This document shows, in pieces, positions 1-64,000 of a DNA stretch of 64,000 nucleotides. A model generated the notes under the pieces. That model had not been told where the DNA came from. It was given only the letters and a program-made list of their open reading frames with translations, and did no database searches. The stretch is taken from NCBI GenBank assembly GCA_012295275.1, contig CM022672.1, positions 17,236,001 through 17,300,000 of the forward strand, in the 5' to 3' direction. Source of the stretch: Chrysomallon squamiferum. Taxonomy: Eukaryota; Animalia; Mollusca. Every line of letters begins with the position of its first letter. Positions within the stretch are counted from its first letter, which is position 1. Both the position numbers and the translations under genes were made by a program.

Positions 1-339
1 ATTAAAAAATAATATGTATTTTTTAATATACATTTTGTTTTTAACAAACAAAACTCAGAATATATAGATACATACACACATGACTGGCATAAATGTCAAG
101 TTTTTGAAGAAAAAACAAATATTTTTCTCTATGCATATCATAATTGTGACAATATAATTTTTCACCTCACATTAAACAGTAGTGCAACTTTGCAGCTGTG
201 CCTTTTTGTCATAAACATTATGGGTCATTGTAAAACAACAGGAAGGCTTCCAATAAGCACCATCTGTTATAATTTACCACTGGTTTTTACTTCAGAGAGG
301 TATATTATTTGTTTTTATTGATAAAGAAATGTGTGTTAG

Positions 340-612
340 CTGTACATGAAAAAGCTAGATGATTACAGCTACATAGCTTTGATAGGAGTTGCAGCTGTTA
401 TTTACAAATATGGAATAAGCATCCCTTACGAAACATTTTCAAATCTGAAATCTTTTTTCAATGCCCTTCAGAGATCAGTAGAATCTGGGAACTTTCTCAT
501 GGCTGTATACATGCACAAACTTTCACCAAAAAAAGTTGTTAAAGAACATTTTATGCAATTTGATTATTTCTTTTACTTGATAAAAAACAAAACTGTTGAC
601 ATTCAGTATTAA
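340..612 (+). other. Unidentified 91-codon open frame after an AG (possible last exon of an upstream convergent gene, or a decayed element)
   Basis: Non-repetitive, protein-like composition; no family recognised. Confidence 0.2.
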
Positions 613-1481
613 TGTTATTAATTATAATGAATCAACACATCTGCAGAAAAATCTGAATTTTGCAACAGTTGTTTTTCCAGTGGGAATGTTCCTAATCATA
701 GATATTATGTAAATATGGTAAAATGTATACTCGAGAGATGTATGTGTATATATAAACTTTATTTTTCTGGCAAATAAAATTTTAAAATGGTTATGGTATT
801 TTTGTTGTAAATTTTCTTTATTTAATTTTCTTTTTTTAATTTAATAATTTTTGTTGTTGTTATTGTTTATTATTATTTTTTGAATGGCTTTTTTAGTATT
901 TTTATTGTTCACTTTAACAATAACACCATCTGTGACAATACCATAAACCTACACAAGTGTAATGGCCAGAAACAAGATTTATTGTAATAAAACATTTTTA
1001 TTTCTGACCTGGTAAGAATAAAATGACTTTGCCATGGTTTAATAATAATTTATTGTGATCTGTTGATAAAGTCTTGATATAAAATATTTTCTGGAGGAAA
1101 AAGCAATTAAGCATTAATTCAAAAACCAAATCCAGTATATCATTATCTAATTATACACATTCATAACTTCACATGATTCAAGCTGCTGTACTCGGTAAAA
1201 TATTTTCTTCAGTATACAAGACTGCATGTATGTTACTTTTCTTTTTAGTTTTCAGTCTACAGCATATATAGACTTGCTGTAATAAGATACAGTATTTCAT
1301 ATTATTTCTTGATAATAAATAAAAATACTATATCATAACAGAAAAAAACAATAGACACTGGTACACAATTAACATACTGACTTAAAAAATATACAGTATA
1401 ATTACAATAGGAAAAATAAATACGAAGAATGTAAAGAGCACAACCAGTAACTGTTTTTAAAAATGGTGCTTTTATAATCTT

Positions 1482-1626
1482 TTATGTTTGATCCACATCT
1501 ATTGTAAGGTCTACTTTGGTCATGTTGGTGGGTACACCCATTCCTCCACCACGTAAACCAGCAAGGAAAACTTGTGGTTTTGGCACATTGCTGTATGAGT
1601 CTTGTTTGGTCTGAGTTTCATTATTT
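1482..1626 (-). CDS. CFAP206: CFAP206 last coding exon
   Basis: NNETQTKQDSYSNVPKPQVFLAGLRGGG...VDLTIDVDQT-stop(TAA). Confidence 0.93.
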
Positions 1627-4600
1627 CTGCAAAGTTAAATAAATTAATAAAAGTTATGGTGTGAGTACACTATACCTAAAACAGTCAAAGTTTCCTAAAA
1701 TATTATTTATTAACAGTTTCTTAATAAAGATATGAAGTGCATTTTAACAAATATAAAATTATGTAATGAAAATATATGAAAATATTTAAAAATAACTACA
1801 CCAGTGTGGCCATCTTTGAAAATGGCTGCCAAGATGAAATTTCCTTTTCCTTTTTAAGTGATCCACAAAGAGTTTATGAATTTAAATGGTTACATTTGTT
1901 ACCTGCTTAACTATAATAAATATTTCTATAAAGTTTCTACTTAAAATCAAGTCTTTCAAAAAGACACTGACCACCTGGAGGACACCTTGCCCAATTACTC
2001 TAAAAACAACAACAACAACAACAACTTACTTGAGTAAATAAACCTGAGAGACATTATCTCTTCTCATGTTACTCAGATTGGTCTGCATTGAATGTGTTAC
2101 TCTTGTTCTCAGATTTGTCTGAAAATAAATGAATGTTTTCCTTTAGTATCAGTTCTTATATTTCTTTTGTTATTGCTGTTGACAGTCAGATGAAGCTTGT
2201 ACCCATAAAAAGTAGGTTCCATGAAACCAGACTCCGTTAAATCTGTAAAGTTGTGTTGAAATTAAATCTTCTTGGTATTAGTTCTCTGTCTTATTCAAGC
2301 AACTTTTAAAAAAGAAGTAAACAACCCTACCAGTTTAATGGCTTTTCTCCTCAGTTCCCATTCATTCCATTCATAAGACTTGACAATGTTGCTCTCCAGA
2401 ATGTGAGTGTCTGTCTGACAACCAGTATCACACTTTGTAACAGGCTTTTCTATCATCTTTCCTGTTTCTCGGCCCTGTTGTTACACAAAATATATAAATT
2501 AAACCAATATTTCCATCTCTCTTTCATTTCCAGAATCAGTCTTATCTCTTATAATACTGATACTGTAAAATAATAATTTTTAATACAAAATTCAAAAGTA
2601 ATTAAATCCCAAACACTATGAAATTTTTGTTTTTAATGACCTTTTGAGGTGAAAGGAAAATATATTGTTATACAGTGATGTTCATGTCATGATTTGAAAA
2701 CACAAACCTGTGAGTATGGAGTTATAGCTGAGAACTGAGTGTGCAGTTCAAGCAGCTGAATCAGCTCAGGACTTTTCTTTGCTCCTTCTGCAGCAAGCTG
2801 GATAAACCTGCATAGAGAAAATGTTGTTCTGATAGAAATGTATAGATATGGGATAATAGTAATTGTATTTATGACACAAAATTGCAGTTGTTTACTTAAG
2901 TGAGTATTTACAAGAACATTAATACAGTATCAATTCAATTATTAAAATAACTTTTATAAAAAAAAAAAAGTACAAGAAAATAATAAAAACAACAAAACAG
3001 TTGAAATTATATCAATATATCAAAATAAATAAATGCCCAATGAACAATAAATATATAAAAAATAATCGTGTGACAAATAACAATAACATAAATCAAGCAT
3101 AGATTAAATACAGAAAATATTTATTTCTTTAAATTATAACTGTCAGACTAATAAAAAACCAACCACATTTTAAAAATCATGCTCCCAAAAACTGTTTATT
3201 TTAAAATGTTAAAGGTAACAGGCCAGTTTTTAAGCAGTTTTACAGACAAAAGAATTGAAATACTGAATACTTAAAATAAAACTTACCTTTCAGGATTCTG
3301 AGCAAATTCATATGCTGCTTCTTTGTTTGAAAAAGCATAATGTTTGTCTCGTAATCTCAAAACACCTATATCTGGATTTGAAGGCAGCAACAGTCGATCA
3401 TATTTACCTAATGACAGTGCACAATAACCCTGTTTTATCAAAAAAAGAAGTAATAATAATTTATTTTTTGTAACTCAGTTTCTATAGCCTATTTGTTTTA
3501 CTAAATATATTTAACAGACTTTGTCTTAATAACATTATAATCCAAATTGATACATTTTATCTAAAATTACAGTACTGAATATGCCTCACAAATTTCATCT
3601 AAACAGCTTCCATATGACATAAATCTAAACATATAGTATAAAGAAATCTTTTAACAGATTTTCAATAAAAAAAAAAAAAATAAAACAGCTTTGAGACTTA
3701 GTTTGAAAAGTGTATTTGTTTTTGTTAATATCTTTAACAGACTGAGCCCTTAATTTTTCCTTTCTAATATTATTTTTTATTTCACTTTTACTAAAATGAA
3801 GTATACATCAACTTTTGTTTTGTAACTGACAGAATGTACTTACTCTATACTGAAGAGGCAATTTGTGGAAATTTTTTGTAGTTTCAGGAAAAAGCCAATT
3901 AAGTTGATCCAAGTGATATAGTTCTGGTGTCACACGGTTTTCATCACCACTTGTCTTGAAAGAATAAACAGAAACCAATTCAGATTATAAAATGATAATA
4001 ATGATGATTACTAATAATTTAATGAAATTTTGTTCTATAAATTCTTATTTTTTTAAACACATTTACTACTAATAATGAATGACAATAAAATTTAAAAAAT
4101 TAATAAAAATATATCTTGTAATCATGTCCTTTGATGTTGTGTAAAGTTAATTTCAACATTTACATGAAACTCATACCTCATTTATTCGTTGTTCATCTGT
4201 TTTAATTTCTTCACCTTCCAAATGTGGAGCAAGAACATCTTCAGTAAACATTTCTTTGTGACCCTGAAGAAAATACATTTTATAAATTATTCAAATACAG
4301 GTAATTAGTCTGAAAAAAGATTATAAAAAGATTGATACCACTTTTTAGTTTTCAGATTCTATTTACTTTAGGATCTAATAAAAACTCTGGGTGAATGTGG
4401 TGACATATTTAATTATGAACAACATTCTGAAACAATATTTTAAAAAGTATGTTCAGTTTGATTTGCTTCAACTTCAAGTCACAATGTTTGAAAACAACAT
4501 CTTGACTGGTGGCAGAAATATATTTCCTGCAATTCTTGACTTTTTGAGCAACCTTTAATAAAGATTTGAAATATATTTATTTACAGAAATACAGAAACCC

Positions 4601-7600
4601 AACAATCATTTAATCCTATAAAACCTTTTACAGGAAGTTCAGTATTATTAAGAGGACATCCAACAATGAAAGTTCACATGATCAGTGAAAAATAAATTAT
4701 TTTGCTCTTAAATTTATTGTGTAATAATACTGGATTATATATTTTTTAAAAGCTCTCTCATACTTACTCTTGTAAATGGTTCTAGACTGGCAAGAATGTT
4801 GCTGAGGACACTGAGCAGAACCATCTCATCTTGAAATCCACTCCACAGTTGTGACAGGTGAATAAACTGAGGCTGAAATGTCAAGGTAAAACATAATTAT
4901 ACACTCGATCACTTGTGAAAATGCTAATATAATAATATTAACATAAATATTGTTAACTAGAAGTCATGAAAGCTGATATACATACATAAACCTGAGCTGT
5001 TGGGACAGCTGTCTTGGACTGGACAGTGGCTTGCAGCTGTTCCAGTCTGGTGGCCAGCTGATTCTCCAGTGATTCAACATTCTGAGCACAGCTGATTACA
5101 TCATTCTGTAAAGACAAAACAATCTTTTTAATAAGTGAAACAGAGAAATAGGATCCATAGCACTTTGGACAGCTGTTATGTCTCCAGCATTATTCCTGGA
5201 AACAAATACTGGAAGACAAATCTAAATATGATGTAAGTGAAAACAAATTGCAATGGAGATATAAAACCTTCATGGCACAAGCACTTGAAAGAACCAAAAA
5301 TCTTTTTCTTCTTACAGTTTTAACAAAAGCTATATATATTTTTGTCTATATTTTAAAATGTTTGGGTTTTTTTAAAATTGTAACTGTTTTTTGTTTTTTT
5401 TTAATGTTTTAATGTATTTTGATCTGCAAATATGAACATATAATAATATATTGTAATACTATTTTATAACAGGAAAAGACTGGTAAATGGCAAAGAAAAT
5501 TTGTACAAACCAAAATAACTCTAAGAAATGCTTCATGTTGTCTTGAATTTATCAAGGCTTCCCTCAACAGCTGAAGTGAAATTCCTTCAACAGGATTTCC
5601 ACGATACATCTTTTCCAAAATTGCTGCAATTAACAATTAAAATAATTGATATAAATATGTACAGAAATTTGATTCAAAATAAGAATAAAATGTTCTTAAT
5701 TATAACTGGAGTCTGTTCATTATCTACATTATTTAATTATTAAGATGGTAAATCCTGCTGATTTTTAGAATCTATTTGTTTATTTTTAGTATGTAAAATT
5801 CAAATGATAGTAATATTTACAATGAAATGCTATTTTAATCATCTCTATCATCCTGCAATTATACATTGCTTGTATTATATTTGTACATGACAGCTGTAAA
5901 TAAATTAATAAACCAGGGAATATTACAAAATACTGCAATGTATTTTAATATAATATTTGGCTTCAATTATTATTTTCCCATAAGACAGGAAATGATACTG
6001 CCATTCCATGATCTGTTCTGATCTATTAACAAAAGAGATGTTTTCTTCACTGCTTTCTATAGATATAAAAACATATACTGTGGTCTTTGATTAAACCAGA
6101 CATGGATGGGAAATACATCAATGTATATACTTACATTAATCAGTAATGGAATATAATCAAACAACATACAGTTAAATAACTCAACACTTACTGGTGTACT
6201 GATATGCACATTTCAGTGTAGCTTGTATTTCAGTGTCCACACTTTGTGTTGTAGCTGGCACAGCTTCATTTAAAATAGCAGGTACTGAAAAACATTATAA
6301 CACATTTAAAAACAACACAACAATATTAAATTGATGATAAACTAAAAATTTTAAATTAAACATTACTGATATGAAAATAAAAATTAATGTATTCATTTTA
6401 TATTGAGAAAAAATACTTTTGGAACTATTGAAATTTACTGAAAAGGTATAAAATTTCTCAAAATCAAAACATTATTTTACAAAACTGTAAAAAATCCAAA
6501 ATCCAAAAAAGAGTATGTCTTTATATTACTAATAAAACTTGTACTTCTGGAAATGATTTTATTTTCTAGAATTAACTTACAGTCATCAATGCCTTCTCCA
6601 CCTTTGCCACATTCCTTGTTGAAGAGTCGTATTCCAGTTACAATCATTGTCAGTTCCAACAGCTGTCTTTCTTTGTCTCGTTTAGTCAGAGACATAAATG
6701 TGCCAAGCTCTGTCTGAGGAAACACACTCTGAAGAGCAGCTGAAATTAAAATATGTCATTTATTATTCTTATTCTTATTATTATTATTCTGTATTAGATC
6801 CAGTACGTAGGTATGCTAGGTATAATCTGGCCTGGAAACCCTCATTATTATGATCCTTATTCTAACAGTTGCTGCAAAAAGTTTTTGTTTTTTTCAAAGA
6901 TCATGCAAATAAATTTACTTACATAAATCTACAATGTTAAATATTTGGTAATCTTAAAAATAAAATCAACTACTTTCCATTATCAATAAAAAAAGAAAGG
7001 TTAATAAAATTTTAACATAATCTTGCAGTAATACATATATCAGTCCTTGATAATGGGAATAACAAAGTTTGCATGCCGAGGATAACTGATCAGGTAATAC
7101 CTGATATCTGAAACAACAGCTGTGACCACTAAGCTGTAGCTAGTTAAGACAATGGCAACATTAATTTCTTTTCTTCTTCTTTTGACAAGTGTTAATTTAC
7201 CTGTAGCTTCTCGGACAACAGCTAGGTCAGTTGGACTACCAAGTCCAGATCGTAACAGGACAGCTGAGACAATTTTTCTGTACAAACTTTCCAGCTCTTC
7301 TCTGGTGCGAGCTCGACCATCAGTGATTTCTCTAATGACTGGCTGAAGACGAGATTCAAGAACTCGTCTGTGTTCCTCCAGAAAATCATCTGTAAAAAAC
7401 AACATGAAAAAAATTTAAAATAAAAAATGAAAGAATTTTTACATTAGAAAACCTATTTCATTTTGTGTTAATTAAGAAGAAATTTATTCAGAACATCTGA
7501 AATATCACTTAGAATATAATCACAAGACTAAAAAAAATGTTCAGTTGTGAGAAAAACTATTTACAAATAATAAATTATATTAATAATTTTAAAGAAATTC

Positions 7601-7617
7601 AGTCTATACCACTGTGT

Positions 7618-7658
<41 letters not shown>

Positions 7659-8497
7659 ATTTACTTACCTCTAGTTGTATAGTTCATATCAAAATAAACT
7701 TGCATCTTGACAGTATCCAAGGCTGGTGAATGTGTATCCATAAGTCGATCAACACAGAGCTAAAATATATATATACATTTAAGAATTTCTTTTGTATACA
7801 CTGTTTTATCAATATTACTGAAAAAAAAAAAAAAAAAAAAATAACAAATGAAGTCTTGTTTATCTGCATGTTTACAAATGACAATAAAAGGAAAATAAAT
7901 CTGGTTGTTTAAATATACTAATATTATGAATTACAAGCATAATTTACCTTGATGAGTTTTTGGACATCTTCTTTTGTTAATGTGCGATCAACATTAAACT
8001 CATTAGATGGGTCCAGTACAACTGCTTTTACCTGCAAAATAAAACAACAATAAACTTAGATTAAACATATCTCTATATCCATGAACAATGGAAATCATTA
8101 TATTATGGAGAAATAACAATTTTATTTAATTAGCCAACTAAAGGATTTAGCTAAGTACAGTTTATTTTGTTAAAGGGCAAAACAACAGAAAATAAATTTA
8201 ACAAATATGATAATTATTCAGTTTCTGACTTGAAAGCATGATGAATCTATATCTAAGTTGCTATTAACATTAAATGAAAATGATTTTATTAGAATTTACA
8301 GCAAGCCAGTGTGAAGTTGTTCAACATATAATATTAACCACTTAATAGTAGTTAGGTGATAACAGATTCTGAATTAAAAAAATATTTACCATAAATGCCA
8401 CCAGTGTTTCTGAAACAGCCTGTCCCTTGCTGACACATTCCTGAGCAATCTCACGAATGATGTTTTTTATCACACTTTCTGCCTGGGCTCTAGACAT
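1482..8497 (-). CDS. CFAP206: Cilia- and flagella-associated protein 206 (whole spliced CDS, 16 coding exons, ~626 aa)
   Basis: complement(join(8390..8497,7948..8031,7669..7759,7201..7389,6581..6739,6192..6284,5511..5623,4986..5105,4768..4872,4177..4263,3844..3954,3287..3429,2708..2807,2331..2474,2030..2118,1482..1626)) = 1881 nt. All introns are GT-AG and phases are consistent. The translation matches recalled CFAP206 motifs (AESVIKNIIREI, DTVKMQVYFDMNY, LLRSGLGSPTD, GIRLFNKECGKGGEGIDD, ELIQLLELH, YEWNEWELRRKAIKL, LAGLRGG). Confidence 0.95.
2030..2118 (-). CDS. CFAP206: CFAP206 coding exon 15
   Basis: TNLRTRVTHSMQTNLSNMRRDNVSQVYLL. Confidence 0.92.
2331..2474 (-). CDS. CFAP206: CFAP206 coding exon 14
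   Basis: ...KPVTKCDTGCQTDTHILESNIVKSYEWNEWELRRKAIKL. Confidence 0.95.
2708..2807 (-). CDS. CFAP206: CFAP206 coding exon 13
   Basis: FIQLAAEGAKKSPELIQLLELHTQFSAITPYSQ. Confidence 0.93.
3287..3429 (-). CDS. CFAP206: CFAP206 coding exon 12
   Basis: GYCALSLGKYDRLLLPSNPDIGVL...AAYEFAQNPE. Confidence 0.92.
3844..3954 (-). CDS. CFAP206: CFAP206 coding exon 11
   Basis: ...LNWLFPETTKNFHKLPLQYR; AAG acceptor. Confidence 0.88.
4177..4263 (-). CDS. CFAP206: CFAP206 coding exon 10
   Basis: GHKEMFTEDVLAPHLEGEEIKTDEQRINE. Confidence 0.88.
4768..4872 (-). CDS. CFAP206: CFAP206 coding exon 9
   Basis: PQFIHLSQLWSGFQDEMVLLSVLSNILASLEPFTR. Confidence 0.92.
4986..5105 (-). CDS. CFAP206: CFAP206 coding exon 8
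   Basis: NDVISCAQNVE...VQSKTAVPTAQVY. Confidence 0.92.
5511..5623 (-). CDS. CFAP206: CFAP206 coding exon 7
   Basis: ILEKMYRG...LLREALINSRQHEAFLRVIL. Confidence 0.92.
6192..6284 (-). CDS. CFAP206: CFAP206 coding exon 6
   Basis: LPAILNEAVPATTQSVDTEIQATLKCAYQYT. Confidence 0.9.
6581..6739 (-). CDS. CFAP206: CFAP206 coding exon 5
   Basis: AALQSVFPQTELGTF...GIRLFNKECGKGGEGIDD. Confidence 0.95.
7201..7389 (-). CDS. CFAP206: CFAP206 coding exon 4
   Basis: DDFLEEHRRVLESRL...LLRSGLGSPTDLAVVREAT (inside ORF 7040..7405). Confidence 0.95.
7619..7657. repeat. (TG)n microsatellite
   Basis: Direct reading. Confidence 0.95.
7669..7759 (-). CDS. CFAP206: CFAP206 coding exon 3
   Basis: LCVDRLMDTHSPALDTVKMQVYFDMNYTTR. 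Confidence 0.93.
7948..8031 (-). CDS. CFAP206: CFAP206 coding exon 2
   Basis: VKAVVLDPSNEFNVDRTLTKEDVQKLIK, AG/GT flanks. Confidence 0.93.
8390..8497 (-). CDS. CFAP206: CFAP206 coding exon 1
   Basis: MSRAQAESVIKNIIREIAQECVSKGQAVSETLVAFM; donor GTAAAT; the exon probably starts at acceptor 8539 (5' UTR part). Confidence 0.93.
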
Positions 8498-8959
8498 GTT
8501 GATATATATTTTTTTTATCTCAGTTGCATACAGGGTGACCTGGAATTTTAGAAAATTGTATAAAAATGTAACAGGCAGAGTGCTAATGAAATTAACATTA
8601 TTATTTAATTATATTAATTTCTAATAGTTTTAGATTTTCTATATGTTGTCATATGTCAAATGAAAGAGGTTAAACCCAATGCAAATCAGAGTGAGATAGA
8701 TATATTCAGATATAAACTAGATTAAAACAAAAGAAAAGAAAAGAAAGAATCGGATTTGCTAATATCATAATTTGTAATGGCTGTTATTAAAAGTTAAAGT
8801 TATATTTCGAAAAACATTTCTGCTATTTATATACATTTTATGATAAAACGATGAAAATTGTAAATTATCATTATTCAGTTACTGTCTTGACAGATGGCTG
8901 AGATGCTCAGTTTCAAAATAAGAGCATATCTTTTTCTTCTGTTATATTTGTTTTCTTAC

Positions 8960-9320
8960 CTTGAAAACAATAACGGCTACATAAGCGTTACAGGTACTCG
9001 TAATTTAGATCCTAACAGTGATAGCCAACCATGTTGCTTGTATCGCCATGGTAATATCATGCGCACGCACATAACGGAACGGGAATTATAGTGCAGACAG
9101 GAAATGATCACGTGACTTTTGGTTTACTTGCAGGATGTACGAGTTAGTGTAAATAGAAAATCATAATAAATCAGGAAAGTAAATGAACTTCCAAAATTAG
9201 TAGAAATGACTGTCTGGCGAAAAAGCGACAACAGAAACAAAGTGGGAGTTGGTAAGTTAAAGTATATAATCTTAAACTTAAAGTAAAAAGTCAAATGCAG
9301 GGCAGTACCCGGAAGTGCTC
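8960..9320. promoter_or_regulatory. Bidirectional promoter between CFAP206 and DOCK
   Basis: Local CpG-rich island. Minus-strand donor AAG|GTAAGA at 8960 (CFAP206 non-coding exon); DOCK ATG at 9206. X-box-like ATCGCCATGGTAAT 9042-9055; ETS-like CAGGAAAT 9098-9105 and CCGGAAGTG 9309-9317; E-box TCACGTGA 9108-9115. Confidence 0.7.
9206..9251 (+). CDS. DOCK1: DOCK exon 1
   Basis: [15 protein letters not shown], donor G|GTAAGT. Confidence 0.88.
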
Positions 9321-10800
9321 TGCTCATCAGTCACTGATTAGTCACTGCCTGGTCTAGTATTGACATTTACTCGTTATAATTTATCGTTGCGATAAAAGTT
9401 ACTCGTTTGTCAACAGAACACTCTTGTTAATAAACTTAACGTTAGGAAATGATATGTTAATTTCTGCGGAAACAAGTTATGTACACTTTTTAAAGTGCTG
9501 TTTAATGAGGTACTTGAAATTGTATTCCAAAGCCCATAAATTGAAGGGATAATTTATTAATTATTTATAATTAAATCATTTGAATTATCCTCACAATTAA
9601 TAACTTAGAAACTTAGAAAGCACAACATTTGGGCAGTTTAAGAAATAAGGATATGAATATTAAGAATATTAATACATACAGAACTGATAATAATAGCACT
9701 GATAATAATAGGTACTTTTAATATAGTTGATGTAAAATGTTCAAAATTACAAAAGTTACAAAATAATAAGTTAATTGAGCAAAACAACAAATCCATTTCA
9801 AAAATCTTCCAAACATAAACACGTATGAAACAACAACAATAATAATAAAATGCTGTAAAACACAAGAAATATCTGAATCTGTATTATTATATTTATAGTA
9901 ATACAGATTCTGTACTAGTATTAAATATAATGGGTTTTGTGTTTTTTTAGCATTTAAAAAAAAAAACACATTATGTTTTTAATTTTCAGGAATAAAAATA
10001 AAATAGAATTCAGTGGCAATACTTTCACTAAAAAAATTATGTATTTTTTCTTTTACATGCATCACAATCAAATTATCCATTAGATATATGTAATTGTTTT
10101 TATTTATTTTTAGCTATATACAACTATAGAGAAAATGGCCCATATCGACTCAGTCTGGATATTGGTGATACTGTTGTTATCCTTGAAGAGACAGATGGTT
10201 TGTTTTTAAACTTTCTTATATATATTTTATATAGTTGTTCAGTTAAACTTGAATAGGAAACATTGTATAAAAAGGTTGTTAGAATTAGAAAAAGCGTGTA
10301 TTTTCAATGCACTATCTGAACAGATGTGGCAAAAAAAAAAATCTCTGAATCTTTTTGAAGGATTCATTTCATTTTTTAAAAGTGGATTATGTTCTTTTTT
10401 TTTCTTTTTCACATCACATTAAAAGGTTATTAAAGTATATAGTAAATGGCAGATTAATTTAATGTTATTTGACATACAGTGTTTTTGCAAAAAATAATCC
10501 AGAAAATTTGCTAATGTATATTTTAATCTGAAGTTTATTTTTGATGCAGAATGGTACCGTGGATACATTTCTCGAGACAAAACAAAAAATGGAATTTTTC
10601 CAAAATCATACATTCAAACAAAGGAGACACTGGTGGAGCTTAGTGGGTATGTGTTTTGTTTGTTTATTACCAGAGACAGCAGTTTCAGATAGTTTAATCT
10701 TTTTATTTGAACAATGTATCCAATATTTAAATAGATATATTGATGATAGTTCTTTGATTTGAGAAATTCATTTAGAAATAAAACTTAAAAAATACCAATA

Positions 10801-10834
<34 letters not shown>

Positions 10835-13800
10835 TTTAAATTAAAAAATTAAATAAATATTTGTATGTAACACATTAACTAAGCAGTTCATTAATTATGT
10901 TTTGTTTATATATTTTTTTAGATCAAGAGAGACAATTATTATTAAGGAAATTCCCATAGTGAAAGAAATGACACTGGTACTGAAAGAATGGCATGGTATT
11001 TGGAAACAGATTTATGTGGTAAGACTTATATATTACATATGTTTTTATTTTATCTCATTTTACAGCTTAATCTGAATAGTATTTTATGATTATATATTTA
11101 TTTAGCACATAATTTCTTTTGTTTCTCAGCTATCAGACTTTGAGATGTTCAGATAAATTAAGTATCTAATGGAAGCTGTTTTCATGAGGCGTATAATCTG
11201 TTAAAATATTTAATTATTATGTTTTTGACAGATGCAGGAAAAAGACTTGGACAAAATCAGTGAAATGATAAATGAGCTTATTGACTGGAGGAGGAAAATT
11301 TTGTCTCACAAACTCACCAATGTATGTATATCATTTTAGAAGAATTTCCTCTTTCAAATCCTAAATAGTTTGACATGTTTGGAGGCAGAAATAATGTGGT
11401 CTGTGAAAAACAACAGCAGCAACAAAAACTAAAAAAACCCACTCTAGATCCAGTGTTGTTTACGCTTTTGTCTGAAATTTCAGATTTTGAACTGCTGGAA
11501 CGATTTTTAGCTGCTTATTTATATGATGATACGGATTTCTATCTTTGAATTGAAAGGACTGACATTTTTATAGTTAGGACATAATGCTCATCACATAAAA
11601 ATTAATTTATTTGTAATAAAAAAAATATATAATAATTATCCTTAAATTATAAAATATTTATATTTACTGCTTGTGATTATCATAGATTTTTTTAAAAATT
11701 TTTTTTTTTTTTTTTTAGGATGAACTGAGGGCATTGCAGCAGGATATTACTGCAAGAATTGATTATGGAAACGCGTAATTATTTTTCACTTTTTAAAGAA
11801 TTTATTATTTTCTGGTTTCATATAAACTAAAAATAAACAAATAGGTTAAAAATGTATTTGTTTGGTTAGAAACTAGAGTTAACTAAATCAATAAGATTTT
11901 ATAATCATTAACCCTTTGTGTTAAGTGAATATATCCATTCAAAATTTTATTACTGTTAACAGTGGAAAGTAGATTTAATCCACAACCTTAAAGAAATTTC
12001 TCATTATGTTCAAAGAAGTGGACACACCCTCAGAGATTCCCAAACATCATTTCGGCTGAGTATGTACTGCCATTTTGTGGAAGAGGCAGCAAAACTTGTA
12101 CTGTTGTTATTTTTAATTATGCAGAGGAAGGGTTAAATTACATTGTTTCTTTAAACTGGAAAATATTAAGTAACAATTATTTTCAATTTCGTTCAGTATT
12201 TTATGAATATTCATAAAAGAATACTGTATGTTTAAAATTATATGAATAAATATTTTATGAAGAACAATCAGATATTTTACTTAAATGTTTTTTAAGCCAA
12301 AATAAGCTTTATTCATTGTGATTGATATTGTATACTGAAAAACCATAATCTTTAAAATTCTGCTCTATAATGTAAAGATTGAATGTAAATTTTGATTTAT
12401 TGTGATGGATGTTGTCTTCTTTTAGTCTTCTCAGTTTGGACCTGGTTGTTAGAGATGAGCTGGGAAATGTGCTAAACCCAGAGACTACGAGTGTGATAGA
12501 AGTTCACAGAAGGGTAAATAATAATATTCCATTAAATACAAGACCTTAGAGCTTTAATTATCAAAAGATATAACAACAAAGCCACATATTTTTGAACAAC
12601 TTAAGAATATAATTTATTCAGTACCCATAATTCACATTTTCTTTATTTCAGCATTGTTTGGCTGCAGAGAGGATAAGAAAAGAAACAGTAAGTTGTTTGT
12701 ATAAGTTATAATTTTACAAATTTAATTAAGGAAAAGCAGTGTCACTGTTTTTTTCACTAGTTATAAATCGAAACTGTATTTTAAAGTATTTTACTTTTCA
12801 AACATTTCACATTCAGTTTTTCTTTATAGATTTCTTTCAGATAATTGTTAAGTTGGTCTGTGTTTCTATCTATATCAATCAAGCTATCAGTCAAGCTATT
12901 TGTTGATTCTGTTTGTCTGTTGCCTACCTACTATCAACCCACCTACATACATACATATGTGAGTCCACAGTTAAGTATGTAATGGCTGTTTTGAAATAAT
13001 ATGTTGATATTTTTTGTTGCAGCAAACAAATATAAAACCAGAGAATGAAGCTCGTATTTTATCTTACCCTCACACATTCAATCTTTTTGTCATGCTGCGC
13101 AATTTTGTGTGCAAGATAGGAGAGGATGCAGACATTTTGATGAATCTCTTTGATGCAAAGGAACAGAAATTTATAAGGTATAAAATATTCCTAGAAAAAC
13201 CGCAAATATTGAAATATAGGAATTGTGGTCTGTCTCCGAGAGGTTACATAAATTACCTTGAAATTGTAAGGAACTGTTTTATTTTTTATTACAACGGTCT
13301 TTTGTTTTGCTTTATTATAAATTAAAAATAAAATATATATTAATTTTATCTTAAAAGCCAGTTTAAATTCGTATTAAAAATTATAAATATCCAGAAGAAA
13401 ATAAAATAACTAAGTGCATTTTCCATTAAACTGGACTAATAATAGGTAAACAGAAAACAGTTCAAGGTAGCAAAAAGAAAACCCAACAACATGCAGACAA
13501 AGAACATTAATTAATAAAATAAGCTTATTAAAGGGACCTGTTTACAAAGAGAATAAATTATAAAAACACACAGAAAAGGAAATACAGTTTGGAACTATAA
13601 ACAAATGTTAGCGAAAAGCTTCTAGATTTGTATATACAAAAAAATAGGTTCTTATAAAGATATCTTGCATTTTTTTCAGTGAAAATTTCTTGGTGAAATG
13701 GAGTAAAGAAGGTGTGCCAAAAGATATTGAAATGCTCAACAATTTTCGAGTTGTTTTTACAGTATGTTTGTTATAACTTCTTAATATTATTTAATTTGAC

Positions 13801-16800
13801 ATACATGTTTAGAAGTAAAATCATTCATTGTTGTTACTAATGCAGAAATGTTAATAACATGAAACACTCAGCAATTTTTACTGTGTACAATAAATATTTT
13901 TGGAGTAAAAATTACCTGAATACATCAGTAATAATGTCTGCCTATATTCACTTACTGTTTTATCGATAATGTCAAAATTTCACATTGATGGTATTATATT
14001 TTCATAATAGGTTTATAATAGTATTTATACAATATGCATTTTTCATTATATAGTTATACATAGTCAGTTATTAAAAATGTGTTTAAAAATGTCAGGTATT
14101 TGGGTATCTTCTTTGTTTTTATTAAATTTATTAATACACTTATAGACAACCATATCTGTATCTACCTGTATCTCTATCTAACTGTCTGTATATATTTATA
14201 AAAATCTTTCTTTTCTTTTAGGATCTGGGAACAAAAGATCGCTTGAGAGAGAAAGTGTATCTTGTGTTTCAGATAGTCAGAATAGGTACATTTAGTTCTT
14301 TTTTTTTTTTTTTTGCTTAATTCATTTTACTGTTGTATGTAATGGTTTTATTTTTAATCTTCATTTCAGTATTGAAGTTTGTTTGATGGTAGCTAAAAAT
14401 GACCTTAGCATACTTTGTGTATTTTAATGTTATTATTCTTTCACAATAATAAATTATGTTAATAAAACAAAGAGGTTACAATTGTTTAGTGAATAAGAAC
14501 ATTCAAACATTTATTTACCAATATATGGGATAATAAAAAAAAAAAAAAAAAAAAATGAAATTGCTGAAATTGCAGACAAAGATATTTAGTAATAGTAATA
14601 GCATTACATCAGTAACCAAGTCAGAAACTGGAATAGGAAAGATCAAGTTAATCATATTTAAAATATTTACTGGTGCTTTCCAGTCCATCTTTTTTCTTTT
14701 TACTTGTTTATAATTGTGAAAATAAAACTTCAGTAAAATAATATGCAGTACGATCAAATTTTAATTTAATTCTGTTAAAACTTCAAATGTTTTAATTAAG
14801 GTGTTATGGATCCAAAAGATGCTGAAAACAAAAAACAAACTCAGGGAATCAGAAGACCTTTTGGTGTGGCAGGTATTAAATTTTTTTTTCACTGTAATAT
14901 ATTTATTTAATATTTTATTAGTTATTATCTGACAAGTATTTATGTATTTATTTTTTAATGGGAAAATGTGTGTAAATAATGCAGCTATTAACTTTTCAAC
15001 TATTCCTTAAAGAATTTGTATTGGAAATAATTTTTTTTTTTATTTTTTATCTTTATTTAATATCTGATTGATGTAATTTTATAAAAAGATTTTATATGTA
15101 TTATTTATTTATTAATAATATCATTATAATTATTTTTAAAATGTTTTAATTCAGCAATGGAAATATCAGAGATTATTCAGGGGAGACAAACATGCCAGGA
15201 AGATCAGCAGTTTTTTATTCCATTTCAGCAGTAAGTTAATTGTCCTTGATCAAAATTAATTTATTTAAGCTTAAATTTAAACATTAACTGTAGTCAGTAA
15301 TAGAAAGTTAGATTTAATCTGTTTTTATTATTTGAAACTTGAACAACAGAAACTATTTCTAAATTATTCTTCAGATGTGGAGAAAAAGAATTTATGGAAA
15401 ATGTTATCAAAAAGGTTATTGTGGCCAAGGAGATCAATCACAAAGGTCAAGGTCTTTGGGTTTCTATGATGATTCTGCCAGGGGACATGAAACAGGTATT
15501 TTTTTAATTTATTTAATTACTTCTGTTAAAAAACCTTTTTTTCTTTTTCTTTTTTCTTCTTTTTGTAGCTAAAACACATTCATGCAATTATTACAGTTAT
15601 ATTAAAAATTTAAGTCAGTTTCCATTTTTATATTTTATTTTATTTAATTTCTGTCTCAAATGCATTTTATCTTACATTTTAGTACTTACATCTTGTAATA
15701 TTAATATTCTTATTTTATATTTGGTAAAATAAAATAAAAACTATAAAAAAATTGGAGATGCCATCAACTTAATTTTTAGTTGTTTTACAGCAGGTTTTTG
15801 AGTACAGAAGACCAAATGTTTTGCCGGTATCATAATTTTAAAGAATTTTTATTCATTTCCCATATTAGCATGTTATACTGCATACATCAAAGACATAAAT
15901 GACCACATACACTGACAGCATTTTTTAAAATTATTTATACAATTGATTTTCTATTTTTATAATGTATATATAAACCATAAATAAATAAACAGGTTTAAAT
16001 TATCAATTTTAATTTTTTACTGCTTGAAAATGGTTTTAATATTTTATTATTACTGTAACTTTAAACCAACCTCCACTCAGAGGATTTGAACCCTGACTTC
16101 TTTTCTAATAGCTGAGCTAATAGTGAAGTTATCACATCTCACAGTGACAGTATTTGTATTTTTACACTGGTTTTGTTTGGTCAGTTTCGAAAGCATCTGT
16201 AAAACTCGTATAGCTGTGTACAAAAAACTTAAGGCTTTAAATTCACATTACACATTTTGAAGATTGCACTTTTCTAAAACACCTCAAATAGGTTAAGACA
16301 AACAATTATATATACATGTATGTAGCCTTTATTAGCAGATTTAGGCCTTAACTTAAGTTTATATTCATCTAAAGGTAAATTTTGTTGATAGTATGTATGG
16401 TAAAGAAAAAAAAAAAAAAAAATTAAAATTTGATTTTATGAAAATAATATTAATAAAAAAATATAAGGTGATAAGCCAGCAAATAAATTTATTATCTAGC
16501 TGTTCAAATTGATATGGTGCACTAAAATGAAAAAAAGAAAAAGGTACGGTTTCATTAAAGAAAAATCACAAGAGTTTGTCATTTTAGTTTTAAGTACAAA
16601 ATAAAGTACTGAAATACTTTTATTTAATTCCTTTCCTTTCACCCATGGATGATCAGTGGTTGCATAGTCACAGTGCTACATTGTTTTTTTCTGGTGACTG
16701 ATATTTTCTTTCACATACTGCATATATTGGTACTTTTCATATTTTGATATATAATACTGCCCATCTCAAAAAACACCTCTACCTTATTTCTCACTTAAGT

Positions 16801-17025
16801 CACAAATGTTTATGATGAAGTTAATTTTAGTTTTAATGATATATTAAAAACAATGGTAGTTTCATAATTAATTTCATTTTAAAAACAAATGTCTTTACTT
16901 AAAATAAATAAAAAAGTATGTGTATGTGTTTGTGTTCGAGAACATAAACAAAGAAACAGAATGAAAATTGTTTATTATTAATTCTTGAATAAGTTTTTCA
17001 GTTAATTATTTAAACAAAATATTTC

Positions 17026-17059
<34 letters not shown>

Positions 17060-17068
17060 CATCATCAT

Positions 17069-17145
<77 letters not shown>

Positions 17146-20100
17146 TACAACTACTATTTTAAATAGGTACATGAAGATTATCCACATTTGGTTGTCACAG
17201 GAACACCAGTTGCTAGAAAAATGGGTTTCCCTGAAGTCATAATGCCAGGTACATTACAATATTCAGTCATAATTTTAGTACATAGTTACATTCTTTCAGT
17301 TAAATAACAAAATCTTAATGCAGCTGTGTTGTTTCTAATTAGCATTACCTTTTATCTTTTACTTGATAATTAATAGTATCGATTCAGATTGTGACATAAG
17401 CAGCTAACCAGAAACTGTGATGAGCAAAGAAAGTTGTGTTAATAACTGAAACATGATGTGTCTGTTTAGAAACATTCTTTGATATAAATTTGTGGCAGAC
17501 ATCATTTTAACTTAGCTTTTCTAATTTAATATCTGTAATAAATTCAGAAATTATTTCATTCCTGCCATTTATGATGTCTGCTGACACTTTATCACCAATG
17601 ATAGATTTTTTATAGTTTCATGATAGTGTTGACTGTAAAATAGTTGTATGCACATATTGCATTACAGGTATATATTATGACTTATCAGTATTTGTTCTTG
17701 ATTTGTACAAAATATTTATTGTTAAAAGTATTGATTCTATTTATATTTGAGTTGCAAATGTTTTACATTCAGTTTGATGGTGTAGAAAACAAATTTGTTT
17801 TAAAAATAGTTTTCTGATTAAATAACTGATTTTCATTTTACAACCTTGTAGTGGAGGGTAAGATGTTAATTAGTGTTCTGTATTGTAAATTAGTAGTACT
17901 ACTTTTCTTCCACACTGTTTATTTCAAAAATATATTATTTTTATTTTTATTTGTTGTGGCTTTTATTTTTATGTATCACTTCATTTTTGTCCCTAGATCA
18001 GATTTTATTTTGGCTTTATTGTTCTGCATTTTTAAATTATTGATTAATTTTTTTTTAAAAAAAAATTCATTAAACTGTTTGTGATTTTCATTCCTCTCTA
18101 CTTAGCACATTTTATCATCATATTGTTGTAAAATTAATGGTGTAGTATTATTACTTGTTTTTGAATAATATTCTAGGGGTGAATCTTTGAATTTGTTTAA
18201 ATGTTTCAATGCTAATTCTTTTTGGAAATAATATTATTTTTGTAATTATTTGTTTCTGTTCCTCTTTGAAAGTAGAAAATAAAACAGGAAAAAATAATAA
18301 CAAAATATTACTGTTGCGTCTATGTAGAAAAATTCAAATATAAACTTGACTCCATTTAGTAATGTTTTGTTTTGATTTCAAAATGTTCACTGTTAAGTTT
18401 TGTTGTCTATAATTTTAATTACTGTCTAATTTTTGCTGCATTTGAAAATAATTATTATTACCATTAAAATGTGAATCAGCAGTACCCAAATAAATTTCTG
18501 TTTTAATGTCATGTTTGTTGTATAAAATCTTTAAAATGAGATCTAGATTACTTTTAATGGTATTATTATTATTATTTACTTACTTATATACATACATATT
18601 TTTTTTTTTTTTTATATAGATGAAAGCATATTAGTATTTTTTACTGAATGAAGTTACTGACTGAAATCAGTTTTTGATGTTAAAATAAGTAGAATATGAT
18701 AGTTCCCAAATTTTATATACTTTATTAATAATTAATTACACTACAGTTTGCAGTATGAAAACAAATGTACTTAAAAGTTTTATATTAACAAGCACTTTAT
18801 TTTATTACTTTATATTTTCATATATAAAATTGTAAGTTTCTTTTTATCGAACAATTATATCATAATATCACATTTTTATTATTGTTATATTTTTTTTATA
18901 TTTATTTTGAAAACAAAATACTTCAAAAATGTTGATTTAAAAAAAAAAAAAAAAAAAAGATTAAAATTGCTTAACAAACTGAAGTAAAAATATAACTGCC
19001 TTGCTTGTTTAGGTGATGTCAGAAATGACATCTATGTCTCACTGATGTACGGAGAGTTTGCTAAAGGCCCAACAAAGACAACAGATAAAAACGTTGAAGT
19101 GTCTATGGTCGTGTGTAACAGCCAAGGAGACGTTCTACCAGTAAAATTTATTATTATTTATTTTTATTATTATTATCAGATTTATTTGCAGAAGCCAGGT
19201 TTTAAAACATTTTAAACAGATACTGAAACAGAAATTAACATCAAGTTTAAACTTTTTGAAAAGCAGATATAATAAGACATTTATTAAACAACTTCTGAAA
19301 TAAATAAATAAATAAATAATTGCTGGAAAAAGAGAATGTTAAATATTTTACATTTTTACAAATGAAACAAAAATGTAGTTATTATTTGGTTACTAAAATA
19401 CTGTTGTTTCTGTATATGCAGACACTAATATGCAAGCACTAATGCATATACAAATGCACACATATGTACAGACAAATACACTCACTGACTTACATAAACA
19501 CATTTAAATTATTTATGTTTTTGTAAACAGAAAGTGATCAGTCATGGCTGTGGGGAATCAATGATGTCTGAGTATAAATCTATGATTTACTATCATGAAG
19601 ACAAACCAAAATGGTATGAGATTGTTAAGGTAAGTAATAATGTCTTTGAAGACATCTTTGTGACTATTTTAAATTCACCACAGATTCAAGAACAACAGCA
19701 ACAACAAAAACAACAATATGCTGAAGAAACAACAAATCCAGATTACTTATATGTTTATTTATTATTGTTTTTGTGACATTATTTGACAAAGAAATATTGG
19801 TCTGAAAGTTAGAAAAATATTAATAACACAGTTTCTGCCAAAATTCGAAGAAGGAAAACACAAACAAAAAATAATATCAGTTTTATGATTTTATCTTGAA
19901 GTCTGAAAACAAATCGGAAATGTTAAACTTCAGAATATAAAGATGTTTGGGAATGTGTTTTCAATATTTTTAGTTTAATATTACTATTCTCATTTAATAT
20001 TAAATTATTTTGTGACAGGTTGCCATCTCAACAGAAGAAGAATTCCGTGGACTGCATCTTAAATTTCTTTTCAAACACAAGTCTTCATCAGAAGGTATTG

Positions 20101-20595
20101 GTTATTTTAAAATATTAATTGTATTTTATTTGATGAGATATTTATTTAGCTCTGTACAGGAAATCAATGTTTACTAATCTCAAATTATTATATGTTGTTG
20201 CTTGCCTTGATGTAGAAAAATTAATTTTATCATTTCTCCTTTTCTGATGAAAATCTTATAGGCATCTAATTTCTCTGTCATTTTTGTTTTCACAGCTGAA
20301 AGAATAAATTTTACTGGTAACCTTTTCTTTTATTCTGATATTGAAATTTTATTATTTTATCAATTTTAAAATAAAAAGCAAACAGTTTTTAATATTTATG
20401 TTTTGTTTTAGTTGTACATCAGTTTATAATCAAACAATTATCTCTATAAAAAAAAAAGTAATAATGAAAAATAAAATAAATAAACTTTATTAAAATTAAA
20501 GTGTACAAAATAAAATTATAAATGAAATTAAAACTTTAAAAGCAGTTTTGAAATGTTTGTTTGTTAAACAATAAAGAGAGAGAAATTTGATAAAC

Positions 20596-20648
<53 letters not shown>

Positions 20649-23600
20649 AAGACACAGACACAGACAGACACACACACACACACATTGTAAAATTATCTTA
20701 ATGATATTATTTATTTATTTATTTCCTTTTTAATAAAATTAAATTACTAATTAAAATGTATGTTATTTTTTACATTAAAACAAAATAAATCATTAAACCG
20801 AATATCACAATTTCAAAATAGGACATGAATATTTAAATATATTTTAAATATATATATCTTCTGTAGAATAAAATTATAATAGTGAAATTTATTTGTCTGT
20901 GTAACATATTAATTTTGCAGTTCGATGCCGCAAGAGTTATGAAGGTAAAAATTACAAAAACAGAATTAGTATAGTTCAGTTTGCTTTCAGTTAAAAGAAA
21001 TTAGATGAAGACTTACAGATGAAATTTATGAAACTTTAAACTTGTACATTTTACATCATAACATTAGAGGATTTAGATTTTTAAATTACACTGTAATGTT
21101 ATAAGCATCATATTAATTTTCATTCATTCACAACATCATTGTCATTAGTTTTGGTGCTAATACTCCAACATTGCAATACAAATTACTATTACCCAGATCA
21201 TAAAATATTTAAAGAGCAAAAATCATCGGAACAGTCTTTGGCTTTTAATAATTTACCTACTATTTCTAGCATCTTTGGTCTGGTTTCTAAAACTAAAAAA
21301 GTATATACATGGTTCTAGATATTAAAACTTACCATTCAGCAAATATATATACTTGCATTTTTAAAAAAAATATTTGTTCATAACAACAGGAGTGAAATTA
21401 TAAAATAGCCATTGCAATTTAAAAAATCAACAACAAACAAAAACAAAATACATAAAAGAAACCCTCCAAAAAAATAAAAAATAAAAAATCAGAAAAAAAA
21501 TATCAAGAAAACAAACCAATCAAAAATAACCCCATTATTGTAGCAAAATTATAACTTGCACAGGTATATAGAGAAATAGTGTCTGGTAGTTTGAATCACT
21601 GAAATGTTTCCATATCAGAATTATAATACATATGGAACATATTTTTAAATAAAAGAATATAGACAGAGGAAAAAAAAAAGGTGTATTCAATAAACTGCAG
21701 AAGTTTAATATCATACTTACCTTCTTAAAAATACCTTCTTTGATTCAGTCAGAAAGTTAGTACTTTCTACAAACATGTAACTCAGCTTTTAATATCATTT
21801 CTTCTGTTTATTTATTCTTAACCAATTTTTCTTCTTCTTTTAAAATCTTTTTACTACAGTATATCCATTATTTTATTTTATTTTTTCACATCTTTTTTTT
21901 TGTTTGTGTTTTGTTTTTGTTTTTTTAGTATTGTTACTAGTTGTAAACTAATATTCTTAATATCACAGTGTATAAAAATAAAACATTCACAAATTTCAGC
22001 ACTAATATAGAATGTTTTTATTCTGTTGCAGCATTTGTATTAATTAGCATCATGTTTCTGTAACTGTAGACATTTCAGCAACAATTTTGACTTAATATAG
22101 ATAATATATATATATATATATATATATATTATTTTGATGTTACATTTCTTTAAATTTTGTTTTGCTTTTGATACAGATGTAGTCATCATAGTTTTAATGT
22201 TTTAAAAAGTTATCTTTGATGTTAAAATCTAAGTATAATAATTCTAAATTGTATATAAAAAATATTTAACTTCAAAATTATTTTAAAAGTATGAAACTCC
22301 TTTGAATACTGGAAAAATAATTGAAATGTTTCTTTTATTTTCTGTCTGATTCTCCTTTTCTTTCTCTTTGCCCCTATCTTTTTTTCTCTCTCTTTCTCTG
22401 CATTAGTTAATTTTCTCATTTCTTTTCAATTATCTGTATCGTCAAATATTCCAGATCCATGATACTTTAATGTAACACTGTAAATTTTATTATTTTTATT
22501 CATTATTTGGTTTATTTATTTGTTTTCTTGTTTGTTGGTTGTGCTTGAAAAATCTAAAAAAGAACCCACAACTTGCTGATTTGCATATAATTATATAATT
22601 TTTTCTCGGATTATCAAATATTTAAAGTCAATGGAACAGTTGTTGGCTTTTATTCATTTACTTCCTATTTCTCTCTTTGATCTGGTGTCTGTTACTAAAA
22701 AAGTATGAACAGGCTACAGTGTATCAAAACTTTCACAGTTTAGCAAATATACATACTTACATGCTTTACTTTATTTTTGTTCATAGCAAGTGAAATTATA
22801 AGATAGACAATGCAATTAAAAAAAATCAACAACAAACAAAAAAAATCAAAATAAGTAACAGAAGAAAACCCATTTCTTTTCAATTAAAAAATAATTTTGA
22901 AATAGATTGTATCTGGTTTCATCAAATATTTCACATCCGTGATTCTTTTATGTACCATTATATGTTTTATTATTTTATTTATTATTTTGTTTATTAATTT
23001 TGTTTTCTTTTTTGTTGGTTCTGCTTGAAAGATCTAATGTTATTAAGCTGTATACTAAAATGTTTATGGTGGTAATTGGATTTTAAAAAAACCCTGCTGA
23101 TTTGCACATAATTATGTAATTTTTTTATTTATTATCATTATTTATTTTGTTTTTTCAAGCAAAAGACAAATCTGAACGACCGTTTGCCATGGCATATGTG
23201 AAATTATTGAATGATGATGGAACAACTTTAAAAGACTGCATACATGAATTGATTGTCTACAAGGTGAATATCTGAAAAATGTTAATTTTGTTGTTTTTAC
23301 AAGGAAGTCTCAAATCAAAGAAAAAAACAGATTCTGAAATTAAAGTTGTGAAAACCTGTATATCTGATAATAACAAGTAAAGAATTTTTTTTTTTTTTTT
23401 CCTACATTTTTAAACAATCAGATTGAGAGCAAGAAAGGTGATGATACAAAAGCCTACCTAGATCTGCCATCTTGTAAAAATGAACTTGAAGCTCGACAAG
23501 GCAGCCGCACCCAGATCCAGTCTGGAGCCTACTCCATCAGTCACAAAGATTGTTTTGTCATTGAGTCTTTTGTTTGTTCCACCAAGCTGACCCACAATGG

Positions 23601-23713
23601 TAATTTTTGTCTTTATATATAACTTTTATTGATAACTTTTACCAACAACATTCATAAATCCTACCCATATGCAGACATGTTAATAAATTAAAAAAATAAT
23701 AAGTTCTATATAC

Positions 23714-23751
<38 letters not shown>

Positions 23752-26700
23752 GTATGTGTATGTATAAACATTTGTAAATGTTTGTAGCTGGATGTTTTTG
23801 TATCTGGTTAGGGAGTGGTATATTTTTATGTTGAACTGTATTCACTATTCAGCCTGTGTAGGCTTAATAATTTTACACATTTGAATTCTAGTTGATCTGC
23901 TTGGACTGTTAAAATGGAGAGAAATTCTAGATGACATAGAGTCACTGAAAATTCATCTACAGCATCTGATGAAAACAGAAGGTGAAGAAATTGTGAAGGT
24001 AAGGAAGTTTTCATTGATTATATTCAAAATGGACTTTAAATTACCAAAACTGCATTTAATATCTGAATTTAAAAACTGTTTTGGATATTTGAAACTGATG
24101 TAATAATTGTAAAAAAAACTGCCTAAATATCACTATTTTTCATAGTGTAAAAATATTTAAAAAAATAACTGAATTGATTTGAAAAAATTTGAATCTTTAG
24201 TCTTGTTTCTTGTAAATTATTAGAAAACAGTCATTAATGACTGTAGTGAATGTGTTGAGTTGTTAAGTTAATAATGATTCCTCTGAATGTAATCATCATT
24301 TGTTAGAAGTCAGTGAATCAGAAATTTTATAAAATATTTTTATTTTTTTATTTCCAGTTTCTTCAGGACTTGTTAGATTCTTTGTTCAACATTCTGATGC
24401 AGAACACAAATTCAGAACTGTGTGACGACCTTGTTTTTGATGCTCTGGTATGTATTTATTTTTATTTTTAAACACTTTATGTTAAGTTAACTGTAAGACC
24501 AATAACAAGAAATGTGCTGAAATGACCTGTGACATTCATTAATTCTTTCGACATACATCTAAATGAATATGCGAACCACATGTAACTGTTACATATTTCA
24601 AAACATGATATTCTAGAAACTCATATTTATTTTTTTCAACAGGTTTACATCATTGCATTAATCTCAGATCGCAAATACAACCAGTTCCGACCAGTGCTGG
24701 ATGCATACATAGAAAGTTTTGGCTTTACAATGGCATACAAGTATGTTGCATGTTAAACTGTAGTTTTAGAAATTCACCATTTTGAAAACCTGTAAGTGAC
24801 TAACATAGAAGTGTTCTTTTTGTCTTTCCATTTTCCTACAAAGCTTTGAGTTATAAAAAATATATCTTGTTTATCATATCATGTTTTCACTGGTTTCATA
24901 TCTGCCATAATTAAACTTTAGATGTTACGTTTCAGCATCCATCTTGGCAGTGAATTCTATTTAGTGGCAACATTACAAAAACCATTAATATTAAATATCT
25001 AGTGGTCATTTTTTCATTTATTTATTTATTTCTGTCATTAAAATATTTCATTAACATTTTATATGAAGTAATTTTTGGACTGTAGCAAATTTGTATTCAG
25101 TATAGTTTTGAACTTTAAATAATAACAGCTATTTTTCTGTAGCAAACTGATGTTTATCCTGAAGGATTACGTGGACAAAGCAAATGAAAAGAATCCAAAA
25201 CTGGAGGAGCAGTCTGATCAACCTTTGTTGAGAGCAATGAAGTCTTTGGAGTACATTTTAAGATCATCATTCGCTCAAGACGTTCATTTGCAATGTAAGT
25301 CTTAAATCATAGTCAGTTCTTGGGGGAAAGTGAATATAAAAGAATTCTTAATACTCATCATGTCATCCATGGAATACGAGTAACAAGTTTACTCTCTTAT
25401 AATCTAAACAATTCTTATTGAAACAAAATTGATATTAATATCAAAATGTTTTGCCATTAAATGCTTTCTTTTTTCTTTTTTATGTATTCTAAAAACAAAA
25501 TCTTGTTAGTTAAACCTAATTACTTTCGCTTCTTTTTTTCATTCTTTTTTTTTTTTTTTTTTGGTATATGCTGTTCATATAGAGGTCTTTGACAAATTAG
25601 CATTTTCCACTGCTTCTAAAATGATTAAATCTTATATTTAAGGATTAATGAAGGCCGTGGCAGTGAACATTTTTCCAACACGCTGAAACAACTGATTCAG
25701 TCTATCAGTAACATGATGTTGTACACTACTGACCATACCCTGCTGGTTCAGGTATATCTTACCTGTGTTATCTTTCAAGTGTCAGTCATTACTGCATAAA
25801 TATCTGTTTTGTAAAACTTTTTTTGAAAGAGCAGTAAAAAGTTGGTCATTAATCTGTATACACATTTTTTACAAATCATAATAAAATCTTGGACTATAAA
25901 ATTCTACAGTATAGTAGTAGTGAATAATTTACTTGCATTATTTTAATTGCTTGTCATATTTGTATTTTTAACTGTAACTGAAAAGTTACAGATTTTACTA
26001 TAATTTTTGGAATTAATATTTGAATGTATAGAATCAAGAATACATATATATTTTCATTGTATATTTTTTTTACTTTAATTAATTTTAATTTTATTTTCAG
26101 GGTGCTGCTCTGAAGTACATCAATTCCATCATTTCGGATGTTATGACAGTCTTTGATCATCTGGAATTAAGGTACAGTGTTTTAATTTTTATAATACATA
26201 GAGTATATTTTATATTTACAAATTTTAAACTAAAGAATTTTATATTTTAAATTTATATATGAAATCTTGTATTTTAATTAACTTAGGATTATTAACTTTA
26301 AGAAATTTTAAAATATATTCATAATAAATATTACATTTTGTAAATAAGTGTAAAAAAGTGATTCATGTCAAGAAATTTAAATTTATATATTTTTTTTATT
26401 TTTTTTTTTATATATATTGAGTAATTTAACATTTATTTCACTATATAAAAAAATGATTTCTTTTAATTTTGTTTCTTGTTTCTAAATATAGGTATGAAAC
26501 CATTTAACTATAGATTAAAAATGCCAAACCTGTCACAAAATAAAACAGTAGTCATATTATTTTATTATTTTATTTATTTTTCTAGCCGCCTGATAGTGAA
26601 TTTCATCAACAGTGTTCCAAAGGATCGACTGACACGTCAGAAAATGAAATGCATTGATGATCTGGTGCACACAGATTTGTTTAAAAAGCAAGGTGGGTTT

Positions 26701-29700
26701 ATACCGATCATATTTAACTATATTATACAGGACTGGATAGGCAAAAGAACACAGATTTTGTTTCATTGGAATAATAAGATGTTAATATTGTTGTTATATT
26801 TTATAAAATGAAATAGTAATTTTTTGTTTCTTCTTTCGAATAAATGACAAAGGAATGTTAGATATAGGTGCATTACATTATTAATGTAAATAATACTAAC
26901 TCACTTTTATTACAGTAATTTTATTGTGTAAATTTCTGAGTGAGTCAAAAGATGCTTAATTTTTTTCATGACATTCGACATTTTTTTTTTAAATATCAGG
27001 TTTGCATCCATCAATCTCTGTGTGTGTGTGTTTGAATCTGTCTAACTGCTCATCAGTTAAAGAACAAATATTTTTATTTCTTAAATGTTTGATGTTCAGT
27101 GACACAAATGTTCAGTGTTAATAGCACCATTCTGAATCTGTTCAAAATAATTTTTAAAAACTTTTAATGGACAAAGATTTTTGCTGATGTGGTAGTTGTA
27201 TTTCAGACTGTCGAATGGTGTTGCTGGGTCCCATACTGCAGCACACAATGGTGTTGATGGAGAACAACGAAGAAATGGAAGACTGCATCAATGTCATGAG
27301 TGACATCATGACAACTCTGTGGGCACCAGAAAATGTAAGTTTTTAAGACATTTGGTTTAAATTTTAATTTTTGACATTAAATTTACTTAGATGAAAGATT
27401 GCATCAGTGTCATGAGTGAAGTCATGAGAACTTTGTGGGCACCAGAAAAATCTAAGTTTTAAGAGTGTTAGTTTTAAATATTAATTTTTGACATAAAATT
27501 TACTTAGATTATAATGGTAACACACATACACCTACATATAAAAAGAAGGAATATTTTTTTTTTAATAATTAAAAAAAGAATAATAACAATAATAATTGAA
27601 GCTTTTCCATGCCTTTAGAAAACAATGATTTAAAAAAAAAAATATTGGTCCCCTTAATAATGCTGTAAATCTGATATTTTTCACTGAGTTAAGTAAATGG
27701 AGGGAAAAGAAGAAATTTGAGTCACATTACAATAATTATTACATTCAGATTTACTTTACTGAAAGAAATGTTTTATGTTTGTTATTTCAGAGTTGATTTT
27801 TTCAAATTCTTCTTTTTTTTAATTGATAAATGTTCATCATTTGCAGTTTTCAGTGCTTTAATGCCATTTTCATCTGGAAAAATGTAAATAAAATATCAGA
27901 ATGTTGTTTTGTTTTTAAATATTTTTATGTTTGTGTGCATGTTTGTGTTTTGTTTATATCATGTGCATTGCTAGGTCCTGCATATGTTATTCATGTTCTG
28001 CATTTTATAAAGACATCCAACGCCTGTTATATCTCAGTTTTTTCAAGTGGATGTGTGTTGTATTTCAGGGTCCCATTGAGAGAGATTTACATGTGATCAT
28101 GCAGACTATTCTGAGAACTGTGATACAGTCAGTTATTGGCATGGATCGTAATTCCAAGATTGTGGTATGTAAAACTGACTTCTGTTTAATTGTTTTAACT
28201 CAAAATTGTGTTAATTGATGTTTTAACTCTCACACATGTTGCTCACTATGTATTAATTAATACTATTTTAATTAAACTATGTATTAATTGATATGCTACA
28301 TTTTTGTATACAATAATTTGTGATAATTAAGCAATTATGTTGCATTCTATGCTTATAATAATCTGCTCCATTTAAACTGTTTGTATTAATTTTTCATATT
28401 TTACACAAAACACATATGTTAACTAATTAGCAATATTTAAACAGAGAAACTGATAACATTAATGCAATGCACATTTTAACCCTTTTTTTTCACTATGTTA
28501 TGAAACTGGCCAGAATCCTAAATCATATTTGTTTGCAACAGGATGCTGACCTTAAAATTTTTGCTAGTTAATGTATTGTAGCATAAAGAAAAATTCGGAT
28601 TATAAAATTGGTTTGTTGTACTTTATTTTATTTTGATCCATTAATTTTAAATCTTATTTATTTATATATTTAATCTTATTAATTTTATTACTTTATTTTT
28701 TATAGTATGTTTCTTATTAATACCAGAAATTCAGATTTTATAAAACAATGTATATTAAATAAAAATTTAAAAACTACAAGCAAAAACAAACCAAAATGAA
28801 AATAATTATAAATGTTTTTTCCTGGTTTTTTTTTTTTCTGTCTTTTAAGTGACTTAACTGTAAAAAATAAATAAAATAAAAAAAAGTAAAGTAAAGTAAA
28901 AAAAAATAAAATATAAAAAGTAAAAAAAAATTAAAAAAATAAGAAAAAGATAAAAATAGAATAAAGTTAAATAAAATAAAATAAATATTAATAACTGTTT
29001 TAACCATAAAAAGAAACCATTAATGTTTTGAACTTTTAAGAACTGAAGGAATTATATTTTTTGGTTACACATGTTCCAGTCAATCACAAAACCAGAAAGC
29101 TGTTCCAAGATTGCGGTATGGTATTAAGGGCCAAACAACTTTTAAAAACTAATATAAATATTATACTTATTTAACCTGTAATTAGATACGTATATAAGTG
29201 GTGAAATGGCTTCAGGTCAGTGTATAATACAATAAGGATATAATCAAAATAATGTTGGTGAAAGCACACCTTGGTTATATACAATATAGTTAGATGTATA
29301 TTGAAATAATAACATATAATGTTGGAGGGTTTTTGCATTATAACATATAGTCAAATATTAAACTCTTAGAAAGAGAGTTAAAATGGAGTGTATTTGGATA
29401 TGTATACATATATATATGTATTATTAAAAGGTAACATTTTATAGGGTATGATTTTGTTTGAACAATATATTTATTTTATTTTAATTTATTTTGTTTTGTT
29501 TCTCAAAATATTTTATCATAACAGATTACTTTTTTTTTTATTATTTCCATTTATTTGTTTTATTTTTAACAGGGTGGAAATAAAATGTTATGAAAATGAT
29601 GTAACAGTTTCTTTTTCATGTACATAAATGCATTTATAATTCTTTTTTTCCTTTTTCTTTTTTCTTTTAAACCTACATTTTGGTTATTGGCCCATATATA

Positions 29701-32700
29701 CTATTGTTAATTACTGTAAAATTCAAATCTTTTTTTTTAAAAATGCAGATATTTTCTACATTTTTAAAAGATTCACACAAAACAAAGAAAACAAGAACAA
29801 AAAATAAAAATAGAAAAATCAACAAACCAACAAACAAAACAAAACCCCCCCAACAACCAGCTCATGTTATAGATAGTGACAACTCATTTTTATTAGTTCT
29901 CTAGAATTGTCTAGTTCGCTGAGGTTTGGACATTGGTCTAACATACTAACTACTATTTTTTCTTTTTTCATTTCTTTTTTTTTTTTTTTTTGGTATTACT
30001 AGAATCGGAGATTGGAGGTATTTCTAATAATTAATAGAGAGTGCAAAACATTTTGCAAATGCCTGTGCATTCAGTTTTGTATTGTCATTACCTTAGTTAT
30101 TTCATATGGAATGTTGTACTTTTCCAAGCACATATTTTCTGTCTAGCCCTTGGTGTTCAGTGTTAAAAAAATAAATGTTAAGAATAATTTTTTTTGAAAT
30201 CTGAGGAAAAAATGTATAGTTTCATAATTTTTTTTAAAATATTTGAAATTAATTTCAATTATACAAAATTTATTTTAGAAAATACATTTTATCTATGTAA
30301 TTGTTTGAAACCTTTTTATTTACAGAAATGTTTTATTTTTATAATTACTAATTAATTGAATTATGTATTTTTAAGAATTTTTTTTTCAGCTGTTAATTTT
30401 GTTTTATTTTTTATATTCTTTAATTTTCTTTGTTGCATTTTTAATTTTAATTTTATTTTTAAATAAATACATTAATTATTTTTAATTGTTATGCTGTTTT
30501 GAAGACATAATTTTATTTATTTATTTACTTGCTTACTTCTCAAAGTAATTTTTGCATAAAAATGTTAAAAGAAAATTTTTATTAAATTAATTTAAAATGA
30601 AATATGTAGAAAAACTAGTAAGACCTGCATGTTATACCTACATAATATCTTTCATTACCCCATCATTAAATTAACTAACAAAATCACCTTTTTCTTCTTG
30701 TTTGCAGTTCACTTAAAATTATAAAATGATTTCTTGAATGAAGATGATTTTTTTGTTTTTTTCTGAATTATTTTTCTTATTCTTATTATTGTTTTTAATA
30801 TACTTACTAACATATCACATTCATAATTCAAACAAAATAAACTAGTAATTAATATATCAAACAAATTATGTTTTAAAAACTAATTAAAGTTGCATATTAA
30901 GCTAAATTACTGTTTTGCGGAAACATTCTCAAATTCTGAAATCACAATGAATAAATAAATAAAACAAATACTTACATAATTTATAAATAAATATATAATA
31001 TACAAATTAATCAACTGATTAATAATGATAACACTTATACAAGTATAATGTAAAGAGAAAGAGATAGTGATCAGGAAAATTAATACTAAACACACAGTAA
31101 TAATTCACAACATAAATAAGTAAATAAAAAAAGTTGTTTTAGAATTGCATCCTTTGAAATTTTGAACTTAGCTGAATATTTTATGATTATTAAAATATTA
31201 CAAAATAAAAATAAAAAGCACAGTTTTGTCAAATATTAGTGAATAAAACAGGTGGGAGGACAAATTAATTCAGTATGAATAACTTAATATTAAATAAGTC
31301 CCACTGAATAATTAGAATAATCCTTAGGAAAATTATTTTTGAAAAACACACAGTATCGTTTACATTTCTGTTTATTTACCTTAGTGGTCATTTAAACACC
31401 CATTAATTCTGTGTTGAGTGTTACAAATGTTTTAGTTAATCCTGTTTTTGTGACAGAGAGTGTGAATGTTTAACCTGTTGACATAATAATAGACTTAACT
31501 AATAATAATGTTTGCAAAATGTTTTGTTGTAGAAACTTTAATGCAGCTTTACATACCCACAAAAACCTACATCTACAAACAATAATATTCACAGAAAGAA
31601 ACAAATAAACAAACTAAACAATCGTAAAAAAAACAAAAAAGAAACAAACATGCAGTCATAAACAAACAAATAAATAATGACTGGTAAAAACACATACACA
31701 CATTCAGAAGCAAAGAGCGAAATTCACAGCATGTTCATAACAGACACTTACTAAATATTGAAAAATTGATATATTGTGTATCTAGCTGGGTTCACTCACT
31801 GCCAGGTATTGTTTCAGCTCAGTGACATTGACAGTGAAGGATTCCCACTGCATGTAAGAGAACAGCATGTTGCTCTGCTTGTTCATGCTCATCTCTTTCC
31901 ATATCAGAAACATTGCATCATGATCTGAATCATCCAGCTGTTAGTCAGCCTGTATATACTAACTGTAACCTTTTTCTGGCTTTCCTCAACAATTACTGTT
32001 TCAACAAGTACTGCAGTTTAAGTTGCTCTCCAATTGTAAGGCTTGTTGTTTATATTTATTTAGTGTAACTACGATGTAGGCATTTTTCATTATTATTATT
32101 TTTTTTTTCAATCATTATTGTTAAAGTGTTTATTATTATTTGATTAAAAAATTAAAAAAAATAAAAATAAAATATATTTATATAGTTAACACTAAAGAAT
32201 AACCATTTTCCTTTTTTCTTTTTTAAAAATAATATTTTGGTTTTAATCTTTTTAAATCAAGTTTTTGTTAATTTTATAATATTTTTTTAACAGAATAATT
32301 GCACAGTTTAAATATTGAATTTTTACAATAAAATAAATTATAGTTTTCTTCATTTTATTATTTTTGGTTAAATGTTGACATATTTAAATATATATTAACA
32401 TTTTCTCAGGGATTAAATTGGCATTATAAACTGCAGTATTTGGAAACAACTGTAAACATCTGTTGTCATGAGACCAATATACACTTTCGTCTGAGCACTC
32501 CAGTACTTTGGAATGATCCTTCACATAGAAGTACACACTGTGTTAGAAAAAGTGTTAAAATAACACTTTAATTATTCAAAGTAATTAAAAAGAATTGGGG
32601 GGTAAAAATATTTTTATCATTACTTATACATAACTAAAATATAATATTGGGTGATTTGGAATACTAAAACTGTTTGGAAGGTTGTTTTTTTTTTCTCTAA

Positions 32701-35074
32701 TAAATAATATCATTTTTATAATTTAAAAATTAAAAAAAAAGTCTGATGACTTAAAAATAAAGATTTATAGTAAAATATTTAATGGTTCGCTATCATTTGG
32801 TTTATTCGTTAAATTTTAATATTTAAAATAAAATATTTTTTGTTAATTTCCTTATTTATTTATTTATTTATGTATTTATTTATTTATTTATTTATTTATT
32901 TTAAACTACTCATTTTGAATATATCTGATTGAAAAAATAATTATTTAAAAGTTAAATAAATCAATTTTTAAATATAAAATTGGGTTGTATGTAATAATAT
33001 ATTCCTGTCAACAGCAATTCTTTGGACACCAGCCCCCTCAGGACATTTCTTATAATTGGTTAAATGTAAGTATTTAGACATTGTAATAATTCAAAACTAC
33101 TGTTAAACATTTCAGTAGTAGAGAGTACTCATAAATTGTCATATACTGTAATTAAAAATGACTGTTAAATGTTGAATATTGTGATAGTTGAAAATATTCT
33201 TTAATGACTTGTAGTTCAACATTATCATATTTGAACCAATGCTGTTTAATGATTTCATCGTTGAATTGTCTAATTGTATATGCCTTATTGTCAAAGATAA
33301 ACTGCTGGTAATTGTTGAATGTACGATAGCTAAGCAAATGCTGTTTGATCGTTTACATCACAGCATTTACAACAGGTGTAAATGAATGTTGCAGTTGTTG
33401 AAAAACTGGTGTTGGATGTTGTAAAAGTTGAAATAAGAATTACATTTTTAAATAGTTGTTTGTTACTGAATATTGTAATAACTGAATAGCCACAGATAAT
33501 GGAATTAACTGCCATTGTTAACTGCTTAATGTTAAATGTTGTAAAAGTTGAAAAATAATTTTAATTAAATGCCAAGCTTTGTAATATGTGGTTGAATTGT
33601 TAAATGTTGTATGGACAAATATGTTTTGCTAAATGTTAATTGTTGAACATTTTTCACAGTTGAAAGTATAATTATTAATTATTGATTGGTAACTATCTGT
33701 TGCAAATTTTCAAACATTCTGATAGTTGGACAATATTGTTAATTGTTGAATGTCCTGATAGCTGAAAGTATGTTGTTCATTGTTGAATATCTTCAGTTAA
33801 TTTGTGTTAATATCCAGATTGTCAGACCACTGTTAATTATTTAACCGCTTTACAGTTAACTGTTGAATATCCTGATAGTTGAATGACTGCAGTTAATTGT
33901 TGAAAATCTTCATAGTTGAATGTGTACAGTTGTTAAACATCCTGATAGTTGAATAGAAATTGTTAATTGTTGAACATCGTGATAGCTGAACATATGTTGT
34001 TAATTGTTGAACATGTTATCTACTGTTAATTGTTGAACATGTTGATAGTTTAATATCTGTTGTTAATTGTTGAATATCCTTGTAGTTGAATATCCTAGTA
34101 GTTGAATATCCTGGTTGTTGAATATCCTAGTGGTTGAATATCTATATTTAATTGTTGAACATTAAATTTTAAAATCTTCAAGTGTCAAATACCATGGTGG
34201 TTTCACTACTGATTTAATGCAAAAGTTTTTGGGTGAAAGTATTTAAGGTTTCTGCTGGAAACTTTACTTAAGAATTTAATTAGTCTTGGTTAGTATGATT
34301 ATATTATGTTAATTATATTCATATTTGTCTAATTATTGTACAGTAATTTAAATTACAGGCAATGTTACTTGAGTGTGTAATCAGTTAAAAAAAAATTCAG
34401 AAATTTTAGTAATGTTGCAATAATAATAGAAAAAAATAATAGAAAAAAGAAAAGTAAAAATGTAAATATAAACCAAAAAGTAAAAGCAAAATAAAATCCA
34501 CTGTAATAACAGAAATGTTTTACAGATGTTTCTTAATTATTCTTAAAGAAAATGAATGATCAGATGTAGACCTCTCTCTCTCTCTTCATTATTTCTGGTT
34601 ATATAAGATGAAAAGTAGTCATTTTTCAAAGCTGTATACACCTCTTTTCAATTTCTGCTGTTCTTATATTCAATATATTGTTTTACTTTTATTTGAATTT
34701 AATAAATTATTCAGCTAAAATAAAATGAAAGAAAGAACTTCAGTGGAAATCCAAAATATCTTGTTATTTTCAAAACAGGTATTTTATGTTTTGTTAAGTA
34801 GTTTCATTGTTCATTTAGGTCAAACTGAATCACTATCAAATAAATATAAAGAAGTAAATAATTGTCAAGAAAAAACAAAGATAAATCAAAATATGTATGT
34901 ATAAAATGTTCGAGATTACAAAATTTACAATTTTCTTTTATTTCTATTATTTATTTTCTGATAGAGAAATGATCTTGGTTCAGATTTATTTTCCTTTTCT
35001 GTCAACAGAATCCAGAACACAAATGAATATACAGTTTACTTAGTAAAAAAAAAAAAAAAAAAAAAAAAAAATAT

Positions 35075-35105
<31 letters not shown>

Positions 35106-38100
35106 TCTGTAATGCCTATGAAACTACAAATCATTTCCTCTTGCAGCCTATTGCCATCTTCTGTATTTTCACCATCTGACTTCATACATATAGTGTTCAT
35201 TTGTTTTACAATTTACTTACAATTGTCATCATAATATCATTGCATGAGCTTTAGGCCAGTTTTATTTTTTATCATTTTGTATCTGTTATATGTGTATATA
35301 TTTATTGTTTCGGTTGTTGTGCTCAGTATATATTTAGCCTGTGAGTTTATAGAAGGAAGGTTGTGGCATCATTTGTATTAAAAAAACTTCATTTTTGCGA
35401 TGTTCTCGATTTGATGTTGTGCTACTTTATTTTTATAATTTAGAAATTATTTTACTATCATTTAATTGTTGTTGCTTAAAATGATAAAAGAATTAATCTT
35501 CTGAAAGATTGTTTAAATAATTCATGTGCTTTTAATGCTTTGGAAGTTTTATTTGTTCAGAACTTAATTTCATTGATAAGCAGATACTTTCATTACTTAC
35601 GGCACTTTTCATTATTATTAGTAGTAAAATAGAAAATAATTTTACTAAAATATTACATATTTATTTATTTGATATAATATGTAATAAGAAAATACCATGC
35701 CATGCAAATAATACAACTTCTCATCCATTATTTAAATCTGAAACATCTCAGTAACATTTCTAACAATATGTAATTTTTACTGTTACATATAATGGCATAT
35801 TTTCTAATTTAGTTAAGTATGCTATTAATATTTAATTTCAGTCTTATGATATTCTGACTTTTTATTACATATATTTTAGTAAATATATGCTTAAAATTTT
35901 AATAAATATTCCTTGTTGCTAAATGATGAAATGACAGAACTTTAGATTTTGTTTTAGGGGGAGAAAAAAAGAAAGAAAGAAAAAAATTATTTTTTACAAG
36001 ATTTTGGTATTCATTCATTGGTAATTTATACATTTTCAAATAAATAAATAATATATATTATCTGGAAGGTGATACCAAATATATTTTTTTGGGGAAAAAA
36101 AAAAATCAAAATTACAGTTATTAAAAAGTTATGCTCAGTTTTATTGTATTTGAAAATTTTGATTCAAAAAAACTATCAGCAGCTAGTTTTGACAGCAGTA
36201 TCATTTATTTTTCACATTTAAATTAAAATCTTAAAACATTTCAAAAGAATGTTAATGTCAAAATAATATTTTAAAAATTTAGTTTTGAAAATCCTAATTG
36301 ATATTACTCTGACATCTGCACACAGGGCAACTGTGTTGCAGTGATGATGAGCATTCTGCGACAAATGACTGAAAACCACTACATCAGCTACATCAACAAC
36401 TTCACAACAAACTATGACGTTCTTGATTTTCTCATGGAGATAATTCTTGTGTTCCGAGATCTTATCAACCGTAATGTTTATCCTGAAGACTGGGTGGAGA
36501 TGATTTTACTGCAGAACAGGTTAAATTTAAATTCAAAAATTATTATTTGTTTATATTTTTAAGTAAAAAGATTGTGTGGAAATGATTTTTGAAGCAGAAC
36601 TTGTTAAATTTAAATTTTGTAATGTTTTATTCATTAATATTTTTGAATTAGAAGCTACGTACATAACTTTGGCCATACTATTTACTATATTATTATACTT
36701 TATTATTAAAAAATTGCTGAAGGCAAACATAAGAAATATATTTCTTTGGCCATGTTTTTTTATTCTCGTTTTTTATTCTCGTACTTTTTTTTTATTCAAA
36801 AATATTACTTACACTAACAAATGAAACATTAGCTTTGACTAGCTTTTACTAAATATATTTAGGTTATTTTTAGCATTATAACAGGTACATTTTATATAAG
36901 GCTATTGTTTTCACTAATTTATTTACTATTTATTTTAATGATTTTATCAGTATTTATTTAATTTGAATTTTTTTTTATTTTCCAGTATTATTTTGAGAGC
37001 TATGAGATTTTTTGCCATCACCATTCATGAGAAATTCTCAAATCCATTTGAGCAACAGGTTCATTTTTATGTCAATTTATTATTTTATTTATTTATTTGT
37101 TTGTTTGTTTATTATATAAAAGAAATAAGAAAAATACAACTAAAAACTAAACACTCAAAAAAAAAACAAATTAAGCATTATTATAATGAAAAATATGTAA
37201 TGATATTTTTTCATTGCTTACTTTATAAATAACATTAACAAATAAAACAATTTTCTTTTATGAAATTCCCATGTGTTTGATTTTTCTCATTTCTTCATTT
37301 GTATAATTACACAGAAACCATTCTTTAATCATTGTTTATTTTGTTATTTATTTATTATATTATTTTACTTTATATTACTTTACTTTACTTTAATTCACAT
37401 TTTTGTTAAATTTTATTTTTACTTCATTTTTAAATTTTTATTATATGTGTATATATATATATATATATTATTATTATTTTTTTTTAATTCACTTCATGTT
37501 GTAATTTTCATTTTTTATTTCAGTTGTGGAACAATTTTTTCCATTGTGCTATATCATTCCTCACACAAGATTCGTTACAACTGGAACATTTTTCAGCAGC
37601 AAAACGAGAAAAAATTGTTTCCAGGTAACTTTATAAACTTTCTTCACATAAAAAACCCAAAATTTCAGGTGTCATTCATAAATAATTCATATAATTTACA
37701 TTTATTTTTATAGCAAAATTATTATATTGTTATTGATATTTTGTGTTCTGATATGATTATTATTTATTATTTTGCAGATACAAAGATATGAGAAGAGAAA
37801 CTGGTTTTGAGATTCGCTCAATGTGGTTTAAATTGGGTTTGTTTATGCTATGGAATAAATCTCTATAATCTGTTTTATAAATAAATAAAAACATTAAAAT
37901 ATAGTACATTATGTCAATATCATCAGTTGTTATTAATTAATTAAAATATTAATATACTTAGTACTTGAAAAAAATGCTTTTTTTTACTGTAGACTAAAAT
38001 GAACATTGTTTACTTTTTAAATTTTACATTAATACTTTATTTTTATAAGCTACGATACAAATGGAAATAAACATATCAGGTTTCATTATTTCTGAAATTC

Positions 38101-41100
38101 CTTGGTAAGTGTTTGTTAGCCCACATTTTAGATAGATTTACTGATAATTAATTCTTAATGATGAGCTTATTGTTGAAAGTCAGTGATGATGTAAATAAAA
38201 TAATATTTTTTTACTTGTAGGCCACAACAAGATCAGTTTTATCCCAGGCATGGTTGGGCCAATATTGGAGATGACACTGATTCCAGAAACAGGTACGTTA
38301 AAGATTTTCTTGTCTTTTAGGACTTAATTAATTAATGAGCAGTGAATATTTTGAAAAAAAAAAAAAAAAATCAAATAAAATAAACAAAAATAATAATAAT
38401 AATAATTAAAACTTCAAATTTTAGAAATTTTAAATTTTTTTACCTATTGTTTTTATTATTATTAATTTGTTTTATGTTAACTATGTTATAAATAGCTGTT
38501 CTACTAAATTGGATGTTAAACTGTTTCAGAACTGAGAAAAGCCACTATCCCAATCTTCTTTGACATGATGCTGTGTGAATTTCATCAGCCTGTGCCTAAC
38601 TCAAACAGAATACAGGGAAATTTCCATGAGGTATGTTTCTTGAAAAATATTAAAAATTTAAATCTTCTTTACATACTGAAATCCAAAAACTTCCTAAAAC
38701 AAGTGAAAAAATAGCACAAAAAAATCAGAAATGCAGATATTGAATGTTTAATTACACAAACTGTGTTTCATTCACAAATTATTAAAAATATTATATAAAA
38801 CTACCTGCAGAATATCTATTTATGAAATCAAAATCCAGAATACTACCAGTTCAAGCATTTTAAGTAATGTATTGTTCAGATTAATTTACAATACGAGTAC
38901 TGTAAAAATGCATTGAATTTTATAAGTTTGATTTCCAAGTTTCTACACATCTTGTTATCATTCCTTCTATGTATGTTGAATTTTATTTTAGTTTATAATG
39001 TGTACATTTATTTATTTATTTATTTATTTATTTAGGTTGAAAATGAAATGATCACTCAGCTGGATGCTCTGGTTGAAGGAGGTCGTGGAGATGAACAGTA
39101 CATGGAACTCATATTTCAAATGTATGGCTTTGTTACATTTTGCAAATATTTATGTTTTCTTACATCCATATATATATATACATACACACACATATACACG
39201 ATTCTGTTTATCAAACTTTTATTTGCAAATCAGATAAAAAACAGTAATTTAATTTTATTTGCCCACAGAAATGTCGAGTACAGTGGCAAATACAAACAGC
39301 TAGCTGTATAATATGTCATATATGTTTGTATGTGCAAGTCCTGGGAAATGTTTTGTTCATTCGTAAAAGATATTGGAAAGCATTTTGGATAATGTTTAAT
39401 TTTTACAAAATGCTTCAGTTTTCATATCAGTTTTAAAAATTTTATTATTATCTTTTATTATCTGCAGTCTGTATCATCTGTGCGATGGTCATGCTACTAT
39501 GCAGTCTCAGGGTCTGATCTTTGTGGAGACAGTCAGAAAACTGTTACAGAGGTTGCTGGAGTACAGACTCATCATGCAGGATGAGGTGAAGGAACACAGG
39601 ATGAGCTGCATAGTCAATCTGCTGGTAATCTCTTTGTTTTTTCTATATTTCGTTTCTTTTTCCTTTCTCTTTTAATTTAATTTAATTTTAGTTTAATTTT
39701 GTATTATTTTATTTTATATTTTGTTTCTTTTTCCTTTCTTTTTTAATTTAATATTTGGATTGTTTAGCAATAGTGTATTCTTTTTTATGTTATGTTATTG
39801 TTTTTATTAAATTTTCTTATTAAGTTTATTTTGTACTGGGTTTTGCATTATTCCATTTTATATTTTATCACTGTGTTTTTATTTATTTTATTTCATTTAT
39901 TTTTATAATTTAATTTACTTGTACTTTATTCAACTTTATATTATCTGACAATTTTAATTATATGTAATTATTTGTTGTTTAATTTTCTACTTATTTTTCC
40001 AGATTATACTTTACTATTTGTATTTTGTTTTGTTTCATTACTTTATTTGTTTTTTTTAATTTCAAATAATTTTTTTTTTTTTTCCTTAAATTAATTATTG
40101 CTATTTGTTTTTTTGGCTCTATCACACTTTATATTATTTCAATGTTTTAGTATTTATATATATATATATATTTTTTTTTTTTATTTTGGTTTTCTTTTCT
40201 TTTCTTTTTCTTTATCATTTTGTTATTTTATTTTCATTTAGTGTATTTAATTTTATAAATTAATTTTATTTTTTTATGATTTGATTTGATTTAGTTTGAT
40301 TTTATCTTTGTTATATTTCACTTATTTCATTAACTTATTTGTTTCATTATTTATTCTAATAATAAAATATTTTCATTTATTAAGTTCTTTCACAACATAC
40401 TTTAATATATTTACCTACCTAATTATCTATATTCTTATTATTTTTTTTTACTTCTTTTTTTTCAAAATCCACTTTTTTTTTCTTCCTTAGGACTTTTACC
40501 ATGACATTAACCGACAGGAGATGTATATCAGATACCTACACAAACTGTGTGACCTTCACCTTGAGTGTGATAACTTCACTGAAGCTGCTCATACACTCAT
40601 GTTGTACACAAGACTCTTACAGGTCAGATATTTTTTATCTTCTGAGTTCCTGAAAATCAGTTTGCTTACAGTTTTTAAAGTTAAACATTTTGACATAGTA
40701 TAAAAAATTTTTTTTTATCATATTCTGAAATTTAAATTAGTAATAAAGTTATATTAGCAAATTGTGCTAAAATTATGATTAATTATGTATGTTGAATATA
40801 AAACTTGTGCATTAATTTGTCAAATTTTGAAACTTCAAACAATATAACATCATAATAAATTTCAATTTTTGGCTTAATAATAATCTTTTGACAATTTTAA
40901 CAAAAAGCATTAAACTTTTGAAATATTTCATCCATATTAAACTTTTGAAATATTTCATCCATATTAAACTTTCAGCAATATTTATAAAGTATTTTGATAT
41001 TTATCATACATTCATTCATTGATTCATAAATGTGTATACTGGGAAAGAAAAAGAAAATGGTTGTTCTACTTTAAAAAAAAAATCTTTTATATATATATGC

Positions 41101-42869
41101 ATATATTTTTTATTTTAATTTCCCAGTGGTCTGATGAAAGTTTGCCGCCCATGTTACAAAACTCTAAATATCCTGGCACTTTCAGTCAGAGAGGTCTGAA
41201 AGAAAAGATTTACTATGACATCATTTCTTACCTCGACAAAGGAAAGGTAACTAGATATTTGTTTTTTACAGACCATTTGTTAAAATATTAAAACAGACAC
41301 TTCCAGAATGTGCTGTTCAACTGATAAATTATATATATTAAATTGGTTACATTTAGACAACCATCCAAAGATTTAAGTTATTTTGTACTGAAGTGTAATT
41401 AAGCAGTCATTCAGCTAAGTGTTTGGTACCAATGTTACTCTGGTGTTGTGTTTCAGATGTGGGAGACAGGTATTGAAATGTGTAAAGAACTGGCTCGACT
41501 CTACGAAGAGGAACTTTTTGATTACAAGCGTCTTAGCACAATTCTTGTATGTTGGATTAAATCATCATCATTATTATTATTATTATTATTATTACTATTA
41601 TTATTACTATTATTATTATTATTATTTCAAAATTATAAAATAACCTTTCAGTCTACAGTCATATTTTAGCATAGTTATATCCTTTTTTTCTTCATTTCTT
41701 TCAAAGATAATATTTTCGGAGAAGAATTCATAAAAGATATTTTCATTTTAGTGTTATTTTATTAAGAATATTTAAATTCTTTTATTCATTTTTTATATTT
41801 TTTTTTGCTTTCTGGTTTATCTCTGTTTTATTGTTAAGTTCTTTTTTTTTAAATTGTTTTATCTATGTATTTATTTTTGTCTCTGTATCTATCTGTCTAT
41901 TGAATTTATCAGTCTCTGAATCACATATGAAGAGGAAGATGGTATAATTATTTTCTTTAACATTTTTAGAAAAGACAAGCAGAGTTGTTTGATTGTATTA
42001 TGAATCAGATGAGACCAGAACCTGAATACTTCAGAGTTGGATATTTTGGTCGAGGTTTCCCCTCTTTCTTGCAGGTATTTCTTACTGTATTTAAAAACAT
42101 TTTCTGTTATTTCATTTCTAGCATTAATTAATTTCTTCTCATTGTTTGAGTAAATTTAATATAAGTATTTTTTTTGTTTTAATCACATAAAGAATACTTA
42201 AATTATATTTTCAATATTTTTAATTTGTCAGTTTTGTTTTTAATTTTTTTAAATTTTTACTTAATTGTTTTGGAAATGTTTCACTGTGAATAAAATCTCT
42301 GTTTTCCTGATATTTTCCAAAATTTTTGTTTCTTTTTCTGTTTTTTTTTATTTTTTATTTTTTTTTTTAGCATTATTTGCAGAATTCATTATTTCAAATA
42401 TATTTATTAAACATTTTTTTTCTCCGTTTATTTCTTTTTTCTTTTGTCCTTTTTGATTATTATTATTATTATCATCATCATCATCATTTGGTAATGAAAG
42501 AAAAAAAAAACATCAACATGCATTTACAAACAACTTCCATATTTCAGAACAAAGTGTACATCTACAGAGGGAAGGAATATGAAAGGCTTGCAGATTTCAG
42601 TGCCAGAATGCAGACTTTGTTTCCTAATGCTGAGGTGGGTGATACAGAATCAATTTGTGTGCTATGATAGATTTTATGTGTGTGTGTGTAATGTGCTGTT
42701 AATTGAAATACACTTTAAAAAATATAGTAATAAGAAAAACATTTCCAAAATTGTTGTCATAATTTAGTTTTTTCATCTTTTTTATACATTCCACAAAGTT
42801 AACTGCAGGGGTTTTTTTTCATAATTTTCTTCTGTGTTTTTTAGTTATTTATTATTTATCTATTTATTA

Positions 42870-42922
<53 letters not shown>

Positions 42923-45776
42923 TAAAATTGTTATTTAAACTGTTATTTTATTATGAATATTTAAATTCTTCTATTAATTTTTGTATTTATTATTTTCAGC
43001 TGATGAAAACACTGGATGCTCCTAGCCAGGATATTAGGGAATCTCAGAAACAGTGTATCCTTCATTATACCAGCTTTTTGATATCTAGTTTCTTTATCTT
43101 ATTTAAAAAATGTTTTTTAATTTTTATTGAGTTTCAGAGGATCACAATTATCATCATTATCATCATCATTCTTATTATTATTATCATCATGACACAATTC
43201 TTTAATAACTTGATATTATTTTTTGTTATTAAAATAAAAATAATATCTAGAATGAAAGCATTGAACTAAAATAACTTTGGTTGATAAGAAAAAAATGGTT
43301 TACATCTTATTATTTACTTTTTTTTACATTAGGTCTAAATAAATAATTTTAAGAAAATATTTTCTTTAATGGTGGCAGATTTACAAATAAATGCTGTTAG
43401 TCCAGTGATGGAGCTGAAGCCATGTTTTTGTAACAAGCCAATCACAGAACAGATACTGAAGTAAGTATACTCATTTTTAATTTATGAGAAACTTACATTG
43501 ATAAAATAATTCAGTGTCCTTGCACTAATACATAAAAAAAGAAAAAAAATGATATTAATAATAATACAAACATATTTATAAAAATAAAATGAAATGTGTT
43601 TAAAAAATAAAGGATGTTAACTAGAGTATTTTTGTTGTGTTACAGATATTACAGAGTCAACGAAGTTCAGAAGTTTACCTATTCAAGACGTACAGAGGAG
43701 AGCACTGATGTATCGGTTAGTATTTGTTTTTATCTACTTTCTAACTCTTTTTTTTTTTTTTTTTTTTGCAGTTATAAACTGATACCCTTAATAAAAGGTA
43801 AAAATCTACCTCATAATATATGACATATAATGTTGATAAATTTTAAAAAAAGCACAAACTATCCAAAATAATAATAAATATAATGATAAAATAATAAAGA
43901 ATAATAATAATAAAAAATATCTGTATAAATAAATAAATAAATAAATAAAGCAAAATAGGTTGAAAATGTAAATGGCTGGTGTTATTGTGTTAATGATTCA
44001 TACAGAGAAAAACATGGATCTTAAGATGAAAAACAATACTCTACTGATATAAGGATTTATTATATTTAATTGTTAATGTAGCAAAAATGGTATAATCAAA
44101 AACATGATAAAATTAAATACTCATAATAACTGTAATGTTTGTAACATCAATAGAAAATGTGGCTGGAGAGAACCATCATGGTGACATCATATCCTCTGCC
44201 AGGAATTGTGGGATGGTATCCAGTTACTTCAACAGAGACTGTGAGTTTGAAAATTGTTGTCAAATTTATTTTTTAGTTGTTTTATTATTATAACTTATTT
44301 GTTAGAAATAGTCATATTATACTTTTAAAATAAAATATTTAAATTATTAAAAAGAAACCTTTATTCTTTCAAAAAATAATTATTTTTGAAAAATTTGTCA
44401 AAATTTATTGTTAATGAGGTTTTTCCAAAATATTATTTCTTGTTTTGTGACTTTGTTTTTTTTTAAATGGAAAGAAATAACAAAAATATTTTTTCAATTT
44501 CTGATGAAATACATTTTTGTTTTTTTAAATTATTATTATTATTATTTTTTTTAAATAATAAATTCTAGTGTGTTGTGTAAATAATAAATACTAAAAGAAT
44601 GTTGTTTTAGTTCCGGGTGAGTCCACTCGAATGTGCTATAGAGACTCTGGAGAAGACCAACAAGAAACTCACCATGGCTATTGATCAGCACAGACAAGAT
44701 GAGAATTTACGTGTTGATCCACTTGGGATGTTGCTCAATGGAGTTGTCGATCCAGCAGTAAATGGAGGCATCTCAAAATACAAGGTTTGACAGAAAAATG
44801 TATCTGTTAGGGTTTTTATATGAATAGGTTTTTTAAAAAAAAATTTAAGGATGTAATTTATTTATCTATGAAAAGAAATCAAATTTTTTTTAAAAATATA
44901 AAACTGAAAATGGAGGGATATCAACTACATGATCCTACTTTTCTGTAATCTATTTTTGAATATGAGTAGAGTCTTAAGGATTTTTGATATAAGAGTAAAT
45001 GTTAAAAAAATGATTGTAAACACTGATAATTTGGAGAAAAATATTAAACTGAAAATATTTATAGTTTTTAAAAATGTTTTATAGTTAAAGGTACACATTT
45101 GACAGATATAATTAAAGTTTTAAAAAGCAATGTATTTTGTTAATGGGGCATATTCAATTGTATTAAAATTTAGTTCATTATTATTATTATCTAAAGTTTT
45201 TGTTTTTAATAATAAAAATGGATTAAATCTGAATTTGTATTTAACAATTGAGGATAAAATCAGAGTAATGATAATATAAAATAGTATTATTCATGTATTT
45301 ATTTATTTATTTTTAGTTATAATTTACATTATAATTTTTATCCAGGTTTTTTACAATGATGAGTACCTACTAACAAATGGTACTGAAAAAGACCGGGAAC
45401 ATGTAGAAAAACTGAAACTGCTGACTACAGAACAGGTAAAATATATGTACAAACCTCAAGTTTGCTGCTTATTACCTCAGAATTAAGTTTGTTAAAATAA
45501 TGTTAATATGAATGTTTATGTTAAGTTTTAATTTAAATAATTTCAGTAATATCCCCCCCGCCAAACTTTTTTTCAAACATGTGGTGCAAAAAACATAATT
45601 TTTTTTAAATGATATATAAAATTAAGAAAATATACAAAAAGATCTCTTAAAAAATAAAAATTGATGGGCTATTATATATTTATAATTTTTTTATAATTGA
45701 CTGTTTGGTGAAGAAACACCAAATACTTCAATGACAGAATTCTTTATTTAGATTTTTCTAATAATTCTTTTTAAAA

Positions 45777-45825
<49 letters not shown>

Positions 45826-46069
45826 TTACTTCAAACATTTATTCTTCAGTTACAATATGTTTTTATTTCAGATTGTGCTTTTGAAAGATGCCTTATTGGT
45901 TCACAGACGAAAGGCTCCAGAAACTCTGAAACCTTTTCACACTCACATGGAGCAACGCTTTGTGGAAATGTGCAATATCATAGAGAGAGAATATGGCATT
46001 AAGGTAAATGTTGTGTGTATATGAAACAGGAGAGAGAGAGAGTGAGTGTGTGAGTGTGTGTGGGTGTGT

Positions 46070-46108
<39 letters not shown>

Positions 46109-46728
46109 TGGGTGTGCGTGTGGGTGTGTTTATCAGTTTAATTTTCAATTCAGACAAAATCGAATTATATGTGGATGACCAAAAAAATAATGTTTAATAG
46201 TTTTGTAATAACAGAAAATTACTCATTAAAATATTTAAAATAGTTATGATAATGATGATGATAAATAGTGATTTTGTCTATCAGTGTTATTATTGTACAT
46301 TATTTTTATTATCTTTTTTTTGGCAGTATTTTTTAAGATAATTATGTTTGTGAATATGTTTTATTCTTTTTCATAATAAAATTTGCAAATATATTTGTTC
46401 TTATTATTCTAGCTGCATGTTTTTCATGTATCTGAGAGAGGATATAAAACTTCGTCTTTAAAAAATCCCACATATCAGCGCCTTGTTGAGTCCAGTGTAA
46501 AAATTAAATTTTATTAACATGGTGGAATTTTAATTTTTTTTTTTATAAAAATATTTTGGGTTTGATTTTTTTTTTTTTTTTCAATTATTTTAAATTTAAT
46601 AACTTTTATGGTGTTGGGAATATATGTTGATTTATATTTCTGTAATAAATAATATAAGCTAAGTTTTATTTAATAATATTTTTAGTATATTTATGATATC
46701 TGTACATATGTATGTGTTTGTGTGTCTC

Positions 46729-46812
<84 letters not shown>

Positions 46813-49800
46813 TGTACGTGTGTATTTCTATGTACATAAGGTACATTATGATGTGTATTTCCCCTAATATCTTACTGATCATGTTGTTGAGCAGTAACTT
46901 ATTATTTATATATTATGGCGTTAGCGAGTGCTCCTGAAATAATATTTTATTAATTTATTTTATTGTATTATGAAATAAAACTTTAAGATAATATTTTATA
47001 ATATTAATTAACAATTTATTTTATCAATTCATATTATTTTTTTTTTTATTTTTTTTTTTTTTAATATATTTTAAAACATACATAGAAGGTTTGATGAAAA
47101 GTTAATATCAGTAAATACATTAGTGCACATTAGTGCAATAAGGATTTTCACTGGTGTTACAAAAAGTTGTGTTAAAAGAATTTTATTTTATTTATATGGT
47201 GTCAGTTTTTCAATTTTTAAAAGACTTTATGCTTTTATTTTTCCTGAGGGAAAATGGTTTTGCTTGTTTTGTTGTTGTTGTTGTTGTTTTTTTTTATATG
47301 CACCTTACCATTATTTTATTTTTAAAAATTAAAGTACAATTCAACGAAAAAAGCAGTATAAAACCTGAATTCTAATAGGAATTTTAAAAAAAATATATAT
47401 TTTTTTCCATTTATCTGTAATTATTATAATTTTTAAAATAATTATATATGTGTTTTTTTTTTTTTTTTTCTCAGTTTTTATGTTTTACTTGTATACTTGA
47501 AAATATTTATAATTTAATCTTCACAGATATATTAACTGTATGTCATAATATTTTTTTCATTTACCTAAATAAATACAGAATAAATAAAATAAAGCTAAAA
47601 AACTAAATTAAGAAATAATAATTTAAATATAATAACAAATAAAACTACTTTGTATATAATAAAAAACATATAAAAGTTATATTCAAGTAATTTGATTTTA
47701 TAGTATCTAGTTTACATTATTTTCTCATTATTTTAATTACTTTCAAATTACTGTTCAAAAAAAAAAGAGAGAAAATGTTTGTTAAAATTTCATCACTCTT
47801 TTTATTTAAAGATGCAATTAATACAAATGAAAGTGATTCTTAATTACAGTGGTGTCTTATATGTGAATTAAAAAGTGGTCAAATACAATTTATTTATTTA
47901 TTTTTTATTTTTTTTTTTTTTTTCATACCTGATGATGATTTTAATCAAAATAAACAATTTTACTTCAGGTGGCAGCCAAAGGAGCACCTAATGGAGGATT
48001 ATCACTGAGGCGGAACCATTCCATGCCAGTCACGCCTGAACGACACAGTGAACTGAACCTCACAAGTCCTAGTACATTTTCTGAGTATGATATTTTTACT
48101 TTTTTATTTTTTTAAATAACACAAACAATAACTGTTTTGCAAGTTGCTGTACTAATTCATTTGTACTAATCTTATACTGGAAACCAAAAACATCCAACTG
48201 TTTGAATCCTTTTTTGTTTAAGGTTTAATAATTTTTAAGAGTAATATATATATGTATATATATTTTTTATTTTTGTTTAGTCAGAATATGCTTGAATACA
48301 TTAATAATGTTTTATAATGTGTACCAGTTCTTCTAACAAAATACAAGTCAGTTTTCAAAAGTGGAGAAATATATCACTGCATGTAAATATTATTAATATG
48401 TTTGATGTCTGTTGGATGTTTTATTTATTACTGCTGCTAGTACCAGAAGGATTAAATATAAAAGGTAAATTCTAACTTGAATCAGAATGAACTTACTGTT
48501 GTAAACAGTATACTTATTTTATTGCATACTTTTCTTGATGTTAATATTGGATGTTGTCCTTAGTACTAGATATTGTTAAGCATTCATTTGTGTGTTGTCT
48601 GTTTCACTGTTTTTTCATCCATCTGTCTGTTTAATTAGCTTAGACGCCAACATTTAAATATAATGAAATTAGATATTTTTAAAATTTTAGTTTGTCATGA
48701 TCTTTGTTTCTGTCTACCTGTTTGTTTGTTTTATAAATTAATGGAAATTTCTGTATTTTCATATTTAGTGGATGAAAATACTTTCAGGTTTATTGTATGA
48801 GTTTTGTTCTGTTATTATTTTGAAGTAATTATTGGTATAAATTAATTCACCCTTTTTTGTAACTGTATAAATAAACCCATTTAGTGTTACAGCACTGTGG
48901 TCTTTTTTTTCCCCTTCTTCTTTTTTTTATTATTATTGTTGTTGTTGTTGTTAAACTTTTTTTGCTTGTTATTATTTTTTGTTTTTAAAATAAGAGCAAA
49001 CTAAAGATTTGGTAGTTTGAATCATTTCTTATCACTGATTATATAGTTACCAGATACGAAGAAAGAAAACTTAAATTTAAAATTTAAAGATTATTATTCC
49101 AGCATCTCTTTTGAAATGTTCACAGAAACACTTTCAGAAATTTCATACAAACATTCTTGCAACGTGATGGTCATTTTAAAATTATTTAGTTATTAAAGTA
49201 TTTTTTATTAATTTAATTTAATTTAATTTTATTTTATTTTATTTTATTTTATTTTATTTTATTTTATTTTAATTTAATTTAATTTTTTATTTATTTTTTA
49301 TTTATTTTGTTTTATTTTGTATTAATATAATTTAATTTATTTTAATTTTAATTTTTTAATTTATTTTATTTTATTTTATTTTATTTTAATTTATAATTTT
49401 TTTTAATTTTAATTTTTTTTTTTTATTATTATTATTTTTTTTTTATTCTGTTCTATTCTTTTATTTTATTTTATTTTATTTTAATCCCAGGTTAAACTAT
49501 GCCACCACTCCATCAAAGAGCAGTACGGTTGCGGGCAGGTCGCAGTCTGTGTGGGTGAAAGCAGACAAGGTCAGTTCCTCCCCCAGCAAATCAAGTCTTC
49601 AGTACAAAATGGGCAACATCGTAAAGCGGGTGTCCCAAGTGGGGGATCAGTTCTCCAGCTCAAGCCAGCAGCGCAACTCCCTTGAACAACCCATTGAGTT
49701 AAATGAGCAGGCATGTAGTGGTCCCTTAGTGGCTTCTTTTTAATTTCCAGTGCAGTTCCTGAAAGTTCTCATACAGATGTTTAACAATCATAACAGTCAT

Positions 49801-52426
49801 AACAACAATTACAACAATATGACGATGATGATGATGATAATAGAATAATATTAATGCCAACAAAAACAATTGCATTAATAATAATAATAATAATTATAAT
49901 AATAAAAAAAACTGTAATAAATATTTTACTAATATTAAACAATCATAACAAGAATTTTTTTATAATAATATATTGGAGTAATAACAGCAGTAGTAAGAAT
50001 AATACTGATAATTAATTTTATATTAATAAAAATAACAAAAATAACAATGGCTTCAGCTGTATTTACAACAACAATTATAAGAATGTACAATGATTTAAAA
50101 TGTACAGATTCTTAAATTTGATTACTTTCAAAAAGCTACAAAAATAAAATAAATAAAAAAATAAAAAAGTAAATAAAACAAAATCCAAGAAAATATTGTA
50201 CAAACAATGATTAAATCATTATTTTGATTTATAATTTGGTGCAGTGAACAAAATATGAACAAACCTGTGACATTGTGACTTTCTGTTAATTTGTTCATCC
50301 TGATTTATTTCATGTTTTAGAAATGTCTTTAAACTGTGTAATTGACAAAATTAAATATTTTAATTTAGTTTTAACTGATTTAAAAAACAAAGTATTGTAA
50401 TAACACAAGAGAACTTTCAGGAGTTGCATTTAACCTCATATGGACCTTTGAAAATTTGTAAAGAATTGTTTTGGTTATTATATTTTTTGTTTTTAGAAAA
50501 TTATATTTATAAATATGTTGAAATTACAGCATTTTGTATATTAAAGTAAGTTTTATTGAAGTCAAACTTTCTACAAAACTTTTAATTTTAAAGTGTAATT
50601 AAGAAGATACTAAAGAAATAGATGTCCATATCTGGTTTTTGCATTTATTAATTTGCATAATTATCATTGATAAGTGTTGTTTTTTTTATGTTTTTTTTGT
50701 TGAAGGGAAATTTATATTTTATTTTGTCAGTGATAATTAGTTTTTTTAAATTGATAAAGGTTTAATTGTTATCAACAAAGTGACATAATATAATATTTAT
50801 TAGATTGTTTTGGTTTCGTTGTTAAATTAAAAAAAAAGAAGTAATAAATATGTTTAATTATTAAACATTCTTTGTTTAATAGAGAACATTTTAAGATAGT
50901 TTATTTTTTATAAATAATATTTTGTTAATGAATAAAACAAATTTAAAAATGCATTTAAATAATATTTTCACAAATATGTCATGTAACATATGTACTTAAA
51001 ACACAAAAATAATAATAAAAATGTTACTTATTACTGAATATCTACAAATATAAATTTCCCACTAAACACTATTAAATGTTTAACTAAATGAATTTTGACT
51101 GCTTTAGATTTCAGTTACTTGTTCCCCATCCCTACAAATAAGTGGCATTAATTTGAAATTAATTATATCCTGTGGGCACCAAGCTGTAGCATAGTGATAA
51201 AGTATCAGTGATAGGTTCTGTGTGTTACAGGATCAAATCTTAGTGCACCCATTGCAGTGCATTATGAGGATGTTAATTTAATCAATTCACTTGTTGTCTG
51301 CAGTAACAGCAAATTATCATTTCAGATTTAGACATCTAAGTGCCCTTGAAACACAAGGTTTTGTTTCTATTTACTGTAATAATTTTTCCCCCAAAAACAG
51401 TTGAAAAATGTTCTTATTTTTCTAACTGAAAAACTGCTTGTACAGTGAACTGGTTGATGTAAGCAATATGTTTGTTTATAATATTGTAAGTCAAGATTCA
51501 TTTCAAAAATACAATTATTATTTATGTTCATTTGATATTAATTAATTGCTTCTTATTTTATATTTAATTACACTGTCACTAATTCTTTGTTGATATTTGA
51601 TAAATCAAAAAAAAAAAGAAGAAAATGAAAAATTTTTAAATGTGAGCCTCACTGTTTTTACTTTTTTCATTGTTTAGATACAAAAAAACATGAAAATATA
51701 AATTATTTCTATTTTATCATTGTTATTATTTTATATATGAATATACAATACAAATTATCTTTGTTTTTTTTTATCAACATAACTATGAAAGTACAACAAT
51801 TATTTTAATCACTTTAAAAAAAAAAAAATATAATAATAAAATTAAATAAATAAAATTAATTTGATTATATAAAAATAACAATACTGTTGTTTTAAAAATG
51901 TAAGTTTAAAAATTATTATTGTTAAATTAAAAATGCAAATATACCAAATACGAACAACAGTTACTTTAAATACTTAAATACTTAAAGCAAGAATTATAAT
52001 TTTAATATATATATTAACGTTTATAAAATAAAATACATAGTATATTTCAAAAATAAACACAACTGTAGTATAAATAGTATATGATTTTTTTTCATATATG
52101 ATAAGTATATGATTTTTTTTCGTATATTAATGCTTATCAACAAAGAATTAACAGTGACTGTTACTTGCTGATTCCGTTCATTCTACTTTTAAATGGCTGC
52201 TGTGTTTTCATTTGGAGTGACTGTTGCTATTTCCTGGCTCTTCGGTTACTGCAGCTTTGTTCATGGCACGGCATAAAACGCTTTAACAATGAACTGGAAG
52301 TTGTTTGGGAAGCTGCTTACGTTTTATGAAATTTACTGTTGTTTCGCTAGGATTTTTATGTTAAGAATTTGTAAAGACGATTATTATTATCATGTTTATA
52401 TTATATTATTTATTTATTTATGTTTG

Positions 52427-52470
<44 letters not shown>

Positions 52471-53829
52471 TTAAAGTAGTTATTAATTATGTCCTTTTGT
52501 ATTTGTTTATGTATGTTTAAATTATTTCTATCCCACATACAGGATGTAAAATGCTAAAAAAGAATACAAAATCTGTAATTAGGTTCAAAAATTAGATTCA
52601 CTTTTAATAATAAGCTGACAGCTAAAATTTTCCAAGAATTTTTTTTACCCCTGTTATAATAATTATATATATAAATATGAATGTGTAATATATATATAGT
52701 AACAAAATATTAATTATTAAATAAGTAAATATTCATAAAATAAGATTAGCAAAAAACATATAATGTTACCATGAAAGAAAAATATAAATTGAGTAAATTT
52801 TCTTTTTAAATTACCATTCTAGTTTTAAAAAAATTAATACACATTCATATTTATATGTAATAAAATTAGTAATCAGTAAAAAAATGTTGTAACTGATGCT
52901 TAGAAATTATGGGATGGGTTTTACTGTAATTCTTTTTTGGAAATTTTATATTATTTATTTATTATTTTTGTTTTCAAAATGTTTCTCAGAAAAAGACTAA
53001 AACTACTTACTAAACAACAAACTGCTTCCCATCACATCTTGTTCAGTGGAAATTTATTTCACTATCACTTCTTTTTGTTAGCATGGTTTTTAATTTCAAT
53101 TTATTATTAATTTTTGTTAAAAATTAAAAATTAAAAAAAGAAAAAAAAAGCACACACTAAAAAGAGAAGTTTTTGGTTCAGTTATATTTATTTGCTTTTG
53201 CTTTTGGCACTTTTGGGGTTCTGGAAAGTGAAATGGGGAAGAAAACCCCAAAAACATTAATCGTGTGTTTGAATATATGAATAACCCTATCATAATATTG
53301 TAGAAAACATCCAAATTCTACACTGTTCTAACACAAGGGGTAAGTTTCTTTTTAAATTGTCTTTAACATTATTTTATAAAATACTTATATTAGGTTGCTT
53401 GTTTGTTTTGTCTTTTTTTTTTTTCACATAATTTGTACATCACAAAAAAACACGTGTCTTCTGTTTAAAAGTGCTCATAATAACCAGAGCTAACTAATGT
53501 CTCTACTAATAACTAGTTTATTTATAACCATTGTGACAATCTCTGTCAGTAGAAACTAAATAATTACAGGAACTAATAAGATATATCTTTATTTTAAAAG
53601 AGAGTTTATGTTAGAACATACTTCCATAAGTGATTACTGTATAGTAATTTTTCTTTTTTTTCTGAATATTATTTAATCATTTATTTATTTTTTTATTTAT
53701 ATTAATTTTTTTTTTTTTTAGATACTGATATATATATATATATACTTGTTTTAATTAAATGAATTAATTGATTTGTATTTATCTTGGATTACTTAATGGA
53801 TTTTCTTTATTTTTCTTTAAACAGTATGA

Positions 53830-53867
<38 letters not shown>

Positions 53868-54332
53868 ATCTTTCTTTACAAATACAAAAGTATCTTTGTC
53901 TCATGTAATCATTAATTCCTGTTACAATTTATTGAGGTTTACTTTTTCTTATTATTATTTTAAAATTTATAATGATTTATTTATTTATTATTTTTTGTTT
54001 AATGCTTTTTAATGGGCTTCAATTTATTTTGGTTAATCAGCACTTTGTCATATTTCCTTATTTTTTTTATTTTTTTAAATTTTAATTTTTAAATTTTTGA
54101 CATTTTAAATTTTTTTAAATTAATTTTGCTTTTACAAATGTTATTTTTGTTAATATGTCGAAATTGGAAATAGATCTTACTGGAGATTGATGAAGTTGAA
54201 TTTGGAAAAGTAATTTCAACAGATATGATATTTTTTGTAAAGACTATTTCTTGACCCATTATGGTTTATACCTTGAAAGCAAAATATTGACAAACCATCT
54301 TATTTTTTTATCAATGCATAAGAAGAAAATAC

Positions 54333-54384
<52 letters not shown>

Positions 54385-56937
54385 TCAGTGATATCCATTT
54401 TAATTATCATTTTACTAGCAGATAATTAAATATCTTATTATTTAATAAAATAATTTCCAAATTAAATATGTAAGTGTTGGGTGCATTTTAAAAACAATAT
54501 TTTGACTAGAGCAAAGCATTAAACAACTTAAGTTAAGACTTAGAGTTTATTTGACAATAGAAAACAGACTTCCAGTAAAATCTAATAAAGTGGAGTACAT
54601 TCAGACTGGACAGGCTGATGTTTAACAAATAAATAAGTTAAATATACCAACTGGGACTATCAGAAACATAAATAAGTTAAATATACCAACTGGGACTATC
54701 AGAAACTGATACAGTGTTTAATTTTGTTTAAACTTTTGTGATGCACTTGCATATTATTTGACTCATTGGTTGTGTGTGTGGATGTGTGCATAACACAAGT
54801 GTATATTAACTTAATGTGTTCAAAACTAGCAGTGTGAAAAAAGTGATTAATGTTTTTAGGCAGTGTCTGAAAAACTCTCCATTCCAGAAACAAACAAAAA
54901 CAACGAAACCTCCTCAAAAGGCTCAGTGACATTATTTTTCAGAAATAGAAAGTTACAAAAAGGTTATTCTTCAAGTAAATAATACCATTTATAGTTTGTG
55001 TTTATAGTGATTTAAATCTGTTTTAAAAAAAAAAACATATATATTTTGCAATATTTAATAATGAAGAATTATTGCTACACCACTAAAAAATAATGGATTA
55101 TTGACATAGCAGAGTGACATAACAGGTATATTTCTGTATCAAGAGCTGGCATGAAAATTATAATCAGTGTGTCATTATATAAATAGGTTAAAAAACAACA
55201 TTTTACATATATATATATACAGTTGATAGAAACAGTAATTATTATTCTTTCATATACAGTAGTTTGCTTTTGTGATAGTCTGCATGTAGCCTCTGGCAAA
55301 ACTGGAAAAAGGTTTCTCCTGTGTTTGCTAACAGAACTTCTTTAAGTTCAAAATTCAATTCATGCATGAACCTCAAGCTCAGGGTGAAGGGTGATTTGTT
55401 AAATAAATGAGTAATGTTTATAATTTATTTACTGATTATATCGGACAACTTTTTAAAAAAACAATGTGGATATCAAATTTAATGTAAAATAATTTGGAAT
55501 GATATTTTATTCAGTAATGTATATTTTAAGGGAAGCACTTTTTATTCAGACTTTAAGAGATTATTATTTTTTTTTACGTATTGATTTGTACAGCATAATC
55601 ATTTAATTTTATTTGTTTTTATTTGGGTTTTTTTTATAAAACATTAATTTAACTAATTTAATAAATAATACCTAGAATTCCATAGTGAAAATAATATAAT
55701 ATTAGATACTGCTGAACATAGAGGAGTTTTTAATTCTTGTTCTTTTTTCTTTCCTTTTTTTTTTTTATCATTTTAAAGGTAGAATTTTTATTATTTCAGT
55801 ATTTGGAGTGATTATTTAGAAGTATGAGTTGACACAATGTAGCATATATTTCAGTATTTTCTTTTGTTATTTACAACTATTTATTTCTTGTACTGGCTTA
55901 TTAAATAGAATAATTACAATATCCTAGAACCATGAATGGTTATTTTATAAATATTTGTTTATAGTATGAACAAATAATTTAGATAATCTATCTAATGATT
56001 TAAAATACACAACTGATTATAAAAAGATATTTTTGAATTCTCTTAATTTGAATATTTTTTAAATTTTAATTTAATTTAATTTAATTTTATTTAATTTTAT
56101 TCTATTTTATTTTGTTTTATTTTATTTTATTTTATTTTATTTAGTTATATGTAATAAATTAATTTATTCTTTGAATGTCTCTACAGGTTACCATTATGAG
56201 TGTTTTATTATTACATTTTGTTCAGCAATATATATATACATGTAATGTTATTTACACATATTTTGTATACTTCCTAATGATTAGTTGTTTTTTTGTTTTG
56301 TTTTTTAATTAGATAAAAACAAAAGAAAGAAATACTTGTCTCTGTGCTTGAGACATAATTTCATTCATAAAAAAATTACGAACAAAATGAAAAACGATCT
56401 GCACATTCTCAACTTTACCATTATCGAAGATTGGTAACTGAAAATAAAGTGATCACTTGGAAGCATACAGAATTGTATACAGACTACTGATATTACCATT
56501 TTTTGTTTACTTCAGCAGTATTTAATTACTAGACATTTTCAGGGTTAAAAAAGGTTAAAAATGGTCTTGACATTTTCTTAGCACTCTATTACTGTTATTG
56601 CATTACTGTAGCTGACGTCACGCCGGCCGCCAAGACCAGACTCCAGTGAGAAACGTCAGAGCAGCCGTCCACCAAGTAACCAGTTCAGACCAGATCAGCT
56701 CCTCAGTACAAGTTCTCTCAGCTTGTCATCAACACACAGTGGACAATTAGTGACCGGTAAGTAATGTTTCTTGTTTATTTTTTTTGTTTAAGATTGGTGG
56801 AAAAGTAAATTAAAAGAAAGTGTTGATTTGGAGTTATAATCATGGAATTTTGATGTGGTGAGTGAAATTTTTTTAAATGTTTTTATATTGAATTTTGTTT
56901 ATTTCAGTTTTTAGCTATGATTTATTTGTTTTATTTG

Positions 56938-56974
<37 letters not shown>

Positions 56975-58211
56975 TAATTAGTATATCTTTTTGTTTGAAA
57001 ACAGGTTCAGCAATGATATTTTGGACAATCTTTAACCGTTATCATTTAATATATTGTTCAGTTCTATGTAAAAGTGTTAGCTAACAAAGGAGCTGTGTGT
57101 TTTTCAGACAACAGTGATGGCGACTTTTCATCTGATGAACCTCCACCACTACCTGAGAAGCACAACGTTGACTACTCCAACATATCTGCTGATGTGATCC
57201 CTGCTGTGCCACGCAAACTGTCCACTCCCAAACACAAGGTTAGAAAAATCAGCAGGCTATTCCACTTCTAGTCTTGATGTGGTAACAAGATCTTCATCAG
57301 TTCACTTGTTCTGTTAAATTTAATAACATTTTCCAATTTCAACACATGATGTTTGTTGTCAACTAGAGGCAACAAATGTTGATTTGACAGTAATAAGTAT
57401 TGAAAAAATAGAAAATTAATTTTAAAAATTTAAATAATAATAATAATAATAAATTATATTCAAGATTTTGAGAATTTTAAATATCTTGAACTTTTCTAAG
57501 CATTTCCAATTTTACTTTTTTACATTTTCTTTATTTTCTTCTCAATTTTACTAACAGTGATTAGCAAGCATTCCAGTGTTAGAAATCTAAATGAATCAAG
57601 ATTTATCATTGTTTTTATGTGGTGTATTGTTATGTATTTCTACAAAATAATTTTAGTTGTTATTTGTTTTATTTGAGTAATTTACATGTTTATGAGGTGT
57701 ATATTTTCTCATAACCATTTCTTTTTAAAATTAACCAGATTTTTGTGATCTGAAACTTAAAGAATTTTTTTTACTGATTTTTTAAGTCCACATACTCATT
57801 TGTTTTTTCAGATTATTTATATATTTTGATTTTATTTATTGCAGCAGGGTATATATCATCATCTTTATGCCTTTTAAATTTAATCTTAGAGATCTGTTAT
57901 AAATAATTATAATGTAGGAACAGTAAAATGGAAAAATGTTATATAATTCAACATTTCGTTTCTTTATTCTTTTAAAGTCATTTTGATAAATGCAGATGTA
58001 AACAAGCTTGTTATGAATAAATGTTGATATAAAACATTTTAGTATTTAAAAAAAAAATATATATATATATAAATAATTCATTTACTGAAACAATTTTCAT
58101 ATCATGCACTGTTAAAATTTAATATAAATTTATATGTATGTATATATGTTTACTTCCATGAAAACGAATAAAAATCGAATCATTTTTCTTTCTAATGTCA
58201 TTAATCCATCT

Positions 58212-58250
<39 letters not shown>

Positions 58251-58375
58251 CTGTTTCACAGCCTGTGCCTGCACTGCCTGAAGACACAAATGGTGCCATA
58301 CCACCTGTGCCTAGCAAATCTTCTGTGCCTGACAAATCATTTGTGCCCGGCAAGCCAGCTCTTCCACCTAAATGA
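9206..58375 (+). CDS. DOCK1: Dedicator of cytokinesis DOCK-A family Rac GEF (DOCK1/2/5, myoblast city/CED-5-like); whole spliced CDS, 54 core exons, ~1860 aa if the 1-nt gap in exon 24 is restored
   Basis: The exons listed below sum to 5582 nt, or 1861 codons with the one missing base. Motifs: SH3 ([24 protein letters not shown]), DHR-1 ([32 protein letters not shown]), DHR-2 ([55 protein letters not shown]), PxLPxK tail. Which of DOCK1/2/5 it is closest to cannot be resolved by eye. Confidence 0.92.
10114..10197 (+). CDS. DOCK1: DOCK exon 2 (SH3)
   Basis: [28 protein letters not shown]. Confidence 0.93.
10550..10646 (+). CDS. DOCK1: DOCK exon 3 (SH3)
   Basis: [32 protein letters not shown]. 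Confidence 0.93.
10922..11018 (+). CDS. DOCK1: DOCK exon 4
   Basis: [32 protein letters not shown]. Confidence 0.92.
11232..11321 (+). CDS. DOCK1: DOCK exon 5
   Basis: [30 protein letters not shown]. Confidence 0.9.
11719..11774 (+). CDS. DOCK1: DOCK exon 6
   Basis: [18 protein letters not shown]. Confidence 0.92.
12426..12513 (+). CDS. DOCK1: DOCK exon 7
   Basis: [29 protein letters not shown]. Confidence 0.93.
12652..12687 (+). CDS. DOCK1: DOCK exon 8
   Basis: [12 protein letters not shown], cag/GTAAGT. Confidence 0.85.
13023..13177 (+). CDS. DOCK1: DOCK exon 9
   Basis: ...[35 protein letters not shown]. Confidence 0.93.
13680..13761 (+). CDS. DOCK1: DOCK exon 10
   Basis: [27 protein letters not shown]. 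Confidence 0.93.
14222..14285 (+). CDS. DOCK1: DOCK exon 11
   Basis: [21 protein letters not shown]. Confidence 0.93.
14801..14872 (+). CDS. DOCK1: DOCK exon 12
   Basis: [24 protein letters not shown]. Confidence 0.92.
15155..15230 (+). CDS. DOCK1: DOCK exon 13
   Basis: [25 protein letters not shown]. Confidence 0.92.
15375..15495 (+). CDS. DOCK1: DOCK exon 14
   Basis: [40 protein letters not shown]. Confidence 0.93.
16070..16145 (-). mobile_element. Possible tRNA-derived SINE remnant
   Basis: Minus-strand B box GGTTCAAATCC (16082-16092); A box very degenerate. Confidence 0.3.
17031..17156. repeat. Compound (TTA)n(TCA)n(CTA)n microsatellite directly upstream of the exon 15 acceptor
   Basis: Direct reading. 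Confidence 0.95.
17167..17248 (+). CDS. DOCK1: DOCK exon 15
   Basis: [27 protein letters not shown]. Confidence 0.94.
19013..19140 (+). CDS. DOCK1: DOCK exon 16 (DHR-1)
   Basis: [29 protein letters not shown]. Confidence 0.94.
19531..19629 (+). CDS. DOCK1: DOCK exon 17 (DHR-1)
   Basis: KVISHGCG...[20 protein letters not shown]. Confidence 0.94.
20019..20094 (+). CDS. DOCK1: DOCK exon 18 (DHR-1)
   Basis: [25 protein letters not shown]. Confidence 0.93.
20296..20316 (+). CDS. Candidate 21-nt alternative microexon (DHR-1 loop)
   Basis: CTAAT branch + pyrimidine tract + CAG | CTGAAAGAATAAATTTTACTG | GTAACC; phase 1-1; AERINFT. Confidence 0.5.
20599..20684. repeat. (TA)n and (CA)n microsatellites
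   Basis: Direct reading. Confidence 0.95.
20921..20944 (+). CDS. Candidate 24-nt alternative microexon (DHR-1 loop)
   Basis: TTTTGCAG | TTCGATGCCGCAAGAGTTATGAAG | GTAAAA; phase 1-1; VRCRKSYE. Confidence 0.55.
21190..23130. repeat. Two interleaved diverged direct duplications in DOCK intron 18
   Basis: ~21195-21450 resembles ~22605-22850; ~22430-22600 resembles ~22910-23120. Confidence 0.8.
23160..23263 (+). CDS. DOCK1: DOCK exon 19 (DHR-1)
   Basis: [35 protein letters not shown]. Confidence 0.94.
23422..23599 (+). CDS. DOCK1: DOCK exon 20 (DHR-1 end)
   Basis: [17 protein letters not shown]...[12 protein letters not shown]. Confidence 0.93.
23892..23998 (+). CDS. DOCK1: DOCK exon 21
   Basis: [10 protein letters not shown]...[11 protein letters not shown]. 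Confidence 0.94.
24358..24447 (+). CDS. DOCK1: DOCK exon 22
   Basis: [16 protein letters not shown]...LVFDAL. Confidence 0.94.
24643..24740 (+). CDS. DOCK1: DOCK exon 23
   Basis: [32 protein letters not shown]. Confidence 0.93.
25143..25294 (+). CDS. DOCK1: DOCK exon 24 (apparent 1-nt deletion at 25256-25259)
   Basis: [10 protein letters not shown]...[11 protein letters not shown] then frame shift to [12 protein letters not shown]; 152 nt where phase requires 153. Confidence 0.88.
25643..25751 (+). CDS. DOCK1: DOCK exon 25
   Basis: [25 protein letters not shown]...TLLVQ. Confidence 0.9.
26101..26171 (+). CDS. DOCK1: DOCK exon 26
   Basis: [23 protein letters not shown]. Confidence 0.93.
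26586..26692 (+). CDS. DOCK1: DOCK exon 27
   Basis: [35 protein letters not shown]. Confidence 0.93.
27207..27334 (+). CDS. DOCK1: DOCK exon 28
   Basis: [13 protein letters not shown]...[17 protein letters not shown]. Confidence 0.92.
27275..27507 (+). repeat. Diverged tandem duplication (~116 bp x2) of the 3' half of exon 28 plus the intron start
   Basis: 27275-27390 aligns along its length with 27391-27507; the donor GT is CT in copy 2. Confidence 0.9.
28069..28164 (+). CDS. DOCK1: DOCK exon 29
   Basis: [32 protein letters not shown]. Confidence 0.93.
29080..29115 (+). CDS. Candidate 36-nt alternative exon in intron 29
   Basis: TTCCAG | [12 protein letters not shown] | GTATGG, phase 0-0. 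Confidence 0.4.
30003..30017 (+). CDS. Candidate 15-nt microexon in intron 29
   Basis: TACTAAC (29944-29950) + long T tract + TAG | AATCGGAGATTGGAG | GTATTT; NRRLE; phase 0-0. Confidence 0.5.
31818..31853 (+). CDS. Candidate 36-nt alternative exon in intron 29
   Basis: TTTCAG | [12 protein letters not shown] | GTAAGA, phase 0-0, inside a GC-elevated island. Confidence 0.5.
33015..33065 (+). CDS. Candidate 51-nt alternative exon in intron 29
   Basis: CAACAG | [17 protein letters not shown] | GTAAGT, phase 0-0. Confidence 0.5.
33150..34160. repeat. Degenerate minisatellite (core GTTAATTGTTGAA..GATAGTTGAA, ~36-40 bp units)
   Basis: The motif recurs many times and is most homogeneous at 33730-34160. 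Confidence 0.85.
36326..36519 (+). CDS. DOCK1: DOCK exon 30
   Basis: [19 protein letters not shown]...[15 protein letters not shown]. Confidence 0.94.
36986..37058 (+). CDS. DOCK1: DOCK exon 31
   Basis: [24 protein letters not shown]. Confidence 0.92.
37524..37624 (+). CDS. DOCK1: DOCK exon 32
   Basis: [33 protein letters not shown]. Confidence 0.94.
37778..37836 (+). CDS. DOCK1: DOCK exon 33
   Basis: [19 protein letters not shown]. Confidence 0.94.
38221..38292 (+). CDS. DOCK1: DOCK exon 34
   Basis: [24 protein letters not shown]. Confidence 0.95.
38530..38630 (+). CDS. DOCK1: DOCK exon 35
   Basis: [18 protein letters not shown]...GNFHE. Confidence 0.95.
39036..39121 (+). CDS. DOCK1: DOCK exon 36
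   Basis: [28 protein letters not shown]. Confidence 0.95.
39468..39624 (+). CDS. DOCK1: DOCK exon 37
   Basis: LYHLCDGH...LLQRLLEYR...[11 protein letters not shown]. Confidence 0.94.
40491..40622 (+). CDS. DOCK1: DOCK exon 38 (DHR-2 start)
   Basis: [36 protein letters not shown]. Confidence 0.95.
40909..40972. repeat. 27-bp tandem duplication (2.4 copies)
   Basis: ATTAAACTTTTGAAATATTTCATCCAT repeated. Confidence 0.9.
41127..41246 (+). CDS. DOCK1: DOCK exon 39 (DHR-2)
   Basis: WSDE...[17 protein letters not shown]. Confidence 0.95.
41457..41546 (+). CDS. DOCK1: DOCK exon 40 (DHR-2)
   Basis: [30 protein letters not shown]. Confidence 0.95.
41970..42074 (+). CDS. DOCK1: DOCK exon 41 (DHR-2)
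   Basis: [35 protein letters not shown]. Confidence 0.95.
42548..42634 (+). CDS. DOCK1: DOCK exon 42 (DHR-2)
   Basis: [29 protein letters not shown]. Confidence 0.95.
43000..43054 (+). CDS. DOCK1: DOCK exon 43 (DHR-2)
   Basis: [18 protein letters not shown], followed by a U12-type donor. Confidence 0.92.
43055..43378 (+). other. U12-type (minor spliceosome) GT-AG intron
   Basis: 5' site GTATCCTT; branch-like TTTCTTTAAT 43361-43370 only 8 nt before the 3' end; no pyrimidine tract. Confidence 0.88.
43379..43460 (+). CDS. DOCK1: DOCK exon 44 (DHR-2)
   Basis: [27 protein letters not shown]. Confidence 0.92.
43646..43715 (+). CDS. DOCK1: DOCK exon 45 (DHR-2)
   Basis: [23 protein letters not shown]. 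Confidence 0.9.
44154..44240 (+). CDS. DOCK1: DOCK exon 46 (DHR-2)
   Basis: [29 protein letters not shown]. Confidence 0.93.
44611..44784 (+). CDS. DOCK1: DOCK exon 47 (DHR-2, nucleotide sensor)
   Basis: [14 protein letters not shown]...[21 protein letters not shown]. Confidence 0.95.
45346..45435 (+). CDS. DOCK1: DOCK exon 48 (DHR-2)
   Basis: [30 protein letters not shown]. Confidence 0.93.
45872..46003 (+). CDS. DOCK1: DOCK exon 49 (DHR-2 end)
   Basis: [30 protein letters not shown]...EYGIK. Confidence 0.94.
46030..46128. repeat. (GA)n/(GT)n compound microsatellite
   Basis: Direct reading. Confidence 0.95.
46413..46496 (+). CDS. Candidate 84-nt alternative exon with NPxY
   Basis: TTCTAG | [28 protein letters not shown] | GTAAAA; phase 0-0. 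Confidence 0.45.
46733..46811. repeat. (TG)n microsatellite
   Basis: Direct reading. Confidence 0.95.
47969..48084 (+). CDS. DOCK1: DOCK exon 50 (tail)
   Basis: [26 protein letters not shown]...; GC-rich, phase-consistent. Confidence 0.82.
48441..48464 (+). CDS. Candidate 24-nt microexon in the tail
   Basis: CTGCTGCTAG | TACCAGAAGGATTAAATATAAAAG | GTAAAT; phase 2-2; (D)TRRIKYK(R). Confidence 0.45.
49200..49480. repeat. (ATTTT/AATTT)n low-complexity tract
   Basis: Direct reading. Confidence 0.9.
49491..49710 (+). CDS. DOCK1: DOCK exon 51 (tail), GC donor
   Basis: [11 protein letters not shown]...SQSVWVK...EQPIELNEQ then CAG|GCATGT. Confidence 0.82.
51183..51250 (+). mobile_element. Degenerate tRNA-derived SINE head
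   Basis: A-box-like TAGCATAGTG 51187-51196 and B-box-like GGATCAAATC 51230-51239 at tRNA-like spacing. Confidence 0.4.
54629..54706. repeat. Perfect 39-bp tandem duplication
   Basis: ATAAATAAGTTAAATATACCAACTGGGACTATCAGAAAC x2. Confidence 0.95.
56612..56756 (+). CDS. DOCK1: DOCK exon 52 (tail)
   Basis: [22 protein letters not shown]...; donor GTAAGT. Confidence 0.85.
57108..57238 (+). CDS. DOCK1: DOCK exon 53 (Pro-rich)
   Basis: [26 protein letters not shown]...PAVPRK. Confidence 0.87.
58262..58375 (+). CDS. DOCK1: DOCK last exon (Pro-rich SH3-ligand tail)
   Basis: [37 protein letters not shown]-stop(TGA). Confidence 0.85.
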   Translation, partial: PVPALPEDTNGAIPPVPSKSSVPDKSFVPGKPALPPK

Positions 58376-60978
58376 CATTCTCTTCACCCTCTTTCCAGCT
58401 AACCATGTTTTTGATTTTATGAGCTTCAGGCTGATTAAATCAGCGCATGACTTTGGTGCTAATGCTCTTCAACTAAAAGCATGAAAAGCAAATGACTTTA
58501 AAACTGATCATTATAAAAAAAAAAAAAAAAAAAAAATAATAATAATACAAATGATATTCTTTTAACACTTTATTAATATTCACAAATGAACGGTTTTGAT
58601 ATTACCGATATATTGTACAGCGGTTGTTTTTTTGGAGGTTTTTTTTTCAATACAGATATTTTCTTTTTCTTCTTTTTTTTTTTCATTATTTTAACCCCTC
58701 AAATACTCTATGTATGTATGTATGTATATATATATATATATATATATACATGGTGTAACTTTGTCTTTAAACCAGAAGAATGAAGAATGCATCTTTTGTT
58801 CAAGAGTGTTTATTTGACATGATTTATAGCAAGTGAATGTAAGTTGCTTTTTTTTAAAGTTTTTTAATTTCCTCTCTATGGCTATATAATAATGTATTGG
58901 ATATATTGCATGCAGTAATTTAGTTAACTCTAATGTACACTGTACAGCATTAACATTTCTTGCCACTGTTGAATCATATAATCATATTTTGAAAAAAACA
59001 ATTTCTATAATTTAATTTTGTTCATAGCTGACGTATTTTATATTTTAATTAGCATTATATGAATAATCAATTTTATGTTGCTTTCTTTTTTCAAAAAAAA
59101 AAAAAAAAAAAAAATGTGTCATTAGTAAATTTACTAAACTAATCTAAATTGATTAGTAATTGGATTATGTTATTTTACTTGTATAATTTCTTTCTGATCT
59201 CTTTGGTTTTAGGTAACTTTAATGTACAGAATAAAATACCATTTTTTATTTTAAAATTCACCGCGATAGTTGAGATTAAAGATGTGTGGATTTATTTTTG
59301 TTTTTATTGTTTATTTTGGAGGACTGTTAAATCATCTGTGTAATGAAAGATATTTAACTTCTAAGAATCACTCAAAATGAGTCACTGCTTCATTTTGAAA
59401 AACAAGACTACATTAATTATCACCAAAAAAAAAGAAAAAAGAATTAATTCTGATGGTTGAGGGTTCACATCTGTGAGTTTATTTTTGTTTTTGTTATTTA
59501 TTTTGGAGGGAATGTTAAGGCAAAATTAGACGGTGTAATGAAAGATAATTAACTTCTAAGAATAAGTCAAAACAAGCCATTGTTTCATTATGAAAAACAT
59601 TACCACATTATTAACTATAGCAATCTAGTTTTCTCCCAACTACCTCATGTTAAGTGCTTGAATAATAAAAATTACTACTTAAATCATCTTTTTATGTTCA
59701 TTCCTTTCTTTTCTTCTTTATATATTTATATATATATTTTTATTTTTTTTGATAAACTTTTAGTGTTTGATTTCAGCTGTTATAACTAAATTTATATTAT
59801 AGTAAATAATAATTTTTTAAAGTGTTATGATAAATAAATATATAAAAGAACAAAAAGAAAGAAAAAAAGAAGAAATAATGAATTAAAGCATAATTTTTTA
59901 TTTTGCTGATATCTTTGTTTTTAAGTTGTTATAATTAAGTTGTATTTTAAATTAATAATGTTTTATCTGTATCTGTATTTTCTTAGAAGTTCCCATGAAT
60001 TTGCCTGATTGAAGATAGCAATTTAAGATGTTTGAAATATTACTTTTGTATTCATTTTATATTGATGAAGATATCACCTGCCAGGTAGCACTGTTGACGG
60101 CATCAAACATTTTTTTACAGAACAACCTACTCAATTAGTGTATTCCATAATTATTAAAATAAGCAGGTTTGAAATGGTCTCATTTTGGGAAAAATGAATT
60201 TTAAATTTAGCTGTATTCATGTGTATATAGACTTCTAGTCATGTACTGGATTTTAAGTTTTTTTTTTTTTTTATTATAATTAACATGCGACAGTAATTAT
60301 ATAAAATATCTTCTTACTCTTTGATATATTTAAACATGAAGTTATTCTTCTTGTAATCAAATTTGTAAAAAGGATTTTTGTATATTTTTTTATGAAATAT
60401 ATAATATAGATTTTATTACTGTTTTCATATCTGTACTAAATTTGTTAATTACATAATTTTAAAATTTTGTTAAGTAAATACAAAAAATGTTTTAGATAAG
60501 TTTTATCAGATGTTTTATGATGAGAACAAGGATGAAAAATATTTTCATTTTCAAATTTGTATTTTGGGTTTTTTAATAAAAATTTTAAATTTTTAATTAA
60601 AAAAAAATGATATCTATATGTTGAAATGTTGAATTTTGTAAGTTACAGGATGGATTTCTCTGTGAAGTGTTTGTAAAGTGGCTGAATTGATTACATTCAT
60701 TTTCTTAATGCTGTTGAGTCTGTCATCAACATTGAGACTGTCAATTCCTTTAATAATATTATGAAATGTCAGACAGTCAGTTAATAAAAACATGGCTACC
60801 GTGTTCCAGTTCCTGATTTCAGTTCTGTTTAGTCGCATTAAAACATTTCGTTACTGGAAATATTCTACTGTTGCTTTCTTTTTTCTTATAAACAGAATTT
60901 TATTATTATTATTATTATTTTACTTTTTTCTTCTTCTTTTTTTTTTTACCATTACCATTGTAAGAATATTTTTGGATC

Positions 60979-60984
60979 AATAAA
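60979..60984 (+). terminator. Candidate polyadenylation signal of DOCK (3' UTR ~2.6 kb)
   Basis: AATAAA followed ~30-55 nt later by a T/GT-rich tract; other AATAAA hexamers exist nearby. Confidence 0.35.
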
Positions 60985-61689
60985 GTTGTTAAATTATTGT
61001 GGGCTTCCATACTTTTTACTTTTTGTGTTTGTGTGTATGTCACGTCTTCCATGATTTCCATTTTGAAACAGACAAGATAAGATTAAGAAATATTTTTGAA
61101 AACTGTTTAAAATTAGTCTTATTGCAATAAAAATTAGTGCCAGTAGAGTATTTGTATTTCAATAATAACATGTATGTATATATATTATTTTATTTTATAT
61201 ATATATACATGCATATAAAAGTTGAAATAAAAGTACGTTCAGAATGTACGTATATTTAGTTAGATCATGTACAAAAATGAATTATATATCTAGTCACTGA
61301 TACAATAATACACAAGATTTTATTGTCAGTTGGTTAACATTATAATCAAGTGTATCTTAATTTGAACATTACTTTTATAAATAGTTTCTAAATACAATGA
61401 AACTAATAACATTTTTTATCCCTTTTTTTTTAATGAGAAGTATAAATGGAGGAATGAATCCTTTGGTTTATGTATTTCATTTTTATTATTATACATTATT
61501 ATTATTATTTTTATTATTTATGTGAATATATGTAAATTCTTTCACTTAATTACTGATTAGAATATTTGTAATTATTAAATAATAATTTATCTTCAGTCTT
61601 CAAATTATTAAATAATTAAACTAATACACTTTTTTAAATGTTCCTGTTTTTATATTTAAAATATTCTTTTTTTTTTTTTTTTTTTTTTT

Positions 61690-62192
61690 TATGTAGTTAC
61701 TAAACTTTGTATTTCTTTTCAAATTATTGACTGTTTTATTTCCTTTTATAGTTGAACTATTGTATGTTTTAGTTTGGCAAACTAAAAACTTCTCTTTGTT
61801 ATTAGTGTACCTGTTTTTAGTTATTAAACTGTTTTACTTCTTTTTTTTAGTTATTAAACTATTGTACTTCTTTTTGTAGCTATTAAACTTGTATTTTTTT
61901 TGTAGCTATTAAACAATTGCACTTCTGTTTGTTTTTATTAAACTGTTGTACTTCTTTTTGTAGTTACTAAACCTATTGTACTTTTTGTAGTTACTAAACT
62001 ATAGTACTTTTTGTAGTTACTAAACTATAGTACTTTTTTGTTGCTATTAAACCATTGTATTATTTTTGTAGTGATTAAACTATTGTACTTCTTTTTGTAG
62101 TTATTAAACTATAGTACTTCTTTTTGTTGCTATTAAACTATTGCACTTCTGTTTGTAGTTGTTAAACTATTGTACTTTTTTATAATTATTAA
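61690..62192. repeat. Minisatellite, ~27-30 bp unit (GTAGTTATTAAACTATTGTACTTCTTTTT)
   Basis: More than a dozen diverged units visible. Confidence 0.92.
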
Positions 62193-64000
62193 AAAGCTGA
62201 AAAATAAATCAATTCATAATGTCTTTCTTTACTATATATATAAATTCATATTATTCTATTTTTTTTTTTCCCCCTTTGCTGTGGTAGAATGCTTACTTTT
62301 GTCATGACCAGTGAATATTAAATCATTGAAAATACTGAGTAATATTTTTTAATTAAGATACAAAATTATGACAGATTCCAAATATGCTTTCCAAAAAAGA
62401 AACAAATAATAATAAGCTTGAAGAGGATTCAAATGTTTTTATTTCTTTGCATATGAAGCTGATCATTCACAACAAATGTAGGTTGCATGCTTAATAAGAA
62501 GATAACATGCTTGAACAAAAAGAAGAAAAAAAATTGTACACATTTGTCTGAAAAAAAAGCTATAACTGCATTATCCTAATAATAACTGCTTAAAATGTTC
62601 CCCATAGACCTTGAAAACAAAGTAAAAACAATATAAAAGTAAATTATACTTTGTCCTTTTATTTATTTATTATTTTTTTTAAAGTTATATATTTTTAATT
62701 CTTGGAATGTTTGGGGAGAAACAATTTCTAATATATTTAAAAAAAAATAACCTAAGAAAGAAAGAAAAAAAAAACTAGCTGAATATCATGTGGTATTTTG
62801 TTTTGTTAAAGTCTGTGGTTTATTGACTAACATGGTTTCCTCACCGAAATTGTTTTTAGATTTTTTTTTCTTCGAAATAATGTGAGAAACTGGACTTCAT
62901 TACTCCTGTAATGGTTGATTTAGCCAGTTAGCAACAGATACATTTTTTATTTTTTTATTATGGATGTGAGTGAAAATAAACCTGTGATGACAATGGTGGT
63001 AATAACACAAAACATACCAAATACATAGAATTCTTTTATCAAAACAAAACACTCTGCTTAGAATAAAATAAAAGTATGTTTACACACTTTTATAATAGTG
63101 TGTGTGTGTATGTGTACATGAGTACACTCTTCTGCGTGTGTATGTATTGTGTGTGTGTAAAAGACAACTGTATGTAAAGTTATCTTTTACAATATGATGA
63201 ACATTCAGCTGACAAACTATCTGCCTGAACAAACACTAAAACATGTACAAATATACAAATAGAATGGCCACAATGAGACAGTTCAGCAGTAACAGGCATC
63301 CACACAGCTGTACATGAGTAAATATTGATAAACCTGCCCAAAATGCCGTTCAGTGACTTGCTTGTCAAAATATGATTACAATCGCTATTTCCCAGAATGT
63401 TTTAACATGCAAAAAGCTTTGACCAATATGTAAAATCATTAATGACAGAGAATCTGCTTTTTCTGCAGGCTAAATATGTGGATATCAATAATAATACAGT
63501 TAAAATACAAAGTTTGTCACTGGTTAAAAAGAATTACGTTTAAAAATATTCGGGTACATGTTGCAATAGTAATAAAAAATCATAAAAAAAAGCACTAGAA
63601 GCAGTTTTTGGTATAAAAATGGGACTAGTTGTTGTTGACTAAAAGCAATACTGAGATCTGTGAAACCTGACAGAAATGGTGAAAAACCCCACAGAAAGCC
63701 CCACATTTGAGTGAAAATTTTGAATTAAAAAAAAACTTGTATATAAATATATAATTAAAAATATATGTACATCGTGTTAATTTTAAATATAGGCTAAAAA
63801 ATATATAATAATAATAAAATTAAAATTAAAGAATGATTTCTGAATATTAAACAACCGACTATGTTGTGTTAAATTAATTTATTTTAATGTCTGGTAAAAA
63901 TACGTGTTTAGATTGTTCCCACTAACAAGGTTCTGAGAGTAATCAAATATAGAAATTTCTGGATACAAAATAAAATCTGATTTTTTTTTTTTTTTTTTTT

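What the first reader, a model, noticed from the sequence alone, without database searches (positions are those of the whole stretch)
28165..36325. Array of frame-preserving cassette/micro-exon candidates in the largest DOCK intron
Seen in sequence: this phase-0, 8.2-kb intron contains at least five GC-elevated islands. Each is an AG...GT segment of 3n length with no stop in the DOCK frame: 29080-29115 (36 nt), 30003-30017 (15 nt, TACTAAC branch), 31818-31853 (36 nt), 32410-32451 (42 nt) and 33015-33065 (51 nt, GTAAGT). Weaker ones lie at 30147-30176 and 35338-35340. All would insert at one point, between ...MDRNSKIV and GNCVAVM..., in the ARM-like region between DHR-1 and DHR-2. Inference: a combinatorial peptide-insertion module that could generate many DOCK isoforms. 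I know of no such array described for DOCK1/2/5/mbc. Caveat: some 3n AG-GT segments arise by chance in 8 kb.
Basis: partly seen in the sequence, partly recalled or inferred. Interest (0 to 1): 0.8.

Follow-up and report, generated by a model that had tools for sequence, protein, structure and literature searches.

The report
Short-exon switch in snail DOCK1
The longest intron of a snail's DOCK1-type Rac activator holds four short exons (one seen spliced in this animal's RNA, all four matching inserts in other snails' protein records) that likely let cells swap different small peptides into one predicted surface loop of the protein.

Summary
Mostly real, but not freely combinatorial. The gene is a gastropod DOCK1/2/5 (mbc-type) Rac GEF. 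Four of the five strong candidates are exons. A (29080-29115), B (31818-31853) and C (33015-33065) match inserts at the same junction in Gigantopelta RefSeq isoforms (11/12, 11/12, 17/17 residues). The 15-nt NRRLE exon (N) matches inserts in ten other gastropod genera. B is spliced at exactly these bounds in RNA contigs of this organism (one study). Candidate 32410-32451 and the two weak ones have no support; two RNA runs carry an extra base that breaks 32410-32451's frame. Among 81 gastropod protein records, 60 carry a first-position exon and none carries two, while C is optional. The likely layout is one of A/N/B or none, plus or minus C: about 8 forms, not 32 or more. The inserts fall in a low-confidence loop between two armadillo-like helices, away from the catalytic domain, so they likely retune a binding surface. 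Exclusivity rests on automated gene models, and function is inferred. The isoforms are already in automated annotations; none of my eight literature searches listed a paper describing them.

The parts
28069..28164 (+). Upstream constitutive exon of the DOCK1/2/5-type gene; ends in phase 0
   Evidence: Spliced alignment to the Gigantopelta protein; its 3' end is the loose end before exon B in RNA contigs
29080..29115 (+). Exon A, 36 nt, [12 protein letters not shown]; first-position choice
   Evidence: 11 of 12 residues match the insert in 8 of 12 Gigantopelta isoforms; site score rank 2 of 181; only unspliced contigs cover it in the RNA runs laid
29944..29950 (+). TACTAAC, likely branch point of exon N, followed by a long pyrimidine tract
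   Evidence: Sequence; role inferred
30003..30017 (+). Micro-exon N, 15 nt, NRRLE; first-position choice and the most widely shared
   Evidence: Matches inserts in Haliotis, Babylonia, Littorina, Nucella, Pomacea, Aplysia, Physella, Lymnaea, Biomphalaria, Bradybaena; score 22 against at most 16 in 300 shuffles; absent from all 12 Gigantopelta models; not shown in RNA here
31818..31853 (+). Exon B, 36 nt, [12 protein letters not shown] (acidic); first-position choice, expressed
   Evidence: RNA contigs of X1 and X2 lie on it and run into the two flanking constitutive exons; X4 has a contig piece of just this exon; 11 of 12 residues match 2 of 12 Gigantopelta isoforms; rank 1 of 181
33015..33065 (+). 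Exon C, 51 nt, [17 protein letters not shown]; optional second-position cassette
   Evidence: 17 of 17 residues match 9 of 12 Gigantopelta isoforms; related inserts in 12 of 16 gastropod genera seen; outside the stretch on which RNA was laid
36326..36519 (+). Downstream constitutive exon, starts GNCVAVM
   Evidence: 94% identical to Gigantopelta DOCK1-like; its start is the loose end behind exon B in RNA contigs
32410..32451 (+).
   Evidence: Donor 2.8 bits against 6.2 for the 10th percentile of true donors; no match in relatives; unspliced contigs of X2 and X4 run through it and both carry one extra base at its 5' edge, which makes it 43 nt with a stop in frame

Best explanation
This intron holds four short alternative exons of a snail DOCK1/2/5-type Rac activator (B shown spliced in RNA, A, N and C inferred from matching inserts in relatives) that likely work as a two-position switch: at most one of A, N or B, then optionally C, is spliced in, likely by cell type, and adds 5-29 residues to one predicted surface loop. 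All four are phase 0 and 3n, so every choice keeps the frame (shown). The loop lies between two helices of the armadillo-like scaffold, at about human DOCK5 residue 950, outside the DHR-2 catalytic domain (alignment shown, fold predicted). N and A are basic, B is acidic and C carries a conserved FGxQPP core, so the choice likely changes which partner, phosphorylation site or membrane surface the scaffold offers, not the exchange chemistry (inferred). Exclusion among A, N and B is likely set by cell-type splicing factors that switch on one exon at a time, since frame and spacing cannot enforce it and no pairing RNA arms were found (inferred).
For: Gigantopelta isoforms: A+C 8, B+C 1, B alone 1, none 2, A+B 0 of 12. 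Across 81 of 83 gastropod records with the junction: 60 carry a first-position exon, none two; C-type occurs with and without them. Five genera have two or more first-position types on record, never joined. Each of the four matches exceeds all 300 shuffled introns. RNA contigs give upstream exon-B-downstream exon at exact bounds; one X2 contig carries all three parts. AlphaFold2 on the Gigantopelta A+C stretch: insert region pLDDT 49-59 by 10-residue block, flanking blocks 96-98 except the block just before (67); the model matches DOCK5 chains best (TM 0.82-0.86). Gaps between the exons are 887, 1800 and 1161 nt.
Against: The relatives' isoforms are automated gene models, many sharing one arrangement, so 60 records are far fewer independent observations; only 15 of 33 Haliotis and 15 of 19 Littorina members were listed. 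A, N and C were not seen spliced in this organism: A is covered only by unspliced contigs, N is too short to be laid, C lay outside the stretch. N is in none of the 12 Gigantopelta models. The three RNA runs come from one study, their tissue is unknown, and 164 loose ends and 300 pieces were not shown. No splicing-factor motif was enriched near any exon. No tissue pattern and no function was tested.
Confidence: 0.7

Rival explanations
1. The four exons are independent cassettes that combine freely (16 forms); A+B, A+N or N+B forms are merely too rare to have entered the automated gene models.
For: Nothing structural forbids joint inclusion: all are 3n, 0.9-1.8 kb apart and no pairing arms were found. 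The records are predictions and some clusters were listed only in part.
Against: 0 of 60 records with a first-position exon carry two, across five genera that have two or more types, while joins to C are common.
Confidence: 0.15
2. The exons are real but the loop merely tolerates insertions; exons come and go here and the peptides do little (neutral exon turnover at a permissive loop).
For: A and B matched nothing outside Gigantopelta; other snails have other first-position exons not found in this intron; mussels, scallops, clams, a nemertean and a beetle have unrelated inserts at the same site; limpet, chiton and octopus records have none.
Against: N-type and C-type cores are kept across 10 and 12 genera spanning the main gastropod lineages, C is 17 of 17 identical to Gigantopelta, and the two-position order is kept.
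Confidence: 0.12
3. Only B is a working exon in this organism; A, N and C are relics or chance AG..GT segments.
For: Only B was seen spliced here; the count of strong 3n stop-free segments is near chance.
Against: A, N and C keep open frames, intact sites (donors 8.1-10.2 bits) and near-identical peptides to relatives' inserts, far beyond shuffles.
Confidence: 0.03

Closest known systems
DOCK-A subfamily Rac GEFs (human DOCK1/2/5, Drosophila myoblast city)
   Same: Full-length match to DOCK5 and DOCK2 chains; the insertion point aligns to about DOCK5 residue 950, inside the ARM region (residues 628-1215, PMC8294757, passages read).
   Different: 115 of 118 newly listed mostly vertebrate DOCK1 representatives have no insert here, 2 starfish differ by two residues, 1 did not align (the ranking favours insert-free hits); the DOCK5 chain has none.
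Neural micro-exons of GTPase regulators (3-27 nt, Srrm3/4 or eMIC-driven; e.g. dock7, vav2, cytohesin-1)
   Same: N is 15 nt, frame-keeping, conserved, in a GTPase regulator, in a predicted surface loop. PMC12626424 (passages) lists GTPase activity and dock7 among such genes; PMC6314551 (listing and abstract start) shows a micro-exon changing lipid binding of a GEF.
   Different: A, B and C are 36-51 nt; no TGC lies within 30 nt upstream of N (motif recalled); tissue unknown; here several exons compete for one position.
Mutually exclusive exon clusters of tandem duplicates (Dscam type; PMC9741552 passages, PMC6800468 listing)
   Same: One-of-several choice at a fixed position; A and B have equal length.
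   Different: The exons are not detectably alike in DNA (20-116 of 200 shuffles reach each pair's score), skipping all of them is allowed, and no docking/selector-like arms were found.
Mini-exon codes of LAR-type phosphatases (PTPdelta meA/meB; PMC12075705, listing and abstract start)
   Same: Small peptide inserts from short exons at fixed sites that set binding partners.
   Different: Those are extracellular adhesion surfaces with shown partners; this is an intracellular scaffold loop with no partner known.

Membership tests
DOCK-A Rac GEF (DOCK1/2/5/mbc) | SH3, C2, DHR-1, ARM and DHR-2 in one chain, closest to DOCK1/2/5 | tested here: met
   Window exons cover the whole Gigantopelta protein, which matches DOCK5 over residues 9-1620 and DOCK2
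Alternative cassette/micro-exon cluster | Exon spliced at the predicted bounds in RNA | tested here: met
   Met for B only; A, N and C rest on relatives' records
Alternative cassette/micro-exon cluster | Both included and skipped forms exist | tested here: met
   Included and skipped forms in Gigantopelta, Haliotis, Babylonia, Littorina, Physella, Biomphalaria, Bradybaena records; in this organism B-containing contigs skip A, N and C
Mutually exclusive exons | Never two in one transcript | tested here: inconclusive
   0 of 60 records, but these are automated models, not molecules
Mutually exclusive exons | Exactly one is always included | tested here: not met
   21 of 81 gastropod records have no first-position exon
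Dscam-type tandem-duplicate cluster | Variable exons are paralogous | tested here: not met
   No pair exceeds shuffles
Dscam-type tandem-duplicate cluster | Competing docking-selector RNA pairing | tested here: inconclusive
   Only 2 perfect inverted matches of 11 nt or more with GC 30% or more, neither beside A, N or B; no orthologous intron DNA was available for covariation
Srrm3/4 (eMIC) neural micro-exons | Length 3-27 nt | tested here: met
   N only, 15 nt
Srrm3/4 (eMIC) neural micro-exons | Neuron-specific inclusion that depends on the factor | not testable with these tools
   No tissue-labelled reads; no TGC within 30 nt upstream of N

The most novel reading that the evidence does not exclude
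Gastropods have kept since their early radiation a two-position peptide code on the DOCK1 scaffold in which unrelated exons kilobases apart exclude each other by a mechanism that is neither frame, steric nor duplicate-exon RNA docking, and in which a basic-versus-acidic swap in one ARM loop sets where or with whom the Rac GEF works: the first regulatory surface assigned to this part of the DOCK ARM region.
Probability: 0.2. Interest if true: 0.7.

Novelty: new variant of a known kind. Interest (0 to 1): 0.45.

Why it matters
The DOCK ARM region is described mainly as a scaffold (PMC8294757, PMC8063744, passages read). A loop that snails have diversified by splicing, with two peptides kept across most gastropod lineages, points to a regulatory surface that can be tested by grafting the peptides into DOCK5 or mbc. 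It is also a compact case of non-paralogous exons that appear to exclude each other, in a phylum whose micro-exon programs are little studied. It does not overturn anything: short alternative exons in GTPase regulators are common, and these isoforms already sit in automated annotations.

Tried and rejected
No whole genome is held for this window, and no orthologous intron DNA could be fetched, so splice-site conservation was judged from protein records only. Counting strong 3n stop-free AG..GT segments against shuffles did not separate signal from chance. No DNA likeness among the exons and no long-range pairing near them. YCAY, YGCY, GCATG and ACTAAY (motifs recalled) are not enriched within 150 nt of any exon: the best cases were reached by 61-67 of 1000 shuffles. 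No Rfam family in the intron. The other first-position exon types of Haliotis, Babylonia, Littorina and Aplysia, and Littorina's third-position exon, have no counterpart among 286 candidate segments here (best scores 6 or less); a likeness of B to the acidic Haliotis exon scored -4 and is not claimed. No spliced contig was shown on A or on 32410-32451, but contigs show presence, not absence. A single X4 contig changes the acceptor G of the weak candidate at 30146, but has 6 differences in 182 letters and may be another copy. RNA was laid on 29000-32825 only, so inclusion of C and the direct skip junction remain untested in this organism. Earlier findings of the scan: nothing returned. The scallop insert RRTE resembles N but is too short to test.

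Full report
Gene and observation. The window holds a complete DOCK1/2/5-type gene on the + strand; the exon after the intron is 94% identical to Gigantopelta aegis DOCK1-like, so the organism is likely a closely related gastropod. Spliced alignment placed 55 introns; 28165-36325 is the 29th and the longest. That alone means little: 181 of 1030 short AG..GT segments qualify, and the number with good sites (9) is what shuffles give (7.0 and 7.2; 28 of 100 reach it). Only a GC and length filter chosen afterwards shows an excess (5 against 1.0 and 1.5; 1 of 100). The site matrix was trained on 48 of the 55 introns. By summed site score B ranks 1, A 2, C 4, N 7, 35338-35340 8, 32410-32451 9 and 30147-30176 152 of 181.

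Relatives settle which are exons. The 12 Gigantopelta RefSeq isoforms differ exactly at this junction: A+C in 8, B+C in 1, B alone in 1, nothing in 2; identities to the window are 11/12, 11/12 and 17/17 residues. The 15-nt exon N is in none of them, but NRRLE-like inserts stand at the same junction in ten other gastropod genera, and C-like inserts in twelve of the sixteen genera seen; Patella, Lottia, Elysia and Candidula records have none. In 300 shuffled introns the best match to each relative's peptide never reached the real one (N 22 against at most 16, A 59 against 22, B 60 against 13, C 70 against 19). The fifth strong candidate and the two weak ones match nothing.

RNA of this organism. 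Five runs hold the gene, four on record as RNA and from one study. Laid on 29000-32825, contigs of X1 and X2 cover 31817-31854 only and continue, before, into the end of the upstream exon and, behind, into the start of the downstream exon; one X2 contig carries all three parts (29 letters on the upstream side), and X4 has a 38-letter piece of just this exon. Over 32410-32451 the contigs of X2 and X4 run unspliced and both carry an extra base at its 5' edge (depths 3.8 and 5.6), which would make it 43 nt with a stop.

Layout. Of 83 gastropod records, 81 have the junction: 60 carry one first-position exon (A, N, B, or two further types found only in other snails), none carries two, 16 carry nothing and 5 carry only C-type or later exons. 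Gigantopelta, Haliotis, Babylonia, Littorina and Aplysia each have two or more first-position types on record, never joined, while joins to C are common. These are automated models, not independent molecules, and some clusters were listed in part (15 of 33 Haliotis, 15 of 19 Littorina). Longer N-type inserts in some genera could be one longer exon or two micro-exons. For this window the likely repertoire is four first-position states times two, about 8 forms. Frame cannot enforce the exclusion (all 3n), nor spacing (887 and 1800 nt); the exons are not alike in DNA and no pairing arms lie beside them; no motif enrichment was found. Cell-type control by splicing factors is the remaining simple explanation and is inferred.

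Protein. The junction aligns to positions 956/957 of the DOCK5 chain of 7DPA, about residue 950 if the chain's six extra residues are N-terminal, within the ARM region 628-1215 whose concave face holds the N-terminal helical region (PMC8294757, passages). An AlphaFold2 model of a 385-residue Gigantopelta stretch with A+C (79-row alignment) has mean pLDDT 90.9; the insert (model residues 171-199) lies between helices 142-162 and 197-212 with block means of 49-59, and the model matches DOCK5 chains best. Which face the loop is on I could not determine. N and A each have two basic residues and one acidic, B three acidic and no K or R. Acidic-lipid binding is known to drive opening of DOCK5-ELMO1 through basic residues of ELMO (PMC12615776, passages); a like role for this loop is only a guess. 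The best-supported reading is a splice-controlled binding surface on the scaffold, with catalysis unchanged.

Beyond gastropods. Chiton (6 of 6) and octopod (12 of 12) records have no insert; nor do amphioxus (15 of 15), horseshoe crab (6 of 7, one without the junction) or Pacific oyster (15 of 15). Mussels (8 of 15), scallops (10 of 15), two clams, a nemertean (3 of 3) and one beetle (2 of 6) have different inserts at or beside the same site. Of 118 further, mostly vertebrate, representatives 115 have none (biased towards insert-free hits). The loop is thus a repeated site of exon gain, with a gastropod-wide core of N and C.

Literature. Eight searches listed no paper whose title or abstract start describes alternative exons at this site in DOCK1/2/5 or mbc; in four of them only 20 of 25-31 hits, or 13 of 14, were listed. 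I read term passages of PMC8294757, PMC12615776, PMC11267001, PMC9741552, PMC12626424 and PMC8063744; a term search of 10.1101/2021.02.24.432780 found no mention of dock or mbc in the main text. PMC6314551, PMC12075705, PMC6800468 and PMC12074976 were seen as listings only. No supplements were read; micro-exon catalogues in them could list DOCK events. The library lacks most subscription papers. Clade names and splicing motifs are recalled.

Verdict. A real, conserved short-exon cluster; four of five strong candidates hold; likely one-of-three plus optional, not a free combination. New variant of a known kind, interest 0.45.

Noticed in passing
window 17852-17857: A 6-nt micro-exon candidate with a GTAAGA donor that adds Val-Glu just before the DHR-1 domain; 5 listed Haliotis records have the same two residues there, 10 of 12 Gigantopelta isoforms Val-Asn, and Physella, Aplysia and Pacific oyster records 3-4 residue inserts.
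   Followed up: partly
window 27275-27508: Tandem duplication of about 117 nt covering the 3' half of a coding exon and the start of its intron; the second copy (from 27391) follows an AG and keeps an open frame but has lost the GT donor.
   Followed up: partly
window 46431-46484, 49489-49710, 53304-53340: Further exons matching segments that vary among the Gigantopelta isoforms, in the C-terminal tail; the gene has at least five alternatively spliced sites in that relative.
   Followed up: no
window 33854-34142: Degenerate tandem array (periods 16, 33, 37) inside the intron, downstream of exon C.
   Followed up: no
window 31760-32060: Exon B has GC-richer flanks (40% over plus or minus 100 nt against 23% for the intron) and a second TACTAAC at 31957; possibly a conserved regulatory island, but no motif was significantly enriched.
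   Followed up: partly
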